NCBI GenBank assembly: GCA_044229975.1
Contig: JBGARZ010000024.1
Span: forward strand, 32,001 to 96,000
Direction: 5' to 3'
Source: Polyangiales bacterium
GTDB lineage: Bacteria; Myxococcota_A; Polyangia; Polyangiales; Ga0077539
DNA: 64,000 nt
A program made the translations under genes and the position numbers. A model generated the notes under the pieces. It made no database searches. It saw only the letters and a program-made list of their open reading frames with translations, and was not told the origin of the DNA. Positions 1 to 64,000 of this stretch are shown in pieces. The first letter of the stretch is position 1, and each line of letters begins with the position of its first letter.

Positions 1-253
1 AGGCGGCCTCGGTGTTTTCCGGCCCCTGGGCGTGGCACTGGATGCCCGGGTCGCCGCCGTCGGGGGGCGTCGGGGGGGGGAGGTTGGGCGGCGGGACGTC
101 CTGCGCGATGGGATTGGCGTCCAGCGGCCCGAACCCGGCGTCCTGCGTGCTTGCAGGGGTCCGTGGGGTCGAGCGTGGCTGCGCGGGCGGGTTGTTGCAC
201 CCCACCGCGACCAGTCCGAACCACAACAACCAGCTTCCTGTGCGCGATGGCAT
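1..253 (-). CDS. Lipoprotein, N-terminal part (runs off the window start)
   Basis: Manual translation: MPSRTGSWLLWFGLVAVGC (lipobox), then a Pro-rich linker and ...GIQCHAQGPENTEAA; GGAGAGG RBS-like sequence upstream; not in the ORF track. Confidence 0.7.
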   Translation of the reverse strand, partial: MPSRTGSWLLWFGLVAVGCNNPPAQPRSTPRTPASTQDAGFGPLDANPIAQDVPPPNLPPPTPPDGGDPGIQCHAQGPENTEAA

Positions 254-300
254 GGCGATCCTCTCCGTCTTCCGGGGCGCAACCATATCAGAGCCGTCGT

Positions 301-2085
301 TCATCCCGCTGATGTGTCGGCGAGGGGCGGTTCGGCCGGGGTCGTGCGGTAGAGCGCCCGGTCGTAGAGCCACTGCCGCGTCTCGAAGCCCAGCAGGTCG
401 AGCTGCGCCCCTGCCTCGGGCACCGCGAAAAACCCCCGACCCGCCAGGTGCACCGCGAACTCCGGTCCCGACGGCAGAAACCCGAAGTAGTACGGGTTCT
501 CCCGCAGCCCCTCGGGCACCGGCACCCCCGCCGCCGCGAAGCGCGCCTCCAGGGTGGTGATCCAACCGTCCATCACCCCGCCGAGGCCCTGCGCGGTGAG
601 GTGCTCACGCGCGAGCTCGCCCAACCGTCGCCAGGTGCGCTCGGCGTTGTCCAGCGCCACGAAGCGCGCCCCGAGGCGGTGCCCCTCGGGCACCCGCGCG
701 AGCCAGTTGAAGAGCCGTTGCAACGCCACCGTGCGGTCGCGGTAGAGCTCGTCGGCGGCCGGGTCGAGGTACTCGATCTCGCACACCACAGGCGCCCCGG
801 GGAGCAGCCGGTGAAACGCCGGATCCTTCACGGCGACGGCGGCGTGGAGGTCGTCGACGGGTCGGGCGGCCATGCGTTGGAGGGGGTTGTCCTGCGGGCT
901 CTTGGTGGTGCCGCGCACGATGGGCTCCAGGGCGTCGCGGGCGCCGCGGGTGGCGCGCAGCACCGAGCGCGAGAAGAAGGTCTCGTCGAGGTCGTCGTTG
1001 TTGCCCGCGTAGAGGCCGAAGTCCTTCGCGATGCCGCCCATGGTGGTGCCCAGGTACGGCGCGAGAATCGACGACCACGCGATGTCGGGCTGGATGCGGT
1101 TGTTGAGCGCGAGGCTCTGGAGGTCGGTCTCGATGTCGCTGAAGGGCACCGCGAGGATCTGCTGCGTGCGCAGCGAGAGCCCGTGCGCCTTCACCTTGCG
1201 GGTGCCCTCGACGATGAGGTCGTCGGGCATCGGGCGCAGCAGCACGTAGCGGCGGAGGAAGTCGTTGCCCGACTCGATGGCGAGCGTGACGCCCGTGCAG
1301 CCGCCCTCGCGGAAGAGGGCGAGGCGCTCCTCGTCGCGGGTGAGCTCCAGGCGGATCTGGCAGTGCCACGGGACGCCCACGCGGGTGCGCCACTCCCGCG
1401 CGAACTCCCGCAGCCACGGGATGTTGAAGCCGAAGATGTCGTCCTGCATGTAGATCATCGACAGCGGCCAGCGGTCGCGGATGGCGATGGCCTCCTGGAC
1501 GATCTCCTCGACGGGTCGGACGTTGAGCGCGAAGCCCCCGTACATCTTGTTGTAGCTGGGCGCGTAGCAGTAGCTGCAATGGAAGGGGCAGCCGACGGAG
1601 CAGAAGATGCTCTTGATGGGGCTCTGCCCCAGCGCGCCGTAGCGCGCGTAGAGCAGGTCGCGGTCGGGCTGCGGAAAGCCTTCGGCGACGCGGTCTTCGT
1701 CGAAGTGTTCGCCCGCCGGGAGCTCGCCTTCGAGGATGCGGCGGAAGGTGCGAAACCCCTCGCCCTTCACCACCCAGTCGGCGTGCGCGGCGCAGTCGCT
1801 GGTGAAGTACGTCGCGTGGGGGCCGCCGATGACCACCTTCGCGCCGAGCTCGCGCACCCGGTCGCAGGCGGCGAACATCCGCGCGTGCCCGCCGGTCCAC
1901 ACGGAGAAGCCGACGACGTCGGGGGCGAAGGCGCGCACCTCGTCGTAGAGCGGCGCGAAGTCGCCGTCCTTCACGAGCACCACGCGGCAGTCCCACCCGA
2001 GGCGCTTCGCGAGCCCGAGCAGGTAGAGAATCCCCAGCGGCTCGATCAGGTAGTACTTGCCGACGAGGATGAGCCGGGGACGCAT
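301..2085 (-). CDS. B12-binding domain radical SAM protein with C-terminal extension
   Basis: EPLGILYL...GGPHAT...GEG B12-binding motifs; GCPFHCSYC; DDIF. Confidence 0.9.
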   Translation of the reverse strand: MRPRLILVGKYYLIEPLGILYLLGLAKRLGWDCRVVLVKDGDFAPLYDEVRAFAPDVVGFSVWTGGHARMFAACDRVRELGAKVVIGGPHATYFTSDCAAHADWVVKGEGFRTFRRILEGELPAGEHFDEDRVAEGFPQPDRDLLYARYGALGQSPIKSIFCSVGCPFHCSYCYAPSYNKMYGGFALNVRPVEEIVQEAIAIRDRWPLSMIYMQDDIFGFNIPWLREFAREWRTRVGVPWHCQIRLELTRDEERLALFREGGCTGVTLAIESGNDFLRRYVLLRPMPDDLIVEGTRKVKAHGLSLRTQQILAVPFSDIETDLQSLALNNRIQPDIAWSSILAPYLGTTMGGIAKDFGLYAGNNDDLDETFFSRSVLRATRGARDALEPIVRGTTKSPQDNPLQRMAARPVDDLHAAVAVKDPAFHRLLPGAPVVCEIEYLDPAADELYRDRTVALQRLFNWLARVPEGHRLGARFVALDNAERTWRRLGELAREHLTAQGLGGVMDGWITTLEARFAAAGVPVPEGLRENPYYFGFLPSGPEFAVHLAGRGFFAVPEAGAQLDLLGFETRQWLYDRALYRTTPAEPPLADTSAG

Positions 2086-2109
2086 GGGACCCGACGGAGG
2101 GTAGCGCGA

Positions 2110-3579
2110 TCACGCCCCTCGGCGGATGTGCTCCAGCAGCGCCGTCGTCGATCGACCCGGCTCCAGCGCGACCAGCTCGACCCGGCCGCCGTGCGCCTCG
2201 ACCGACGCGCGGCCCACCACCTGGTCGACCCGGTAGTCGGCGCCCTTCACCAGCACGTCGGGGCGCACCGCCTCGATGAGCGCGAGCGGCGTGTCGTCGT
2301 CGAAGCCCACCACGCCGTCGACGCAGGCCAGCGCCGCCAGCAGCGCCGCCCGCTCGCCCCACGGCAGCGTCGGCCGCCCCGCGCCCTTCAGCCGCGCCAC
2401 CGAGGCGTCGCCGTTGAGACCCACCAGCAGCACGTCGCCGAAGGCCGCCGCGCGGGCCAGCAGCGCCACGTGCCCGGCGTGCAGCAGGTCGAAGCACCCG
2501 TTGGTGAACACCACCCGCCGCCCGGAGAGGCGCCACCACGCGAGCCGCTCGGCGAGGGCGTCGCGGGTGAGCACCTTGCCCGCGTGCGTGAGGCCGAGCG
2601 CGGCGATGAGCTCGGAGGGCGCGACGACGGCGGTGCCCACGCGGCCGACGGCCACGCCCGCGGCGGCGTTGGCGAGCTGCGCGGCCGTCGCGAGCGGGGC
2701 GCCGCAGGCGAGGCCCAGCGCCAGCACCGCGATGACCACGTCGCCCGCCCCGGTCACGTCGTAGACCTCCTGCCGCTCGGCCGGGATCGTCACCGGCTCG
2801 CGGCCGCGCTCCACCACGCACATGCCGCGCGCGCCGAGGGTCACCACCATCGCCTCGACGCCCGACGACTCCAGCACCGCCCGCGCCGTCGCCGGAACCT
2901 CCTCCGCCGACAGCGACCGGCCCGCCACCGCCTCCAGCTCGCGGAGGTTGGGCGTGATGACCCGCGCGCCCCGGTACACCGAGAAGTCCCGCCGCTTGGG
3001 GTCGACCAGCACCGGCGCGCCCAGCGCGGCGCCGCGCTCGATCACGGCGCGCACCGCCTCGGGGGTGAGCATCCCCTTGGCGTAGTCGCTCAGCACGATG
3101 GCCCCGACGGGCCCGCTCGTCGCGGCCTCGATGAGGCCGACGGCGGTGTCCGGGTCGACCGCGCGGGGCGTCTCCCAGTCCATGCGCAGGAGCTGCTGGT
3201 GCTGCGCGAGCACCCGCACCTTGCGCACGGTGGACCACTGCGCGCCGCGCGCCACCGCCCCGACGTCGACGCCCGCCGACCGGCACGCCGCGAGGAGCGT
3301 CGCGCCCGCTTCGTCTTCACCGACCACGCCGCAGAGGCGCACCGACGCCCCGAGCGCGGCGGCGCAGTGGGCGACGTGCGCGGCGCCGCCCGGCCGGTGG
3401 AAGGTCTCGGTCACCTCGACCACGGGAACCGGCGCTTCGGGCGAGATGCGGCTCACGCTGCCGACGAGGTACTCGTCGAGCATCAGGTCGCCCACCACCG
3501 CGACGCGGGCCCCGGCCACCTGGCGCAGCACATCGATGGCCTCGCCCGCGGGGATCACCGCGCCGACGCTACGGCACAT
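2110..3579 (-). CDS. hldE: Bifunctional heptose 7-phosphate kinase / heptose 1-phosphate adenylyltransferase
   Basis: VGDLMLDEY, RISPEAPVPV, DVTGAGD, FTNGCFDLLHAGH; start at 3579 (ATG) or 3558 (GTG). Confidence 0.95.
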   Translation of the reverse strand: MCRSVGAVIPAGEAIDVLRQVAGARVAVVGDLMLDEYLVGSVSRISPEAPVPVVEVTETFHRPGGAAHVAHCAAALGASVRLCGVVGEDEAGATLLAACRSAGVDVGAVARGAQWSTVRKVRVLAQHQQLLRMDWETPRAVDPDTAVGLIEAATSGPVGAIVLSDYAKGMLTPEAVRAVIERGAALGAPVLVDPKRRDFSVYRGARVITPNLRELEAVAGRSLSAEEVPATARAVLESSGVEAMVVTLGARGMCVVERGREPVTIPAERQEVYDVTGAGDVVIAVLALGLACGAPLATAAQLANAAAGVAVGRVGTAVVAPSELIAALGLTHAGKVLTRDALAERLAWWRLSGRRVVFTNGCFDLLHAGHVALLARAAAFGDVLLVGLNGDASVARLKGAGRPTLPWGERAALLAALACVDGVVGFDDDTPLALIEAVRPDVLVKGADYRVDQVVGRASVEAHGGRVELVALEPGRSTTALLEHIRRGA

Positions 3580-3603
3580 CCGCCCGCGCAAACAAGCCGC
3601 GCG

Positions 3604-3633
3604 TTGACGCGCGAGACGCCGCCTCCGTACCAT
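3604..3633 (+). promoter_or_regulatory. Possible sigma70-type promoter
   Basis: TTGACG-N18-TACCAT ahead of the GT9 operon; similar TTGAC(C/G)-N18 boxes at 47635, 48554 and 51166. Confidence 0.4.
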
Positions 3634-3665
3634 CGAAGGGGCAGCGGCGAAGACACGGCGAGACG

Positions 3666-4922
3666 TTGAACCAGGAAGCCATCCGACGCCTCGACGCGCT
3701 CTTCGGGAGCCAGCTCTGCCTCCTGCTCACGGCGCACCGCCGCGTCGTCGAAGCGCTCGGGGCGCGCGCGCCGTCGGCGGAGCCCACCGGGGTGGTGTTC
3801 ATCAAGCTGGTCGAGCAGGGGGCCACGGTGCTCGCCTCGGCCGCCGTGCGCCGCGCCGTCGCGCGCGTGGGTCGCGACCGGGTGTTCTTCCTCGTCTTCG
3901 AGGAGAACCGCGCCATCCTCGACCTGCTCGACCTCGTGCCGCCCGCCAACGTCCTCGCCGTGCGCAGCAGCTCGCCCGCGGTCTTCGCGCGCGACGTCGC
4001 CCGGGCCCTCTTCACCCTGCGCCGGGCCCGCGTCGACACCGCCGTCGACCTGGAGTTCATGACCCGCGCGCCCGCGGCCCTCGCGTACCTCTCGGGCGCC
4101 ACCCGCCGCGTCGGCCTGCACCGCTTCGGCGCCGAGGCCCCCTACCGCGGCGACCTCATGACCCACCGCGTGCAGCACAACCCCTTCCTGCACACCTCGC
4201 AGGCCTACGCCGCGCTCGTCGAGGCCCTCGGCTGCGACCCGGCCGACACGCCGATGCCGAAGTTCGTGCCCGACCCCATCGACGCCGAGGCGCCGCGCTT
4301 CGTGCCGCGGCCCGACGAGCTCGCGCGGGTGCGGGCGCTCGTCGCCGAGCTCGCCGGGCGCACCCCCGACGGACCGCTGGTGGTGCTCAACCCCAACACG
4401 GGCGACCTCATCCCGCTGCGGATGTGGCCCGCGTCGCAGTTCGCCGCGCTCGGTCGCCTGGTGGTGGAGGCCTTTCCGACGGCGACGGTGGTCATCACCG
4501 GGCTCGCGAGCGAGCGCGAGGGCGCCGAGGCGGTGTGCCGCGCCATCGGCTCCGACCGGGCCATCTGCGTGGCGGGCCGCACCACCCTGCGCGACGTGGT
4601 GGTGCTCTACACCTTCGCCGACGTGCTGGTCGCCAGCGACAGCGGGCCCGGGCACTTCGCCTCGCTCACCGACATCGACATCGTCGTGCTCTTCGGACCG
4701 GAAGCCCCGCAGGTGTTTGGTCCGCTCGGGCCGCGCGCGCACGTCCACTGGGGCGGCCTCGCGTGCAGCCCCTGCGTCAACCCGTACAACCACCGCTCGT
4801 CGCCGTGCACCCGCAACGCGTGCATGGACGTGCACACGCCCGAAGGGGTGTTCGAGACCGTCGCGGCCTGCCTCACCGCGCGCCGCCCGCTCGACGCCCT
4901 CCTGCGCGGAGGTACGGCGTGA
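3666..4922 (+). CDS. Glycosyltransferase family 9 (heptosyltransferase-like)
   Basis: AGRTTL, SDSGPGHFA, VLFGP, LACSPC motifs; sits between hldE and hldD. Confidence 0.85.
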   Translation: MNQEAIRRLDALFGSQLCLLLTAHRRVVEALGARAPSAEPTGVVFIKLVEQGATVLASAAVRRAVARVGRDRVFFLVFEENRAILDLLDLVPPANVLAVRSSSPAVFARDVARALFTLRRARVDTAVDLEFMTRAPAALAYLSGATRRVGLHRFGAEAPYRGDLMTHRVQHNPFLHTSQAYAALVEALGCDPADTPMPKFVPDPIDAEAPRFVPRPDELARVRALVAELAGRTPDGPLVVLNPNTGDLIPLRMWPASQFAALGRLVVEAFPTATVVITGLASEREGAEAVCRAIGSDRAICVAGRTTLRDVVVLYTFADVLVASDSGPGHFASLTDIDIVVLFGPEAPQVFGPLGPRAHVHWGGLACSPCVNPYNHRSSPCTRNACMDVHTPEGVFETVAACLTARRPLDALLRGGTA

Positions 4923-5866
4923 TCGTCGTCACCGGCGGCGCGGGCTTCATCGGCTCCAACCTGGTGCGCGCCCTCAACGCGCGCGGCCGCGACGACGTGC
5001 TCGTGGTCGACGACCTCACCGACGGGCGGAAGTTCGCCAACCTCGCGACGGCCCGCCTCGCCGACTACGTCGACGTCGACGACTTCGCGCGCATGGTCGA
5101 CACCGACGACCCGGCGCTCGGTGGGGTCACCGCGGTGCTGCACCAGGGCGCCTGCTCCGACACCACCGAGCGCGACGGCCGCAAGATGATGCGGGCCAAC
5201 TACGAGTCGTCCAAGCGGGTGTTCGGGTTCTGCCAGCGGCGCGGGGTGCCGCTGGTCTACGCGTCGTCGGCGGCGGTCTACGGCGGCGGCAGGCGCTTCG
5301 TCGAGGAGCCATCGGCCGAGCGACCGCTCAACGTCTACGGCTGGTCGAAGCTGCTCTTCGATCAGTGGGTGCGACGGCGCCCGTCGGAGACCCAGGTGGT
5401 GGGCCTGCGGTACTTCAACGTCTACGGACCGGGCGAGGACCACAAAGGCTCCATGGCGAGCGTCGCGCGGCACCTGCACCGGCAGCTCGTCGACACCGGG
5501 CGCGTACGTCTCTTCGAGGGGACCGACGGCTACGCCCACGGCGAGCAGCGGCGGGACTTCGTCCACGTCGCGGACGTGTGCGACGTGGTGCTGTGGTTTC
5601 TCGACCACCCGGAGCGGTCGGGGATCTTCAACGTGGGCACCGGGGCGAGCCGACCGTTCATGGACGTGGCCCGCGCGGTGATCGCCTTCCATGGTCGTGG
5701 CGAGGTGGAGTTCGTTCCCTTCCCCGCGCACCTGCGCGGCGCCTACCAGAGCTTCACCGAGGCCGACCTCACCGCCCTGCGCGCCACCGGCTACGGCGGA
5801 ACCTTCCGCGACGTCGCCGACGGCGTCCCGCAGTACCTAGCCGAGCTCACCGACCATGTCTTCTGA
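4919..5866 (+). CDS. hldD: ADP-L-glycero-D-manno-heptose 6-epimerase
   Basis: GTG start overlapping the upstream TGA; IVVTGGAGFIGSN, HQGACSDTTE, YGWSK, LRYFNVYGP, YQSFTEAD. Confidence 0.95.
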   Translation: MIVVTGGAGFIGSNLVRALNARGRDDVLVVDDLTDGRKFANLATARLADYVDVDDFARMVDTDDPALGGVTAVLHQGACSDTTERDGRKMMRANYESSKRVFGFCQRRGVPLVYASSAAVYGGGRRFVEEPSAERPLNVYGWSKLLFDQWVRRRPSETQVVGLRYFNVYGPGEDHKGSMASVARHLHRQLVDTGRVRLFEGTDGYAHGEQRRDFVHVADVCDVVLWFLDHPERSGIFNVGTGASRPFMDVARAVIAFHGRGEVEFVPFPAHLRGAYQSFTEADLTALRATGYGGTFRDVADGVPQYLAELTDHVF

Positions 5867-7904
5867 GTGCCTCCGCGCGACCTTCCTGCTGCCGTTCCTG
5901 GTGACGCTGCTGCCGTTCCTGGTCGCGGGCTTCTCGGTCTGGGCGCACCTCCGTCGGCCCGCCTGGGCGGGGCTCCCGACCCCCACGCTGCCGCTCGCGC
6001 GTCGGCTCCTCGCCCTGTCGCCCTACGCCCTCATCTTCGGCCTCGTGCTGGGCGTGTGCCTCTGGAAGCTCGCCCCCCACTGGCGCATGCAGATCGACGA
6101 GGAGCGCGACCAGCTCATGGCCGCCCTCTGCGGCACCGGGCGCGCCTGCCCCCTCGTGGGCAACGAGATGAACCGCCTGCGCGTCCAGCTCGGGCCCCTC
6201 AACCGCTACCTCATGACCGCGACCTTCCTCGCGCACCGCGATCCGCGCACCACCCTGGTGGTGCTCGTGGTCTGCCACGCGCTGGCGATGGCCTGGGCCG
6301 CGCGCCTCGCCGACTCGCTCTTCCGCGCGCCCGCGGGCCTCGGCGTCGCGCTGCTCCTGGGCGTCCACCCGGTGCTGATGGAGTCGTACCTCCAGCCGTC
6401 CAACGGCCCGTGGGTCACGCTCCCGCTCGTCGCCACCATCGCCCTCACCCTGCGCTGGCTGCGCGGCGACGGTGGCGTCCCCCTCGTCGGCGCCGTCACC
6501 GCGCTCGCGTGCGCGATGCAGTTCCACGGCACCTCGATGGAGTTCGCGCCCATCGTGCTCGTGCTCGGGGTGATCTACCGCCCGCGCACGCCGCGCTGGG
6601 CGCTCGTCGCGTCGGCCGCCGTCGTGGCGGTGATGTACCTGCCGTGGCTGTGGTTCCAGTTCATCTCGGACTGGTCGGGCTTCCGGGCGTTCTCGCTGTC
6701 GTGGGTGCTGGGCGGGGGGATGTCCTCGACGGCGATCCCCAACGGCCCGCCGCCCGGGCTCGTCACGCGGCTCATGGCGCCCCTCAAGAGCGTCGGCCCG
6801 GCGGCCCTGCTCCTCGCCCCGGGCATGGTCGCGCTCTGGCCCGGCCGTGACCCCGAGCGCCGCGGCCTGCTGGCCTTCGCGCTGGTCCCGCTCGCCATCT
6901 CCCTCGCCGGCGCGGCCGCCACCGGGGGGCTGTGGGCCGATCGGTACTGCATCGTGTTCCTGCACGCGGTGACGCTCGCGGCCTTCGGGTGGGTGCGGTT
7001 CGCGTGGCAGTGGTTGCCCCGCGCGTCGTGGGCGCTGGTGCCCGCCGTCGCGCTGGTGTGCGCGCAGTCGGCCGCGCAGTCCCTCCGCGACAACCCCAAC
7101 CCCCACGACGTCGCCTCGCGCAGCCGGGTGCAGGTCTCCCTCTCCGAGGACATCGAGGCCACCCGCGTGCTCGCCGCCCACGGCTTCCGCCGCCAGGACC
7201 TCGCCCACCGCGTCCACGGCAAGCCCTGGGCTCGCTGGACCAGCGGCCGCGCCTACCTGGGCTACTGGATCATCGGCCCGCGCTCGACGCCCGCCCCCGC
7301 CGAGCACGCGCTGGCGACCGAGTGCGCCGTCCACGACCCGGGCTTCGTCCGTTGGCAGCGCGCGCTCGCGCCCGGTCCCGGCATCCGGCACCACCTCGTG
7401 GGCTACCGCCCCACCCTCGACCCCGCGCGCCTCGAGATCGACTTCGGCGACGGCCCGCCGTGGAGCCTCGACGACGGGCTGCCGTTCTTCATGGAGCAGA
7501 TGCACGGCGGCGACAGCCGTCTGCGCGGCATGGTCGACCCGGCCCTGGCCTACCCCGAACCCCTCGCGATGCTCAACACCCGGTGGCTGCAACGGCGCAA
7601 CGGCGCCTCCGCTCGGATGCGCGTGGTGACGCGGATCACGCGCTGCGAGGGCGAGCGCTTCGTGACGCTGCTGGCCTCGCGCACGCACGTCCCGACCTTC
7701 ACCGTGGGCGGCGTGGCGCGCGCGCCGGACGCGACCCTGGAGGCCGTCGACGACGTCCGCTACCGCCTCCGCCCGACGCCCGCCGAGTGCGCCGCGGCGC
7801 CCATCGAGGTCGTCGCGGAGATCCCGCTGCCGCCCATGACGTCCGCCCCGCGGCGCATCGACCTGTACGAAGAGCCCGCCCCGGGCTGCGACGGAGACCG
7901 GTGA
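5856..7904 (+). CDS. Polytopic membrane protein, GT-C/ArnT-like glycosyltransferase
   Basis: Many hydrophobic segments; DEERD acidic motif after the first TM region, GP(L)xxY, QFH; soluble C-terminal domain. Confidence 0.55.
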   Translation: MSSECLRATFLLPFLVTLLPFLVAGFSVWAHLRRPAWAGLPTPTLPLARRLLALSPYALIFGLVLGVCLWKLAPHWRMQIDEERDQLMAALCGTGRACPLVGNEMNRLRVQLGPLNRYLMTATFLAHRDPRTTLVVLVVCHALAMAWAARLADSLFRAPAGLGVALLLGVHPVLMESYLQPSNGPWVTLPLVATIALTLRWLRGDGGVPLVGAVTALACAMQFHGTSMEFAPIVLVLGVIYRPRTPRWALVASAAVVAVMYLPWLWFQFISDWSGFRAFSLSWVLGGGMSSTAIPNGPPPGLVTRLMAPLKSVGPAALLLAPGMVALWPGRDPERRGLLAFALVPLAISLAGAAATGGLWADRYCIVFLHAVTLAAFGWVRFAWQWLPRASWALVPAVALVCAQSAAQSLRDNPNPHDVASRSRVQVSLSEDIEATRVLAAHGFRRQDLAHRVHGKPWARWTSGRAYLGYWIIGPRSTPAPAEHALATECAVHDPGFVRWQRALAPGPGIRHHLVGYRPTLDPARLEIDFGDGPPWSLDDGLPFFMEQMHGGDSRLRGMVDPALAYPEPLAMLNTRWLQRRNGASARMRVVTRITRCEGERFVTLLASRTHVPTFTVGGVARAPDATLEAVDDVRYRLRPTPAECAAAPIEVVAEIPLPPMTSAPRRIDLYEEPAPGCDGDR

Positions 7905-9490
7905 CCCCGCTGCGTCGCCGGGCGCTGGTCGTCGCCGGGTCGCTGGGCGCCGTGCTGGCGCTGCTGCTCGTGGCCGAAGGGCTGCTCCGTCTGCTGCACA
8001 TCGGCCCCGCGGTGCAGCCCAACGACGCGGAGTTCACCGAGCGCAGCCTCCGCTACCTGGAGCCCTGCTACCGACGTTCGGGCGACTCGCTGGTGGAGAC
8101 CAACACGGGTCGACCGCCGCCGCAGCGCCACGCGACGGTGCGCCGCGCCCGCACCGCGGGGGTGCCGCGCCTCGCCGTCGTGGGCGAGTCCAGCGCCGAC
8201 ATGCTGGGGCAGTCGCTGGAGATGCTCCTCCAGCGGCAGCCGCCGTGTGGTCGCCGCTACGAGGTGCTCCAGTGCGCGATTCCGGGCTCCGGCCTCGAAC
8301 ACCTGGAGCGCCGCTTCGACGAGGTGATGGACCTCTCCCCCGACGCGGTGGTCATCACCTTCGGGCACAACCTGGGCTTCCTCTTCTCGGCCGACGAGGC
8401 TCGCCTGCGGGCCCGCCGCCTGCGCGACCACAGCCGCCTGCTGGCGGTCCTCGGCCCCTCCTTCGACGGGCCGCGCGCGAGCCCCAACGCGACCTTCGCC
8501 GCGCGGCTGCCGCGCTTCGAGGCCTTCCTCGCGCGCGCGGCCCGCGAGGGTCGCCGCCGCCACGTCGGCGTGGTGATGACCACCATGGCGGGCAACCTCT
8601 GGATCCCGCCCACGAGCTACCCCGACGAGCGCGCCGCGCCCGTCCTCGTGGACGCCCGCTACACCGAAGCGACCGTCGGACCGCGCGAGGCGGCCGCGCT
8701 GCTCGACCGCACCGAGACCTCCCTCGCTCGCTTCGAGCGGGGCGTGCTGCTGGCGCGGGCCCACGACCCGACGGCGGCCCGAGCGAGCCTGGCGCACGCG
8801 GTGGAGACCGACTCCTTCGCGTCGCGGGCCACGGACGCCGTCAACGACGCCATCCGCCGGGTCGCCGCGCGCGAGGGAGCGCTGCTGCGCGACACGGTGC
8901 GGGCCGTCGAGGCCGGGGCGCCGCAGGGCCTGCCCGGGTGGGAGAGCTTCCGCGACAACTGCCACCTGCGGACGCCGCTCTTCGACCGCGAGGCGATCGA
9001 GGTGTTCGGGCTCGCGCGGCCCGCGATGGGTCTATCCCCGACGTGCGCGCTGACCGGCACCAGCGGGGGCTCCGAAGCGGGTGACCTGACGGCGTTCTTC
9101 CGACAGCTCCGGGGCTTTCCGCCGGAGATGCGGGTGGGCTGGTACGAGGCCGGGGCGCTACAGATCGAGCGGCGCTCGCTCGACGACGAGGCGAGCGAGT
9201 CGCGCGAGGTGGCGAGCCTCCTGGCGGCGTCGCCGGCGCCCGAGGCGCTCGTGGCCGCGGCGGAGGGACGCTGGCGCGCGGGTCACGTCGACGAGGCGCG
9301 CGCCCTCAACGAGCGGGCGCGCGGCGCCGGGAGCGCCGAGGCGTGGGTGCAGCTCGGGGTCTTCCACCTGCGGCAGCGGGCGCCCGAGGAGGCGCGCGCG
9401 GCGTGGCAGCGGGCGCTCTCCATCGACCCGCAGCGGGCCGACGCGCTGCGCTTCATGGAGCGCCTGGGGACACCGAGCGCGGGGCCCTGA
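7901..9490 (+). CDS. Membrane-anchored SGNH-like hydrolase with TPR repeats
   Basis: GTGA overlap start; N-terminal TM; VGESSA, GHN, DNCH blocks; C-terminal TPR (AWQRALSIDP). Confidence 0.65.
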   Translation: MTPLRRRALVVAGSLGAVLALLLVAEGLLRLLHIGPAVQPNDAEFTERSLRYLEPCYRRSGDSLVETNTGRPPPQRHATVRRARTAGVPRLAVVGESSADMLGQSLEMLLQRQPPCGRRYEVLQCAIPGSGLEHLERRFDEVMDLSPDAVVITFGHNLGFLFSADEARLRARRLRDHSRLLAVLGPSFDGPRASPNATFAARLPRFEAFLARAAREGRRRHVGVVMTTMAGNLWIPPTSYPDERAAPVLVDARYTEATVGPREAAALLDRTETSLARFERGVLLARAHDPTAARASLAHAVETDSFASRATDAVNDAIRRVAAREGALLRDTVRAVEAGAPQGLPGWESFRDNCHLRTPLFDREAIEVFGLARPAMGLSPTCALTGTSGGSEAGDLTAFFRQLRGFPPEMRVGWYEAGALQIERRSLDDEASESREVASLLAASPAPEALVAAAEGRWRAGHVDEARALNERARGAGSAEAWVQLGVFHLRQRAPEEARAAWQRALSIDPQRADALRFMERLGTPSAGP

Positions 9491-9527
9491 CGCCGATGGG
9501 GCGGTGGTACCCTCGGACGCACCATCG

Positions 9528-11330
9528 ATGGAGGCACGCGACGGTCGGCTCTCGCGCTGGGTTTTGTTCTGCGGCGCGGCCACGGTGACGGCGTGCTCGT
9601 CGGGTGACTCCGTCGTCGCGCGCGACAGGGACGCGGCCGTCACGGTGGGCCCGCCCGATGTGACCGAGGTGCTCGACGTGTCGCTGGGGCGGCTGGTCGA
9701 GGAGGGCGCTGACTTCACGGGGATGATCCCGGCGGGGGGCGGCGGCGGGGGGGAGTACTACGGCGCCATCTCCGCGGACGTGAACGGTGATGGTCGCCCC
9801 GACGTGCTCGGGTGGTCCGACCAGGGGTGGGCGCTGTTTCATCAGGGCGCGGACGGGGGCTTCACCCAGGCGAGCCGGGCGAACCAGCGGATGCGCTGCG
9901 CGGGCTTCGGCGACCTCGACGGCGACGGCGCCCCGGACGCGGTGATCGCCCGCCGGGATCCGCGGTTTCTGCGCAACGAGGGGGGCGCGCTGGTCGACCG
10001 GACGGCGCTCGCGCTCGGCGCCCCCGGGACGAAGGACGAGATCTTCGGCATCACCTTCGCGGACGTCGACTCGGACGGGCTGCTGGACGTGGCCGCGGCG
10101 GTGATGAACTGCGGCGTCGGACTGAGCCGGGTGTACCGCAACGAGGGGGACTTCCACTTCGTGGACGTGGCCGCGGAGATGGGGCTCACCCTCCCGGGCG
10201 GGGCGGCGTTTTCGCTGGCGATGGACGCGGTGGAGGACGACGGCGTGCTGCACGTCTGGAACTTCCCCGAGGGCTGCACCGAGCGGCGGATGCGGCACTG
10301 GCGCTTCCGGGCGGGGGACGACCTCCCGGTGCGCGTCGACGAGCGCGGCACCGACGCCGACTGGGCCAACCCCATGGGCAGCGCGCTGCTCGACGTCGAC
10401 GGTGACGGCCGGCTCGACCTGTTCATGAGCGCGGGCGGTCGCAACGTCGTGCTCGGGGCCCCGGAGTTCGTCACCTCGCTGCGCGATCAGCGCGGCCTCG
10501 GCGACCACCCGTCGCGCTTCGAAAACCCCGCGTCGGCGTGGTCGATGGTGCTGCTCGACGCCGACCAGGACGGCGCGCCGGACGTGTACGTCACCCACAA
10601 CGCCGCGCGCCCCGAGCTGCCGCCCATCACCATCACCGACGCGCTCTACCTCCACACCCCGATGGGTCGCTACCAGGACATCGGCGGCCGCGTGGGCATC
10701 GACCGCGACCAGGACTGCCAGGCCGCCTTCGGCGTCGACCTCGACCGCGACGGCGACACGGACCTCCTCGCGGGCTGCCGCGCGGGCGTGCGCGTGCTGC
10801 GCAACGACCTCGTCGCCCCGTCCAGCGGCCGCACCCTCACCCTCCGCGGAACGCTCTCCAACCCCGACGGCGTCCACGCCCTGATCGACGCCGCGGGCGG
10901 CCGACGTCGGGCGCAGCGGGGCGGCGGTCAGCCCTACGCGGGCGGCGTGGTGCGCGAGAGCTTCCGCGCGGCCGACGGTCCGCTCACGGTGCTGTGGCCG
11001 AGCGGCATCCACCAGCGCGTCGACCTCGGGGCCGACCCGACGCTGACGGTGACCGAGCCGCGCGTGGTGCAGGTGACTCCGCGCCGCGTCGCCGTCGGGT
11101 CACAGGCGCCCGTGCGGGTGGTGGTCGACCCCGGCGCGCTGGGCACACCGACGGCGGCGGTGCAGGTCGCGCTCACCGCGGGCGCGCGCTGGACCGAAGC
11201 CCTGTCCATGGGCGCCGACGGTCGGTGGCAGGGGGTGTTCGTGCCGCCGATGGAGCGCTCGACGACGGCGGTCACCGTCACCATCGGGTCGCTCACCCTC
11301 CGGGTGCGGCCGAAGGTGTTCGTTCGCTGA
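9528..11330 (+). CDS. FG-GAP/VCBS repeat lipoprotein, CRTAC1/ASPIC-UnbV-like
   Basis: Repeated DxDGDGxxD motifs; lipobox VTAC; C-terminal VLWPSG. Confidence 0.85.
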   Translation: MEARDGRLSRWVLFCGAATVTACSSGDSVVARDRDAAVTVGPPDVTEVLDVSLGRLVEEGADFTGMIPAGGGGGGEYYGAISADVNGDGRPDVLGWSDQGWALFHQGADGGFTQASRANQRMRCAGFGDLDGDGAPDAVIARRDPRFLRNEGGALVDRTALALGAPGTKDEIFGITFADVDSDGLLDVAAAVMNCGVGLSRVYRNEGDFHFVDVAAEMGLTLPGGAAFSLAMDAVEDDGVLHVWNFPEGCTERRMRHWRFRAGDDLPVRVDERGTDADWANPMGSALLDVDGDGRLDLFMSAGGRNVVLGAPEFVTSLRDQRGLGDHPSRFENPASAWSMVLLDADQDGAPDVYVTHNAARPELPPITITDALYLHTPMGRYQDIGGRVGIDRDQDCQAAFGVDLDRDGDTDLLAGCRAGVRVLRNDLVAPSSGRTLTLRGTLSNPDGVHALIDAAGGRRRAQRGGGQPYAGGVVRESFRAADGPLTVLWPSGIHQRVDLGADPTLTVTEPRVVQVTPRRVAVGSQAPVRVVVDPGALGTPTAAVQVALTAGARWTEALSMGADGRWQGVFVPPMERSTTAVTVTIGSLTLRVRPKVFVR

Positions 11331-11359
11331 CGCGCCATCACTCCGCGTGCGAAGAAAAC

Positions 11360-11459
11360 GAAGCCGCAAGGGCGCAAGGGTCGCAAGGAACAGAAGGGAC
11401 GAGTTCTGCTCGGAAACCTTCCCTTCTGTTCCTTGCGACCCTTGCGCCCTTGCGGCTTC
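11360..11459. repeat. Perfect 40-bp inverted repeat (REP-like hairpin, possible bidirectional terminator)
   Basis: Arms 11360-11399 and 11420-11459 are exact reverse complements; between convergent genes. Confidence 0.9.
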
Positions 11460-11477
11460 CGGGTCTCCACGCCGCTG

Positions 11478-12857
11478 CTACCGCACGCCGCGCGCATCGA
11501 GCGCCGACCGCAGCCACGCCGTGAACACCCGGTGCCCCAGCGCGCTGAAGTGCACGTCCCCCGGGTACTCCCGCGCGAACAGCGGCGGCCCCTCGCGCTC
11601 GAACGCCGCGCGCACCGGCTCCCACGCGTCGAGCGTGTCGATGCCCGCGGCCCTCGCCAGGTCGACGACGCGCTGCTGGGCCTCGCGCCCGCGGGTGAGG
11701 TCGCCCCAGTAGTCGTGGCCCTCGGGCGTGCGGCCGAGCGATCGCTCCAGCGTGGCGCGGGACGGCAGCACCACCACGAGCAGCGGGGTGCGGTGCGCGG
11801 CGGCCGTCGTGTGGAGGGCGCCGAGCACCGGGGCGAGCTGCTCCCACTCGCGGCCCCGCGCGGGCGGGCGGCGGCCGGAGGACGATCCCCAGCCGCGGCG
11901 GGCGAGCGACTGCTGCACCCCCACGGTGAGTCGCATCAGGGCGTCGGCGACGCGGAAGCTCCCGGCGAGCACCCGGAGTGCGAAGGGCGGAGGGCTCGTC
12001 ACGGCGTGCATCGCCGGCGGAATGGACCACCGCGGCGACGGGCACCGCGGCTCCAGGCGACCGCCGACCGACCGCAACAACGGACCACCCTCGCAGCACA
12101 GGGACGGGGCGCCGAGGTCTTCGAGGTCGTTGCCCGTGAACACGTACACGACCGCGAGCTGCGCGGGTCGCGCGGCGGTCCAGCGGGAGAGCGTGACGAG
12201 GTAGGCCTCGGGCCCGCCGCCCGCGGCGCCGAGGTTGACGTGACGAACGCCCGGCTGCGCGACGCCCAGGTCGGCGACGAAGGTCTCCTCGCGGCGCACG
12301 CCCACGCCGGCCACCAGCGAGTCGCCGATGTGCAGCACCGTCGGTAGGTCGGATGGCCCCTCGGAGAGCCGGTGCTCGATCTCGTGGGGCGACTCGTACA
12401 TGAGGTTGCAGGGCGCGTCGCGGTTGGTCACCGGCATCGACCACCGGGCCTGGCTCGGCGATGGAACCGACTGCGGCGCAGGCAACAGCACGCGCGCCAC
12501 GATCTCCACGAGCGCGACGCCGACGAGCGTTCCGCCGAGCACGCCGGTCACCCCGCGGCGGACGCGTCCTTCGGGCAGGGCCATCACCAGCACGACGCCC
12601 GCGGCGAACCCGCAGGCGAGCCCGAGGAGGTCCCAGAAGCCCACGTCGTCGAGCTGACGGACCTTCCACAGCGCGAGCGCGAAGGGCAGCACCACGAGCG
12701 GCAGCGCCGTGAGGAAACGACGACGACGGACGGCCTCCACCCGGCGCAGCGCGGCCGCGAGGAGACCGCCGAGCAGCGGCGGCAGCGTCAGCAGGGCGAG
12801 CGCGGCGAGGAAGGCGACGAGGTCGCTGGAGAAGGTTCCGGCCCCGGTGTCGAACAA
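11478..12857 (-). CDS. Membrane-bound SGNH/GDSL hydrolase (paralog of 19682-21067)
   Basis: N-terminal TMs; HIGDSL, NLG, GND, DVH; TTG start chosen by alignment to the paralog. Confidence 0.8.
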   Translation of the reverse strand: MFDTGAGTFSSDLVAFLAALALLTLPPLLGGLLAAALRRVEAVRRRRFLTALPLVVLPFALALWKVRQLDDVGFWDLLGLACGFAAGVVLVMALPEGRVRRGVTGVLGGTLVGVALVEIVARVLLPAPQSVPSPSQARWSMPVTNRDAPCNLMYESPHEIEHRLSEGPSDLPTVLHIGDSLVAGVGVRREETFVADLGVAQPGVRHVNLGAAGGGPEAYLVTLSRWTAARPAQLAVVYVFTGNDLEDLGAPSLCCEGGPLLRSVGGRLEPRCPSPRWSIPPAMHAVTSPPPFALRVLAGSFRVADALMRLTVGVQQSLARRGWGSSSGRRPPARGREWEQLAPVLGALHTTAAAHRTPLLVVVLPSRATLERSLGRTPEGHDYWGDLTRGREAQQRVVDLARAAGIDTLDAWEPVRAAFEREGPPLFAREYPGDVHFSALGHRVFTAWLRSALDARGVR

Positions 12858-12868
12858 CGAACCGCCCT

Positions 12869-13840
12869 CTACTCCCCGGGCGTGGCGCGCGCGTAGGCGA
12901 CGGCCCGGTCGATGATGTCGTCGAGGTCGCGCATGGGCACCGCGCCGAGCAGCGAGCGCAGCCGCGTGAGGTCGGGGACGCGCCGCTGGAGGTCCTCGAA
13001 ATCGGGCCCGTACGCCTCGGTGTAGGGGATGCGTCGGATGGTGCACCCGGGGTCGATGCGCGACCTCACGCGCTCGGCGAGGGCCATGATGGACACCTCG
13101 TGGTCGTGGCCCACGTTGACCACGCGACCGCGCGCGGCGGGTGTTCCCAAGAGGCGCATGAGGATGGACGACACGTCGCTCGCGTCGGCAAAGCACCGGG
13201 TCTGCGATCCGTCGCCGTAGACCACCATCGGACCGCCCGCGAGGCACTGCCGCACGAGGCGCGGGAGCACCATCCCGTAGCGCCCGGTCTGCCTTGCGCC
13301 GACGGTGTTGAAGAGCCGTGTGACGACCACCTGGAGCCCGAGCTCTCGCGCGAAGGCGAGGGCCATGAACTCGTCGACGGCCTTGGAGCACGCGTAGCCC
13401 CAGCGGGCGCGCGTGGTGGCCCCGAGCACCATGTCGGCGTCCTCCTGGAAGGGCACCGCCACGCTCTTGCCGTAGACCTCCGACGACGACGCGAGCAGCA
13501 CGGCCGCGCCCTCGGCGAGCGCCGCGCGCAGCACCCGCTCGGTGCCCGCGATGTTGGTCTCCAGCGTGTGCACCGGTCGGTCGACGATCATCCGAACGCC
13601 CACCGCGGCGGCCAGGTGATAGACCTCGCCGCAGCCCGCGATGGCGCCCGCCAGCGCCGCCTCGTCGAAGATGGACGCCTCGACGAAGCGGAAGCCCGAC
13701 GCGCCATCGAGCGCACGGAGGTTCTCGCGTCGCCCGCTGGAGAGGTCGTCGATGACCACCACCTCGCTGCCGCGCGCGCGGAGGTGCTCGCAGAGGTGGG
13801 AGCCGATGAGCCCGGCGCCGCCGGTGACGAGCGCCCTCAT
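12869..13840 (-). CDS. NAD-dependent nucleotide-sugar epimerase/dehydratase
   Basis: MRALVTGGAGLIGSHL, SSSEVYG, YACSK, RLFNTVG. Confidence 0.9.
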   Translation of the reverse strand: MRALVTGGAGLIGSHLCEHLRARGSEVVVIDDLSSGRRENLRALDGASGFRFVEASIFDEAALAGAIAGCGEVYHLAAAVGVRMIVDRPVHTLETNIAGTERVLRAALAEGAAVLLASSSEVYGKSVAVPFQEDADMVLGATTRARWGYACSKAVDEFMALAFARELGLQVVVTRLFNTVGARQTGRYGMVLPRLVRQCLAGGPMVVYGDGSQTRCFADASDVSSILMRLLGTPAARGRVVNVGHDHEVSIMALAERVRSRIDPGCTIRRIPYTEAYGPDFEDLQRRVPDLTRLRSLLGAVPMRDLDDIIDRAVAYARATPGE

Positions 13841-14589
13841 GCCGACCCCAGCGTCACGAAGCGCGCCCCGCTCGTCCGCCATCCATCCACCGACCGCCAG
13901 AGCGTGGCCTCGGCCGCGGCGCCCTGTCCGAAGGTCACGAAGGGCTTCATCCACCGCGGCAACGCAAAGCCCTCGACCCGATCGAGCAGCTCGTAGGGGT
14001 GCAGGTAGAAGACCCGCGGCGGCTGCGTCGCCAACCGCGCGAGCGGCGCGAAGAGCCGCCGGTACGACAGCCCCTCCGGGATGGGCAGCCCCAGCATCCG
14101 CGGAACCGGAAACTCCTCCACGGCGCTCCCCTCCAGCCGATGCGGACCGCCCGTTCGCACGAGGTGCCGATAGCCCGCCCGCGGCGAGAACGGCGCCTCG
14201 GACGACGACCACCGATAGCCCGTCTCCTCCAACAGCGGACCAAACCCATGCGGCAGGTCGAAGAAGGGCGCGCGGAAGCCATCACACGTCGTCCCCGTGG
14301 CGTCCTCGATGGCCGCGCGGGAGTCCGCGAGCTCGGCGCGTTGCTGCACCGTCGAGCAGCGCGAGAGCGCCGGGTGCGTCATGGAGTGCGACGCCACGAC
14401 GTGCCCGCGACCGACCGCATCACGCAGCACCGCGGGGCGCTGGCGGGCGACGTCACCCACCACGAAGAGCGTCGCGGGGATGCGCCGCGCGTCGAGCGCA
14501 TCGAGCAGCCGCGGGAGCACCTCGTCGAGGCCGCGCAGGGACGCCGTCCCGAAGTCGCCCTCGACGTCGAGGGTGAGGGCCACGTCCAC
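13837..14589 (-). CDS. Polysaccharide deacetylase family protein
   Basis: LTLDVE, ATLFVVG, HSMTH, GFRAP, YLHPYE. Confidence 0.88.
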   Translation of the reverse strand: MDVALTLDVEGDFGTASLRGLDEVLPRLLDALDARRIPATLFVVGDVARQRPAVLRDAVGRGHVVASHSMTHPALSRCSTVQQRAELADSRAAIEDATGTTCDGFRAPFFDLPHGFGPLLEETGYRWSSSEAPFSPRAGYRHLVRTGGPHRLEGSAVEEFPVPRMLGLPIPEGLSYRRLFAPLARLATQPPRVFYLHPYELLDRVEGFALPRWMKPFVTFGQGAAAEATLWRSVDGWRTSGARFVTLGSA

Positions 14590-14592
14590 GGC

Positions 14593-14748
14593 CTAGGGTT
14601 CCTTCTCGTCGCGATCGGCGACGCGGCGGATCTGCGTGGCGATGTCCCGCAGGGCCCGGTGCACGCCGCGCATCTCCCAGGCGACCCACACGCACGCGAG
14701 GGCGATGGGCGTCTGCGTCAGCAGGATCATCCAGACCGTGTCCCTCAC
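14593..14748 (-). CDS. Small single-TM protein (51 aa)
   Basis: Manual: MRDTVWMILLTQTPIALACVWVAWEMRGVHRALRDIATQIRRVADRDEKEP; GTGA coupling to the upstream ORF. Confidence 0.6.
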   Translation of the reverse strand: MRDTVWMILLTQTPIALACVWVAWEMRGVHRALRDIATQIRRVADRDEKEP

Positions 14749-14909
14749 GGCGCGGACGCCTTCGCGCGCAGGTTGGCGGCGATGCCTTCGAGCACGCGTC
14801 GGGCGTGGCGCAGGGCGAGGGCGATGGCCACCGCGGCGACCCAGTAGGCCGCGTGCGTGGCGTACATCGATTGGAGGAAGTCGTGGTGGCGCACCGCCGG
14901 GAGTCTCAC
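14745..14909 (-). CDS. Small single-TM protein (54 aa)
   Basis: Manual: MRLPAVRHHDFLQSMYATHAAYWVAAVAIALALRHARRVLEGIAANLRAKASAP; GTGA overlap with the GT2 stop. Confidence 0.55.
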   Translation of the reverse strand: MRLPAVRHHDFLQSMYATHAAYWVAAVAIALALRHARRVLEGIAANLRAKASAP

Positions 14910-15670
14910 CCCTTCGGCGGGCGAAGGTCCATGGCCCACGCGGCGGGGGCTCCCACGGCGAGTCCGGCGATGCATCCCGCGGCGAGGATGGGCTTGCGCC
15001 ACGCGGGGACCGGCAGCGACGCCAGCTCGCGCAGCACCCAGCGGTCGAAGTGGTTGTTGGCGCGGATCATCTCGCGCGCGGTGACGTGCGACGTGGTCGA
15101 GGGGACGGTGGTGATGGGCACCGACGCGAGGCGCAGCCCCGCGGCGACGGCGCGGAGGATGACCTCGTGCTCGTACACGAAGCCGCCCGACGTGTTGTGC
15201 ACCGCGGCGAGGGCCGACGCGCGAAACCCGCGGAAGCCGCAGATGGTGTCCTCGATGCTCGGGTCGAGCACCCGAAACCAGAAGAGCGCCAGCGCGTTGA
15301 GGGCCCGCCGCGCCCCGGAGCGGTAGACCGTTCGGCTTCCCAGCGCGACGTCGCAGTGTTCGAGCGCCGCGAGAAAGCCGGGGATCTCATCGGGGTCGTG
15401 CTCGCCGTCGGCGTCGAGGGTGATGACCTGCGCGGCGCCCATCGCGACCGCTGCTTCCAGCCCGTGCACCAGCGCCGCCCCTTTGCCCCGGTTGGGGTCG
15501 AGGCGCAGCACCGTGGCGCCACCAGCCTTGGCGCGCTCGCTGGTGTCGTCGCGTGAGCCGTCGTCGACGACGATCACGGTGTCGACGTACTTCGCGGCGC
15601 GTCGCACGACGTCCTCGACGTGCTCGGCTTCGTTGTGCGCGGGGATGACCGCGACCGACGTCACCGTCAC
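14906..15670 (-). CDS. Glycosyltransferase family 2 (DPM synthase-like)
   Basis: VIPAHNE, VDDGSRD, NRGKG, LDADGEH. Confidence 0.9.
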   Translation of the reverse strand: MTVTSVAVIPAHNEAEHVEDVVRRAAKYVDTVIVVDDGSRDDTSERAKAGGATVLRLDPNRGKGAALVHGLEAAVAMGAAQVITLDADGEHDPDEIPGFLAALEHCDVALGSRTVYRSGARRALNALALFWFRVLDPSIEDTICGFRGFRASALAAVHNTSGGFVYEHEVILRAVAAGLRLASVPITTVPSTTSHVTAREMIRANNHFDRWVLRELASLPVPAWRKPILAAGCIAGLAVGAPAAWAMDLRPPKG

Positions 15671-17127
15671 GCCTTGAACCCCGAGCGAACGAACTTCAGC
15701 CCCGACGCCGACATGAAGCGGACGTTCTCGACGAAGTCGGCGTTGAAGATCTCGCGCGCGACCTTGCGCGGCCGCAGGTAGAAGCGCGAGAGCGCGCGGT
15801 CTTGCAGCGCCTTCATGCGGTCGAGGTCGATGACGCCGTTGAAGGAGAGCTTCGGGTCACCGTCGAGGAGGTCGTCGAGGGTGATGGGCTTGGTCCACCC
15901 CTTGCGCACGGCCTGCGCGTAGAGCTCGGTGCCGGGGAAGGGCGTGGCGACCTCGTAGTTCATGTACGAGATGTCGAGCGTCTCGACCCAGTCGAGGGTG
16001 CGGCCCATCTCGTCCTCGGACTGCTCCGGCGTTCCCACCACGAAGAGCCCGGCCGTCGCGATGCCGTTGCGCTCCATCACCCGGATGAGCTCCGCGGCGC
16101 GCGCCGGCTTGATGCCCTTGCGGTGCGACGCCTGCCGCGTGTGCTCGTCGATGGGGTCGACGCCAAACTCCGCCGAGCGGCATCCCGCGCGGCCGAGCAG
16201 CTCGATCATCGCTTCGTCCATGCGGTCGAGCCGCGTCTCGATGCCCCACTCCAGCGGCAGGCGACGGTCGATGACCATCTGGCAGAGGTCCTTCACGCGC
16301 TTCATGTCGAGCGAGAAGGTGGGGTCGCGGAAGAGCAGGCTGCGGATGCCGAAGCGCTCGACGACGTGCTGCATCTCATCGGCGACGAGGGCCGCGCTGC
16401 GCGGTCGGAAGGGAGCGCCCTGGGCCACCGGGTACGGGCAGAAGTGGCACTGGTAGGGGCAGCCGCGCGACGACAGCGCCGTGAGAAACGGCCGCTTCTT
16501 CAGCAGCGGGAAGTACCCGTAGTCGGAGATCGGAAACGCGTCCCAGCGAGGCTGCGGGAGCGTGTCGAGGTCGTCGATGAAGCCGCTCATGGCGGGGGCG
16601 GGCGTGCCGTCGTCGTCGAGCATCAGCACACCCGGAAGACCGGGTTTCAGTGTGCCTTTGGCGAGGTGACCGAGCACCACCTCGGGGTCGCCGCGCGGGA
16701 TCACCTCGGCCATCCCGCGTCGCAGGATGTCGTCCGAGAAGAAGGTGGCCGACTGGTTGAGCAGCAGCCGACGCGCGCCCGTGGCGGCCTTCACGCGTTC
16801 GAGGTAGCGCAGCTCGGCGCCGAGGTACGCAAACGACGACGCGGCCACGACCCAGTCGGGCTTCGCGCGCACGATGGCGTCGAGGGCTTCGGGGTCGTGC
16901 GGGTCGAGGCGCGACTGGTCGAGGACGACGACGTCGTGGTCGCGCAGGATGGCCGCGGCGAAGGCCAGCGAGATGACCGGGAGGCGGGTGCCTTCGTTCT
17001 TGAGGAGGGCGACGAAGCGGGGCCCCAGGCCGACGCCGAAGTCGTCGTCGATGCCCATGCCGCCCATGAGGTCGCGGTTGGTGAAGCGCCCCGCCGGAAC
17101 AGGTGGATTGACCAGCGCGATTCGCAT
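15667..17127 (-). CDS. B12-binding-type radical SAM protein
   Basis: MRIALVNPP; SSRGCPYQCHFC; TPFPGT. Confidence 0.9.
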   Translation of the reverse strand: MRIALVNPPVPAGRFTNRDLMGGMGIDDDFGVGLGPRFVALLKNEGTRLPVISLAFAAAILRDHDVVVLDQSRLDPHDPEALDAIVRAKPDWVVAASSFAYLGAELRYLERVKAATGARRLLLNQSATFFSDDILRRGMAEVIPRGDPEVVLGHLAKGTLKPGLPGVLMLDDDGTPAPAMSGFIDDLDTLPQPRWDAFPISDYGYFPLLKKRPFLTALSSRGCPYQCHFCPYPVAQGAPFRPRSAALVADEMQHVVERFGIRSLLFRDPTFSLDMKRVKDLCQMVIDRRLPLEWGIETRLDRMDEAMIELLGRAGCRSAEFGVDPIDEHTRQASHRKGIKPARAAELIRVMERNGIATAGLFVVGTPEQSEDEMGRTLDWVETLDISYMNYEVATPFPGTELYAQAVRKGWTKPITLDDLLDGDPKLSFNGVIDLDRMKALQDRALSRFYLRPRKVAREIFNADFVENVRFMSASGLKFVRSGFKA

Positions 17128-17155
17128 CGACCGACTGTACTTGAGCACACGCCCG

Positions 17156-17566
17156 TTAGAACAGCCGCTCCCAATGCGCGGGGTCATCCGGCGCCTTCGG
17201 CAGATCGACCCAGTAGCTCTCGCCCTTGCCCTTCTTCAGCCGCATGCGGTCGCGCCCCGCCGCGCGCGAGATGAGCCCCGCGGGCACCACCGCGAGCAGC
17301 CACGTCAGCACCAGGATGATTCGCCCGGTGATGTTGCCCATCACGAACGCGACGCCCATCCACGCCCAGTAGAAGGGCAGCGCCACGCGCGTCCCGGTGA
17401 GCCCGGTGAGCCCGAAGAGCAGCGCCACCACGCCCGCCACCAGCGCGGCCGTCGGGCGGTGCCGCCACGTCATCACGGCGGCGATGACGCCGAAGCCCAC
17501 CAGCGTGACCGCGCCGAAGCTACGCAGCTCCTTCGGGGAGGGCTTCCACTCGATGCGAACCAGCAC
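17156..17566 (-). CDS. SxtJ-family membrane protein
   Basis: ELRSFG, YWAWM, DRMRL...SYW, ERLF end; downstream of a carbamoyltransferase. Confidence 0.8.
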   Translation of the reverse strand: MLVRIEWKPSPKELRSFGAVTLVGFGVIAAVMTWRHRPTAALVAGVVALLFGLTGLTGTRVALPFYWAWMGVAFVMGNITGRIILVLTWLLAVVPAGLISRAAGRDRMRLKKGKGESYWVDLPKAPDDPAHWERLF

Positions 17567-17570
17567 GGCG

Positions 17571-17729
17571 TCAGAACACCGTGTAGAGGAACGGCCCCGC
17601 GCTCGTGGAGCCCGCGTAGACCAGCGCCCCGAGCAGCAGCAGCACCACCACGATGGGCGTGAGCCAGTAGGCCCGGTGCTCCCGCAGCAGGGCCAGAACG
17701 TCCTTCAGTACGCTGCGCCGTCGCGCCAT
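17571..17729 (-). CDS. SxtK/DUF5989-like small membrane protein (52 aa)
   Basis: Manual: MARRRSVLKDVLALLREHRAYWLTPIVVVLLLLGALVYAGSTSAGPFLYTVF; WLxP and PFxYxxF signature. Confidence 0.85.
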   Translation of the reverse strand: MARRRSVLKDVLALLREHRAYWLTPIVVVLLLLGALVYAGSTSAGPFLYTVF

Positions 17730-17756
17730 GCGGCCGATGCTATCACCGCCCGAAGC

Positions 17757-19592
17757 TCAATCGAGAACGTTGGGCGCCGTGCGCTTCGCCGACTCCGGGA
17801 TCACCTGCTCGTCCTTCAGGCAGAGGCAATCACCCACCACGAGCGCATCGATGTCCGTCGCGGCGAAGCAGCGCCAGGCGTCCTCCGGCGTGCACACCAC
17901 CGGCTCGCCGCGCAGGTTGAACGACGTGTTGATGAGCACCGGGCAACCGGTTCGCTGGTGCCACGCGCGCATCAGCGCATGGAAGCGCGGGTTGGGCTGC
18001 GGGCCCACGGTCTGGATGCGCGCGGTGTCGTCGACGTGCGTGATCGCCGGGACATCCGAGCGCGCCACGTCGAGCCGCGCGAGCCCCTGCAACCCCTCGG
18101 CTTCGGGCGGCGTCGGTAGTCTGTGCGCGGCGCTCACCTCGGCGACGAGCAGCATGTACGGGCTCGGCCGATCGAGGTCGAAGTACTCCGAGACGTGCTC
18201 CTCCAGGCACACCGGCGCGAAGGGTCGAAACGACTCGCGCAGCTTCACCCGGAGGTTGAGCGTCTTCTGCATCGCGCGGTCGCGCGGGTCGGCGAGGATC
18301 GACCGGTTGCCCAGCGCGCGCGGACCAAACTCCATCGGCCCGTCGCACCGCGCGACCACCTTGCCCGTCGCGAGCAGCTCCACCACCGCCGCGTCGAGCG
18401 CGCCCGCGTCGTCGTACGCGGTGTACTTCGCGCCGACCTTGTCGAGGGCCGCGCGCACCGCCGCGCGGTCGAAGCTCGGGCCCAGCAGCGCGCCCTTCAT
18501 CGCGTCGCGCGTGTGCACCGTGCGCGGCTTGCCCATGATGCCGTGATAGCCCTGAAGAGCAGCCCCGAGCGCGCCGCCCGCATCGCCCGCAGCGGGCTGT
18601 ATCCAGAGGTCTTCGAAGGGCCCTTCGCGCAGCAGCTTCCCGTTGGCGACGCAGTTGAGCGCGACGCCTCCCGCGAGGCAGAGCTTCTTCATCCCGGTCT
18701 GCTGGTGCACGTGCCGGGCGACGCGCATCACGACCTCTTCGGTGAAGCGCTGCACGGCGCCCGCGAGGTCCATCTCGCGCTGCGTGAGCGGAGCTTCGGC
18801 CAGGCGCGGCGGCGCGCCGAAGAGCGCGTGAAAGCGCGGCCCCGTCATGGCGTGACCGGCGCAGTAGTCGAAGTACGACTGGTCCATCCAGAGCGAGCCG
18901 TCGTCGCGCAGGTCGACCACGTGCTCCTTCAAGAGCGTGAGGAAGCGCTCGACGCCCGCCGGGTCGGCGTAGGGCGCGAGGCCCATCACCTTGTACTCAC
19001 CCGAGTTCACCCGGAAGCCCGTGTACTGCGTAAACGCGCTGTACAGCAGGCCGAGTGAGTGCGGGAAGCGCTGCTCCTGGCGCAGCTCGACGCGCGACCC
19101 GCGGCCGACGCCCCAGGTGCTCGTCGACCACTCGCCGACGCCGTCGAGCGTGACGATGGCGGCCTCCTCGAAGGGCGACGCGAGGAAGGCGCTCGCCGCG
19201 TGGGCCTCGTGGTGGCGCGTGTAATAGATGGGCGCCTCGCACTTCTCACCGAGCACACGGTCGACGGCGCGGTGCACGAAGAGCTTGTGGTCGAGCCACG
19301 ACGGCGCCGCCCGCATGAACGACAGCAGCCCCTTCGGCGCGAACGCGAGGTAGGTCTCCAGCAGCCGCTCGGCCTTGAGCACCGGCTTGTCGTAGAAGAC
19401 CACCGCGTCGAGGGCGCTCGCGTCGCGTCCCCACGCGCCGAGGCAGTACGCGATGGCGCGCTCGGGGAAATCCCCGTCGTGCTTCTTGCGCGTGAAGCGC
19501 TCTTCTTCCGCGGCGGCGACGATGTCCCCGTCGACGACCAGCACCGCGGCGCTGTCGTGATAGTAGGCCGAGAGGCCGAGCACCGCGGTCAT
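17757..19592 (-). CDS. O-carbamoyltransferase (NodU/CmcH/SxtI family)
   Basis: YYHDSAA, EEERFTRKKH, HHEAHAAS, EYKVMGLAPY, EFGPRALGNRS, NTSFN. Confidence 0.95.
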   Translation of the reverse strand: MTAVLGLSAYYHDSAAVLVVDGDIVAAAEEERFTRKKHDGDFPERAIAYCLGAWGRDASALDAVVFYDKPVLKAERLLETYLAFAPKGLLSFMRAAPSWLDHKLFVHRAVDRVLGEKCEAPIYYTRHHEAHAASAFLASPFEEAAIVTLDGVGEWSTSTWGVGRGSRVELRQEQRFPHSLGLLYSAFTQYTGFRVNSGEYKVMGLAPYADPAGVERFLTLLKEHVVDLRDDGSLWMDQSYFDYCAGHAMTGPRFHALFGAPPRLAEAPLTQREMDLAGAVQRFTEEVVMRVARHVHQQTGMKKLCLAGGVALNCVANGKLLREGPFEDLWIQPAAGDAGGALGAALQGYHGIMGKPRTVHTRDAMKGALLGPSFDRAAVRAALDKVGAKYTAYDDAGALDAAVVELLATGKVVARCDGPMEFGPRALGNRSILADPRDRAMQKTLNLRVKLRESFRPFAPVCLEEHVSEYFDLDRPSPYMLLVAEVSAAHRLPTPPEAEGLQGLARLDVARSDVPAITHVDDTARIQTVGPQPNPRFHALMRAWHQRTGCPVLINTSFNLRGEPVVCTPEDAWRCFAATDIDALVVGDCLCLKDEQVIPESAKRTAPNVLD

Positions 19593-19681
19593 GCGCTCCG
19601 TCTACCGGTACCGCGGCCCGGCTTCAATCCCGACGCTGCACTTGACCAGAACGCGGCGGCTGCGGTCCCATCGCGGCCTCG

Positions 19682-21067
19682 ATGTTCAGCATTGGCGAGG
19701 GGTCCTTCACCAGCGACTGGGTCGCCATCTTCGTCGCCTGCGCGCTGCTCCTGGCGCCGGTGCTCGCCGGCCTGCTGGTCGCGGCGCTCCTGCGCGCTGT
19801 GCTCACCATCCGCCGTCGCGCGCTCTGGACGGTGCCGCTCGTCGTCGTGCCCGTCGCGCTCTCGCTCGCCGCGATTCCGCGCACCGACCAGCTCAGCTTC
19901 TGGGACCTCCTCATCACCGGTCTCGGCTTCGCCGCGGGCGCGGTGCTCGCCATGGGACAGCCCGACGGCGCGGTGCTCCGCGGCGCCCTCCGCACGAGCG
20001 GTCGCATCACCGTGGGGCTGCTCATCGCCGAGGTCATCGCGCGCGTGCTGCTGCCCTCCCTCGGGGACTTTCCCTCGCCGCGCACCGCGCGCCTGGTGGT
20101 GCCCATCACCAACCGCGATCCGCCGTGCAACGTGCTCTATCCGCCGAGCGGCATGATCCACGAGGTCTTGCGCCGCGGCGAGCCGGGGCGCCCCAGGGTG
20201 CTGCACTTCGGCGACTCGCTCGTGGCGGGCATCGGCATCCCCTCGTCGGAGAACTTCGTCTCCGCGCTCGGCAACGCGCAGCCCGGCGTCCAGCACGTGA
20301 ACCTCGGCGCCGTGGGCGCGGGCCTCGACGTGTACCTCCTCGCGATGCGCCTCTGGGGCCCGGCCGCGCAGCCGCGCCTCAACGTCGTCTACATCTTCGC
20401 GGGCAACGACATGTTCGACCTCAACGCGCGCTACCTCTGCTGCGCACACGGCGGTCTGCTCGTCGACCAGGGCGGCCGCCTCACGCCGCGCTGCCCCACC
20501 GCGCAGTGGAACATTCCCCTGAAGGCCCACCTCGCGAGCAGCCCACCGCCCTTCGTGCTGCGCGCGCTCGCGCGGCCCTCGCGCGTCGCGGGTCACCTCC
20601 TCCGCTTCGTCATCCGCGTGCAGCAGGACGCCATGCGCCACGGCTTCAGAAACCTCCCGAGCCCCGGCGACCCGGCCTCGCAGACGCCCCGCTGGAACCT
20701 CCTCGACCAGCGCATCCGCGCCATCGCCGCGACCTCCCGCGAGCAAAACGCCCGGCTGTTGATGGTGGTGATCCCGAGCCGCACGACCATCGAGAAGACC
20801 CTCGGCTGGCCCGCCGTCGCCAACGACTACTGGGGCGACGGCCCGACCGGCGTGGCGGGTCATCGCCGCATCGTCGAGACGGCGCGCGCGGCGGGCGTCG
20901 ACGTGCTCGACGGCTGGGACACGCTGCGCGACGCCATGCAGCAGGACGGCGTCGAGCGCGTCTTCGCCAACGAGTACCCGGGCGACGTCCACCTCGGCCG
21001 CCTCGGCCACCAGCGCTTCGCCGTCTGGCTGCTGCCAGCACTCCAGGCCCGCGGCGTCAACCCCTAA
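19682..21067 (+). CDS. Membrane-bound SGNH/GDSL hydrolase (paralog of 11478-12857)
   Basis: N-terminal TMs; HFGDSL, NLG, GND, DVH. Confidence 0.8.
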   Translation: MFSIGEGSFTSDWVAIFVACALLLAPVLAGLLVAALLRAVLTIRRRALWTVPLVVVPVALSLAAIPRTDQLSFWDLLITGLGFAAGAVLAMGQPDGAVLRGALRTSGRITVGLLIAEVIARVLLPSLGDFPSPRTARLVVPITNRDPPCNVLYPPSGMIHEVLRRGEPGRPRVLHFGDSLVAGIGIPSSENFVSALGNAQPGVQHVNLGAVGAGLDVYLLAMRLWGPAAQPRLNVVYIFAGNDMFDLNARYLCCAHGGLLVDQGGRLTPRCPTAQWNIPLKAHLASSPPPFVLRALARPSRVAGHLLRFVIRVQQDAMRHGFRNLPSPGDPASQTPRWNLLDQRIRAIAATSREQNARLLMVVIPSRTTIEKTLGWPAVANDYWGDGPTGVAGHRRIVETARAAGVDVLDGWDTLRDAMQQDGVERVFANEYPGDVHLGRLGHQRFAVWLLPALQARGVNP

Positions 21068-21162
21068 ACGCAGCTTCGCGCGCGTGTTGTCTGTGGGCCC
21101 ACGCCGCGGCGTCAGCGCGGCGCGTGAGCGACCACGTCCCCTGTCCTCATCCCTGCTCTTCC

Positions 21163-21196
21163 ATAGCTCACGGAAAGGAATGTTTCCGTGAGCTAG
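21163..21196. other. Candidate lox-like recombination site
   Basis: ATAGCTCACGGAA-AGGAATGT-TTCCGTGAGCTAG; perfect inverted arms around an asymmetric core, about 42 bp before the recombinase ATG. Confidence 0.75.
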
Positions 21197-21238
21197 ACAG
21201 CGCCTCGGCACCTCGGGTACCGAGCACCTCTACCGCCC

Positions 21239-22366
21239 ATGGCCCGCCCACCCCGACCCGCCGCCCCGGTCGCCGTCCCGGTCACCTCCGCGATCGAGCT
21301 CGCGGTGGTCGACCCACCCTCTCCGTTGCCCGCCGCCCTCCAGCGACGGCTGGCCGACGCGAGGCGCTTTCTCCGCGAAGGCTCCCACGCCCCCGGCACC
21401 CGTCGGAAGTACACCGAGGACTTCGAGCAGTTCTCCGGCTGGTGCCAGCGCCACGGGCTCTCTCCCCTCCCCGCCGAACCCGGCCTGCTCGCCCTCTACA
21501 TCCACGCCCTCGCCGAACCCGACCCCGCCAACCCGCCGCGCGTCCGCCGCTCGCTCCATGGTCCGCGCGGCCCCGAGCCCGGTCAGTCGCCGATGCACCC
21601 CAGCTCCATCACCCGCGTCATCGCGGCCATCCGCTACGCCCACACCCAGCAGGGCGTCGCCTCGCCCACCTCCCACCCGCTGGTGCAGGAGGCCCTGCGC
21701 GCCGCTCGTCGCACGCTCGGGGTCGCGCCGCGTCGACGCGTCCAGGCCGCGGTGGTCGAGGTGCTCCGTCGGCTCGTGCTCGGGCTCGACGACTCGCTGC
21801 GCCACCGCCGCGATCGCGCGCTGCTCACGCTCGGCTTCGCGGGCGCATTTCGTCGCGCGGCTTTGGTCTCCCTCGACCTCGCCGACGTCGCGCGCGTGCC
21901 CGATGGCCTCGAAGTCACGCTCCGCCGCGACAAGACCGACCAGGCCGGCGCGGGTCGCACCCTCACCATCGCCCACGGCGCCAACCCCCTCACCTGCCCG
22001 GTGCGTTCGGTGCTCGCCTGGGTCGACGCGCTCGCCGCGCTCGGCCTCACCGAGGGCCCGCTCTTCCGCTTCATCGACCGCCACGGCAACGTCCGCCCGG
22101 CCCATCGCGGAAGCAGGAGCGACCGGCTCAGCCCGCAGTCCGTCGCCCTCGTCGTGCAGCGGCGGGCGCGCGCGGTGGGCCTCGACGCGACGCAGTTCGC
22201 GGGTCACTCGCTGCGGGCGGGCTTCGTCACCAGCGCGACGCGCGCCGGCAAGGCCATCCCGAAGATCATGGAGCAGACCGGCCACCGCAGCGCCAACACC
22301 GTCATGGCCTACGTGCGCGAGGCCGACCGCTGGCGCGACCCGGCCTCCGGCAACCTGGGCCTCTAG
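21239..22366 (+). CDS. Cre-like tyrosine site-specific recombinase
   Basis: N-terminal TRRKY..DF..F..WC; RDRALLTLGFAGAFRR (R), DKTDQ (K), GHSLRAG (HxxR), QTGH, VMAYVR (Y). Confidence 0.92.
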   Translation: MARPPRPAAPVAVPVTSAIELAVVDPPSPLPAALQRRLADARRFLREGSHAPGTRRKYTEDFEQFSGWCQRHGLSPLPAEPGLLALYIHALAEPDPANPPRVRRSLHGPRGPEPGQSPMHPSSITRVIAAIRYAHTQQGVASPTSHPLVQEALRAARRTLGVAPRRRVQAAVVEVLRRLVLGLDDSLRHRRDRALLTLGFAGAFRRAALVSLDLADVARVPDGLEVTLRRDKTDQAGAGRTLTIAHGANPLTCPVRSVLAWVDALAALGLTEGPLFRFIDRHGNVRPAHRGSRSDRLSPQSVALVVQRRARAVGLDATQFAGHSLRAGFVTSATRAGKAIPKIMEQTGHRSANTVMAYVREADRWRDPASGNLGL

Positions 22367-22422
22367 ACGCCTGGACCTCTCAACGCTCCAACGTTGAAGC
22401 GATCAGACGTCTGGACGCTCTA
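22364..22422. repeat. Degenerate octamer array A
   Basis: tagacgcc tggacctc tcaacgct ccaacgtt gaagcgat cagacgtc tggacgct. Confidence 0.65.
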
Positions 22423-23814
22423 GCGTTCGAAGCCGATCACCGGGCCGAGCAGCTCGGGAGTGAGGGGTCCTGTGCTGCCGAGGCCGGTGCAGTCGGGGGC
22501 AGACCGGACCTCCACGGCGAGGTGCGTCGGGTCGGACATCTGGAGGAGGATCACCTGGGGCTCCGGGGTGCTGCGCCCGCCCTGCCATCGGGTGAGTCCG
22601 TCGTAGCAGTAGATCGCCCCCGGCGTGATGCGGTCGAAGGGAACGTTGTGCGTCGACGAGGCCGAGTCAGGCGAATAGCGGTACACCCCGGGGGACAGCG
22701 CCGGCAGGCTCTCGCCCACCGAGAAGACCGGGTCACGGCGGCCGCGGTTGTCGTGGAAGAGACCGAGCCGCGTGCGCTCGCCCACCCAGGGCATGTCGCC
22801 GGTGCGAAACCACGCGCCGCGCCCGCTGCCAGGGACGTCCTGATTGATGACCCCGCAGTCCATCTGCTCGCTCGACAGCCGCGTGCGGAGCATGGTCCCG
22901 ACGGAGTTGGCGCCCTCCGTGACGAAGTAGTCCAGCGGGCACTGGATGTTGATGCGCTCGTAGCGGTACCGCCGCGGGTTGGCGAAGCGCTGCGTCGCCT
23001 GCCGGGTGTCGAAGGCCTCGATGGCGATCATCCCCTGCGAGGTGTGCGTGAACCCCACCGGATCGCCCGCGGTCACCGGGACGCTGAGGGAGTTCCAGAA
23101 GCACGTGCCGCCGTAGCAGGCGTCGGGCAGACCGAGGCGCTCGCGCAGCCCATCGGGCACGTCGTGCACCAGCCCGACGAAGAGCTCGACCTCGCGGCAC
23201 GGCGAGAACGAATAGTAGTAGTCGTACTTGGAGAGCCGCTCGTTCCAGGAGGTCATCAGTGCGGAGATGACCCCGTCGGACGGGGCATGCACGGGAGCCT
23301 GCGCCTGACTCGCGGGGAGCCCGCCCACCCGCAAGAACATGTGCCGGTTGGGGATCACATGCTCGGGCGGATCGAGGCTCCCCATCGGGTCGATCACCCG
23401 GATGAACTCCGGGTCGACGAGCGAGCGCGTGAAGAACCCCCGGCGCGAGCGATCGGTGCCGCAGGTGGGCAGGTCGGCGCGCTCGGCAAAGACTGCGCGG
23501 GTCGTGAGATCACGGTCCATGGTGAGCGTGCAGAAGAGCCCCTGTCCCTCGCACGCCCCCTCCCACCGCACGAAGCGGGCGCCCACGCCGTGGCGCACCG
23601 CCAGCACCACCGTCTCGCCGGCCGTGTAGTCCGCGCGGGCTTCGCTACAGCCCACCGCGCACAGGATGCCCGGGTGCTCGGTGAGCACGGTGCCCTCCCC
23701 ACCGCTGCGCTGCACCGTGAGCACGAGCGGCGCCGTCGACAGCACCGGCGGACGATCGACGTCGCCACAACCCGCGACCAGCAGCGCTGCCCAGCAAGCC
23801 CGCGTGACCCTCAT
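22420..23814 (-). CDS. Lipoprotein with InlB B-repeat-like domain and a degenerate M23-like region
   Basis: Lipobox LVAGC; GEGTV...F..WEGAC...CTLTM..D....AVF; VHAPSDG...VPVTAGDPVG. Confidence 0.65.
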   Translation of the reverse strand: MRVTRACWAALLVAGCGDVDRPPVLSTAPLVLTVQRSGGEGTVLTEHPGILCAVGCSEARADYTAGETVVLAVRHGVGARFVRWEGACEGQGLFCTLTMDRDLTTRAVFAERADLPTCGTDRSRRGFFTRSLVDPEFIRVIDPMGSLDPPEHVIPNRHMFLRVGGLPASQAQAPVHAPSDGVISALMTSWNERLSKYDYYYSFSPCREVELFVGLVHDVPDGLRERLGLPDACYGGTCFWNSLSVPVTAGDPVGFTHTSQGMIAIEAFDTRQATQRFANPRRYRYERINIQCPLDYFVTEGANSVGTMLRTRLSSEQMDCGVINQDVPGSGRGAWFRTGDMPWVGERTRLGLFHDNRGRRDPVFSVGESLPALSPGVYRYSPDSASSTHNVPFDRITPGAIYCYDGLTRWQGGRSTPEPQVILLQMSDPTHLAVEVRSAPDCTGLGSTGPLTPELLGPVIGFER

Positions 23815-23957
23815 GAGGCGCTTCCTCCACAGAGATGGCCCGCACCCATCACCGTGGCTTCCTGACACGGTCAGGATGCCGCGCTCATGTGTACGAACAC
23901 TGCGCACGCTATCGGACGGTGCGGCCCGCTGTCCACCCCACCGCGGCACATCACGCA

Positions 23958-24029
23958 GAGACGTCCAGACGTCTCGACGCCTCGACGTCCAGGCGCTTGA
24001 TCACCTGGACACCACGGCGCTAGAAGCGC
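23958..24029. repeat. Octamer array B
   Basis: gagacgtc cagacgtc tcgacgcc tcgacgtc caggcgct tgatcacc tggacacc acggcgct. Confidence 0.8.
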
Positions 24030-24041
24030 TTGTTTTTCAGC

Positions 24042-26234
24042 CTATCCAGGCTCGACGAGGCCCGCGAGGAGCTGCCGCGCGACGGCCGGATAGAACTTCG
24101 GATCGGCCACCTGGGCGTTGCCGATGGCGCATCCCCAGTTGCAATTGCACTTGCCCGCGCCGAGGTGTGCGCCAGCAAAGTCGCGCATGGGCTCGCCCCG
24201 CAGCACCCGCGGCAGGTCGTACGCGTGGTCGCGCACGTTGCCCACGGACTGCTGGAGCGGCTCGCAGGGCTGCACGTCGCCGTAGGGTCCGAGCACCACG
24301 ATCTTCTTGCCCGCGCCGCACACCCGCCCGAGGTCGGCCTCTTCGTGGAGGCGCTTGAGCTGGTTGTCCGAGGCGCGCTTCACGGCCGTGAAGAGCCGGT
24401 GCCGCAGCCCCCGGTAGCCGCGCTTGCCCGACAGACGGAAGGCCTTCTCGGCGAGCTCGATGTAGCGCTCGTGCGGCACCGCGAGGGACTTGTCCTTGAA
24501 GTTGCCGTGCAGCGGAACGAGGTGGATGCGGTCGCACTCCCTGGTCGCCGCGAGCTCTTCGAGCCAGCCGTCGAGCGAGTCGATGTTCTCGGTCGAGACG
24601 GTCACCACGAACTTCAACCCGAGGTTGGCGCGCCGCTTCACCAGCGGGAGCACCGCGGCGTGGGTGGTCATCACCTGGGCGTAGCTGGCAGCCTTGGTCT
24701 TGCGGATGCGGTCGTGCACGGCGGGCGGGCCGTCGAGCGAGAGGTGCACGTCGAAGTTGGTGCGCGGGTTGCGGCGGGTGAGCGCGTCCATCGCGGCGAC
24801 CACGCGCTCGGGAAACGCACCGTTGGTGGGGATGGACACGAACACCGGGTCAGCCGTGTCGACGATGGCCTGCACCACCTCGGCGAGGTCGTCGCGCAGG
24901 TAGGGCTCACCGCCCGAGAGCGAGAGGTAGGTCATCTTCGGCAGCGACTTCGCCACCGACCGGATCTCGTCGAGCGACAGCTCGCGCGACTGCGAGGCGT
25001 GCTCGATCTCCTCCCAGTAGAAGCACATCGAGCAGCGGGCGTTGCAGCGCGCCGTCACGAAGAAGATCAGCCAGCTCGGGAAGTCCCCGGCCGTCCACAC
25101 GCGGTACGGAACCGTCGACCGCGCCTGCGCCCCGAAGCCCTGCGCGACCTCGACGCCCGTGAAGGCCGCGTCCCGATCGCGGTAACGCCACGCCTTGTGC
25201 GAGCGCGCCGCCCCGCTCCGCAGCCACGCGATCGGTCCCCACAGGAGGCCGCACCAGAAGCCCAGGAGCGTTCCGCCGGTGGCGAGCGCGGTGGCGGCGC
25301 CGGTGCGAGCGCGGTCCCAGAGGGCGGGCGAGGGTGAGAGCGAGACGGCACCGTAGAGAGCGACGGCGAGGGTGCCGAGCGTGACCACCGCGGCCAGCGC
25401 GGCGAGGCGCAGCGGTGAGACCACGCAGAAGGCCAGCACCGCGAGCGCGACGACCAGCAGGGCGATGGCGAGCTGCACGCCCCGCTGCGGCAGGTACAGC
25501 TCCGCGAACGACCACGTCGACTGACCGCCGTGCCAGCGCTGCCGGAAGTAGTGGGTGACGAGCGGCCACAGCACCGGGCGCTTCAGGTGCGCCGACGCGA
25601 GGGCCGGGTCGTTGACGATGCGGAAGCCCTCGCGCGCGGCGAGGAAGAAGAACTCGGCGTCGTCGATCCAGTAGGGGGCGACCTCGTTGAAGCCGCCGAC
25701 ACGATCGAAGACGGCGCGGCGCATGGCGACGTTGCAGAGCGACACGCCGAAGTAGGGGACGGGCGTTCGCGTCGGGTTGGCCATGGCCGTCTTCAGGCTG
25801 AAGATCGGCGACGTCACGATGTTGTTGGCCGCGCGCTGCGCGAAGTCGTCGGCGTAGGGCTCGTTGCTCGGGCCCGTCACCACGTCGGCCTCGTCGAGCG
25901 CGGCGAGGGCGGCGGCGACCCAGCCCGGCGCGAGCTTCACGTCGTCGTCGATGAAGGCCAGGTGCTCGGTCGCGAGCGCCGCGGCCGCGCCGACGTTGCG
26001 CTTCACGCAAGGGTGCCGCGAGGGCGAGCGCAGCACCCGGACGGTCACCCGCTCGGAGCCGTACTGCGCGGCGTCGTCGGTCACCAGCACCAGCTCGAAG
26101 GAGTCGCGCGGGGCGGTCTGCGCCTCCAGGCTCGCGATGAGGGGATCGATGATGTCCGCGCCGCGGCTCACCGGCGCCACGAGGCTGATGCGCGGCCGCT
26201 TCGAGCGCGAGATCTGCACCAGACCGGAGGTCAT
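24042..26234 (-). CDS. Fusion: GT2 glycosyltransferase - TM bundle - radical SAM/SPASM
   Basis: KRNVG, FIDDD, VGGFNE; three TMs; CNARCSMC, SGGEP, CGAG...GDVQPCE...CNCNWGC. Confidence 0.85.
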   Translation of the reverse strand: MTSGLVQISRSKRPRISLVAPVSRGADIIDPLIASLEAQTAPRDSFELVLVTDDAAQYGSERVTVRVLRSPSRHPCVKRNVGAAAALATEHLAFIDDDVKLAPGWVAAALAALDEADVVTGPSNEPYADDFAQRAANNIVTSPIFSLKTAMANPTRTPVPYFGVSLCNVAMRRAVFDRVGGFNEVAPYWIDDAEFFFLAAREGFRIVNDPALASAHLKRPVLWPLVTHYFRQRWHGGQSTWSFAELYLPQRGVQLAIALLVVALAVLAFCVVSPLRLAALAAVVTLGTLAVALYGAVSLSPSPALWDRARTGAATALATGGTLLGFWCGLLWGPIAWLRSGAARSHKAWRYRDRDAAFTGVEVAQGFGAQARSTVPYRVWTAGDFPSWLIFFVTARCNARCSMCFYWEEIEHASQSRELSLDEIRSVAKSLPKMTYLSLSGGEPYLRDDLAEVVQAIVDTADPVFVSIPTNGAFPERVVAAMDALTRRNPRTNFDVHLSLDGPPAVHDRIRKTKAASYAQVMTTHAAVLPLVKRRANLGLKFVVTVSTENIDSLDGWLEELAATRECDRIHLVPLHGNFKDKSLAVPHERYIELAEKAFRLSGKRGYRGLRHRLFTAVKRASDNQLKRLHEEADLGRVCGAGKKIVVLGPYGDVQPCEPLQQSVGNVRDHAYDLPRVLRGEPMRDFAGAHLGAGKCNCNWGCAIGNAQVADPKFYPAVARQLLAGLVEPG

Positions 26235-26246
26235 GCGAGCGCCACT

Positions 26247-27098
26247 CTACCCCGACACGATGCGGAACTCCGTCGTCGCGAGCGGGGCCATGTCCTCGGT
26301 GCGCCCGTCGGGCACGTCCCCTTTGCCCTCGCGCGTCTCGGCGATGCGGGTGTCGAGCGTCGCCAGGAGCTGACCGACGTTGGCCGTGAAGAGCCGCGCG
26401 AAGTCCGCGAGCCGGCGGCTGCGGCTCCAGACCGCGTAGCAGTAGCGGTTGAGGTCGTTGTCGTAGAAGAACGCCAGCGTCATGGGGGCCGTGGCGCCGG
26501 GGCGATCCCAGGTGGGCCACTCGGCGGGGAAGGCCGCGCGGATGCGCTCACCGAGCGCGTCGATGCTGGCGCGCGGGACGCGGTGGTAGTTCTGCGCGTG
26601 CACGGTGAGGTCGTGCGCGAGCGTGGTGAAGTGCCAGGCGAGCGAGTCGAGGTCGCGCGCGTCGGAGGCCCGCGGAATCTCGCGCGACGCGTAGAAGCCG
26701 GCCGACGCCACATGCAGCGGGATGAGGCCCTCCATGTAGCGGCAGAGCCACGGTCCGCCGCTCAAGGCAGGGCGGTCTTCGACGGTGAGCGAGAGGCGGT
26801 AGCCGTCGCCCGGCGCGTCGAGCGCATCGAGCCCGGCGTTGAAGCTCGACGGGGTGGGCGCGCCGTAGATGCGACCGGTGCCCTCCCAGGCGAAGCCGAG
26901 CGCGCGCATGTGGGCGACGACCTCGTCGCTGCCGCGGAAATGCCCTGTTCCGCCGAGCATTTCCTTCGGCTCGAACACCAGCGGAAAGGCCAGCCGGTAG
27001 CGGTCGCCCGGCAGCGCCTCGACGCCGGGCGGGGCACCGAAGGCGCGGGCGAAGCCGTCCATCCATGGCGTCAGCAGCGCCCGTTCGTCATCGCGCAA
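26247..27098 (-). CDS. Hypothetical protein
   Basis: Coding-like ORF that overlaps the upstream rSAM stop and ends 12 bp before the next gene; no family recognised. Confidence 0.7.
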   Translation of the reverse strand: MRDDERALLTPWMDGFARAFGAPPGVEALPGDRYRLAFPLVFEPKEMLGGTGHFRGSDEVVAHMRALGFAWEGTGRIYGAPTPSSFNAGLDALDAPGDGYRLSLTVEDRPALSGGPWLCRYMEGLIPLHVASAGFYASREIPRASDARDLDSLAWHFTTLAHDLTVHAQNYHRVPRASIDALGERIRAAFPAEWPTWDRPGATAPMTLAFFYDNDLNRYCYAVWSRSRRLADFARLFTANVGQLLATLDTRIAETREGKGDVPDGRTEDMAPLATTEFRIVSG

Positions 27099-29190
27099 CG
27101 GTCTGGTCCTGTCGGGCGCGCGGCGGGGTGGCGAGCTCGGACCCGGCGCGCGGCGGACCGAAGGTGAGCACGTGGAAGTCGCGGCCGTAGCGCAGGGGCT
27201 CGCTCCAGGCGTCGCCGCTCGCGGGGGTCAGCGCGTCGCCCGAGACGACCAGCGCCGCGCCCGGAACGAGCCGCCCGTAGACCCGGCGGCGGGTGGACGC
27301 CTCGCCGAAGCGGTAGGCCAGCATGCTGTCGACGGAGAGCGTTCGGGGCGCGGGCGACGGGTCGTCGGACCACCCGACGCGGCCGCCAAAGCAGACAAAA
27401 TCGCCGTCGTCGAAGAGCACCATGTGGCCCGCGAGGGTTGCGCCGAGGTTGCGTTCGAGCTGGGGCATCGCCTCGCGCAGGGCCGCCTCGAAGCGGTGGG
27501 TCACCGCGTCGCCGGGCTCGGCCGGGGACAGCAGCCGCGGCGGCTCGACGGGCGTGACCCGGCGGGGCTGCTCGACGGGCGACGGTCCGCCGGTGAAGCG
27601 CAGCGCGGCGGTGTAGGCCTCGTCCTTGGTCGCGAAGGTTCGGCGCAGCGCGAAGATGAACGCCGGCTGCATGGAGTCGAGGGCCGCGCGGTCGCCCCGG
27701 CCCTCGCGCCACGCCTGGCGCAGCACCTCTTCAGAGGGGCGCAGGGTCGCCTGGCGCTCCTCCCAGGTCATGCCGTCGACCTCGTCGTAGGTGAGCGACC
27801 CGAGCTGCTTGCGGAACTTGTAGTCGCCGTCCACCACGCGCTGGCCGCGGATGGTGATGCCGAAGCGCGCCGGGTCGTCCCCGATGGGCGAGTCGCGCAC
27901 CAGGTAGAACGACGAGGGCGCGAGGTCGTCGATGGCGAAGGCGTTTTCGCGGGTCCACTCGACGGTGTCGAGGAGGTCTTCGCGGGTCTCGCCGGGGAAG
28001 CACGGCAGCAGGTTGACCCGCACCATGATCTCGTTGCGGTGCGCCTCGCGGATCACCCGCGTCGCGTGGAAGGGCCGGTGCCCCTTGATCATCCGCTTGA
28101 GCATCTTCTCGGAGCCCGACTCGACGCCGAGCGTGAGGCCCACGCAGCCCGCGCGCGCCATCAGCGTGAGATCACCCTCGCGCGACGGCATCACCCGGTA
28201 GGAGTCCGACCAGCGCACCCCGAGCTTCGCGCCGATGAGGGCGTTGGCGAAGTCCACGGCGTGCAGGTTGATCTGCGTGTCGAAGAGCATGAAATCGCCA
28301 ACGTTCCAGCGCTCGGACATCTCCGCGAGGTCGCGCACCACGCGGTCCATGGACTTCGCGCTCTGGGTGCCGCCGTTCTGGCAGAAGGTGCACTTGTACT
28401 GGCACGCGAAGGTGAAGAGGTACGGCAGGAAGAGCCCTGGCCCCACGCTCCCGTCGTAGGCCGAGAAGGGGTGCGGGGTGACGGCGAAGGGGTCGTAGCG
28501 GTAGTCGTCGAGGCGGTAGATGCCGAAGTCGGGCACGGGCCACTCGTCGGGCGCGGTGTCGCGGGGCTCGGCGACGGGCTCGACGGGCAGCGCGTGACGG
28601 CCCGGCGAGAGCTCGCGCAGCGCCGCGAAGGCGTAGCGGATCTCGTCGGGCGTCGTGGCCGCGGTGACCACGTCGACGAGCAGGGCGCCGAGCTCGGTGA
28701 GGATGCCGTGCGCGGCGCGCGCGTTGACGCCGCCGAGGATGGAGGGCGTTCCGTAGCGGCGCTTGAAGGCCGCGGCGAGGAAGGCGCCGACGCGAATCTG
28801 CGTGTGGCGGTCGAGGGAGACGGCGACGAGGTCGCAGTCACCGGGCGCATCGATGCGGGCGAGGAGGTCGTCGGCGAGGGCTTCGAGGGCCTCGTGGCGC
28901 TCGCCGCGCAGGTAGGCGCCGAGGGCCGCGTCGTCGTCGATGGGCGAAGGGTCGACCGCCGGGGGATGACGGAAGACCGAGAGCTCGAGGTCGACGGCGC
29001 GGGTGACGAAGCCGTCGCGGGCGATGGCGGCGGCGACGAGCGCCGGGCCCTGCGGGGGGAAGCGGTGCAGGCGGTTGACCTCCGGGGCGTCGACGTCCGG
29101 GGGCAGCACCATGAGCACGCTGCGCGGCGGGCCCGGGCGCACCACGGGCGCAGGCACATCACGAACAACGCTCAGGCGCAGGCCGGTCAC
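27088..29190 (-). CDS. B12-binding-type radical SAM protein with C-terminal extension
   Basis: PPQGPA; CQYKCTFC; LGVESGS...KG; FPGET. Confidence 0.85.
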   Translation of the reverse strand: MTGLRLSVVRDVPAPVVRPGPPRSVLMVLPPDVDAPEVNRLHRFPPQGPALVAAAIARDGFVTRAVDLELSVFRHPPAVDPSPIDDDAALGAYLRGERHEALEALADDLLARIDAPGDCDLVAVSLDRHTQIRVGAFLAAAFKRRYGTPSILGGVNARAAHGILTELGALLVDVVTAATTPDEIRYAFAALRELSPGRHALPVEPVAEPRDTAPDEWPVPDFGIYRLDDYRYDPFAVTPHPFSAYDGSVGPGLFLPYLFTFACQYKCTFCQNGGTQSAKSMDRVVRDLAEMSERWNVGDFMLFDTQINLHAVDFANALIGAKLGVRWSDSYRVMPSREGDLTLMARAGCVGLTLGVESGSEKMLKRMIKGHRPFHATRVIREAHRNEIMVRVNLLPCFPGETREDLLDTVEWTRENAFAIDDLAPSSFYLVRDSPIGDDPARFGITIRGQRVVDGDYKFRKQLGSLTYDEVDGMTWEERQATLRPSEEVLRQAWREGRGDRAALDSMQPAFIFALRRTFATKDEAYTAALRFTGGPSPVEQPRRVTPVEPPRLLSPAEPGDAVTHRFEAALREAMPQLERNLGATLAGHMVLFDDGDFVCFGGRVGWSDDPSPAPRTLSVDSMLAYRFGEASTRRRVYGRLVPGAALVVSGDALTPASGDAWSEPLRYGRDFHVLTFGPPRAGSELATPPRARQDQTVAR

Positions 29191-29260
29191 GGTGTGTACC
29201 TTGGAGGCGCACGCGGTGTGGTCGAGACCATCGAGCGACCATCATAGCGGGAGACGACCC

Positions 29261-31408
29261 ATGCACATCATCGCCAGCGGGCAGGAGGAGCTCATCCGGC
29301 GCATGGTCGCGCCGCCCCTACCGTCCGGCTGGGAGTTCGCGGGCGCCCGCATCGAGGGGGCCACCGTCGTCGCGCGCTACGGCCGGGCGAGCGATCGCGC
29401 CGTCGCGGTGATGACCCTCGCGCACCCGGCGGCCTCGGAGTCGGCGGTGACCACGCGGCGCTTCGCCGTGCACTGGCGCCTCTCGCCCGGCGCACGCGAC
29501 GCGGCAGCCCTCGCCCGCGCCGTGATCGTCTCGGTGCGCGCCACCGAGGAGGGCTTCGTCTGGACGCTGCCCCCCGCGCCGACCGCCGAGGTGGCGCCCG
29601 CACCACCACCGCCGCCCGCACCACCACCGCCCGACCCGGCGCTCGCACTCATCGAGGAGGCGCTCGCGACCATCGAGGCATCCCCGGTCGGGGAGGCGCT
29701 CGTCGACGGATCGACGCTCACGGCCGCCGCGGACGAGTGGGGCAACGTGGTGCTCGACCTCGCGCGACCCGACGGCGGACGACTGGAGGTGCGCCTCGGA
29801 CCGGCGCAACGCAGCGTCGTCGCCACGTGGACCAGCGCGGGCGACGATGGCTCCGATCCGCGCCGTCACCCGCAGCCCGCGGCCCGGTGGTTTGCCGTCG
29901 CGGCGCGGGTGTTTCCCCACCTCGCGGTCGACGTGAGCGACACGGTGGAGGCGCGCGACCGCGTCGTGCTCGACCCCGTCGGCGTGGCCGAGCTGCTCGC
30001 GCCGGACGTCGCGCTCGGCGGTGCATCCATCGCGGGTCATCGGCTCGTGGCGGTTCGCACCCCGCGCGCCGACGGATCGTCCTCGACCCTGGGGCGCGTG
30101 CGGTTGGAGTTCTCCCAGAGCGACATGGGCGAGTCGCTGGAGGTCGTCGTCGCGCCGGCCGCGGCGCTCGACCCGGTGTTTGCGAGCCACGCGGGCGTCG
30201 GCGTCGGGATGCTGCACTTCGGGCACGCCGATCGTGGTGGCGCCAAGGCGCGGGCCGCGCTGCTCTGCTCGCACCTCGCCGCGCTGCTCGCCCGCAAGCT
30301 CCGGGTCGGCGCGACGGTGGTGGTCCCGTCCGAGGCCGCGGCGGTGCGGCTGCTCGACGGGCGCGCTGCGACGGCATCGGTCCGCGACGAGGTGCTCAAC
30401 CTCAACCTCGACGCCGAGTGCGGGCAGCGCTGCACCTTCTGCCCCATCAAGAGCTTCGTCCCCTCCCACGACGGCGGCGCGCAGGAGCTGGAGTCCCTGC
30501 GGCTCCAGATCCAGGCGGCGGCGGCACGCGGTCAGCGACGGGCGCGGCTCAACGGCATCGACCCGCTGGCCTTCTCGCGCGTGCTCGACCTGGCCTCAGC
30601 CCTGCGCGACGCGGGCTTCGAGTCGCTGGAGGTCATGGGCCCCGGGCGGCGCTTCGCCGACGATGGGTTTCGCCTGGAGTTCCTGCGGAGGAGCCCCGCG
30701 CACACGGAGGTGGTGGTTCCGCTCTACGGCGTCACGGCCGACCTCCATGACGCCGTCACGGGCGCGCCGGGATCGCACGCCGAGGTGCTCCGCGCCCTCG
30801 ACGGCCTGCGCGCCGACCTCGCACCCGGTCGCCTCGGCCTCGCCACGGTGATCACCCGCCAGAACGTCGACGGCTTCGCCGACCTCGTGCGCTTCGCCCG
30901 CGAACGATCGCTCACCCTCTGGCCGCAGCTCCCGTACCCGCTCCGGCAGACGAAGCACGGCGCCTACGCGGACTCGGCCCTGCCCGAGTCGGAGATCGTC
31001 GCGCGCGTGCTGCGGTCGCTCCACGACGCCGACGCCGACGAGCGGGCCGCGTGCCTCTTCGCGCTCGCCAACGCCATCCGTCACCCGTGCCTGCTGTGGC
31101 GCGCCGAGCGCTCGACGGGCCTCGGCGTCTTCGAGGCCGCGCGCACGCTCCCGCGCCGATCGCTCGCGGGCGTCGCGGTGACGGACGAACACGACCCGCG
31201 CGGTGACGGCGGCGCGCGCAGCCTGACGACGCTCCACGTGGTGCGGACCCCCTGCCCCGAGGCGGGCCGCTGCGCGCTGCTCCCGGCCTGCGCGGGCGAC
31301 CACTACACGGCCTACGGCGAGCGCTTCGGGCTCGATGAGTTTGTCGCGGTGGGGGTGTGGGACCTCGCGCTGGCTCCCCTCCGACGCGACGACTACCGTC
31401 CGCCCTGA
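29261..31408 (+). CDS. Radical SAM protein with long N-terminal extension
   Basis: CGQRCTFC; HDAVTG.PGS; C-terminal C...RC...C.G..Y..FG..EF; GGAG RBS before the ATG at 29261. Confidence 0.8.
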   Translation: MHIIASGQEELIRRMVAPPLPSGWEFAGARIEGATVVARYGRASDRAVAVMTLAHPAASESAVTTRRFAVHWRLSPGARDAAALARAVIVSVRATEEGFVWTLPPAPTAEVAPAPPPPPAPPPPDPALALIEEALATIEASPVGEALVDGSTLTAAADEWGNVVLDLARPDGGRLEVRLGPAQRSVVATWTSAGDDGSDPRRHPQPAARWFAVAARVFPHLAVDVSDTVEARDRVVLDPVGVAELLAPDVALGGASIAGHRLVAVRTPRADGSSSTLGRVRLEFSQSDMGESLEVVVAPAAALDPVFASHAGVGVGMLHFGHADRGGAKARAALLCSHLAALLARKLRVGATVVVPSEAAAVRLLDGRAATASVRDEVLNLNLDAECGQRCTFCPIKSFVPSHDGGAQELESLRLQIQAAAARGQRRARLNGIDPLAFSRVLDLASALRDAGFESLEVMGPGRRFADDGFRLEFLRRSPAHTEVVVPLYGVTADLHDAVTGAPGSHAEVLRALDGLRADLAPGRLGLATVITRQNVDGFADLVRFARERSLTLWPQLPYPLRQTKHGAYADSALPESEIVARVLRSLHDADADERAACLFALANAIRHPCLLWRAERSTGLGVFEAARTLPRRSLAGVAVTDEHDPRGDGGARSLTTLHVVRTPCPEAGRCALLPACAGDHYTAYGERFGLDEFVAVGVWDLALAPLRRDDYRPP

Positions 31409-33222
31409 TGCGTGACCTGCTCGCATGTTGGTCGCTCCTGCTGTTGGGGTGCGGCCAGGACCCGCTCCGCGGGCTGACCCTCGCGGCCGAAGACCCGCTG
31501 CCACCGACCCGGAGCGGCACGGCCCACCTGTCGCGCCTGCTGGTGCGAAACGGGCGGGTCTACGGCGGCAACGGCTCCGCCGGTCTGATGTCCTGGCAGG
31601 TGGACGGAGGGCGGCGCCTGACCCCGCGCTCGTCCACCGAGCCGATCGGGCAGGGGTCTCCCTCGACCGAACCCTCCACGGTTCCGCGCTGCGTCGCCAT
31701 GGCCATCGCCCCCGACGGGCGCTGGCTCTATTGCAGCGCCGCCGACTCCGGGGTCGCGGTGTTCGACCTGAGCGACCCCGACCACCCCGTGGTGGTCGAG
31801 CGCGGGGCCCTGACACCGCAGGACGACCTCGGGTACGCCGACCTGCGGGTGGTCGACGGCGCGCTCCTCGTGGCGGCCTTCGACCGCGGACTCCTGCGCG
31901 GCCCCATCGGCGCGGACGGCCGCCCCGGGCCCTGGCAACCCACCGGCATCGAGGGGAACGTCGTCGCCGTCGGCGGTGGCAACGGCGACGCGCTCGTGGC
32001 GCTCGACCGGCGGCGCGGACTGCTGCACCTCGCCTCCGCGGACGGCGCCCTGCGGTTGCGCGGGATCCTCTCCCTGGACGGCCCGCCGCTCGGGGTGACG
32101 GCCCACGGCACCCGCGCGGCCGTCGCGCTGGGTTCGTCCGGGGTGATCCTCGTGGACCTCTCCGCCGACAGCCCGCGCATCGTCCGCCGGGTGAGCCCGC
32201 CCTGCGTCGCGACCCGGGCGGACTTCACGGACACCTCCCTCGCCGTCGCGTGCTCGACCGGCGCGTGGCTCTATGACCTGCGCGGGACCGAGCCCAGGGT
32301 CGCGGACTTCGACCCGGCCGAGTACGGCGTCCTCGACGTGGCCTTCAGCGACGAGGGCCGCACGCTGTGGGTCGCCGACTGGCGCACGCTGCTGGCGTTT
32401 GGCGTCGACCCGACGGGCCACGCGTACCTCCCCGACGTCTCCGGCGGCGCGTACCTCCAGCCGGGAGGCACGGCGACGGTCGCGGCGCGCAACCCCGGCG
32501 ACGTCTCCCTCACCTTCGCCTTCTCCCGGGTGGTCGAAGGCGACCAGGGGGTGGAGATCGAGGCCATCGGAGAGGCCGTCGCCCGGCCCGGCGAGGTGGT
32601 GCGCTTCCGCGTGGCGGGCGCGCAGCTCGCGGCGTGGTCCGACCCGCGACAGCGGTCGACACGGTTCCTGGTGACGAGCCGCGAGTCGGTCGCATGGCAG
32701 CGGCCCGCGCAGGGCATCGCCCGCTTCGTCGTGGCCGATCACGGACTGCCCGGCGATCGTCCGCCCGCGGAGGGAGAGACCTTCCCGCACTGGAACGCCC
32801 GGCCCGGCGCCCCCGGCCCGGCGTCTCTCCCGCCCACCGGCCCGAGCGACCTCGTGCTGCTGCTCCCCGACTGCGCGCTCCAGTGGGGCGCCATCGAAGA
32901 CCTGGCCTGGCAGCGGCGCAACGGCCGCCTGCTCCCCAACCGGCAGCTCGTCATGCTCAGTCTCTCGTTCGGGCGAGAGCTCGACGAACCCTCCCGCATC
33001 CAGGCGCTCCGGCGCCTCGACGCCGCCGAGCTCGGCGGCTACGCCCTCGGCGACTACCTGGGCGACCTCACCATGGGCCAATCGAGCGGCGCGTTCATCG
33101 ACCGCGCCTTCTCCTCCCGCTTCATCGGCGGCGGGGACTTCACCGAGGTGTTCAGCCTCGACGCCGCGGGCGTCCTCCAGCACACCGACCGCATCTACCG
33201 CGGCACCTGGCCCCTGCGCTGA
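31408..33222 (+). CDS. Beta-propeller (LVIVD-like) lipoprotein
   Basis: TGATG coupling; lipobox LLGC; GVAVFDLSDPDHP and GVILVDLS repeats. Confidence 0.65.
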   Translation: MRDLLACWSLLLLGCGQDPLRGLTLAAEDPLPPTRSGTAHLSRLLVRNGRVYGGNGSAGLMSWQVDGGRRLTPRSSTEPIGQGSPSTEPSTVPRCVAMAIAPDGRWLYCSAADSGVAVFDLSDPDHPVVVERGALTPQDDLGYADLRVVDGALLVAAFDRGLLRGPIGADGRPGPWQPTGIEGNVVAVGGGNGDALVALDRRRGLLHLASADGALRLRGILSLDGPPLGVTAHGTRAAVALGSSGVILVDLSADSPRIVRRVSPPCVATRADFTDTSLAVACSTGAWLYDLRGTEPRVADFDPAEYGVLDVAFSDEGRTLWVADWRTLLAFGVDPTGHAYLPDVSGGAYLQPGGTATVAARNPGDVSLTFAFSRVVEGDQGVEIEAIGEAVARPGEVVRFRVAGAQLAAWSDPRQRSTRFLVTSRESVAWQRPAQGIARFVVADHGLPGDRPPAEGETFPHWNARPGAPGPASLPPTGPSDLVLLLPDCALQWGAIEDLAWQRRNGRLLPNRQLVMLSLSFGRELDEPSRIQALRRLDAAELGGYALGDYLGDLTMGQSSGAFIDRAFSSRFIGGGDFTEVFSLDAAGVLQHTDRIYRGTWPLR

Positions 33223-33258
33223 CGCCTGAACGTCTCGACGTCATGACGTCTGGACGTT
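33219..33258. repeat. Octamer array C
   Basis: ctgacgcc tgaacgtc tcgacgtc atgacgtc tggacgtt. Confidence 0.85.
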
Positions 33259-33326
33259 GGCGGCTCACCGCCTCGACCCGCGAAGGCCGCTTCCATTAGG
33301 CTCCGACCGCGGAGACATCCGCTGCC

Positions 33327-35204
33327 ATGAGCCTCCTGCGCACCACCTGGTTTCTGTGCCTCGCGCTGTGGCTCGTCGGCGGAGGCTGTAGTCGCCCCGG
33401 AGCGAGGCCCACGGACGACGTCGGCAGCGTCCTCCCCGAGGACGTTCCGCTCAACCCCACCTTCGACATCCCCTCGTTCGACGTCGCCACCGTCCGTGAC
33501 ATCGGCGACGTCGGCGACGTCGTGCTCACCTGCGCGCTCAACCGCGACTGTCCCCGCGGGCAGCGCTGCCTCCAGGGGCGCTGCGTCGAGGACGTCTGCC
33601 TCGCCGCCGAGACCGCCTGCGGCAACGACCGCTGCGACATGCGCTGCGTGCCCATCCGCGACCTCTGCGCGGGCATCACCTGCGGGCCTGGCCAGACCTG
33701 CGTCAACGGCCGGTGCGCGGCCGGGTGCTTCCCCGCGCCGTGCGCCGGGGTGGTCTGCCCGGCGGGGCAGTTCTGCAACGAGGGCACCGGCGCCTGCGCG
33801 CGCATCACCCCGTGCCCGGGCTACTGCGACGACGGGTACGCCTGTCACATCACGTGCACCCCGCGCACGCCCTGCGACGCCGTGACGTGCGCGACCAACG
33901 AGGTGTGCTCCGACGGCCGCTGCGTGCCCAACCGCTGCGCGGGCGTGTCGTGCTCCCCCGGGTCGCTCTGCATCGACGGGAGCTGCGTCGACACCTGCGC
34001 CTGCGCCACGCCCTGCAACCGTTCGCCGCGCGACCGCTGCGTGGTCGGCCGCTGCACCTGCGACCGCACCTGCACCGCGACGACCCGCTGCGGCGCCGAC
34101 GACGGCTGCGGCGGGCGCTGCGTGGGCCCCTGCGAGAACCCCTTCGCCACCTGCGACCCGGTGACCTTCGGCTGCGATTGTGTCCCGCGCTGCGGCACCG
34201 ACCGATCGTGCGGCCAGGACGACGGCTGCGGCTCGCGCTGCACCGAGGGCTGCGCCGCGGGCGAGCGCTGCGACCCCGCCCTGGGGCGCTGCATCTGCAT
34301 CCAGCGGTGCCTGGGCCCCGAGGTGCTCGCGAGCACCTTCTGCGGGGTGCCGGTGCCCAACGTCTGCCCCGACGGACCCGTCTGCGGAACCGGCACCATG
34401 TGCCCCGCCGGGCAGGTCTGCGACCGCAACCTCATGCGCTGCGTGTGCTCGGGGCCCGACTGCCCGCCGCCGAGCGACGCCATGACGCCGCCCACCGGCG
34501 GCGGCGACGGCACCGCCATCTGCCCGATGGGCCTCTCGGCCTGCATGGGCAGTTGTTACAACACCCAGACCGACCGCGATCACTGCGGCGACTGCCGCGG
34601 CGACTGCCCCGACGACACCACCTGCGTGGCCGGCCAGTGCCGGTGCGCGGCGGGGCTCACCCTGTGCGGCGTCCGCTGCGTCAACACGCAGACCGAGAAC
34701 GGCAACTGCGGCACGTGCGGCACCGTCTGCGCCGCCGGCCTCTCCTGCCAGGCCGGGCGCTGCCAGTGCTCCACGGCGTGCGTCGTCGACCTCAACGTCG
34801 TGGCGTGCGGGACGGAGGTTCCGAGCCCGTGCCCGGGCGGGCCCTCGTGCGGGTACGGCCGGCTGTGCCCCGCGGGGCGGTCGTGCGACGTGCGGACGCG
34901 CACCTGCGTGTGCGTCCCCAACTGCCCTCCCGGCGGTCGCTGCGGCAACGCCGACGGCTGCGGCGGAACCTGCGTGGGCAACTGCAGCACCGGCGAGACG
35001 TGCACCCAGGACTCCACCGACCCGCGGCGCTTCTTCTGCTCCGCCGCGGGCTGCGCCGCGGGCTGCCGCTGCGACGAGGTCTGCTCCATGAACCGCTGCG
35101 TGCAGGTCACCTGCGCGGGCGGCGACCGGCCGTGCCCCTGCGTGTGCTGCCCCTTCGGCGAGATGTGCGTCGGCGGGAGCACCTGCGTCCCGATTCCGCC
35201 GTAG
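33327..35204 (+). CDS. Cys-rich repeat lipoprotein (myxobacterial type)
   Basis: Signal peptide ending GGGC; repeats C.GV.C..G..C..G.C, CG.DDGCGG.C, CVNTQT...NCG.CG..C. Confidence 0.85.
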   Translation: MSLLRTTWFLCLALWLVGGGCSRPGARPTDDVGSVLPEDVPLNPTFDIPSFDVATVRDIGDVGDVVLTCALNRDCPRGQRCLQGRCVEDVCLAAETACGNDRCDMRCVPIRDLCAGITCGPGQTCVNGRCAAGCFPAPCAGVVCPAGQFCNEGTGACARITPCPGYCDDGYACHITCTPRTPCDAVTCATNEVCSDGRCVPNRCAGVSCSPGSLCIDGSCVDTCACATPCNRSPRDRCVVGRCTCDRTCTATTRCGADDGCGGRCVGPCENPFATCDPVTFGCDCVPRCGTDRSCGQDDGCGSRCTEGCAAGERCDPALGRCICIQRCLGPEVLASTFCGVPVPNVCPDGPVCGTGTMCPAGQVCDRNLMRCVCSGPDCPPPSDAMTPPTGGGDGTAICPMGLSACMGSCYNTQTDRDHCGDCRGDCPDDTTCVAGQCRCAAGLTLCGVRCVNTQTENGNCGTCGTVCAAGLSCQAGRCQCSTACVVDLNVVACGTEVPSPCPGGPSCGYGRLCPAGRSCDVRTRTCVCVPNCPPGGRCGNADGCGGTCVGNCSTGETCTQDSTDPRRFFCSAAGCAAGCRCDEVCSMNRCVQVTCAGGDRPCPCVCCPFGEMCVGGSTCVPIPP

Positions 35205-35209
35205 CGGCG

Positions 35210-35776
35210 CTACGTCGCGTCGGCTTCGAGCGCGCCCGCGAGGGCGTGCAGCGCGAGGGCGTGCACCTCCTGGATGCGCGCCACCACGGACGAGGGCACC
35301 GAGATCACCGCGTCGGCGTGGGCCGCGAGGGGGGTGTTCTCGGCGCGGCCCGTGAGCGCCACGACGGCGCAGCCGAGCGAGCGGGCGGCGGCGGCGGCGG
35401 CGACCGCGTTGGGCGAGCGGCCGCTGGTGGAGAGCGCGACGAGCACGTCGCCGGGGCGGGCGAGGGCCTCGACCTGGCGCGCGAAGACCCGCGAGAAGTC
35501 CGAGTCGTTGGCGACGGCGGTGAGGGTGACGGTGTCTGCGGTGAGGGCGACGGCGGCGATGGGCGCGCGGTCGACGCGGTAGCGCCCAACGAGCTCGGCG
35601 GCGAAGTGCTGGGCCGAGGCGGCGCTGCCTCCGTTGCCGCAGACGAGCACCTTGGCGCCGGGGCGGGCGAGCGCGGCGCGCAGGAGACCAGAGGCGCGGT
35701 CGACCTCCGCGGGCAGCGTCGCGCGGCAGTCGTCGAGGACGCGCCGCAGCTCGTCGAGTTCATCCAGCAGGGACAT
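35210..35776 (-). CDS. gmhA: Phosphoheptose isomerase
   Basis: CGNGGSAASAQHFAAEL, TAVAND, FARQVEAL, STSGRSPN, ARIQEVH. Confidence 0.92.
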   Translation of the reverse strand: MSLLDELDELRRVLDDCRATLPAEVDRASGLLRAALARPGAKVLVCGNGGSAASAQHFAAELVGRYRVDRAPIAAVALTADTVTLTAVANDSDFSRVFARQVEALARPGDVLVALSTSGRSPNAVAAAAAARSLGCAVVALTGRAENTPLAAHADAVISVPSSVVARIQEVHALALHALAGALEADAT

Positions 35777-35827
35777 GGCGGTGGGCGATCATCGGCCACA
35801 ACACCGCCGGGACGAAGGCGGTCAATT

Positions 35828-35969
35828 CGGGCATCTAGACGTCCAGACCTCTGGACGCCTGAACTACCGGGCAACGAAAACACCTTCATCCATCGGTGTT
35901 TTCGAGTGGCGATGGCGCGCCGGGGTGATTGAACGTCTAGACGGCTTGGACCCTGGAGGACTAGACGTC
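35828..35969. repeat. Two octamer sub-arrays (D1, D2) around a 10-bp inverted repeat upstream of parA; candidate centromere/operator
   Basis: tagacgtc cagacctc tggacgcc tgaactac; CGAAAACACC-N10-GGTGTTTTCG at 35875-35904; tgaacgtc tagacggc ttggaccc tggaggac tagacgtc. Confidence 0.75.
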
Positions 35970-35976
35970 TCGCCCT

Positions 35977-36666
35977 GTGATCGTTGCACTGACTGGACAG
36001 AAGGGCGGCGTCGGCAAGAGCACCCTGGCGATCTGCATCGCCGCAGAGCTGCTCGAACGACGCCACAAGGTGCTGCTCGTCGACGCCGACCCGCAGGGGA
36101 CCATCCGCACCTGGGGCGAGGTCGCGGCCGAGGCCGGGCGCGCGATGCCGACCATCGTCTCCATGGGGTCGACGATGCACCGGCCCGAGCAGCTGCCGAC
36201 GGTTCGGCAGGGCTACGACGACGTCATCATCGACTGCCCGCCGCGCCACGGGGACATCCAGCGCTCGGCCCTCATGGCGGCCGACCTGGCGCTGTTGCCG
36301 TGCGGTCCGTCGTCGGCCGACGCGTGGGCGCTCGCCGCGAGCATCGACCTCGTCAACGAGGCCCGCTCGCTGCGAACCGACCTCGAAGCCCGCATCGTCA
36401 TCACCCGCAGGCAGGTGCGAACCGCCCTCGGACGCAGCGCCCGCGAGGAGCTGGAGAAGAGCGGCGTCGAGCTGCTCAAGGCCGAGCTCGGGTACCGCGT
36501 GGCCTACGCCGAGTCGCTCGGCGCGGGGCAGGGCGTGACCACGTACGCCCCGAAGGACGCGGCGGCGCTGGAGATCCGCGCGCTCGTGGGCGAGCTGCTC
36601 GCGTGGGAGAAGCAGCGGGTCGCGGTCGAAGAGACGCCGAAGGCGAAGGTCGCGCGCAAGCGTTAG
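35977..36666 (+). CDS. parA: Short ParA/ParF-type partition ATPase
   Basis: QKGGVGKST, VDADPQG, IIDCPP; no N-terminal HTH. Confidence 0.92.
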   Translation: MIVALTGQKGGVGKSTLAICIAAELLERRHKVLLVDADPQGTIRTWGEVAAEAGRAMPTIVSMGSTMHRPEQLPTVRQGYDDVIIDCPPRHGDIQRSALMAADLALLPCGPSSADAWALAASIDLVNEARSLRTDLEARIVITRRQVRTALGRSAREELEKSGVELLKAELGYRVAYAESLGAGQGVTTYAPKDAAALEIRALVGELLAWEKQRVAVEETPKAKVARKR

Positions 36667-38471
36667 TCGGGCTGCACCGTACGCAGCTCGCGGTCGCCGT
36701 GGAGGTCGCGGTAGCTGCGGCGCAGGCCGTAGCAGCGCTGGGCGAGCGCGCAACCGTCGCACGCCGACGGGTGGACGAACTCGCCCTGGTCGTAGTCCTC
36801 GGGGATCTCGCCGAGGAGCGCGGGCCGGGCCTCGGCAGGAACAAGGCACAGCGGGATGCCGCACATGGAGTCGAAGCCCCGCACGTCGACCTTGAGGGCG
36901 GACGCCTCGGCGAGCGCGACGAAGAGCTGCGGGAGCACGTCGGCGTAGCGCGGGACGAGGGCGGTGGGCACCACGTCGCTCGACGCGAACACGAAGGACA
37001 CGTTGAGAATCGCCCGCGGCCAGCGCGCGGCCACGAGGCGCACCATCGGGAGCAGCGCGTCGCGGTTGGCGGCCATGAGCACGAAGTTGATGACCAGCGT
37101 GACGTCCTCGTGGCGGTGGAGCTGGTCGAGGCCGAGGAGGGTTTTGACGAAGGTTCCGGGGGACTCGGTGAGGGCGTCGGAGAGCTCGGCGGTGTCGGCG
37201 TGCAGCGAGACCATCACCCACCCAACCCCCGCGGCGACGAGCGCGTCGGTGAGCGCCGGGTCGGCGAGGCGCACGGCGTTGGTCTGGAGCGCCACCACGT
37301 GGGGGCCGTGGGCGCGGGCGAGGGCGACGTACTCGACGAGGCGCGGGTTGAGCGTGGGCTCGCCGCCGGTGAGGCTCACGCGGCGACCGGCGCGGGCGGC
37401 CGTGACGATGGCGTCGCGCACGGCGGCGTCGGTGGCGGGCGGCAGGTGCGTCGACACGAAGCAGAACGCGCACGACTGGTTGCAGTGGAAGTTCACGCGG
37501 ACGAGGGTCTCGTCGACGACCTCGCCGGTGACCTGGTCGGTGTAGCGGCTGGGCTGCGCGAGCTCGCGGCGCACCTGGTCTTCGACCGTGTCGATGAGCG
37601 AGAGCCGACGGCGCACGCGGTCTTCCGTGATGGGGCGCAGCGCGACGCCCGGGTGGCGCGCGAGGTAGGCCGTGGGGACGCCCGGGCAACGATCGCGCAG
37701 CGAGCACCGACTGCAGGGCGGAGGGTGCGCGCGGTCGGCGCGGGGCGCAGCGCCGGGCGTGAGCGCATAGAGGCTCGACACGGCCGCGGGCTGCGGGAAG
37801 AAGCAGGGCGGCGGGCCGCTGTCGGGCGACAGCTTGAACGACAGCCCCGCGCGGCGGGCCGAGGCGTGGGCGGCCGAGAGGGCGGCGCACGCCTCCTCGT
37901 AGGTCACGAGCTGCGAGGGGTCGGGTGACTCCGTGGGGACGCGCACGCGCAGACCGCGCAGCGACGGGCCCAGCGCGTCGACGAGCTGCTCGGGGAGCGC
38001 GCCGAGGGAGTTCAGGGTCGCGCGGATGACCACGGCGGAGACCTCCACCGCCACGCCCGCGGCGAGCAGCGCGCGGATGCCGGCGAGGGTGCGTGCGAAG
38101 CCGCCCGGGTCGCGGGTGATGGCGTCGAGGGCGTCGCCCCAGGCGGTGAGGTTGACCCGCGCGAGGGTGAGCCCGGCGACGTGGAGGGCGCGGGCGCGGT
38201 CGGCGTCGAGGAGGGTGGCGTTGGTCTCCAGCGTGACCTCGGTCGCACCACCTCGACGGGCCTCGGCGATGAGGCCGGGGAGGTCGTTGCGCATCCCGGG
38301 CTCGCCGCCGGAGATCACCACCTCGCGTACCGTCTGCGCGGCGGCGTCACGCAAGCGGGCGAGCACGGCGCCGGTGTGGATCTCCGCGCGCGATTCGGCC
38401 ACCACGCGAACGTTGCAGTAGGTGCAGTTCTGGTTGCAGGTGCGGTGCGTGGTGATGAGCTGTGAGCGCAC
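36663..38471 (-). CDS. Tandem double radical SAM protein
   Basis: CNQNCTYC/SGGEP/ETNA and CNQSCAFC/TGGEP/QTNA; each half ends in CxxCx5CxG. Confidence 0.88.
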   Translation of the reverse strand: MRSQLITTHRTCNQNCTYCNVRVVAESRAEIHTGAVLARLRDAAAQTVREVVISGGEPGMRNDLPGLIAEARRGGATEVTLETNATLLDADRARALHVAGLTLARVNLTAWGDALDAITRDPGGFARTLAGIRALLAAGVAVEVSAVVIRATLNSLGALPEQLVDALGPSLRGLRVRVPTESPDPSQLVTYEEACAALSAAHASARRAGLSFKLSPDSGPPPCFFPQPAAVSSLYALTPGAAPRADRAHPPPCSRCSLRDRCPGVPTAYLARHPGVALRPITEDRVRRRLSLIDTVEDQVRRELAQPSRYTDQVTGEVVDETLVRVNFHCNQSCAFCFVSTHLPPATDAAVRDAIVTAARAGRRVSLTGGEPTLNPRLVEYVALARAHGPHVVALQTNAVRLADPALTDALVAAGVGWVMVSLHADTAELSDALTESPGTFVKTLLGLDQLHRHEDVTLVINFVLMAANRDALLPMVRLVAARWPRAILNVSFVFASSDVVPTALVPRYADVLPQLFVALAEASALKVDVRGFDSMCGIPLCLVPAEARPALLGEIPEDYDQGEFVHPSACDGCALAQRCYGLRRSYRDLHGDRELRTVQPD

Positions 38472-38499
38472 CGGGCGTTCCTCCGGAAGGGGGGAGCGG

Positions 38500-39738
38500 T
38501 CAGTGTGGCACAGGGCGCTCCCAGGCGCGGAGGGCGTCGACGAGGCCGTCGGCGGAGCGCTCGTCGCGCAGCGCGCGGATGGGCAGGAAGACGCCCCGGC
38601 GCGGGAGGCTGGTGGAGATAGGGAAGCGCCGCGCGTCGCCCGTGGACGAGGTGAGGTAGTCGCTGCGCGCGTCGTAGCCACGGGCCAGCAGGTGGCGGCG
38701 GAAGCCCCACGGATCATCGACGCGGGCCACGAGGTTGAGGCCGGTGGCGTGACGGTCGTCCTCCCATGGGCCGAGCCCCACGCGCGGCCACGGACCGGCC
38801 GCGAGGATGCGCTGTGTGAGGGCGCGCTGGAGGGCGACGTCGCGGTCGACGTGGGCGAGGTGCTCGCTGGCGAGTCGCGCGCACGGGGCCGGGAGGCGGG
38901 CGAAGGTGGGCCAGGCGCGCGGGTTCGTCGGGGCGGGGAGCTCGGTCATGGCGCGGTCGAGGAGATCAACGCCACGGCCAACGAGGCGCGCGTGGGGCGG
39001 ACGAACGAGCGCGGGGTAGGAGCGGTCGCCGAAGAGCAAGGTTCCGCCGAGGGCGGAGAGCAGCGAGCGGACGAGCTCACCGCGCGGCACCTCACCGAGC
39101 GTCGGAGCAAGCGCTGCGATGGCGGCCGCGGTCTCGTCGTCGTCGGTGAGGACCACGCCGCCCATCACCCCGGTGAGCCCCTTGGTCAGGCTCAAACTGA
39201 ACGACCCACCCAGACTCCAGCGCCCCACGTGGCGGCCGTCGACGGAGGCGCCGAAGGCGTGGGCGCAGTCCTCGTAGAGGGCGATGCCGTGGTCGCGGGC
39301 GAAGGCGCTCCAGGCACGCAGGTCGTTGGGTCGGCCGAAGTAGTGACCGAGGAGGAGCGCGCGGGTGCGCGGGGTGAGCGCGCGCTCGACGGCCTCGGGC
39401 GTGGGCTCGCCGTGGGGAGACGTGACGTCGACGAAGACGGGCGTGAGACCCGCGCGGCGCACCATCTCGGGGACGGCGAAGAAGTTGTAGTCGGGCAGCA
39501 CCACCTCGGCGCCGGGGTGCGCGCGACCGAGCGGCGCGAGCAGGGCGTAGAGCCCGGTGCGGCCGTCGGGGAGCAGGAAGGCGTGGCGCGCCCCGGTGTA
39601 CGCGACGACGGCGGCGCGCAGGGCCTCGCGGTCGTCCGCGGCGCCGCGACCGGCAGCGCCCTCGGCGAGCGCGCGGGACAGCTCGCGCAGGAGCGACGCG
39701 GTTGCGAGCGGGACCACTTCGCGCGGGACGGCGACCAT
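38500..39738 (-). CDS. DegT/DnrJ/EryC1/StrS PLP aminotransferase
   Basis: GLTPVFVDV, HYFG.P, EDCAHAFG, SLSLTKG (PLP lysine). Confidence 0.88.
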   Translation of the reverse strand: MVAVPREVVPLATASLLRELSRALAEGAAGRGAADDREALRAAVVAYTGARHAFLLPDGRTGLYALLAPLGRAHPGAEVVLPDYNFFAVPEMVRRAGLTPVFVDVTSPHGEPTPEAVERALTPRTRALLLGHYFGRPNDLRAWSAFARDHGIALYEDCAHAFGASVDGRHVGRWSLGGSFSLSLTKGLTGVMGGVVLTDDDETAAAIAALAPTLGEVPRGELVRSLLSALGGTLLFGDRSYPALVRPPHARLVGRGVDLLDRAMTELPAPTNPRAWPTFARLPAPCARLASEHLAHVDRDVALQRALTQRILAAGPWPRVGLGPWEDDRHATGLNLVARVDDPWGFRRHLLARGYDARSDYLTSSTGDARRFPISTSLPRRGVFLPIRALRDERSADGLVDALRAWERPVPH

Positions 39739-39764
39739 GGGGCGCACGGTACGATGACCCCGCC

Positions 39765-40592
39765 ATGAGCCGCGTGGACTACGACCGCTGGGAGCCACGG
39801 CTCGACGCGCTGCGCGCGGACTGGGCGGCGGCGCGGCCGTTTCCGCACGTGGTGCTCGACGACTTCCTCGACCCGGCGGTGTGCCGCGCGCTCGTCGCGG
39901 AGGAGTTTCGCGACGTGGGCTCGGCGGGGTGGATCGAGAACCGGCACTACAGCCAGCGGCTGCGCTCGCGCAACGGCCGCGACGGCTTCGGGGCGTCCGC
40001 CCGCGCGCTGCTCGACGAGCTGGACTCACCGCGCTTTCGTGGGTTCGTCGAGCGTCTCACGGGCGAGACGGGTCTCTTCCTCGACCGCGAGATGCTGGAC
40101 GGCGGCGTGAGCGCGATGGGTAGCGGGGACTTCTTCGACCTGCACACGGACATGCGCTCGCACGCCCGCCACCGCCGCTGGATGCGCCGCGTGAACCTCA
40201 TCGTCTACCTGACCGAGACGTGGCGCGACGACTGGAACGGCGCCCTCGAGCTCTGGAGCGCCGACGCCCGACGCTGCGAGCAGCGCATCGCACCGCGCTA
40301 CAACCGCGCGGTGTTCTTCGAGGTGGGCGACGGGGCCGTGCACGGCGTGCCGGAGCCGCTCGCGTGCCCGCCCGGGGTGATGCGGCTCAACCTCGTCCTC
40401 TACTACTTCCGCGACGCCGGCCGGGAGGTGGCGCTCACGCACTTCCGCTACCGGGCGCGCCCCGACGAAGCCCGGCGGCGGCCGCTGGTGTGGGCCAACA
40501 ACGCCGCGCTGCTGGTCTACCAGGCCGCGCGTCGAACCCTCGGGGTGAGCGACGAGCAGGTGAGCCGGGTGCTCCGGGCGCTGCGGCGCTGA
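39765..40592 (+). CDS. 2OG-Fe(II) oxygenase
   Basis: PFPHVVLDDFL, LHTD, RRVNLIVYL, GALELW, VHG. Confidence 0.9.
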   Translation: MSRVDYDRWEPRLDALRADWAAARPFPHVVLDDFLDPAVCRALVAEEFRDVGSAGWIENRHYSQRLRSRNGRDGFGASARALLDELDSPRFRGFVERLTGETGLFLDREMLDGGVSAMGSGDFFDLHTDMRSHARHRRWMRRVNLIVYLTETWRDDWNGALELWSADARRCEQRIAPRYNRAVFFEVGDGAVHGVPEPLACPPGVMRLNLVLYYFRDAGREVALTHFRYRARPDEARRRPLVWANNAALLVYQAARRTLGVSDEQVSRVLRALRR

Positions 40593-40607
40593 GATACGCT
40601 GCGGGTC

Positions 40608-42086
40608 GTGCGCGTCCTGCTCGTCAACCCGCCGCCCCGGATGTTGGTCGACCAGTTCGACACGCCGGACTTCAGCCGCGTGGGACTGGCGTACCTCGCG
40701 GCCATGCTGCGGCGCGACCCGGACTGCGAGGTCGCCATCGTCGACGCGCGGCTCGAACGCCTGCGCCACGCCGACGTGCTCGCACGCGCGCAGAGCTTCG
40801 CGCCGGACGTGGTGGGGGTGACGGCGTTCACCAACGAGGTGAAGGCCGCGGCGCGGGTGGCCCGCGGCATCAAGCGGGCGTCGCCCACGACGGTGACGGT
40901 GATCGGCGGGGCGCACGTCTCGGCGCTGCCCGAGGAGACGCTGGAGGAGTTCGCGGAGTTCGACGTCGGGGTGGTGGGCGAAGGGGAGCACACGCTCGAC
41001 GCGCTGGTGCACGCGCTCGGTCGGAGAGAGCCGCTGGAGGGCATCGCGGGGCTCGTCTACCGCCGCGGGGACTCGACCCACCGCACCGAGGAGCGCGCCA
41101 ACGAGAGCGACCTCGACCGCTTCCCGCGACCCGCGTGGGACCTGCTGCCTGCGGCGCGGCGCGCGTTGCTCGTCACCCAGCGCGGCTGCCCCTACGCCTG
41201 CACCTTCTGCCAGAACCCTGGCGGTCGTCGCGTGCGGCAACACTCGGCGGCGCGGGTGCTCTCCGACATCGACTGGCTCGTGACCCACCAGCGCGTCGAG
41301 GAGCTGCTGGTCTGCGACGAGATCTTCACCGTCGACGCGCCGCGCACCGAGGCGCTGCTCGACACGATGATCGCCGCGAGGGTGGGCGACCGCGTCCGGT
41401 GGTGGGCGCAGACGCACGTCAACACGGCGAGCCGACGGCTCTTCGAGAAGATGCGCGCGGCGGGGTGTTTTCGCGTGGGCCTCGGCATCGAGACGGGCGA
41501 CGCCGACGCGATGCGCGCGATGCACAAGGGCATCTCGCGCGCGAAGGTGCTGGCCGCGCGGCGCATGGCCGCCGAGGCGGGCCTCGCGGTGGAGGGGTTG
41601 TTCATCCTGGGGCACCCCGGCGAGACCTGGGCGAGCGCGATGCGAACGGTGGACTTCGCGGTGGAGCTCGACCCGGAGATCCCGGTGTTTTCGACGATGG
41701 TTCCGTACCCGGGGACGCGCGTGGCGGAGATGGCCGCGAAGGGGGAGGGCGGCTACCGGCTGCTCTCGCGCGACTGGGACGACTACATCAACCAGATCGG
41801 GCACTCGCTGGCCTTCGAGCACCTGTCGCGGCGGCAGATGGAGCTGCTCCAGCTCTACGCGTACCTCAAGGTCTTCGCGGGCAACCGCCGCTGGAGTGAC
41901 CTCGCGCGCTTCGGGTGGACCTACCGCTCCGAGGGGATCGCGGTGGTGCGAAAGCTCTTCTCGGGCGCGATGCCGACGCCCGCGGAGCCCGACGCGGACG
42001 ACACCGCGCGCTTCGAGCGGGCGCCGATGTACTTCGAAGAAGCGACGAAGCGAGCGAGCCGCGTGTCGCTACCGCTGGTGGGCTGA
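40608..42086 (+). CDS. B12-binding radical SAM protein
   Basis: GLAYLAA, GGAHVS, GEGE, RGCPYACTFC, PYPGT. Confidence 0.92.
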   Translation: MRVLLVNPPPRMLVDQFDTPDFSRVGLAYLAAMLRRDPDCEVAIVDARLERLRHADVLARAQSFAPDVVGVTAFTNEVKAAARVARGIKRASPTTVTVIGGAHVSALPEETLEEFAEFDVGVVGEGEHTLDALVHALGRREPLEGIAGLVYRRGDSTHRTEERANESDLDRFPRPAWDLLPAARRALLVTQRGCPYACTFCQNPGGRRVRQHSAARVLSDIDWLVTHQRVEELLVCDEIFTVDAPRTEALLDTMIAARVGDRVRWWAQTHVNTASRRLFEKMRAAGCFRVGLGIETGDADAMRAMHKGISRAKVLAARRMAAEAGLAVEGLFILGHPGETWASAMRTVDFAVELDPEIPVFSTMVPYPGTRVAEMAAKGEGGYRLLSRDWDDYINQIGHSLAFEHLSRRQMELLQLYAYLKVFAGNRRWSDLARFGWTYRSEGIAVVRKLFSGAMPTPAEPDADDTARFERAPMYFEEATKRASRVSLPLVG

Positions 42087-42107
42087 CGGGCTCAGGACAT
42101 GCGCGCG

Positions 42108-42216
42108 GCGGAGAGAGCCGCCAGGGCGCAAGGGGCGCAAGGACCGGAGGGATGAGGTTCTGCGCGGAGAAATCTTTCTCTCCTTGCGCCCCTTGCGCCC
42201 TGGCGGCTCTCTCCGC
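42108..42216. repeat. Perfect 36-bp inverted repeat, same family as 11360-11459
   Basis: Arms 42108-42143 and 42181-42216; shared gggcgcaaggg.cgcaagga core; between convergent genes. Confidence 0.9.
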
Positions 42217-42218
42217 GG

Positions 42219-42902
42219 CTACCGACGCCCCGCGTCCCACCGCACCGACAACATGCACCGCAGGATGCGCGCCCCGTCGCGCAGGCTGCTGAGGCCGCTC
42301 GCGCCGTGCGAGCGCGCCGAGCGCGTCACCGGAACCTCCACCACCTTGCCGCCCGCCAGGTGCACCCGCAGCAGCAGCTCGGTCTCGATGTCGTAGCGCC
42401 GCGCCCGCAGCGGCAGCCCTTCGAGCGCTCGCTTCCGCACGGCGCGGAAGCCCGCCTGCGTATCGCTGACGTGCATCCCGAAGAGCGCGTTGGAGACGGC
42501 CGTGAGGCCCACGTTGCCCATGCGGTTGAAGCCCGTGATGGCGCCGTCGCGAAACGTCCCCAGGAAGCGCGACCCGATCACCAGCGCGACGTCGTCCGCG
42601 AGCGCGCCCAGCAGCAGCGGTATCTCCGCCGGGTCGTCCTGCCCGTCCGCGTCGAGGAACACCAGCACCTCCCCGCGCGCCTCCGCGATGCCCCGCCGCA
42701 GCGCCGCCCCCTTGCCCTGGTTCACGGGCAGCCGCACCACCCGCGCGCCTGCCTCTTCGGCCAGCGCCGCGGTCGCGTCGCGCGAGCCGTCGTCCACCAC
42801 CAGCACCTCGCCGAGGTCCGGCGTGTGCGCACGGCAGCCCCGCACCACCCCCGCGATGCTCGGCGCCTCGTCGTGCGCCGCGATCACCACCGACACGCTC
42901 AC
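42219..42902 (-). CDS. Glycosyltransferase family 2
   Basis: VIAAHDE, VDDGSRD, NQGKG, DADGQD, DTQAGFRA. Confidence 0.9.
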   Translation of the reverse strand: MSVSVVIAAHDEAPSIAGVVRGCRAHTPDLGEVLVVDDGSRDATAALAEEAGARVVRLPVNQGKGAALRRGIAEARGEVLVFLDADGQDDPAEIPLLLGALADDVALVIGSRFLGTFRDGAITGFNRMGNVGLTAVSNALFGMHVSDTQAGFRAVRKRALEGLPLRARRYDIETELLLRVHLAGGKVVEVPVTRSARSHGASGLSSLRDGARILRCMLSVRWDAGRR

Positions 42903-43870
42903 AGCACCCACCGGGCGTCGCCCGCCCGCTCCTCCCAGCGCAGCGCCTGCACCGCAAACGCCGTCGCCCAGGTGTTCACGTCGCGACTCCCCGCCTCGTA
43001 GACCAGGCCGCCCGACTCGTCCTGCGCCGCGCTCAGACAAGCCTTCGCGCGCGCCACGTTCGGCGCCCAGCGGGCCCGGTCGTGCCAGCACCACAGCCGC
43101 ATCGCCTGCGCCGTCGCGTCACTCCGCCGCCCGCCCCACGCCCGCGCTCCGTCGTGCCACGCCCGCAGCGCGCCCACCTCGTCCTGCGCCGTCGCGAGCC
43201 ACTGCGCTCCGGCCTCCAGCGTGTCGTCGAAGCCCTCCCAGCCGCGCGCTCGCAGGCAGGCCAGTCCCTCCAGCGCGTAGAGCGTCGCGTGCAGATAACT
43301 CTCCGTCGCCAGCGCGTGCGTCGGGAAGCGCCCGCCGCGACCCAGCGGCGCCAGCGCCTCCACCAACGAGCGCACCGTCCCGCGGTGGCGGTCTTCCCCG
43401 AGGCGTTCATCGAGGGCCGTGAGGGCCACACAGCACTTCAGCAGGTGGCTCCCGTAGCTCACGCTCCAGTGCCCCGCGGGCGCGTCGACCTCGCCCTCCA
43501 CGCACACGCCGCGGTCGAGCATCGCGCAGGCCGCGCGCCCCATCCGCTCGGGCAACCCGACATCATCGAGAACCCCGCCCGCCCGCTCGTGGGCGAGCAA
43601 CCCCGCGAGGCACACGCTGGTGTCGAAGGCGTAGCGCGCACCACCGCGCCCGACGAAACCATCGGCGTCGACGTCCCGCGCGAGGCGCGATGCGAGGCGC
43701 GTGCGCAGTGCTGCGGTGCCGGGCTCGGCGGCCAGCGCGCTGAGCACGAGGCCCGCGGCTTCGGGGTAGGAGTAACCCGGATGCGCAGGGTTGCTCCACG
43801 AACGAACGGCCCCGTCGGAGTCGACCACGGCGGGGCTTTGCAGCCACGCGAGGAGGGCGTCGGGGGTCAC
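42899..43870 (-). CDS. Hypothetical (alpha/alpha)-barrel protein
   Basis: YSYPEAAG, YAFDT, HATLYALEGL, WL..AQDE.G repeats reminiscent of prenyltransferase/six-hairpin folds. Confidence 0.55.
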   Translation of the reverse strand: MTPDALLAWLQSPAVVDSDGAVRSWSNPAHPGYSYPEAAGLVLSALAAEPGTAALRTRLASRLARDVDADGFVGRGGARYAFDTSVCLAGLLAHERAGGVLDDVGLPERMGRAACAMLDRGVCVEGEVDAPAGHWSVSYGSHLLKCCVALTALDERLGEDRHRGTVRSLVEALAPLGRGGRFPTHALATESYLHATLYALEGLACLRARGWEGFDDTLEAGAQWLATAQDEVGALRAWHDGARAWGGRRSDATAQAMRLWCWHDRARWAPNVARAKACLSAAQDESGGLVYEAGSRDVNTWATAFAVQALRWEERAGDARWVL

Positions 43871-44976
43871 GGCGTTCCGAAGCGGGCGAGGACGTCGCGG
43901 ACGATGCGCTGCGCGGCCATGCCGTCGCCCAGGACGTCCACCGGATGGCTCATGCGCTCGTAGGCGGCGGGGCTGTCGAGCAGCGTCACCATCGCGTCGA
44001 CGAGCTCGTCGGGGCGCGTCCCGACGAGGCGGGCCGTCCCGTCGTGGACGGCCTCGGTGCGCTCGGTCGAACGGCGCGTCACCAGCAGCGGGCGGCCGAG
44101 CGCGGCAGCCTCTTCCTGCACACCACCCGAGTCGGTCACCACCAGCCACGCGCCCGCCAGCAGCCCGATGAATTCCCGGTGACCCATCGGGTCGAGCAGG
44201 CGCACCCCGGGGACACCCGCCAGCAGCTCGCGCACCGGCTCGTACGCCCCCGGGTGCGGGTGCAGCACGTAGTCGACCTCCACGTCGGGCCGCGCCCGCG
44301 TCACCCGCCGCAGCGCCTCGCAGAGCCCACGAACGCCGTCACCGAAGTTCTCCCGACGATGGCAGGTGACCAGCACGCGCCGCCGCGAACCCGGCGCCGG
44401 AGCGTGCGGCGCGATGTCGACCGCGCGCAACGCATCGATGACCGTGTTGCCCACCACCACGATGGACGCCTCGGCGCAGCCCTCGGCGAGCAGGTTGGCG
44501 CGGGCCTGCGCCGTCGGCGCGTAGTGCACGGCCGCGAGGCGCGCGGTGAGCACCCGGTGGGCCTCTTCGGGGAAGGGCTGGGCCGGGTCGAAGGTGCGCA
44601 GCCCCGCCTCGACGTGCCCCACCGGAATCTGCGCATAGAACGCCGCCAGCGACGCGCCCAGCGTGGTGGTCGTGTCGCCCTGCACCAGCACCAGGTCGGG
44701 CCGGCGGTCGGCGACGTGGCCCTCCACCGCCGTGAGGATGGCGCTCAGCGTGGCCCCGAGCCGCCGCTCGAAGGACGGCAGGTCGACGCGCACGGTGGGA
44801 CGCAGGCCCCACTCGTCGAGCGCCTGTTCGAGCACGGCGCCCTGCTGACCGACGGCGCACAGCTCGACGGCGAAGCGATCGGGCGACTGCGACAGCGCGC
44901 GCACCACCGGGGCCATCTTGATGACCTCGGGGCGCGTCCCGACGGCGACCAGCACGGACAGCGGGCGCGGGCTCAC
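43867..44976 (-). CDS. wecB: UDP-N-acetylglucosamine 2-epimerase
   Basis: GTRPEVIKMAP, QGDTTT, GHVEAGLRT, HRREN, TDSGGVQEEA. Confidence 0.93.
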   Translation of the reverse strand: MSPRPLSVLVAVGTRPEVIKMAPVVRALSQSPDRFAVELCAVGQQGAVLEQALDEWGLRPTVRVDLPSFERRLGATLSAILTAVEGHVADRRPDLVLVQGDTTTTLGASLAAFYAQIPVGHVEAGLRTFDPAQPFPEEAHRVLTARLAAVHYAPTAQARANLLAEGCAEASIVVVGNTVIDALRAVDIAPHAPAPGSRRRVLVTCHRRENFGDGVRGLCEALRRVTRARPDVEVDYVLHPHPGAYEPVRELLAGVPGVRLLDPMGHREFIGLLAGAWLVVTDSGGVQEEAAALGRPLLVTRRSTERTEAVHDGTARLVGTRPDELVDAMVTLLDSPAAYERMSHPVDVLGDGMAAQRIVRDVLARFGTP

Positions 44977-46064
44977 GTCACACCGCTGCGATCGGTGAGG
45001 AGACGGAGGCCACGGCGGAGGGTCTGCACTGCGGTCTGCACCGGGGCGCCCGCGAGGGCGGGGTAGGCCTCGCACGGGGTGAAACAACCGCCGCACGCGA
45101 GGCGCTCGATGTCGGCGCGGGCGGCGAGGGTGGCGGGGTCGTTCCAGAGGTCGCGCACGGGGCGGGTGCGGAGGTTGCCGAGCGGCCGGTCGTAGACGTG
45201 GCAGGGGTAGAGGTCGCCTTCGGGCGAGATGAAGCAGGTGCTGCGCAGCGACTGGCACGTCACGCCCGTGGGCTCGCCCTTCAGGTACGACTCCAGGTTC
45301 ACCAGGAAGACGAGCTCCATCAGGTCGACGAGCGAGCGCGGCGCGCCGCGGCGCTGGAGGTGCGTGACCACCAGCCGGTCGCTCTTCACCGATGGAAGCG
45401 AAGCCATCGAAGCGTTGTCGAAGAAGTGCTGTGAGATCTGGAGCCAGTTCCAGTGCCACTCGGCGGCGGTGAAGCCGGGGATGGCTTCGCGCAGAGCATC
45501 ACCGAGGGCCGCGACGTGGTCGGCATTGCTGGGCGTGACGGTGGTGCCGACGTAGACGCCCACACCCTCGATGGCGCGCAGCGCGCGGAGCGTCTCCAGC
45601 GCGCGGTCGTAGGAGCCGGCGCGCCCGCGGATGCGGTCGTGCAGGTCGCGCGGACCATCGAGGCTCACGGTGACGATGAGCGACAGCTCGGGGCGGCGCG
45701 CGCGGATGCGCTGCACGGCCTCGACGGTGCGCGCGGTGAACCACCCGTTGGTGGGGAAGTGCAGCATCCGCAGCGCGGGCGCGGCGTCGAGCACGGCGTC
45801 GAGCAGCTCGCTGGCGTCGCGGCGCAGGAAGATCTCGCCGCCCGTCACGTCGAGCCAGCAGAGCTTCGGCATCTGCCCGAGGATGGCGCGCACCTCGTCG
45901 GGGGTGAGCTCGTGGCCCGGCGTGACCTGCCACGTGTGGCACATCTCGCAGCGGAGGTTGCAGCGGCGCGTGAGGTCCATCACCACGCGCGTCGGCGTCG
46001 ACGGGCGGTGGAACCACGTCTCCGTGAGGCGGGCGATCAGCGACGGCGTGGCGAGGGCGCGCAC
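44973..46064 (-). CDS. Radical SAM/SPASM-twitch protein
   Basis: CNLRCEMC, TGGE, SLDG; C...GDLYPC...CGGCFTPC. Confidence 0.9.
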   Translation of the reverse strand: MRALATPSLIARLTETWFHRPSTPTRVVMDLTRRCNLRCEMCHTWQVTPGHELTPDEVRAILGQMPKLCWLDVTGGEIFLRRDASELLDAVLDAAPALRMLHFPTNGWFTARTVEAVQRIRARRPELSLIVTVSLDGPRDLHDRIRGRAGSYDRALETLRALRAIEGVGVYVGTTVTPSNADHVAALGDALREAIPGFTAAEWHWNWLQISQHFFDNASMASLPSVKSDRLVVTHLQRRGAPRSLVDLMELVFLVNLESYLKGEPTGVTCQSLRSTCFISPEGDLYPCHVYDRPLGNLRTRPVRDLWNDPATLAARADIERLACGGCFTPCEAYPALAGAPVQTAVQTLRRGLRLLTDRSGVT

Positions 46065-46073
46065 CGGCGGAGA

Positions 46074-47573
46074 CTACACCTGCGGCAGTCGTCGCCGCTC
46101 GGGCGCCGCGGGGGCAGGCGGGCGGGGCGCTTCGACGGGGTGCTCGGCCTCGGGTCCGTGGTCGAAGGAGTGGGCATCAGCCCCCGGCGCGGGCCCCTTC
46201 CCTGCGACCAGCTTCACGAACACCGGGACCAGCTTGAGCAGCTCGCGCTTGCGCGGCACGAGCCGGGCGAAGCGCGCGATGCGCCGGGGGTCGAGGTAGA
46301 AGCGGAGGTAGGCGTTGCGCTGGATGACCTTGAGCTCATCAGCGGGCACTTCCGACAGGCTGTGGGGGTTGTCGTAGTAGTTGAACTGTCCGCCGTGCAG
46401 GTCCTTCGCGGGGTCGACGTAGGCGTCGGCGAGGGGCGAGCCCTCGAAGGGCGTGACGAGGAAGAAGCCCGCCGAGTGGAGCCTGGAGTCGAGGGCGAAG
46501 CGCACGGTGCTGTCGACCTCGGCGCGGGTCTCGCCGGGGAAGCCCAGCATGAAGAAGCCGTGGGCCAGGATGCCCATGCGGTCGGTGTCCTCGATGAGCT
46601 GGCGCACCTTGTCGATCTTCAGGTGCTTCTTCACCTGCTTCTGGATGCGCGGTGAGGCGCTCTCGATGGCGTAGCTCACGCGCCAGGTGCCGGCGGCCTT
46701 CATCGCCGCGAGCATCTCCAGGTCCATCATGTCGGCGCGCACGCCGTTGGGAAACTGGAGGTCGATCTTCCAGCCCTTCGCCACGATGAGCGCACAGATC
46801 TCCAGCACGCGCTTCTTGTTGAAGTTGAAGATGTCGTCATAGACCTGAAACGACGTCACCCCGTAGCGGGTGATGAGCAGCTCCATCTCCTCGATGACCT
46901 TGGCGGGCGAGCGCGCGCGAAACTTCTTCCCGAAGACGTCGTGGCAGTAGGTGCACTTGAAGGGACACCCGCGCGACGTGGCGATCACCGCCCAGCGCCC
47001 GCGGGTGAGTCGCTCCATGGAGTCGAAGCGCTCGTAGGCGTCCATGTCGATGCGGTCCCAGCTCGGGATGGGCATCGCGTCGAGCTCCTTCACGAGCACC
47101 CGCGGCGGGTTCTGCACCACCAAACCCTCGCGGCGGAAGATGAGCCCGTCGACGCGCGCGGGGTCGCCCTTCACCGCGAGCGCGGTGAGCAGCTCGTGGA
47201 GGGTCTCCTCGCCTTCACCCACCACCGCGTAGTCGACGCTCGGGTCGGCCATCACCGAGCGCGTCGAGCTCGTCGGGTACGGGCCGCCGAGCACCGTCAC
47301 CACGTGCGGCGCGGCCTGCTTGATGAGCTTCGCGAGGGCATGGATGGCGTCGCGCTCGATGGTGAGACCGGAGAGGCCCACCACGTCGGGGCGGTCGGCC
47401 AGGATGCGGCGGCACGCCTGCGCGGGCGTCTCCTTCGCGAGCCGCATGTCGTAGAGGCGGATGTCGTCGTGCCCTTTGGTGCGGAGGTACGCGTCGAGGG
47501 ACATGATCCCCAGCGGGTGGGCGAGGTCATCGACCAGCATCGGCTGGTAGGTCCGGACGAGCGCGAGGCGCAT
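46074..47573 (-). CDS. B12-binding radical SAM protein (paralog of 48614-50185)
   Basis: HPLGIM, GEGE, SRGCPFKCTYC. Confidence 0.92.
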   Translation of the reverse strand: MRLALVRTYQPMLVDDLAHPLGIMSLDAYLRTKGHDDIRLYDMRLAKETPAQACRRILADRPDVVGLSGLTIERDAIHALAKLIKQAAPHVVTVLGGPYPTSSTRSVMADPSVDYAVVGEGEETLHELLTALAVKGDPARVDGLIFRREGLVVQNPPRVLVKELDAMPIPSWDRIDMDAYERFDSMERLTRGRWAVIATSRGCPFKCTYCHDVFGKKFRARSPAKVIEEMELLITRYGVTSFQVYDDIFNFNKKRVLEICALIVAKGWKIDLQFPNGVRADMMDLEMLAAMKAAGTWRVSYAIESASPRIQKQVKKHLKIDKVRQLIEDTDRMGILAHGFFMLGFPGETRAEVDSTVRFALDSRLHSAGFFLVTPFEGSPLADAYVDPAKDLHGGQFNYYDNPHSLSEVPADELKVIQRNAYLRFYLDPRRIARFARLVPRKRELLKLVPVFVKLVAGKGPAPGADAHSFDHGPEAEHPVEAPRPPAPAAPERRRLPQV

Positions 47574-47670
47574 GGGCTGACTCCGTAGGTACTCCCGCGC
47601 GCGGGGGAGCGTCCATCACCGGGGCCGCCGCGGCTTGACCGTGCGCCGACGCGGGCGCGAGCATCGCCGC

Positions 47671-48531
47671 ATGGAGCCTCCGGCGATCCTCGACTGGGCG
47701 CGGCTGGAGCGGCGCCTCGCCGACGACCGCGCGGACTACCGGGCGCGCGGGGAGGCGCCGCACGTCGTCATCGACGGCTTCCTCGACGGGTCGTGGATGA
47801 CGTCGACCGCGCTCGTGGAGACGGTGCGCGCGCTCGGCCGCAGCCGCGCGGTCACCGAGTACAGCTATTACAACACCCGGAGCGCGGCGACGGAGGGCCA
47901 CGCCGCGCTGCCGCCCGCGGTGCGCGCGCTCATCGACGAGCTGCACTCCGCCCGCTTCATCGCCCACCTCGAAGCGCTCACCGGCATCGACGGTCTGGTC
48001 GCCGACGAGGCGCTCACCAACGGCGGCGTGCACTTCATGAAGCCGGGCGGCTACCTGCGGCTGCACCGCGACGAGTTCATCCACCCCGACCGCCCGACGC
48101 TGCGCCGTCGGCTCAACCTGCTGCTCTACCTCAACGATGCCTGGGAGGAGGCCTACGGCGGGCACCTGGAGCTGTGGTCCCGCGACGGCAGCGCGCAGCT
48201 CCACCGCATCCTGCCGATCGCCAACCGCTGCGTGGTGACGGCCATCGAGGAGAACGTCCACGGCGTGCCCGGCGGCGTGCGCTGCCCGGAGGGCGACATG
48301 CGGAAGACGGTGATCCTCTGGTACTACACGGACGAGGGGCGCGCGGTGGACTTCGAGCCGGCGGTGTTCGTGAGCCGGCCCGATGACGGGCTCGCGCAGA
48401 AGCTCCTCGTCGATGCGGAGAGCCGCCTCTTCGGGCTCTACCACCGGGTCCGCCAGCGCTACCGCGGGGCGCACCGCGCGGCGCTCGCGGTGATGCAGGC
48501 CGTCGGCTACGGGCGCGTCGACCGGCGGTAG
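47671..48531 (+). CDS. 2OG-Fe(II) oxygenase
   Basis: PHVVIDGFL, LHRD, RRLNLLLYLN, GGHLELW, VHG. Confidence 0.9.
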   Translation: MEPPAILDWARLERRLADDRADYRARGEAPHVVIDGFLDGSWMTSTALVETVRALGRSRAVTEYSYYNTRSAATEGHAALPPAVRALIDELHSARFIAHLEALTGIDGLVADEALTNGGVHFMKPGGYLRLHRDEFIHPDRPTLRRRLNLLLYLNDAWEEAYGGHLELWSRDGSAQLHRILPIANRCVVTAIEENVHGVPGGVRCPEGDMRKTVILWYYTDEGRAVDFEPAVFVSRPDDGLAQKLLVDAESRLFGLYHRVRQRYRGAHRAALAVMQAVGYGRVDRR

Positions 48532-48613
48532 TGCGGGCGCGCGCGGGGCGCGCTTGACCCTCTCTGTTGCGGGGGAGGATGCTGCGGGCGCTCAAGGCAG
48601 GAGAGGCCCATCC

Positions 48614-50185
48614 GTGCGAATCGCCCTGATCCGAACCTATCAGCCGCAGATGGTCGACGACGTGGCGCACCCGCTGGGGATCATGGCGCTGGACGCCTTC
48701 CTGCGGACCAAGGGCTACGACGACGTCCACCTGTTCGACATGCGCCTCAAGCGGGAGACGCCGTCGCAGGTGCTCGACCGGGTGCTCGCGCTCAAGCCCG
48801 ACGTGATCGGCCTCTCCGCGCTCACCATCGAGAAGGACACGGTCCACAAGCTGGCGGGGCTCATCAAGCAGCGCGCGCCGCGCGTGCGGGTCGTCCTCGG
48901 CGGGCCCTACGGCACCAGCTCGACGCACACGGCCATGCGCGACCCGGCCATCGATTTCATCGTCGTCGGCGAAGGGGAGTTCACCTTCCACGAGCTGCTG
49001 GAGTCGTTCGAGTCCGGGGCCGACCCCTCCTCCGTGCAGGGCATCCTCTACCGCGAGGCGGGGGAGGTGCGGCAGACGCCCGAGCGGCCCTTCGTGCAGG
49101 ACCTCGACGTGCTGCCCATCCCGAGCTGGGACCGCATCGACATGGCCGAGTACCAGCGCATCGGCTGCGTCGACCACATCACGCGCCGCCCCTGGGTCGT
49201 CTTCTACACGTCGCGCGGGTGCCCCTTCAAATGCACCTACTGCCACGACGTGTTCGGGAAGAAGTTCCGCGCGCGCTCGCCCGCCAGGGTCATCGAGGAG
49301 ATGGAGCTGCTCTACACGCGCTACGGCGTGCGGGAGTTTCATTTCTATGACGACATCTTCAACTTCAACAAGAAGCGCGTCCTGGAGATCTGCCGGCTCA
49401 TCCAGGAGAAGCGCTGGAAGATCGACCTGCAATTCCCCAACGGCGTGCGCGCCGACATGATGGACCTGGAGACGCTCACGGCGCTGAAGGCCGCGGGCAC
49501 GGTGCGGGTCAACTACGCCATCGAGACGGCCTCGCCCCGCATCCAGAAGCAGGTGAAGAAGCACCTGAAGATCGAGAAGGTGAAGCAGCTCATCGAGGAC
49601 ACCGACCGGATGGGCATCCTCTCGCACGGGTTCTTCATGCTGGGCTTCCCCACCGAGACCCGCGAGGAGGTGATGGCCACCATCGAGTGGGCCTGCGCCT
49701 CGAAGCTCCACACCGCGGCCTTCTACCTGGTGTGCCCCTTCGAGGGGACGCCCCTCTCGGACGCCTACGTGGGCCCGGCCAAGGGCGAGAAGGGCAACGA
49801 CTGGCAGTACTACGACAACCCGCACAGCATGTCGGAGGTGCCCGCGGCGGAGCTGAAGAAGATCCAGCGCGACGCCTACCTGCGCTTCTTCACCAACCCG
49901 TGGCGGATGTACCGCTTCCTGTGGTTGCTGCCCGACAAGCTGGCGATGAAGAAGTTCGTCCCGATCTTCCTCAAGATCATCGCGAGCGGGTTCAAGGTCC
50001 ACGGCGCCGACGAGAAGTCGTGGGACCACACGCCGGAGGCCATCGACACCATCCTCGCGTCGCGCCGCCCGATGGACACCGAGGAGCCCGAGGGCGTGCC
50101 CGCGCCCGCCCCTGCGGCGGACGTCATCAAGCTGCGGCCCCGGAAGCAGCCCGCAGGCGACGCGCCGACCAAGCCCACCGCCTGA
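48614..50185 (+). CDS. B12-binding radical SAM protein (paralog of 46074-47573)
   Basis: Same motifs; GTG start chosen by alignment to the paralog. Confidence 0.92.
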   Translation: MRIALIRTYQPQMVDDVAHPLGIMALDAFLRTKGYDDVHLFDMRLKRETPSQVLDRVLALKPDVIGLSALTIEKDTVHKLAGLIKQRAPRVRVVLGGPYGTSSTHTAMRDPAIDFIVVGEGEFTFHELLESFESGADPSSVQGILYREAGEVRQTPERPFVQDLDVLPIPSWDRIDMAEYQRIGCVDHITRRPWVVFYTSRGCPFKCTYCHDVFGKKFRARSPARVIEEMELLYTRYGVREFHFYDDIFNFNKKRVLEICRLIQEKRWKIDLQFPNGVRADMMDLETLTALKAAGTVRVNYAIETASPRIQKQVKKHLKIEKVKQLIEDTDRMGILSHGFFMLGFPTETREEVMATIEWACASKLHTAAFYLVCPFEGTPLSDAYVGPAKGEKGNDWQYYDNPHSMSEVPAAELKKIQRDAYLRFFTNPWRMYRFLWLLPDKLAMKKFVPIFLKIIASGFKVHGADEKSWDHTPEAIDTILASRRPMDTEEPEGVPAPAPAADVIKLRPRKQPAGDAPTKPTA

Positions 50186-50195
50186 CCTCGTCGAC

Positions 50196-51089
50196 CTACG
50201 TCCGCGCGCGCACCCACTCGGCCAGCCGCGTGTAGCCCGTGCGGCGCATCAGATCGAGCGGCACCCGGCTGGCTTCGCCCTCGGCCTCGGCGATGCCCAG
50301 GCGCCACTTGACCGCGTGGTAGAGCCAGTAGGCCTTGTCCTCGGCGAAGACCGCGGCCTTGCGGGCGAGCGAGTCCGTCGCCCGCGCCTTCCACGACACC
50401 GGGTGGAACGTCACGGGCCCCGCCTCGCGCGTGTAGTACCAGACCGAGATGGACTTGCGCGCCTCGCCCTCCGGGCAGCGCACCGGCTCGGGCATCCCGT
50501 GGGTGTTGAGGTCGATGGTCGAGAGGAAGCAGCGGTTGAAGACCGGAAGCACCCGGCGCACGAGCTCGCGGCCGTCGCGCGACCGCAGCTCGAGGTGACC
50601 CTCGTACTCCTCGCGCCAGCCCTTGTTGAGGTAGAGCACGAGGTTGACGCGCCGCCGCCAGTCGCGGCGGTACGGGTGGATCGTGTCGTCGTGGTGGAGG
50701 TTCATGAACCCGCCGGGGCGCAGCAGGAACACGCCGCCGTTGGCGAGCTCGGGGTCGGGCAGGAGGCCGCGGATCCCGGTGATCTCCTCGACGTAGGCGA
50801 CCCACCGGTCGGAGTGCAGGTCGTCGATGATGGCGCGCACGGAGGCGGGCAGGTCGGCCGCGCCGACGGTCGACTCGGTCGACTGGTTGACGTAGCTGTA
50901 CCGCCCGGTGCGACCGCCGCGGACGATCTCGCCGAGGTCGGCGTCGAGGCCGAGCGCGTCGACGGACGAGGCGTCGAGCAGCCCGTCGATGACCACGTGC
51001 GGCGCGGACGCGGACCCGTAGCTCGCGCGCAGCGCGGGGCCGAGCTGACGCAGGCGCTCCCAGTCGAGGGTCACTCCGTTCGCGGGCAT
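50196..51089 (-). CDS. 2OG-Fe(II) oxygenase
   Basis: PHVVIDGLL, LHHD, RRVNLVLYLN, THG. Confidence 0.9.
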   Translation of the reverse strand: MPANGVTLDWERLRQLGPALRASYGSASAPHVVIDGLLDASSVDALGLDADLGEIVRGGRTGRYSYVNQSTESTVGAADLPASVRAIIDDLHSDRWVAYVEEITGIRGLLPDPELANGGVFLLRPGGFMNLHHDDTIHPYRRDWRRRVNLVLYLNKGWREEYEGHLELRSRDGRELVRRVLPVFNRCFLSTIDLNTHGMPEPVRCPEGEARKSISVWYYTREAGPVTFHPVSWKARATDSLARKAAVFAEDKAYWLYHAVKWRLGIAEAEGEASRVPLDLMRRTGYTRLAEWVRART

Positions 51090-51205
51090 CGGAGGCGCAG
51101 CGTAGCCAACGCCGGGCGCCGCGAACACCCCGCAACCATCCCACGGGAGGCCGCGGTTGCTTCGCTTGACGCCCTCCGGTGGGCGCCCCTAGCGTCGGCG
51201 CCCCC

Positions 51206-52255
51206 ATGCAGATGCCCTCCGCGATGAGAACGATTCCGTGGGCGGAGCGCGCCCGCTTCAACGCCTCGTTCGTGCTGGAGCACTACCTCAAGAGCCGGGC
51301 GGTGGTGGAGTACAAGGAGCGCACCCACCAGCGCATCGTCGAGCACGTGCGCGCCATGGGCCCCGGGCGCTGCATCCCCGTCGACCGCGTCCGCAACATC
51401 ACCCCGGAGCAGTTCCGCGACCGCTACCTGCGCAAGGGCATCCCGGTGATCATCGAGGGCGCCGCGGCCGACTGGCGCTGCACGCGCGAGTGGTCGTTCG
51501 AGTCGTGGAAGGCACGCTTCGGCCACGAGACCATCCGCCTCGTGGACCGGCCGGGCCTGACCGACGACGACTTCGTGGACGAGGCCGAGCTCACCGAGGA
51601 GATCAACTTCGGCGAGTTCCTCGACGAGGTGGTGCGGGGCGGCCGACGGTACATGCGCTTCGCGCCGCTCTTCGAGAAGTTCCCCGAGCTCGGCGACGAC
51701 GTCGACTGGGATTGGTTGCGCTCCATGCCCGACCAGAGCTTCGGCCTCAACGCGCAGCTCTTCGTGGGCGGCGGCGGGCGGCAGACGCCGCTCCACAACG
51801 CCATGACGGTGTTCCTCTTCGCGAACATCGTGGGCGTGAAGCGCTGGACCTTCGTCCCCAACCACTACCTGTCGCTGCTCGACCCCCCGGCCGACTCGCG
51901 CGGCTACAACCACTCCGAGGCCGTCGTGCGCGAGGCCGACGGGCGGCGGTTCCCGGGCCTGGAGAGCGTCGACTACATGGAAGCCGTGATGAACCCCGGC
52001 GACGTGCTCTTCAACCCGTCGTGGAACTGGCACAGCGTCGTCAACGACTCCGCCACCATCGGCATCCGCTTCGGGATGATCCGGCCGGCGACGATGTTCA
52101 CCGAATCCCTGACGCTGGCGTTCATCCGGTTCTTCGGCGGGCGCCACGCGGGCGTGCCCCTCGCGACCACGATCGAGTCCGCGCGCGACGCGGCCGTCGC
52201 GGTGGCGCGCCAGCTGCGGGGCACCGCTCCGGGGACGGGGCGAGGGCGGCGGTAG
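51206..52255 (+). CDS. JmjC/cupin-like protein with H-N-A metal motif
   Basis: PVIIEG...W, TPLHNA, GVKRW, PGDVLFNPSWNWHSV; exact start uncertain (51206, 51212 or 51224). Confidence 0.88.
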   Translation: MQMPSAMRTIPWAERARFNASFVLEHYLKSRAVVEYKERTHQRIVEHVRAMGPGRCIPVDRVRNITPEQFRDRYLRKGIPVIIEGAAADWRCTREWSFESWKARFGHETIRLVDRPGLTDDDFVDEAELTEEINFGEFLDEVVRGGRRYMRFAPLFEKFPELGDDVDWDWLRSMPDQSFGLNAQLFVGGGGRQTPLHNAMTVFLFANIVGVKRWTFVPNHYLSLLDPPADSRGYNHSEAVVREADGRRFPGLESVDYMEAVMNPGDVLFNPSWNWHSVVNDSATIGIRFGMIRPATMFTESLTLAFIRFFGGRHAGVPLATTIESARDAAVAVARQLRGTAPGTGRGRR

Positions 52256-53032
52256 TTGACCGGGACACCCACCGTCCCGTGCATCGCTCCTCCCTCGATG
52301 GAGGAGTTCCAGCGACGCTTCGTCCGCGCCCGCCAGCCCGTCGTGATCCGGGGCGCGATCGACCACTGGCCCGCGCTGCAACGCTGGAGCGCCGTGTACT
52401 TCCGGGAGCGCTACGGCGCCAGCGTGGTGCCGTGCTTCACGACCCGCGACCGCGACCTGATCGTCGACGCCCGCGCGGGCGTGCGGATGGAGGACGCGGC
52501 GGTCGACGACGTGCTCGCGGGGTCCGCGGCGGACGCGCTGCGCGTGCGGGCGGAGATCTCCAAGAGCTTCCCCGGGCTCATGGCCGACCTCGACGTGCCC
52601 GCGTACTGCCGCGGCGGCCTCGACCTCGAGGCCTTCCTCTGGATCACGCCCGGGGGCACCCGGACCGCGCTCCACTGGGACTCACCCGAGAACCTCTTCG
52701 CCCACGTCGCCGGCGAGAAGACCTTCCTCCTCGTCGACCCCGCACACACGGCGCGGCTCTACCCCTTCCCCCTTCTCTCGGCCACGCCGCAGTTCAGCCG
52801 CGTCGACCTCGGCGCCCCCGACTACGCGCGCTTCCCGCGCCTGCACGGCGTGCCCCTGGTCGAAGCCCGGCTGCGCCCCGGCGACGTGCTCTTCCTGCCG
52901 AGCGGGTGGTGGCACTACGCCGAGTCCGCGACGCTGACCTTCTCGGTGAACTTCTGGTGGCTCCGGCCGTCGCGCGTCCCCGCCGCCGCGGTCGTCGCGC
53001 TCAGCAAGCGTCTCTTCCGCCGCCCGGCGTGA
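52256..53032 (+). CDS. JmjC/cupin-like 2OG oxygenase
   Basis: WPAL.RW, TALHWD, GEK, PGDVLFLPSGWWH, SVNFWW. Confidence 0.9.
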   Translation: MTGTPTVPCIAPPSMEEFQRRFVRARQPVVIRGAIDHWPALQRWSAVYFRERYGASVVPCFTTRDRDLIVDARAGVRMEDAAVDDVLAGSAADALRVRAEISKSFPGLMADLDVPAYCRGGLDLEAFLWITPGGTRTALHWDSPENLFAHVAGEKTFLLVDPAHTARLYPFPLLSATPQFSRVDLGAPDYARFPRLHGVPLVEARLRPGDVLFLPSGWWHYAESATLTFSVNFWWLRPSRVPAAAVVALSKRLFRRPA

Positions 53033-53951
53033 GGGCGGCCCTGCCGCCGAGGGAGGGGAGCACGAGCAGCCCCGCCAGCGTGACCGGCAGCAGGTCGAAC
53101 GCCCGGTAGACCAGGGCGAAGGCGAGCGCCCGCTCGGCGCTGACGCCGACCATGCCGAGGACCGCCACCGCCACCAGTTCGAGGGTGCCGAGCTGCGCGG
53201 GCGTGGTGGGCACGAGGCTCGCCGCCGCGAACGCCAGCTCCAGTAGGATCGGCGTGACCGGGTGGACCTGGATGCCCACCGCGCGCAGCACGAGCCAGAG
53301 CGTGAAGGCGTCCATGATCCACTGGACCAGCGTCAGCGCGCCCACCGCGACGAGCACCCGCGGCCGCCCCATGATCCGCGCCTTCTCCGGGAGCCTCGGG
53401 ACGAAGCGCCACCGGACGTCGTCGGGGCGCGAGGCGGCCCAGCCGAGCACGATGAGCCCGAGGCCCACGGCGCCCTGCGCGAACACGCCCCGCGCGACCC
53501 ACGCGGGGAGCCCCGGGAAGACCAGCGGGAGCGGCGCGGCGAGCAGGAGCAGCGTGACCGCCTCGACGCATTTCTCCAGCAGCGTGGCGGCCAGGGCCGT
53601 GACGGTCGGGATGTTCGCGTGGGTGCGGAGCAGGGAGATCGGCACCAGGTCGCCGAGCCGCCAGGGCAGCAGGTTGGACGCCGCCTGCCCGGCCAGCGCA
53701 ATGCGAAACAGCAGCCCCACCGGCGCGGAAGGTGGGCGCTGGAGGAGGTAGGAGAAGGCCAGCGCGCGCAGCCAGATCTCGCCCAGGTTGATCAGGGCGC
53801 AGGCGGCGACGGTGCCCGCGGAGGCGCCGACCATGGCGCGCCCGACCGCCCGGAGGTCGACCTGGCGGGCGAGGTAGACGCACCCGACGATCACCAGCGC
53901 CACGAGCGCCGCGCGCAGTGCGACGCGGACGCGTCCGTCGGGCGGGCTCAT
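53001..53951 (-). CDS. Lysylphosphatidylglycerol-synthase TM domain / flippase-like protein
   Basis: NLLPWRLGD, PTTPAQLGTLE, FALVYR; polytopic. Confidence 0.85.
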   Translation of the reverse strand: MSPPDGRVRVALRAALVALVIVGCVYLARQVDLRAVGRAMVGASAGTVAACALINLGEIWLRALAFSYLLQRPPSAPVGLLFRIALAGQAASNLLPWRLGDLVPISLLRTHANIPTVTALAATLLEKCVEAVTLLLLAAPLPLVFPGLPAWVARGVFAQGAVGLGLIVLGWAASRPDDVRWRFVPRLPEKARIMGRPRVLVAVGALTLVQWIMDAFTLWLVLRAVGIQVHPVTPILLELAFAAASLVPTTPAQLGTLELVAVAVLGMVGVSAERALAFALVYRAFDLLPVTLAGLLVLPSLGGRAALTPGGGRDAC

Positions 53952-54757
53952 GATCGGTCGCGGCGGATCCAGCGGTGGGCGCCCGTGAGCACGGCCTTCG
54001 GCAGGAGCGCCGGGGCGAGCCACCAGAAGTTCACCGCGATGGTCAGGGTCGCGGACTCGGCGTAGTGCCACCACCCGCTCGGCAGGAAGAGCAGGTCGCC
54101 GGGGCGCAGCGTGCACCCGACCGGCCGGGCGCGTGCGAGCTCGGGGTAGCGCGCGAGGTCCGGCGCCGTGGGGTCGACCGGGCTGCACTGGGGCGTCGCC
54201 GACCAGAGCGGGTAGCGGTAGAGGAAGCGGGTCTGCTCGGGGGGGAAGAGCACGAAGGTCTTCTCGCCGGCGACGTGCGCGTAGAGGTTGTGGGGGGTGT
54301 CCCAGTGCAGGAGGGTGCGGGCGCCCGCCGGGGTGATCCAGAGGTGCGTCTCCAGGGCCAGCGACCCTCGGCAGTAGGCCGGGGTGCGGACGTCCCCGCG
54401 GAGCTCGGGCAGGCGGTCGAGGTCCTCCCGCAGACGGCGGCCGTCGAGCGTGTCGCCCGCGAGCCCGTCGATGAAGTCGCCGACCGCGGCGTCCTCCATC
54501 TGGAGGCCGTTGGTGGGGTGCCGCACGATCGCTCCCTGGTGCATCCGATAGAAGCGCGCCGTCCGGGCGCCGCAGCGGGCGCGGATGTGATCGGCGGTCC
54601 AGCGTCCCAGCGCGGGCCAGTCGTCGAGGGCGCCCTCGATGATGACCGGTCGGGCCAGCCGTATGTAGTCACGCTGGAACCGATCCACCGTAGGCGGCAC
54701 GATGCGCGGGATCGGGGCTGCGCTGTCACGCACGCGGGGCACAGTACCGAGGCTCAC
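53948..54757 (-). CDS. JmjC/cupin-like 2OG oxygenase (paralog of 52256-53032)
   Basis: TLLHWD, GEK, PGDLLFLPSGWWH. Confidence 0.9.
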   Translation of the reverse strand: MSLGTVPRVRDSAAPIPRIVPPTVDRFQRDYIRLARPVIIEGALDDWPALGRWTADHIRARCGARTARFYRMHQGAIVRHPTNGLQMEDAAVGDFIDGLAGDTLDGRRLREDLDRLPELRGDVRTPAYCRGSLALETHLWITPAGARTLLHWDTPHNLYAHVAGEKTFVLFPPEQTRFLYRYPLWSATPQCSPVDPTAPDLARYPELARARPVGCTLRPGDLLFLPSGWWHYAESATLTIAVNFWWLAPALLPKAVLTGAHRWIRRDRS

Positions 54758-54781
54758 CCCCCGCGCAAATCACGGATCAGT

Positions 54782-56461
54782 TCACCGGCGCCAGGCCAGG
54801 GCGCGGCAGGGAGCCTCGACGATCCGCGGGTCAAGCCACGCCGGCGGCGTGGGGAGGCGGAGCCGGACGGGCCCCGTCGTGAAGCGGCGGATGGTGACGT
54901 CGCCGAACGCCTCCACGACCTCGGTGTGCGGCGACCAGATCGTATCAGGCACGAGGAGCGTGGGGCGCGCGTCGGTTCCCAGGACGATCAGGTCGCCAAC
55001 GTGGAACTCGTGCCGAGAGAACTCGCAGGGCCAGAACATTCCCCCCGTTTCGTAGTGCGAGCTGGCCCCCCGGATGACGCTCTCGTACTGGCCGTTGCGG
55101 TGATTGGAGAGCAGGTGCAGCCCGAGCATGATGTCGAACGCGGGGATGTACCGCGCGGGCCCCGCCCCCGAGGCGACAAGGGCCGGGGTGAGCAACTGGA
55201 CATTGGTCAGGATGAGCGTGGGCCGCTGTTGCGCGGAGGCCCGGAGGACGGCGGCGAGCGCGCGCGAGGGCGGGGCGACGGACTCGAAGTCGCGGAGGCA
55301 CATCAGGTCGATCGCGACGGCGGCCGTGGACAGGAAGGCCAGCGTCGCCAGCGCGGCGGAGCGGGACGCGCCGCGCAACCAGGTCACCACGGCGGGCGCG
55401 AGCAGCGCGACCGTGGCCAGGGCGAAGAGGGGTGACATCGGCCGGAAGCGCGCGGTGGCGATGGCCCAAGCGGCGGCAGCGATGAGCGGGACGACGGCGA
55501 GCGCGCGATGGAAGATGGCCTCGCGGGCGAAGGCCACCGCGACCGCGATCCCCAGGAGGGCGATGGAGAGGTAGCGGGGCGCCACCTCGGGGCCGTCGAT
55601 GCCGAAGAAGGGGCTCACCGTGAACGCGAGCAGCAGGACAGCGCTCACGACAACAGTCGCGCGGGCGGAGCCGCCCCGCGCGAACGCGGCGGGCGTGAAG
55701 AGCAACGCCCAGGCCCCGGCGACCAGGGCGTAGGCGGAGAAGATCCGCCGGACCGTCTCCGCGTTCAGAGTCAGGCGGAACACCTCCCCGAGGCCGGGCG
55801 GCGGGGTTGCTTCCATCGGCGGGTTTTGCAGGAACCACAGCGGCGCGCGGTGGTAGACCGCGCCCGCGGACAGGTACAGCAACGGGAACACCAGCGCGCC
55901 GAGCACCGTATCGCGCCGCCCAGGGCGCGCGAGGGCGACCAGCACGAGCACGCCAACGAAGGCCGCGAACTCGTAGCGCGCCCAGACCGTGAGCCCGAGC
56001 ACCACGCCCGCGGCGAAGCGCTGGCGCCGACCGTCCCCCTCGTAGAGCCAGAGGCCAACCGCCAGCAGCGCAAGGCCGTCAGAGTTCGACTGCCCCGTGG
56101 CCGCGCTGAACCAGTACGCCGGCGAGGCCGCGACCGTCAGCGCCGCGAGCCAGCCTTCGCCGCCAAGGCGCCCGGCCCACCTGCCCACGGCCAGCACCCC
56201 GAGCGCGGTGAGCAGGACGTGCGCGACAACGAACCCCTTCCAACCGAGCGCTGCGGTGGGGAGGTAGAGCAGCGAAAGCGCCGGGTGCAGCTTCTGGAGG
56301 AAGAGCCCGGCGGCGAAGTCGTCCGCTGCGATCTGCGCGCCCAGGTAGGTGAGCCGACCCTCGTCAGAATCGACGCGACCGGAGAGGGCGAGCGCCAGGA
56401 CACTCACGCCGAAGACGACCGCGATGAGGGCCACCAAGTCGCGCCGCACGAGGGTTGTCAT
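54782..56461 (-). CDS. Polytopic membrane protein, GT-C-like
   Basis: DSDE after TM1, many TMs, ARYE, PRY. Confidence 0.55.
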   Translation of the reverse strand: MTTLVRRDLVALIAVVFGVSVLALALSGRVDSDEGRLTYLGAQIAADDFAAGLFLQKLHPALSLLYLPTAALGWKGFVVAHVLLTALGVLAVGRWAGRLGGEGWLAALTVAASPAYWFSAATGQSNSDGLALLAVGLWLYEGDGRRQRFAAGVVLGLTVWARYEFAAFVGVLVLVALARPGRRDTVLGALVFPLLYLSAGAVYHRAPLWFLQNPPMEATPPPGLGEVFRLTLNAETVRRIFSAYALVAGAWALLFTPAAFARGGSARATVVVSAVLLLAFTVSPFFGIDGPEVAPRYLSIALLGIAVAVAFAREAIFHRALAVVPLIAAAAWAIATARFRPMSPLFALATVALLAPAVVTWLRGASRSAALATLAFLSTAAVAIDLMCLRDFESVAPPSRALAAVLRASAQQRPTLILTNVQLLTPALVASGAGPARYIPAFDIMLGLHLLSNHRNGQYESVIRGASSHYETGGMFWPCEFSRHEFHVGDLIVLGTDARPTLLVPDTIWSPHTEVVEAFGDVTIRRFTTGPVRLRLPTPPAWLDPRIVEAPCRALAWRR

Positions 56462-56634
56462 TGCAGTGGGAGGGCCTCTGACGGCGGGGCGAAGAGTCAG
56501 ACATTGGTTGTGCGGTAACTTGTCCGCTCAAACCGAATACCCGGCACTCTAGGGCTCTGCATGCGTCCGCAGCAAGCAACCACGGAATCCGCTCCACACC
56601 CACAACATTCCAGCGGGGCGTCGACGCGCAGGGC

Positions 56635-57741
56635 TCAGATCGTCCCGAGATAAGCCAGGAGCAGCGCCCGGTCCTCAGGGCTCGCGTTGATGTAGCCCTG
56701 CGTTGCCGCCGCCGCCTCGCCGCCGTGCGCGCGAATCGCCTCGTCGACGCTAGTCGTTCGGCCATCGTGCAGCAACCGCGGGCGGAAGCGGAGTCCCCAC
56801 AGCGGCGCGGTGCGGAACTCGTCGCCGTCGAACACGACGGTCTGAGGGACGGCGTCATGCGCGTGGCTGATGATCCCGTCGGCCAGCACGGACCCCATGC
56901 TGTGTACGCACAGGTCCGTGAAGGCGGACACACCCGGGCCAGTCTCCGGGCGATGGCAGGATCCGCAGGCAAGGCGCTCGAAGACCTGCGCGCCGCGCGG
57001 ATCAGCGGGGAGCGTTGGCGGCGGGGCGAGGCCCTGCACGAAACTCGTGAGGTCGCGCACGGTGGGGTCGTCTGCCTCGGGATCGGCCACGCCGTCGTCG
57101 TCCATCGCCGCGAGCGTGCTGTCCTCCTGGACGAGGTTGGTGATCCCCATCTCGTCGTTGAGCGCAGAGCTCACCACGCCGCGCACGGTCTGGGCGAAGG
57201 GCTTGGTCCCGAAGCGGGCAACGCGGCCATCGATCACGATGAACGCTCCGTCGCGGCAGCCCGCGGTGCGCAGCACCTCCTCCGGGATCGACTCGATCAG
57301 TCCGATGCCGAAGAGCGGCGGCGGCATGCGACGCGTCACGTTCGTCGGCCGTGGCCGCGGCATGAACCCGGGGATCGCGCTGTGCTGGAAGTTCTCGACG
57401 TCTGGCCGTGGGTCCTCGCTCAGCCCAACGTAGATGCGATCCTCGAAGTCGCCCTGACCTCCCATCACCGGGTTGTCGTGGCAGTTCTGGCATGAGCTGT
57501 CGTTGTAGTAAGGGCCGAGCCCGGAGCCGACGTCATAGACCCGCGAGAACAGCGCGCGCCCGCGATCGAAGGCCGCGCGTTGAGCTGGGGAAAGGTCCGT
57601 GCGAGGAGCGCCGGGGAGCGCCACGTCCTGGGTTGCGTTCGCGTCGGAGGGGCCCGCGTCCCGGGATGCTGGTGGGGTGATCTCGCTCTCACAGCCGAGG
57701 GTTGCGAGCAGCAGGCCGAGACAGCTAGTTCGCCAAATCAT
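56635..57741 (-). CDS. Di-heme oxidoreductase family (DHOR-like) lipoprotein
   Basis: Lipobox TLGC; GLGPYYNDSSCQNCH; PPLFGIGLIE; CGSCH; FRTAPLWGL; LHDGR. Confidence 0.88.
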   Translation of the reverse strand: MIWRTSCLGLLLATLGCESEITPPASRDAGPSDANATQDVALPGAPRTDLSPAQRAAFDRGRALFSRVYDVGSGLGPYYNDSSCQNCHDNPVMGGQGDFEDRIYVGLSEDPRPDVENFQHSAIPGFMPRPRPTNVTRRMPPPLFGIGLIESIPEEVLRTAGCRDGAFIVIDGRVARFGTKPFAQTVRGVVSSALNDEMGITNLVQEDSTLAAMDDDGVADPEADDPTVRDLTSFVQGLAPPPTLPADPRGAQVFERLACGSCHRPETGPGVSAFTDLCVHSMGSVLADGIISHAHDAVPQTVVFDGDEFRTAPLWGLRFRPRLLHDGRTTSVDEAIRAHGGEAAAATQGYINASPEDRALLLAYLGTI

Positions 57742-57832
57742 CCTTGGATGTGACCATACCATCCCATAGAGTGAGTGCGCGTCCCCGCGGCGAACCACCC
57801 ATGAGCGGCCGTGGAGGATCGCGGAGGACTCG

Positions 57833-59878
57833 TTGACCGTCACGCCGACCCTGGTCCGATTGCGCGCAAACCGCCGCACGGTCGCGCTCCCGATCCTCGC
57901 GCTCATCCTCACGAACTGCAGCGACGCTACGCCCGGGCCGACCGACGCCGCGACGCGCGACGCGACCGCGATCCGCCCGCGGGACGGTTGGTCCGCCCTG
58001 TTCACCTTCCGCGATCCAGCGGTGCGCACCCAGCGCGCGGCGGCGCCGGACGGGGGGTGGTTCCTGATGCCGCTGCACGGGCACCTCCTGCCGACCGGGC
58101 GGGTGATGCTGCACGGCTTCGCCCGCAACAGCCGCGGCGACGGCCCCGACAAGCCGGTCACGCTCCAGAGCGACGCGACCTGGATCATCGACCCCGCCGA
58201 CCCGCGCCTCGCCGCGCGCGCCGACGGCGACCTCCCCGTGGAGGTGTCCTACCCCCCGACGGCCACCGCGGCGGAACCCGACGGCCTCATCCGGCGCGAC
58301 GACCAGAGCGACTGGGAGGCCGGCGAGGCCATGCTCTGCGGCGGCCACACCTTCCTCTCCGACGGGCTCCTCTTCTACGCCGGCGGCACCGCCTTCGAGA
58401 GCGATCGCGACCCGGGCACCCCCCCGAACGCCCGCAACCACGGCGACCTGATCGCCGTCGGGACGCAGCGTTCGGCCCGCTTCAACCCGTGGGGAGAGGC
58501 GGTCGCCGGGGCGCGCCCGGGCTGGAGCGTCGGCCCCTCGTCGCAGCTCGGCGGCCGGTACTACCCCACCAACACCCGGCTCCCCGACGGGCGCGTGGTG
58601 GTCGCGTCGGGCTACTTCGACACCGAGGAGCTGCCGAACCCCAGCGTCGAGGTCTTCGACCCGGCGCAGAACACCTGGACGCCCCTCGTCCCGGCGATCC
58701 GCCCGGGCGACGACATCGCCGACGACGACCCGCGCCGGTACCTCTACCCGAGCGCGCAGGACTACGTGCACGCGTTCCTGCTGCCGCGGCCGTGGCCCGC
58801 GGGGACCCCGGCCGGCAACGCCCTGGAGCGCCGGGTCGCCCTCATGGGCATCACCGGGCGGGTGGTCCTGCTGAGCGTCGACGGGCCCGCGGGGCTCGAC
58901 CGGGTCTTCGTCCCGCCGGGCGGGCGCCGCCCGGGGGAGGGCACCAACGACCGCGAGTGGCGGGGCGAGGGCGCCACGACGGTGCTCCTGCCCGACGGCC
59001 GCATCCTCACGATGGGCGGCGCCGACGTCGGGGGCTACGGGGGGCGCGCGGACCTCTACGACCCGCGGCCCGGCGCGCCGACCTTCGACGCGTGGGAGTC
59101 GTTCCCGCTGTGCGACGCCGCGGGGGCCTGCGCGTCGCGCTACCAGGGCGCGGCGCTCTACCTGCCCGACGGGCGGGTCGCGTTCGTGGGCGGTCGGCGC
59201 CAGGGGCGCACGGACGGCTCGGGCCACGAGGGCGAGGAGGAGAGCCACGTGGTCAACGCGCGCGCGACCGTGGACGAGCGCAGCCCGGCGCTCATCGACT
59301 GGCAGACGCGACGGGTGACCTTCGGCTCCCCGTGGCCCGACGACCTCGTGCGCACGCAGCATTCGGTCACCCTCCTGCTGCCCGACGGCCGGCTGCTCGT
59401 CGCGGGCGGCCGGCGGATCTACTGCGAGCCCTCCTGCGCCGACGAGCAACCCACCCTGCGGCTCTACTCCCCCGCCTACCTCGACCCGGCCTTGGCGCCA
59501 TGGCGCCCGCGGTTGGGAACGCTCGTCGATGCCTCCTCCGGCCGCCCCCTCGCGCTCGCCAACCGCAACCCCGTCGTGTCGCTCGGGTCGACGGTGCGCG
59601 TACCCGTGTCGACCGACGCCGCGCCCGCGCCCGCCGCGTCGATGCGCTTCGCGCTCGTGGCCAACGGCTCCATCACCCACCGCTTCGACCAGAACCTCCG
59701 CTACGTCACGGTCCCCCACGCGGAGGCGAACGGCGGCTACGTGCTATCGATCCCCGCGAGCGGCGACGCGCTCCCGCCGGGCCCATACATGCTCTTTGCC
59801 ATCGAGACGGTGACTACCGGGTCGGGACAGATCGACGTCCCTTCGATCGCGAGCCTCGTCATGGTGCGGGGGCGGTAG
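57833..59878 (+). CDS. Galactose-oxidase-like kelch protein with DUF1929-type C-terminal domain
   Basis: LCGGH, RYYPT..LPDG, HS..LLLPDGR, YSPAYL, SITH.FDQN.R, PPGPYMLF; start uncertain. Confidence 0.82.
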   Translation: MTVTPTLVRLRANRRTVALPILALILTNCSDATPGPTDAATRDATAIRPRDGWSALFTFRDPAVRTQRAAAPDGGWFLMPLHGHLLPTGRVMLHGFARNSRGDGPDKPVTLQSDATWIIDPADPRLAARADGDLPVEVSYPPTATAAEPDGLIRRDDQSDWEAGEAMLCGGHTFLSDGLLFYAGGTAFESDRDPGTPPNARNHGDLIAVGTQRSARFNPWGEAVAGARPGWSVGPSSQLGGRYYPTNTRLPDGRVVVASGYFDTEELPNPSVEVFDPAQNTWTPLVPAIRPGDDIADDDPRRYLYPSAQDYVHAFLLPRPWPAGTPAGNALERRVALMGITGRVVLLSVDGPAGLDRVFVPPGGRRPGEGTNDREWRGEGATTVLLPDGRILTMGGADVGGYGGRADLYDPRPGAPTFDAWESFPLCDAAGACASRYQGAALYLPDGRVAFVGGRRQGRTDGSGHEGEEESHVVNARATVDERSPALIDWQTRRVTFGSPWPDDLVRTQHSVTLLLPDGRLLVAGGRRIYCEPSCADEQPTLRLYSPAYLDPALAPWRPRLGTLVDASSGRPLALANRNPVVSLGSTVRVPVSTDAAPAPAASMRFALVANGSITHRFDQNLRYVTVPHAEANGGYVLSIPASGDALPPGPYMLFAIETVTTGSGQIDVPSIASLVMVRGR

Positions 59879-59927
59879 ACCGCAATCGCTCGACGATGAT
59901 CAACCCGCATGGTGCGGGGGCCATGTC

Positions 59928-59960
59928 TTGACAGTCCGTGGCCTTCGGGAGGACTGTCAA
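59928..59960. promoter_or_regulatory. Inverted repeat containing TTGACA; candidate operator
   Basis: TTGACAGTCC-N13-GGACTGTCAA just before the next gene. Confidence 0.5.
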
Positions 59961-59969
59961 CATCAAACC

Positions 59970-62474
59970 ATGAGGCCAAAGATGCGTGCATTCCGATCGG
60001 ATGGGCTGCTGGTGGTGTTGAGCGTCCTCGGTGTCGGATGCACGCGATCGCGGGGGCCGTCCCCGGCCTCGCGCCCGGCCTCGCCGTCGCCCACGGCTCC
60101 GGCCGCGACTGCTCCTCAGGCCAACGGCGCCGACCTCGCCCGCGAGCGGGTCGCACACATGGCTGACCAGGTGGCGCACGACCCCTCGCTGGCCCGAGTC
60201 AACGCGGAAGAGGCGACGCTGGGCGAGGTGCGCCGCACGCTGCTCGACCCGTGGGTCGCGCAGTGGCGCGCGAGAGAGGGCGCCGGCTTCTCGGCGCGCG
60301 CCGACGTGGGCCTGAGCTGGTCGTCTGCCGCCCGCACGCTGCACCGTGAGGTCGAGGGCTTGCGCGAGTTCGCGTGGGCGCTCCAGCCGACCGCCGCGCC
60401 CGGCGACGAGGCCCAACGCTACCTCGCGGGCTTCAGCCGCGTGGACGACGTGCGCCTCGACGTGTGGCGCATGGTGCCCTCCGGCGAGCATGTGACCCTC
60501 GACGTCCGCTACGAGTTGCGCGGCCTCACGACGGCGGGCGCGCGTCGCCACGACCGGGGCGCGCTCACGCTCGAGGCGACCAGGCGCGACGGCGCCTGGC
60601 GCGTCACGCGCGCGTCGACCGGGCCGATGGAGAGCGTCGAAGGCCTGCGCCGCCCGGCCTTCGAGGTCGCGACGGCGTCGATGGGCCTCGACCAGCTCCC
60701 GGTCACGTCGCGCACCGAGGCCATCCGCCGCGGCGGCTACGCCGTGGCTGTGGCCGACTACGACGACGACCGCCGCCCCGACATGTTGGTGGGCAACGTC
60801 GGCCCGGTGCGGCTGCTCCACAACACAGGCCACGGTTTCGAGGACGTGACCCGCGCCGCGGGCCTGCAAGGCGAGACGCTGGTGAAGTCCGCGGTGTTCG
60901 CCGACCTCGACAGCGACGGCCACCGCGACCTCGTGCTGCTGCGCTTCGTCGACACCGCCGACCGGCAGAGCGACGACCTGTCGGTCTACCGCAACCTGGG
61001 CAACGGGCGCTTCGAGCGCCACGACAATCTGCTCCCGCGCGGCCGCCGCTACGACCGCGGCATGCCCCTCGCGGTGGCCGACTTCGACGGCAACGGACAC
61101 CTCGACCTGTACCTGGGCTTCCCTGGCGCGCGCGACTTCACCAACAACCTCCAGAACACCCAGCGGACGGCCGGGCTCTCGTCGCAGGGCATCTGGTTCA
61201 ACCAGGGCAACTGGCGCTTCACCGAGTCGCCCGCCGACAGCGTGCTGGTGCAGGCGCGCGAGGTCTATCCCCACGCCACGCTGGTCTCGGACCTCGACAA
61301 CGACGGCCGCGTCGATCTGGTGGTGGTCGACGACAGCGGGCGCGTAAGCCCCGTCTATCACAACGACGGCGCGGGCCGGTTTCACGACGTGACGGCGCAG
61401 AGCCGCCTCGACGCGCCGGGCTGGAGCATGGGCGCCGCCGCGGGTGATTTCGATGGCGACGGTGCGATGGACCTCGTGACCACGAACGTCGAGCTGCTCG
61501 ACGCCACCCGCATGGCGGCTTCTGCCGAGGGCCGCGAGACCGACCCCGAGCTGGCGCAGCGCTTCGCGGAGGTGCGCCGCTCGCAGAGTGGGGTGCGGAT
61601 CTACCACAACCGTGGCGACGGCACCTTCGAGCCCGCCCAGCGTTCGGGCATCGACTGGGTGGGTGAGGGCGCCGCGGGCGCCGAGTGGGTCGACTACAAC
61701 AACGACGGCCGCCTCGACCTCTACGTCGCCAACGGCCTGTGGAGCGGCGGCGGCGAGGACTTCTCGAGCCTCTTCACCCGTGGGGCCCTGCTCGGCCGCG
61801 CCAGCGAGGAGTGGGAGCACAGCGACGAGGTCACCGGCATCCCGGTGTTCGCCGCGCGCGGCCGCGAGCCCAACCCCATCCTCACGATCCTGCGGGAGTT
61901 TCGCGGCGAGCTCGCCAACCCGCGGGCGCCCTGGACGGCCACCGCACCGACGCTCTCGATGGCTGGCGGGCAGCGCAACCGGCTCTACCGCAACAACGGC
62001 GACAGCACCTTCACCGAGGTGGGCTACCTGGAGGGCGCCGACTCGCAGGAGGACGGCTATGTGATCGCCCCGTCCGACCTCGACGGCGACGGCCGCCAGG
62101 ACCTCGTGCTGCGCAACTGCGACCCTGCCCCGGGCCGTCGCTTCGAGACGGTCACCGTCCTGCGCAACACGGGCACGGCAGGCGCCAACGGCAACTCGCT
62201 GCGCATCGCCACGCGCGGTGAGCACAACTCCGACGGCTTCGGCGCCGTGGTCACCGTCTGGGTGGGCGACCGTCGCATCGTGCGTGAGGTCCGCGCCGTG
62301 AGCGGCGCCGCCCAGGGCGACCCGGAGGCCTTCGTTGGCATCGGCTCCGCCCAGCACGCCGACCGCGTCGAGATCCGCTGGCCCAACGGCAACGTGCAAC
62401 GCATGGGCAGCGTGCAAGCCGGCGAGATCGTGATGCAGGAGCGGCCGGCCGCCACCCGCGTCGCCGCTCGCTGA
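59970..62474 (+). CDS. CRTAC1/ASPIC-UnbV FG-GAP repeat lipoprotein with N-terminal NTF2-like region
   Basis: Lipobox GVGC; many D.D.DG..DL repeats; RNRLYRNNGD; GAVV.V...EIRWPNG. Confidence 0.87.
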   Translation: MRPKMRAFRSDGLLVVLSVLGVGCTRSRGPSPASRPASPSPTAPAATAPQANGADLARERVAHMADQVAHDPSLARVNAEEATLGEVRRTLLDPWVAQWRAREGAGFSARADVGLSWSSAARTLHREVEGLREFAWALQPTAAPGDEAQRYLAGFSRVDDVRLDVWRMVPSGEHVTLDVRYELRGLTTAGARRHDRGALTLEATRRDGAWRVTRASTGPMESVEGLRRPAFEVATASMGLDQLPVTSRTEAIRRGGYAVAVADYDDDRRPDMLVGNVGPVRLLHNTGHGFEDVTRAAGLQGETLVKSAVFADLDSDGHRDLVLLRFVDTADRQSDDLSVYRNLGNGRFERHDNLLPRGRRYDRGMPLAVADFDGNGHLDLYLGFPGARDFTNNLQNTQRTAGLSSQGIWFNQGNWRFTESPADSVLVQAREVYPHATLVSDLDNDGRVDLVVVDDSGRVSPVYHNDGAGRFHDVTAQSRLDAPGWSMGAAAGDFDGDGAMDLVTTNVELLDATRMAASAEGRETDPELAQRFAEVRRSQSGVRIYHNRGDGTFEPAQRSGIDWVGEGAAGAEWVDYNNDGRLDLYVANGLWSGGGEDFSSLFTRGALLGRASEEWEHSDEVTGIPVFAARGREPNPILTILREFRGELANPRAPWTATAPTLSMAGGQRNRLYRNNGDSTFTEVGYLEGADSQEDGYVIAPSDLDGDGRQDLVLRNCDPAPGRRFETVTVLRNTGTAGANGNSLRIATRGEHNSDGFGAVVTVWVGDRRIVREVRAVSGAAQGDPEAFVGIGSAQHADRVEIRWPNGNVQRMGSVQAGEIVMQERPAATRVAAR

Positions 62475-62492
62475 CAGACTCCCTCCACCATT

Positions 62493-62533
62493 AGCCTGCC
62501 TAGACGTTCAGACGCCTGAACGTCCTGGACGTC
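62493..62533. repeat. Octamer array E
   Basis: tagacgtt cagacgcc tgaacgtc (c)tggacgtc. Confidence 0.8.
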
Positions 62534-62575
62534 CGAGGCCACCGGAGATCGGATCGGTCCACGTACCTCGCACGA

Positions 62576-64000
62576 TCACCCGATCGGCCGCAGCTCGTCG
62601 CTCCCGAAGAGCTCGAAGTACATCGCCCACGTCTTCGGGCACCGCTCCCTCACGCTGCATCCGCGGCACGGCGGCGGCTCGGGTCTCTGCGTCGCCCGCA
62701 CGGCATCGAGCGCGTCGTGCGTCAGGTGCAGGTCGTCCACCCGGTGCCGCGCCCAGTCCTCGGTCGCGTCGGGACTCCCGTGCAGCTCCGTCGGCAGCGC
62801 GCACAGCGGAAACGCCTCCGTGCTCACCGTCACGCCCTGCTGCGCCGCGACCTTCGCCGCCTGCCGCACCGCCAACGCCGCATGCGCCAGCCGCGGGACC
62901 GCGTCGGTCACCGCCCGCCCCGGCAGCTCCACCGGCCGCGGGAAGTTGAACTGCACCCGCGTCGCCCCGAGGTGCTTCGCGAAGGCCACCGTCGTCGCGA
63001 GCCCCCGTAGATTCCCCCGCAGCACCGGAACCGTCACCAGCAACTGCCGCCCCGACGCGGCCAGCGCCTTGATGGCCGTCGCCGTCGCGCGAAACGCCCC
63101 CGCCACCCCCGACAGCCGATCGTGCGTCGCCTCGTCGGCCGCCAGGAGCTGCACCTCGAAGGCGTCGACCCCCGCGCGCAGCAGCTCGTCCCGCAGCCCC
63201 ACCGCCGCGAGCGCTTTGCCGTCGGTCTGGAGCTGCACGAAGCGGTAGCCCATGCGCCGCGCGCGACCCACGAGCGCCGCCAGGTCGCGCCGCAGCGTCG
63301 CCTCGCCCCGCAGGATCACCAGCTCGTCGCACCCCGCCTCGCGCCCCTCGGCGAGCGAGCGCAGCGCCTCATCCGACGACCGATCGGGCTGCTCGCGTTG
63401 ATCGCGCAGGGTGCAGTGCCCGCAGTCGAGGTCGCAGCGCGTGGTCAGCCGCAACGACAGCCGACGCCCACCGGGCAACGCCGCGAGTACGGCATCGCTC
63501 GCGATCGGCGCGAGCGCGGGGCCGGGCGGTCGCTCGACGAGGAAGTCACCGATGGCGAGGAAGTCGGCGCCCAGGCCCACGAAGCAGTCGAGCGCGTCAG
63601 CAGGCGTGCAGACGATGGGCTCCCCCCGACGATTGAACGACGTGTCGAGCACCATCGGAACGCCCGTGAGCCGCTCGAAGGCCGCGATCATCGCGTGGTA
63701 GCGCGGCTGCTCGGTGGGGTGGACGACCTGCGGGCGGGTGGTTCCGTCGACGTGGACGACGGCGGGGACGCGCGCGCGTTGCGACTCGATGACGGGCAGC
63801 GTGAAGAGCATGAAGCGCGAGTCGAAGGCCCGCTCCAGCCACTCGCCCTCGCGACCCGCCAGCACCGACGGACCAAACGGCCGCCACGGCTCGCGCTGCT
63901 TCATCGCGTTGACCCGCGCGTGCATCGCCGCGTTGCGCGGATCAGCCACGATGGACCGCGCCCCGAGCGCCCGCGGGCCGAACTCCATCGGCCCCTGAAA
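62576..64000 (-). CDS. Carbamoyltransferase C-terminal domain fused to a radical SAM domain (5' end outside the window)
   Basis: FQGPMEFGPRALG, REPWRPF, HVDGTTRPQ, DTSFN; then CDLDCGHC and CRGCSVRERC. Confidence 0.88.
   Translation of the reverse strand, partial: FQGPMEFGPRALGARSIVADPRNAAMHARVNAMKQREPWRPFGPSVLAGREGEWLERAFDSRFMLFTLPVIESQRARVPAVVHVDGTTRPQVVHPTEQPRYHAMIAAFERLTGVPMVLDTSFNRRGEPIVCTPADALDCFVGLGADFLAIGDFLVERPPGPALAPIASDAVLAALPGGRRLSLRLTTRCDLDCGHCTLRDQREQPDRSSDEALRSLAEGREAGCDELVILRGEATLRRDLAALVGRARRMGYRFVQLQTDGKALAAVGLRDELLRAGVDAFEVQLLAADEATHDRLSGVAGAFRATATAIKALAASGRQLLVTVPVLRGNLRGLATTVAFAKHLGATRVQFNFPRPVELPGRAVTDAVPRLAHAALAVRQAAKVAAQQGVTVSTEAFPLCALPTELHGSPDATEDWARHRVDDLHLTHDALDAVRATQRPEPPPCRGCSVRERCPKTWAMYFELFGSDELRPIG

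Follow-up and report, generated by a model that had tools for sequence, protein, structure and literature searches.

Recombinase and flanking features

The window, that is, the whole stretch of 64,000 nucleotides analysed here, is carried by a 150-kb contig (C30) of the source genome (G000; 10.0 Mb, 39 contigs). The following features were delimited:

19682–21067, + strand: SGNH/GDSL gene, located to the left of the palindromic site in only 4 of the 11 loci with a called neighbour
21164–21195, + strand: palindromic site of 32 bp (13-6-13) that the recombinase likely binds and uses for crossover
21194–21223, + strand: possible promoter, with a GGGT(A) block (21215–21219) and, overlapping the right arm at its end, a TTGACA-like hexamer (21194–21199)
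21239–22366, + strand: tyrosine recombinase of 375 aa from the Cre superfamily (MrpA/IntA/TnpS-like plasmid group); Pfam PF00589, 39 bits, over the cut-off
22364–22433, + strand: degenerate 8-bp GACGTCYR array beginning at the recombinase stop codon, the right-hand boundary of the module (profile score 34)
22420–23949, − strand: variable cargo gene between two arrays, without a Pfam match
23960–24025, + strand: second 8-bp repeat array, which belongs to an inverted pair
35812–35975 (approximate limits): two 8-bp arrays directly upstream of parA, likely the centromere/operator of the partition system
35977–36666, + strand: ParA-family ATPase of the plasmid-like replicon; G002, G004 and G007 carry close orthologues on their recombinase contigs

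Among solved structures, the best match to the recombinase was Cre (E 4e-8), and NCBIfam gave sub-threshold Xer matches only. Residues R205, K232, H323, R326, H349 and Y358 aligned with R173, K201, H289, R292, W315 and Y324 of Cre, and the R-K-HxxR-H-Y catalytic set described in an earlier note on this DNA is intact by this alignment. The protein therefore combines the R-K-H-R-H/W-Y residues and the phage-integrase domain that define the tyrosine recombinase superfamily and, judging from uncorrected pN/pS values of 0.14–0.42 against 12 relatives, it is under purifying selection. The RRAAL motif pointed out in the same note was also recovered, and Ala208 was found to occupy the position of Cre E176 (Glu/Asp-I), such that the acidic residue located three residues past Arg-I, the norm in the superfamily, is absent here. 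All 26 members of the clade have alanine at this position, and the 95 more distant matches have RSE (85), other Glu forms (5) or RSA (2), with 3 sequences unparsed. Table 1 of PMC2943603 gives Glu or Asp at this position in >95% of tyrosine recombinases and Cre E176A is described there as modestly active, with Holliday junctions accumulating in many E176 mutants. Ala208 may weaken the enzyme as a tool, and its fixation constitutes a natural test of why the residue is conserved.

The tight clade to which the protein belongs consists of 25 database clusters with 68–93% identity, and the large family around it accounted for 4,594 matches among 8,000 scored candidates. Relatives were present in 2,016 plasmid records versus 6 phage records, and none was identified in IMG/VR. 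Identity to characterised enzymes was 32% for SCP2.07c, 31% for Rhizobium etli IntA, 27% for the pWW0 integrase, 22% for Cre and 21% for Dre. We take SCP2.07c to be MrpA and the palindrome upstream of it to be mrpS, the pWW0 integrase, which lies beside a divergent gene, to be TnpS, and the p0908 gene included in our trees to be VCre. In two quick trees, with SH-aLRT as the only support measure, Cre, Dre, the p0908 gene and two plasmid genes formed a clade (support 99–100) excluding the window protein; the second tree was built without two long-branch rows and most of the near-duplicates, and neither tree resolved the deeper branches. Given this position and an identity of 22% to Cre against 31–32% to IntA and MrpA, a close Cre-type membership, as worded in the earlier note, is not supported; a further correction to that note is that the family is common on plasmids. 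A sister recombinase family (36–43% identity) is found in the same genus and family (L011, L013–L016 and L143); several of its members have CCGATA-type palindromes much like the IntA attA, and one is on a terminally redundant contig.

The palindromic site and its conservation

The sequence of the palindrome upstream of the recombinase was confirmed, with perfect 13-bp arms around 6 bp. It can also be read in the loxP-style 13-8-13 register (21163–21196, with 12 of the 13 arm pairs matching), and it ends 42 nt (34-mer) or 43 nt (32-mer) before the recombinase ATG (21239). Both registers had been proposed and both are readable, but the conserved unit is taken to be the 32-bp 13-6-13 form because the first base of the 34-mer varies among relatives. 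Within the window, this is the sole perfect inverted repeat with arms of at least 11 bp. When the window was simulated 60 times with an order-3 Markov model, a comparable repeat arose in 4 cases, and the 10-Mb genome contains 52 perfect inverted repeats with arms of at least 12 bp, so the mere existence of the palindrome is compatible with chance and it is its conservation that settles the matter. A separate family of hairpins, with a TCAGCTTTTCA core and arms of 14–31 bp, was observed in the same genome (C2:223066, C3:86524, C4:263665, C24:169143 and C39:91300 and 362173), and is possibly REP- or attC-like.

The single copy reported for the window was also the only one in the entire assembly, in which there is one close copy of the recombinase gene and no half-site within 2 mismatches in any of the 39 contigs. 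The searched genomes have one site per recombinase gene: no further site or half-site was detected in G000, G002, G004, G006 or G007 (assemblies 81–94% complete). A candidate second site at C32:840454, with 4 arm mismatches, lies within a coding gene and was treated as a chance match, and a variant site in G008 is likewise within a coding gene, without a recombinase nearby. These results speak against an integrase that uses one att site at each end of an element, there being no second site or half-site in these assemblies and the two weak candidates examined lying in coding genes. An AAA-ATPase-like gene followed by a small gene is present at G000:C32:839685–841852, and the pair presumably resembles a two-gene defence module.

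Homologues of the recombinase were present in 27 of 101 related genomes, the close ones being those of G002 (two), G004, G006 and G007, and a metagenome scan yielded 19 loci, 10 of them close; the close-locus count excludes three loci lacking DNA upstream and one that is a 99% duplicate. The site was kept in all 11 other non-redundant close loci with upstream DNA, with 0–6 differences per 32 bp, a comparison suggested in the earlier note, and the non-coding DNA around it diverges among the same loci. Over the 12 loci (window included), 22 of the 32 columns are invariant and the asymmetric 6-bp spacer is identical in 10, that is, in the window and 9 of the 11 others. Variants of the right arm track the recombinase subclades and variants of the left arm do not. 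A GTDB-wide scan with a relaxed pattern returned 50 matches. The five within 6 differences of the site, labelled Deltaproteobacteria or Myxococcaceae, all adjoin a recombinase and add no independent loci; the other 45, with at least 8 differences, had no recombinase within the fetched flanks, and neither did any of the five viral matches to the pattern.

In the wider family, an upstream palindrome scored better than 30 of 30 shuffles in 12 of the 34 scored distant loci, rox and attA included, and these 12 palindromes share the same register, with a mostly GATAA- or TATAA-like inner arm; a simple scan revealed no significant upstream palindrome in the remaining 22. The window site aligns in register with rox, loxP, the IntA attA and the SCP2 (MrpA) site. 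In its arm, AT of the family arms is replaced by GA, with the outer TA(A/G)CT, CG and inner AA retained. With the site co-conserved with the gene in every close locus with upstream DNA, the claim that this is the native target of the enzyme is strengthened, and we consider it very probable, on this comparative evidence, that the palindrome is the binding and crossover target of the recombinase. A methyltransferase gene with a lipoprotein-like N-terminus recurs in several positions (L043:9137–9895, L035:3029–3805, L031:5897–6670 and L046:14621–15394), being located directly left of the site in G007 and between the site and the recombinase in L043.

The hairpin folds (z −3.44) and lies 96 nt past the stop codon of the SGNH gene, as would a transcription terminator of that gene. 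However, there is no T-run and no terminator was called, 4 of 11 loci have a divergent gene upstream of the site, and the arms show no compensatory changes, with 13 of 130 cells breaking the pairing and the loop being conserved. In the absence of a T-run, a consistent co-directional gene and covariation, an intrinsic terminator was rejected, and this reading is hardly credible. A GGGT block 19 nt past the site is present in 12 of 12 loci, followed by A in 11, and a consensus promoter scan returned no sites within 21194–21223. The overlap of the TTGACA-like hexamer with the right arm, together with the invariance of the GGGT block, suggests that the recombinase represses its own gene, and the site is probably also the operator of this gene. 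The palindrome could even be an operator only, with an attenuated Ala208 enzyme acting mainly as its own repressor: the site overlaps a possible −35 element, alanine is fixed at Glu/Asp-I throughout the clade (26 of 26 members), and in L043 a gene of 1.1 kb separates the site from the recombinase. Nevertheless, six phosphate-contacting residues are kept in the aligned clade members, the asymmetric core, needed by a crossover site and not by an operator, is conserved, and Cre E176A is still active (PMC2943603). We therefore consider an operator-only role to be decidedly unlikely.

The plasmid-like replicon and possible exchange at the site

Besides parA and a small partner-like gene, C30 carries a second DnaB-like gene with an HTH gene after it. 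This DnaB-like gene shares 34% identity with a further DnaB copy, located on C39. G002 and G004 have close orthologues of it on their recombinase contigs, with two sets of ParA and DnaB-like genes in G002; the HTH gene was matched in 15 of the 31 family genomes. In L043, the gene after parA gave a weak, sub-threshold ribbon-helix-helix match. At each end of C30, the open frame belongs to the same giant Cys-rich repeat gene and is on the same strand, a layout similar to that of G004:C13 and G002:C25, suggesting that the contig is a circle broken at the repeat; no terminal overlap was found at its ends. Contig G002:C10, from the same genus, which carries a 42%-identical sister recombinase with ParA and a DnaB-like gene, has its start repeated at its end. 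The DnaB-like/HTH module is also present in G008, in which no recombinase match was found, so the recombinase module may be non-essential or the G008 assembly incomplete. A tRNA-Tyr called on C30 lies within an ORF and was disregarded, and four metagenome sequencing runs yielded short pieces of the locus only, with no informative joint. Overall, C30 looks like a plasmid of ~150 kb with probably joining ends.

There appears to be a family of such plasmids, of 110–150 kb (G000:C30, G004:C13 and contigs C25, C92 and C10 of G002), with DnaB-like and HTH genes, ParA, a giant Cys-rich repeat protein and numerous genes of the radical-SAM, glycosyltransferase, carbamoyltransferase and FG-GAP types. 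The HTH gene has two more copies at G000:C29:39880–46397, and C29 (152 kb) may be another plasmid or an integrated element. Only two myxobacteria were known to carry plasmids according to PMC11705834; the plasmid collection that we examined also contains pYRE. The enzyme/site pair marks what seems to be one family of large plasmids, with radical-SAM and glycosyltransferase genes in abundance, in a group for which few plasmids are reported. The replication, partition and resolution parts of these plasmids could supply vectors for Myxococcota, and this side result may outweigh the pair itself in importance.

The 8-bp array follows the recombinase stop codon in all close homologues except that of G006. 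With a GACGTCYR profile trained on relatives only, all 10 arrays of the genome scoring at least 22 were on C30; of these, two precede parA and another two lie at the partner-like gene. Their positions in the window are 22364–22433, 23960–24025, ~33203, ~35812, ~35930 and ~62477, and those given on G000:C30 are ~96713, ~101063, ~101197 and ~122253. The dispersed arrays, some of which lie at cargo boundaries, are likely centromere/operator sites and possibly also hot spots for insertions and deletions; the cargo gene between the first two arrays is absent in L040 and replaced in G004, L046 and L044. A perfect 10-10-10 inverted repeat (35875–35904) is located between the two arrays upstream of parA.

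We suggest, with a probability of roughly 0.7, that the main role of the system is the multimer resolution of a plasmid-like replicon of ~150 kb in an uncultured myxobacterium-like host, the palindrome serving as the cognate crossover target. The basis of this reading is a conserved site of rox/loxP geometry, an intact recombinase, one site per gene and plasmid-type modules on the contig, and the replicon context favours the dimer-resolution role put forward in the earlier note. By analogy with the Cre-family mechanism, each 13-bp arm would be bound by one recombinase monomer, the two sites of a dimeric plasmid would pair, Y358 would cleave on either edge of the asymmetric 6-bp core, and two strand exchanges via a Holliday junction would generate two plasmid monomers. 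Binding may at the same time cover the promoter element and repress the recombinase gene. If this reaction took place between related plasmids in one cell, it would join them and exchange the DNA on the left side of the site; the breakpoints observed at its left edge may have arisen in this way.

In seven pairs of loci with 94–97% identical genes, homology extends 0–2 bp leftward of the site and 65–2,401 bp rightward; as these pairs were drawn from six loci, they represent about four independent events. G004 and L046 are 96.6% identical over 9.4 kb to the right of the site, with one break at an array. Their left flanks differ, with the SGNH gene in G004 and, in L046, a phage-like block (L046:1–9885) abutting the left edge of the site, in which 13 ORFs were called, none with Pfam or PHROG matches; one protein of the block resembles clusters that are 82–95% viral, and for one L046 protein no relative was found in IMG/VR or in the 31 family genomes. 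Crossover within the site between plasmids differing in their left flanks predicts such a pattern, which suggests natural exchange at the site. However, G004 and L046 share the left arm despite their different left flanks, the 47–96 bp left of the site cannot be aligned between the window and L040 in spite of their identical gene order, an observation that a crossover there leaves unexplained, the right end of the module is also variable, and no second site was found. Neutral turnover within limits set by selection may also account for the breakpoints.

Remnants of the 3' end of the recombinase gene with its array, lacking a site, were also observed (L032:17665–17905, L034:461–577 and L043:7505–7609), that of L032 being followed by a Phd/PIN toxin-antitoxin pair. 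Such remnants would be expected if fused plasmids lose one site. They lie near fragments of the backbone HTH gene in G002 and were counted as support for plasmid fusion, and the enzyme might accordingly be mainly an IntA-like agent of cointegration or exchange between related plasmids, or of the uptake of site-bearing elements. The sharp left-edge breakpoints of the tight pairs and the diversity of left neighbours (about 9 in 12 loci, including the phage-like block of L046) are consistent with this role, as is the fusion of plasmids by IntA at a site upstream of its own gene, reported in PMC4928290. However, none of G000, G002, G004, G006 and G007 has a site or half-site beyond one per gene, and the two G002 copies differ in their core, which would hinder their mutual exchange. 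We consider plasmid fusion rather unlikely as the principal function.

Multimer resolution remains our preferred reading, and a broader, tentative scenario may be added to it. An undescribed family of 110–150-kb plasmids of Myxococcota might use a recombinase naturally lacking Glu/Asp-I as a shuffling hub swapping whole plasmid arms between co-resident relatives, with the site hijacked by a phage-like element for its landing and the dispersed, centromere-like 8-bp arrays marking the gain and loss of cargo. This is a speculative picture, which we judge doubtful as a whole.

Comparison with known systems

MrpA is reportedly involved in plasmid multimer resolution. The MrpA/mrpS system of the Streptomyces plasmid SCP2 (SCP2.07c, AL645771; 32% identity over 341 columns) has a 13-6-13 palindrome at a distance of 18 nt before the gene, and this is the site closest to that of the window (8/13 positions in each arm and, reversed, 5/6 in the core); parA is nearby both on SCP2 and on the plasmid-like C30. 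It differs in the inner arm sequence, in having Glu at Glu/Asp-I and Trp in place of His349, and in being a small actinobacterial plasmid. In E. coli, MrpA multimerises plasmids carrying mrpS, according to PMC4685060.

IntA/attA of R. etli p42a (31% identity) has a similar insertion in the N-terminal domain and an upstream palindrome, with arms matching at 7 of 13 positions; a matching palindrome was located by us upstream of the p42a integrase gene. It differs in its 7-bp core and in having a partner site, attD, on another plasmid, no counterpart of which was found here; IntA is described in PMC4928290 as fusing plasmids at a 23-bp palindromic site.

TnpS/TnpT of Tn4651 (pWW0) belongs to the same broad family, and a TnpS-like resolvase of a chromosomal transposon or integrated element, resolving cointegrates and perhaps dependent on a helper, was considered. 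The 27% identity to the pWW0 integrase, itself beside a divergent gene, and the variable neighbours on both sides of the module are compatible with such a role. However, unlike TnpS/TnpT, the window module has no divergent helper gene or Tn3-type transposase beside it: no divergent neighbour is conserved in 11 loci, no Tn3-type transposase was detected among 60 scanned proteins, and plasmid modules are on the same contigs as the recombinase. Furthermore, the TnpS site sits between tnpS and tnpT, which are divergently oriented, as described in PMC7157771. A transposon resolvase is thus very improbable.

Cre/loxP (P1) and Dre/rox (D6), rox being annotated as 32 bp upstream of dre, share with the window pair the catalytic positions, the 13-6-13 geometry and the outer TA(A/G)CT. 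The window enzyme differs in its identity (21–22%), its separate position in the trees, and His and Ala in place of W315 and E176. In contrast to P1 and D6, no phage genes were identified among those scanned on the window replicon. A 13-8-13 or 13-6-13 palindrome within 1 kb of the gene, the mark of a Cre-type site, was nevertheless found, as was the co-conserved upstream palindrome with an asymmetric core that characterises a single-enzyme resolvase and its site.

No description of the pair or of the plasmid family was found in the literature covered, most subscription journals and supplementary tables being outside its scope, and PMC8138268, in its accessible part, leaves Cre-like enzymes without classification. 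The 1 kb around Cre-like genes was searched in PMC10250229, with ~500 pairs listed and 8 of 17 active. The supplement text of that paper (48,886 characters, with the table of ~500 pairs perhaps outside it) contains neither the arm motif nor any of four myxobacterial taxon words. According to that paper, active sites share a T at position 7 of the arm, with G(T)-A-T(G)-A adjoining the spacer; the window site has C at position 7 and GGAA as its last four arm bases, in the 34-bp register as read here, which may differ from that of PMC10250229. The value of the pair as a tool is weakened by the alanine at Glu/Asp-I, the absence of these two features of active sites and the proportion of mined pairs found to be active. 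The pair could nonetheless be an orthogonal tool or a starting point for the evolution of new specificities, and would be cheap to test. It is precisely defined, its Cre-superfamily branch lies outside the narrow Cre/Dre clade, and its arms match those of loxP and rox at only 6 of 13 positions. The kind of system is already known and actively mined, and the enzyme/site pair itself is an addition to it.
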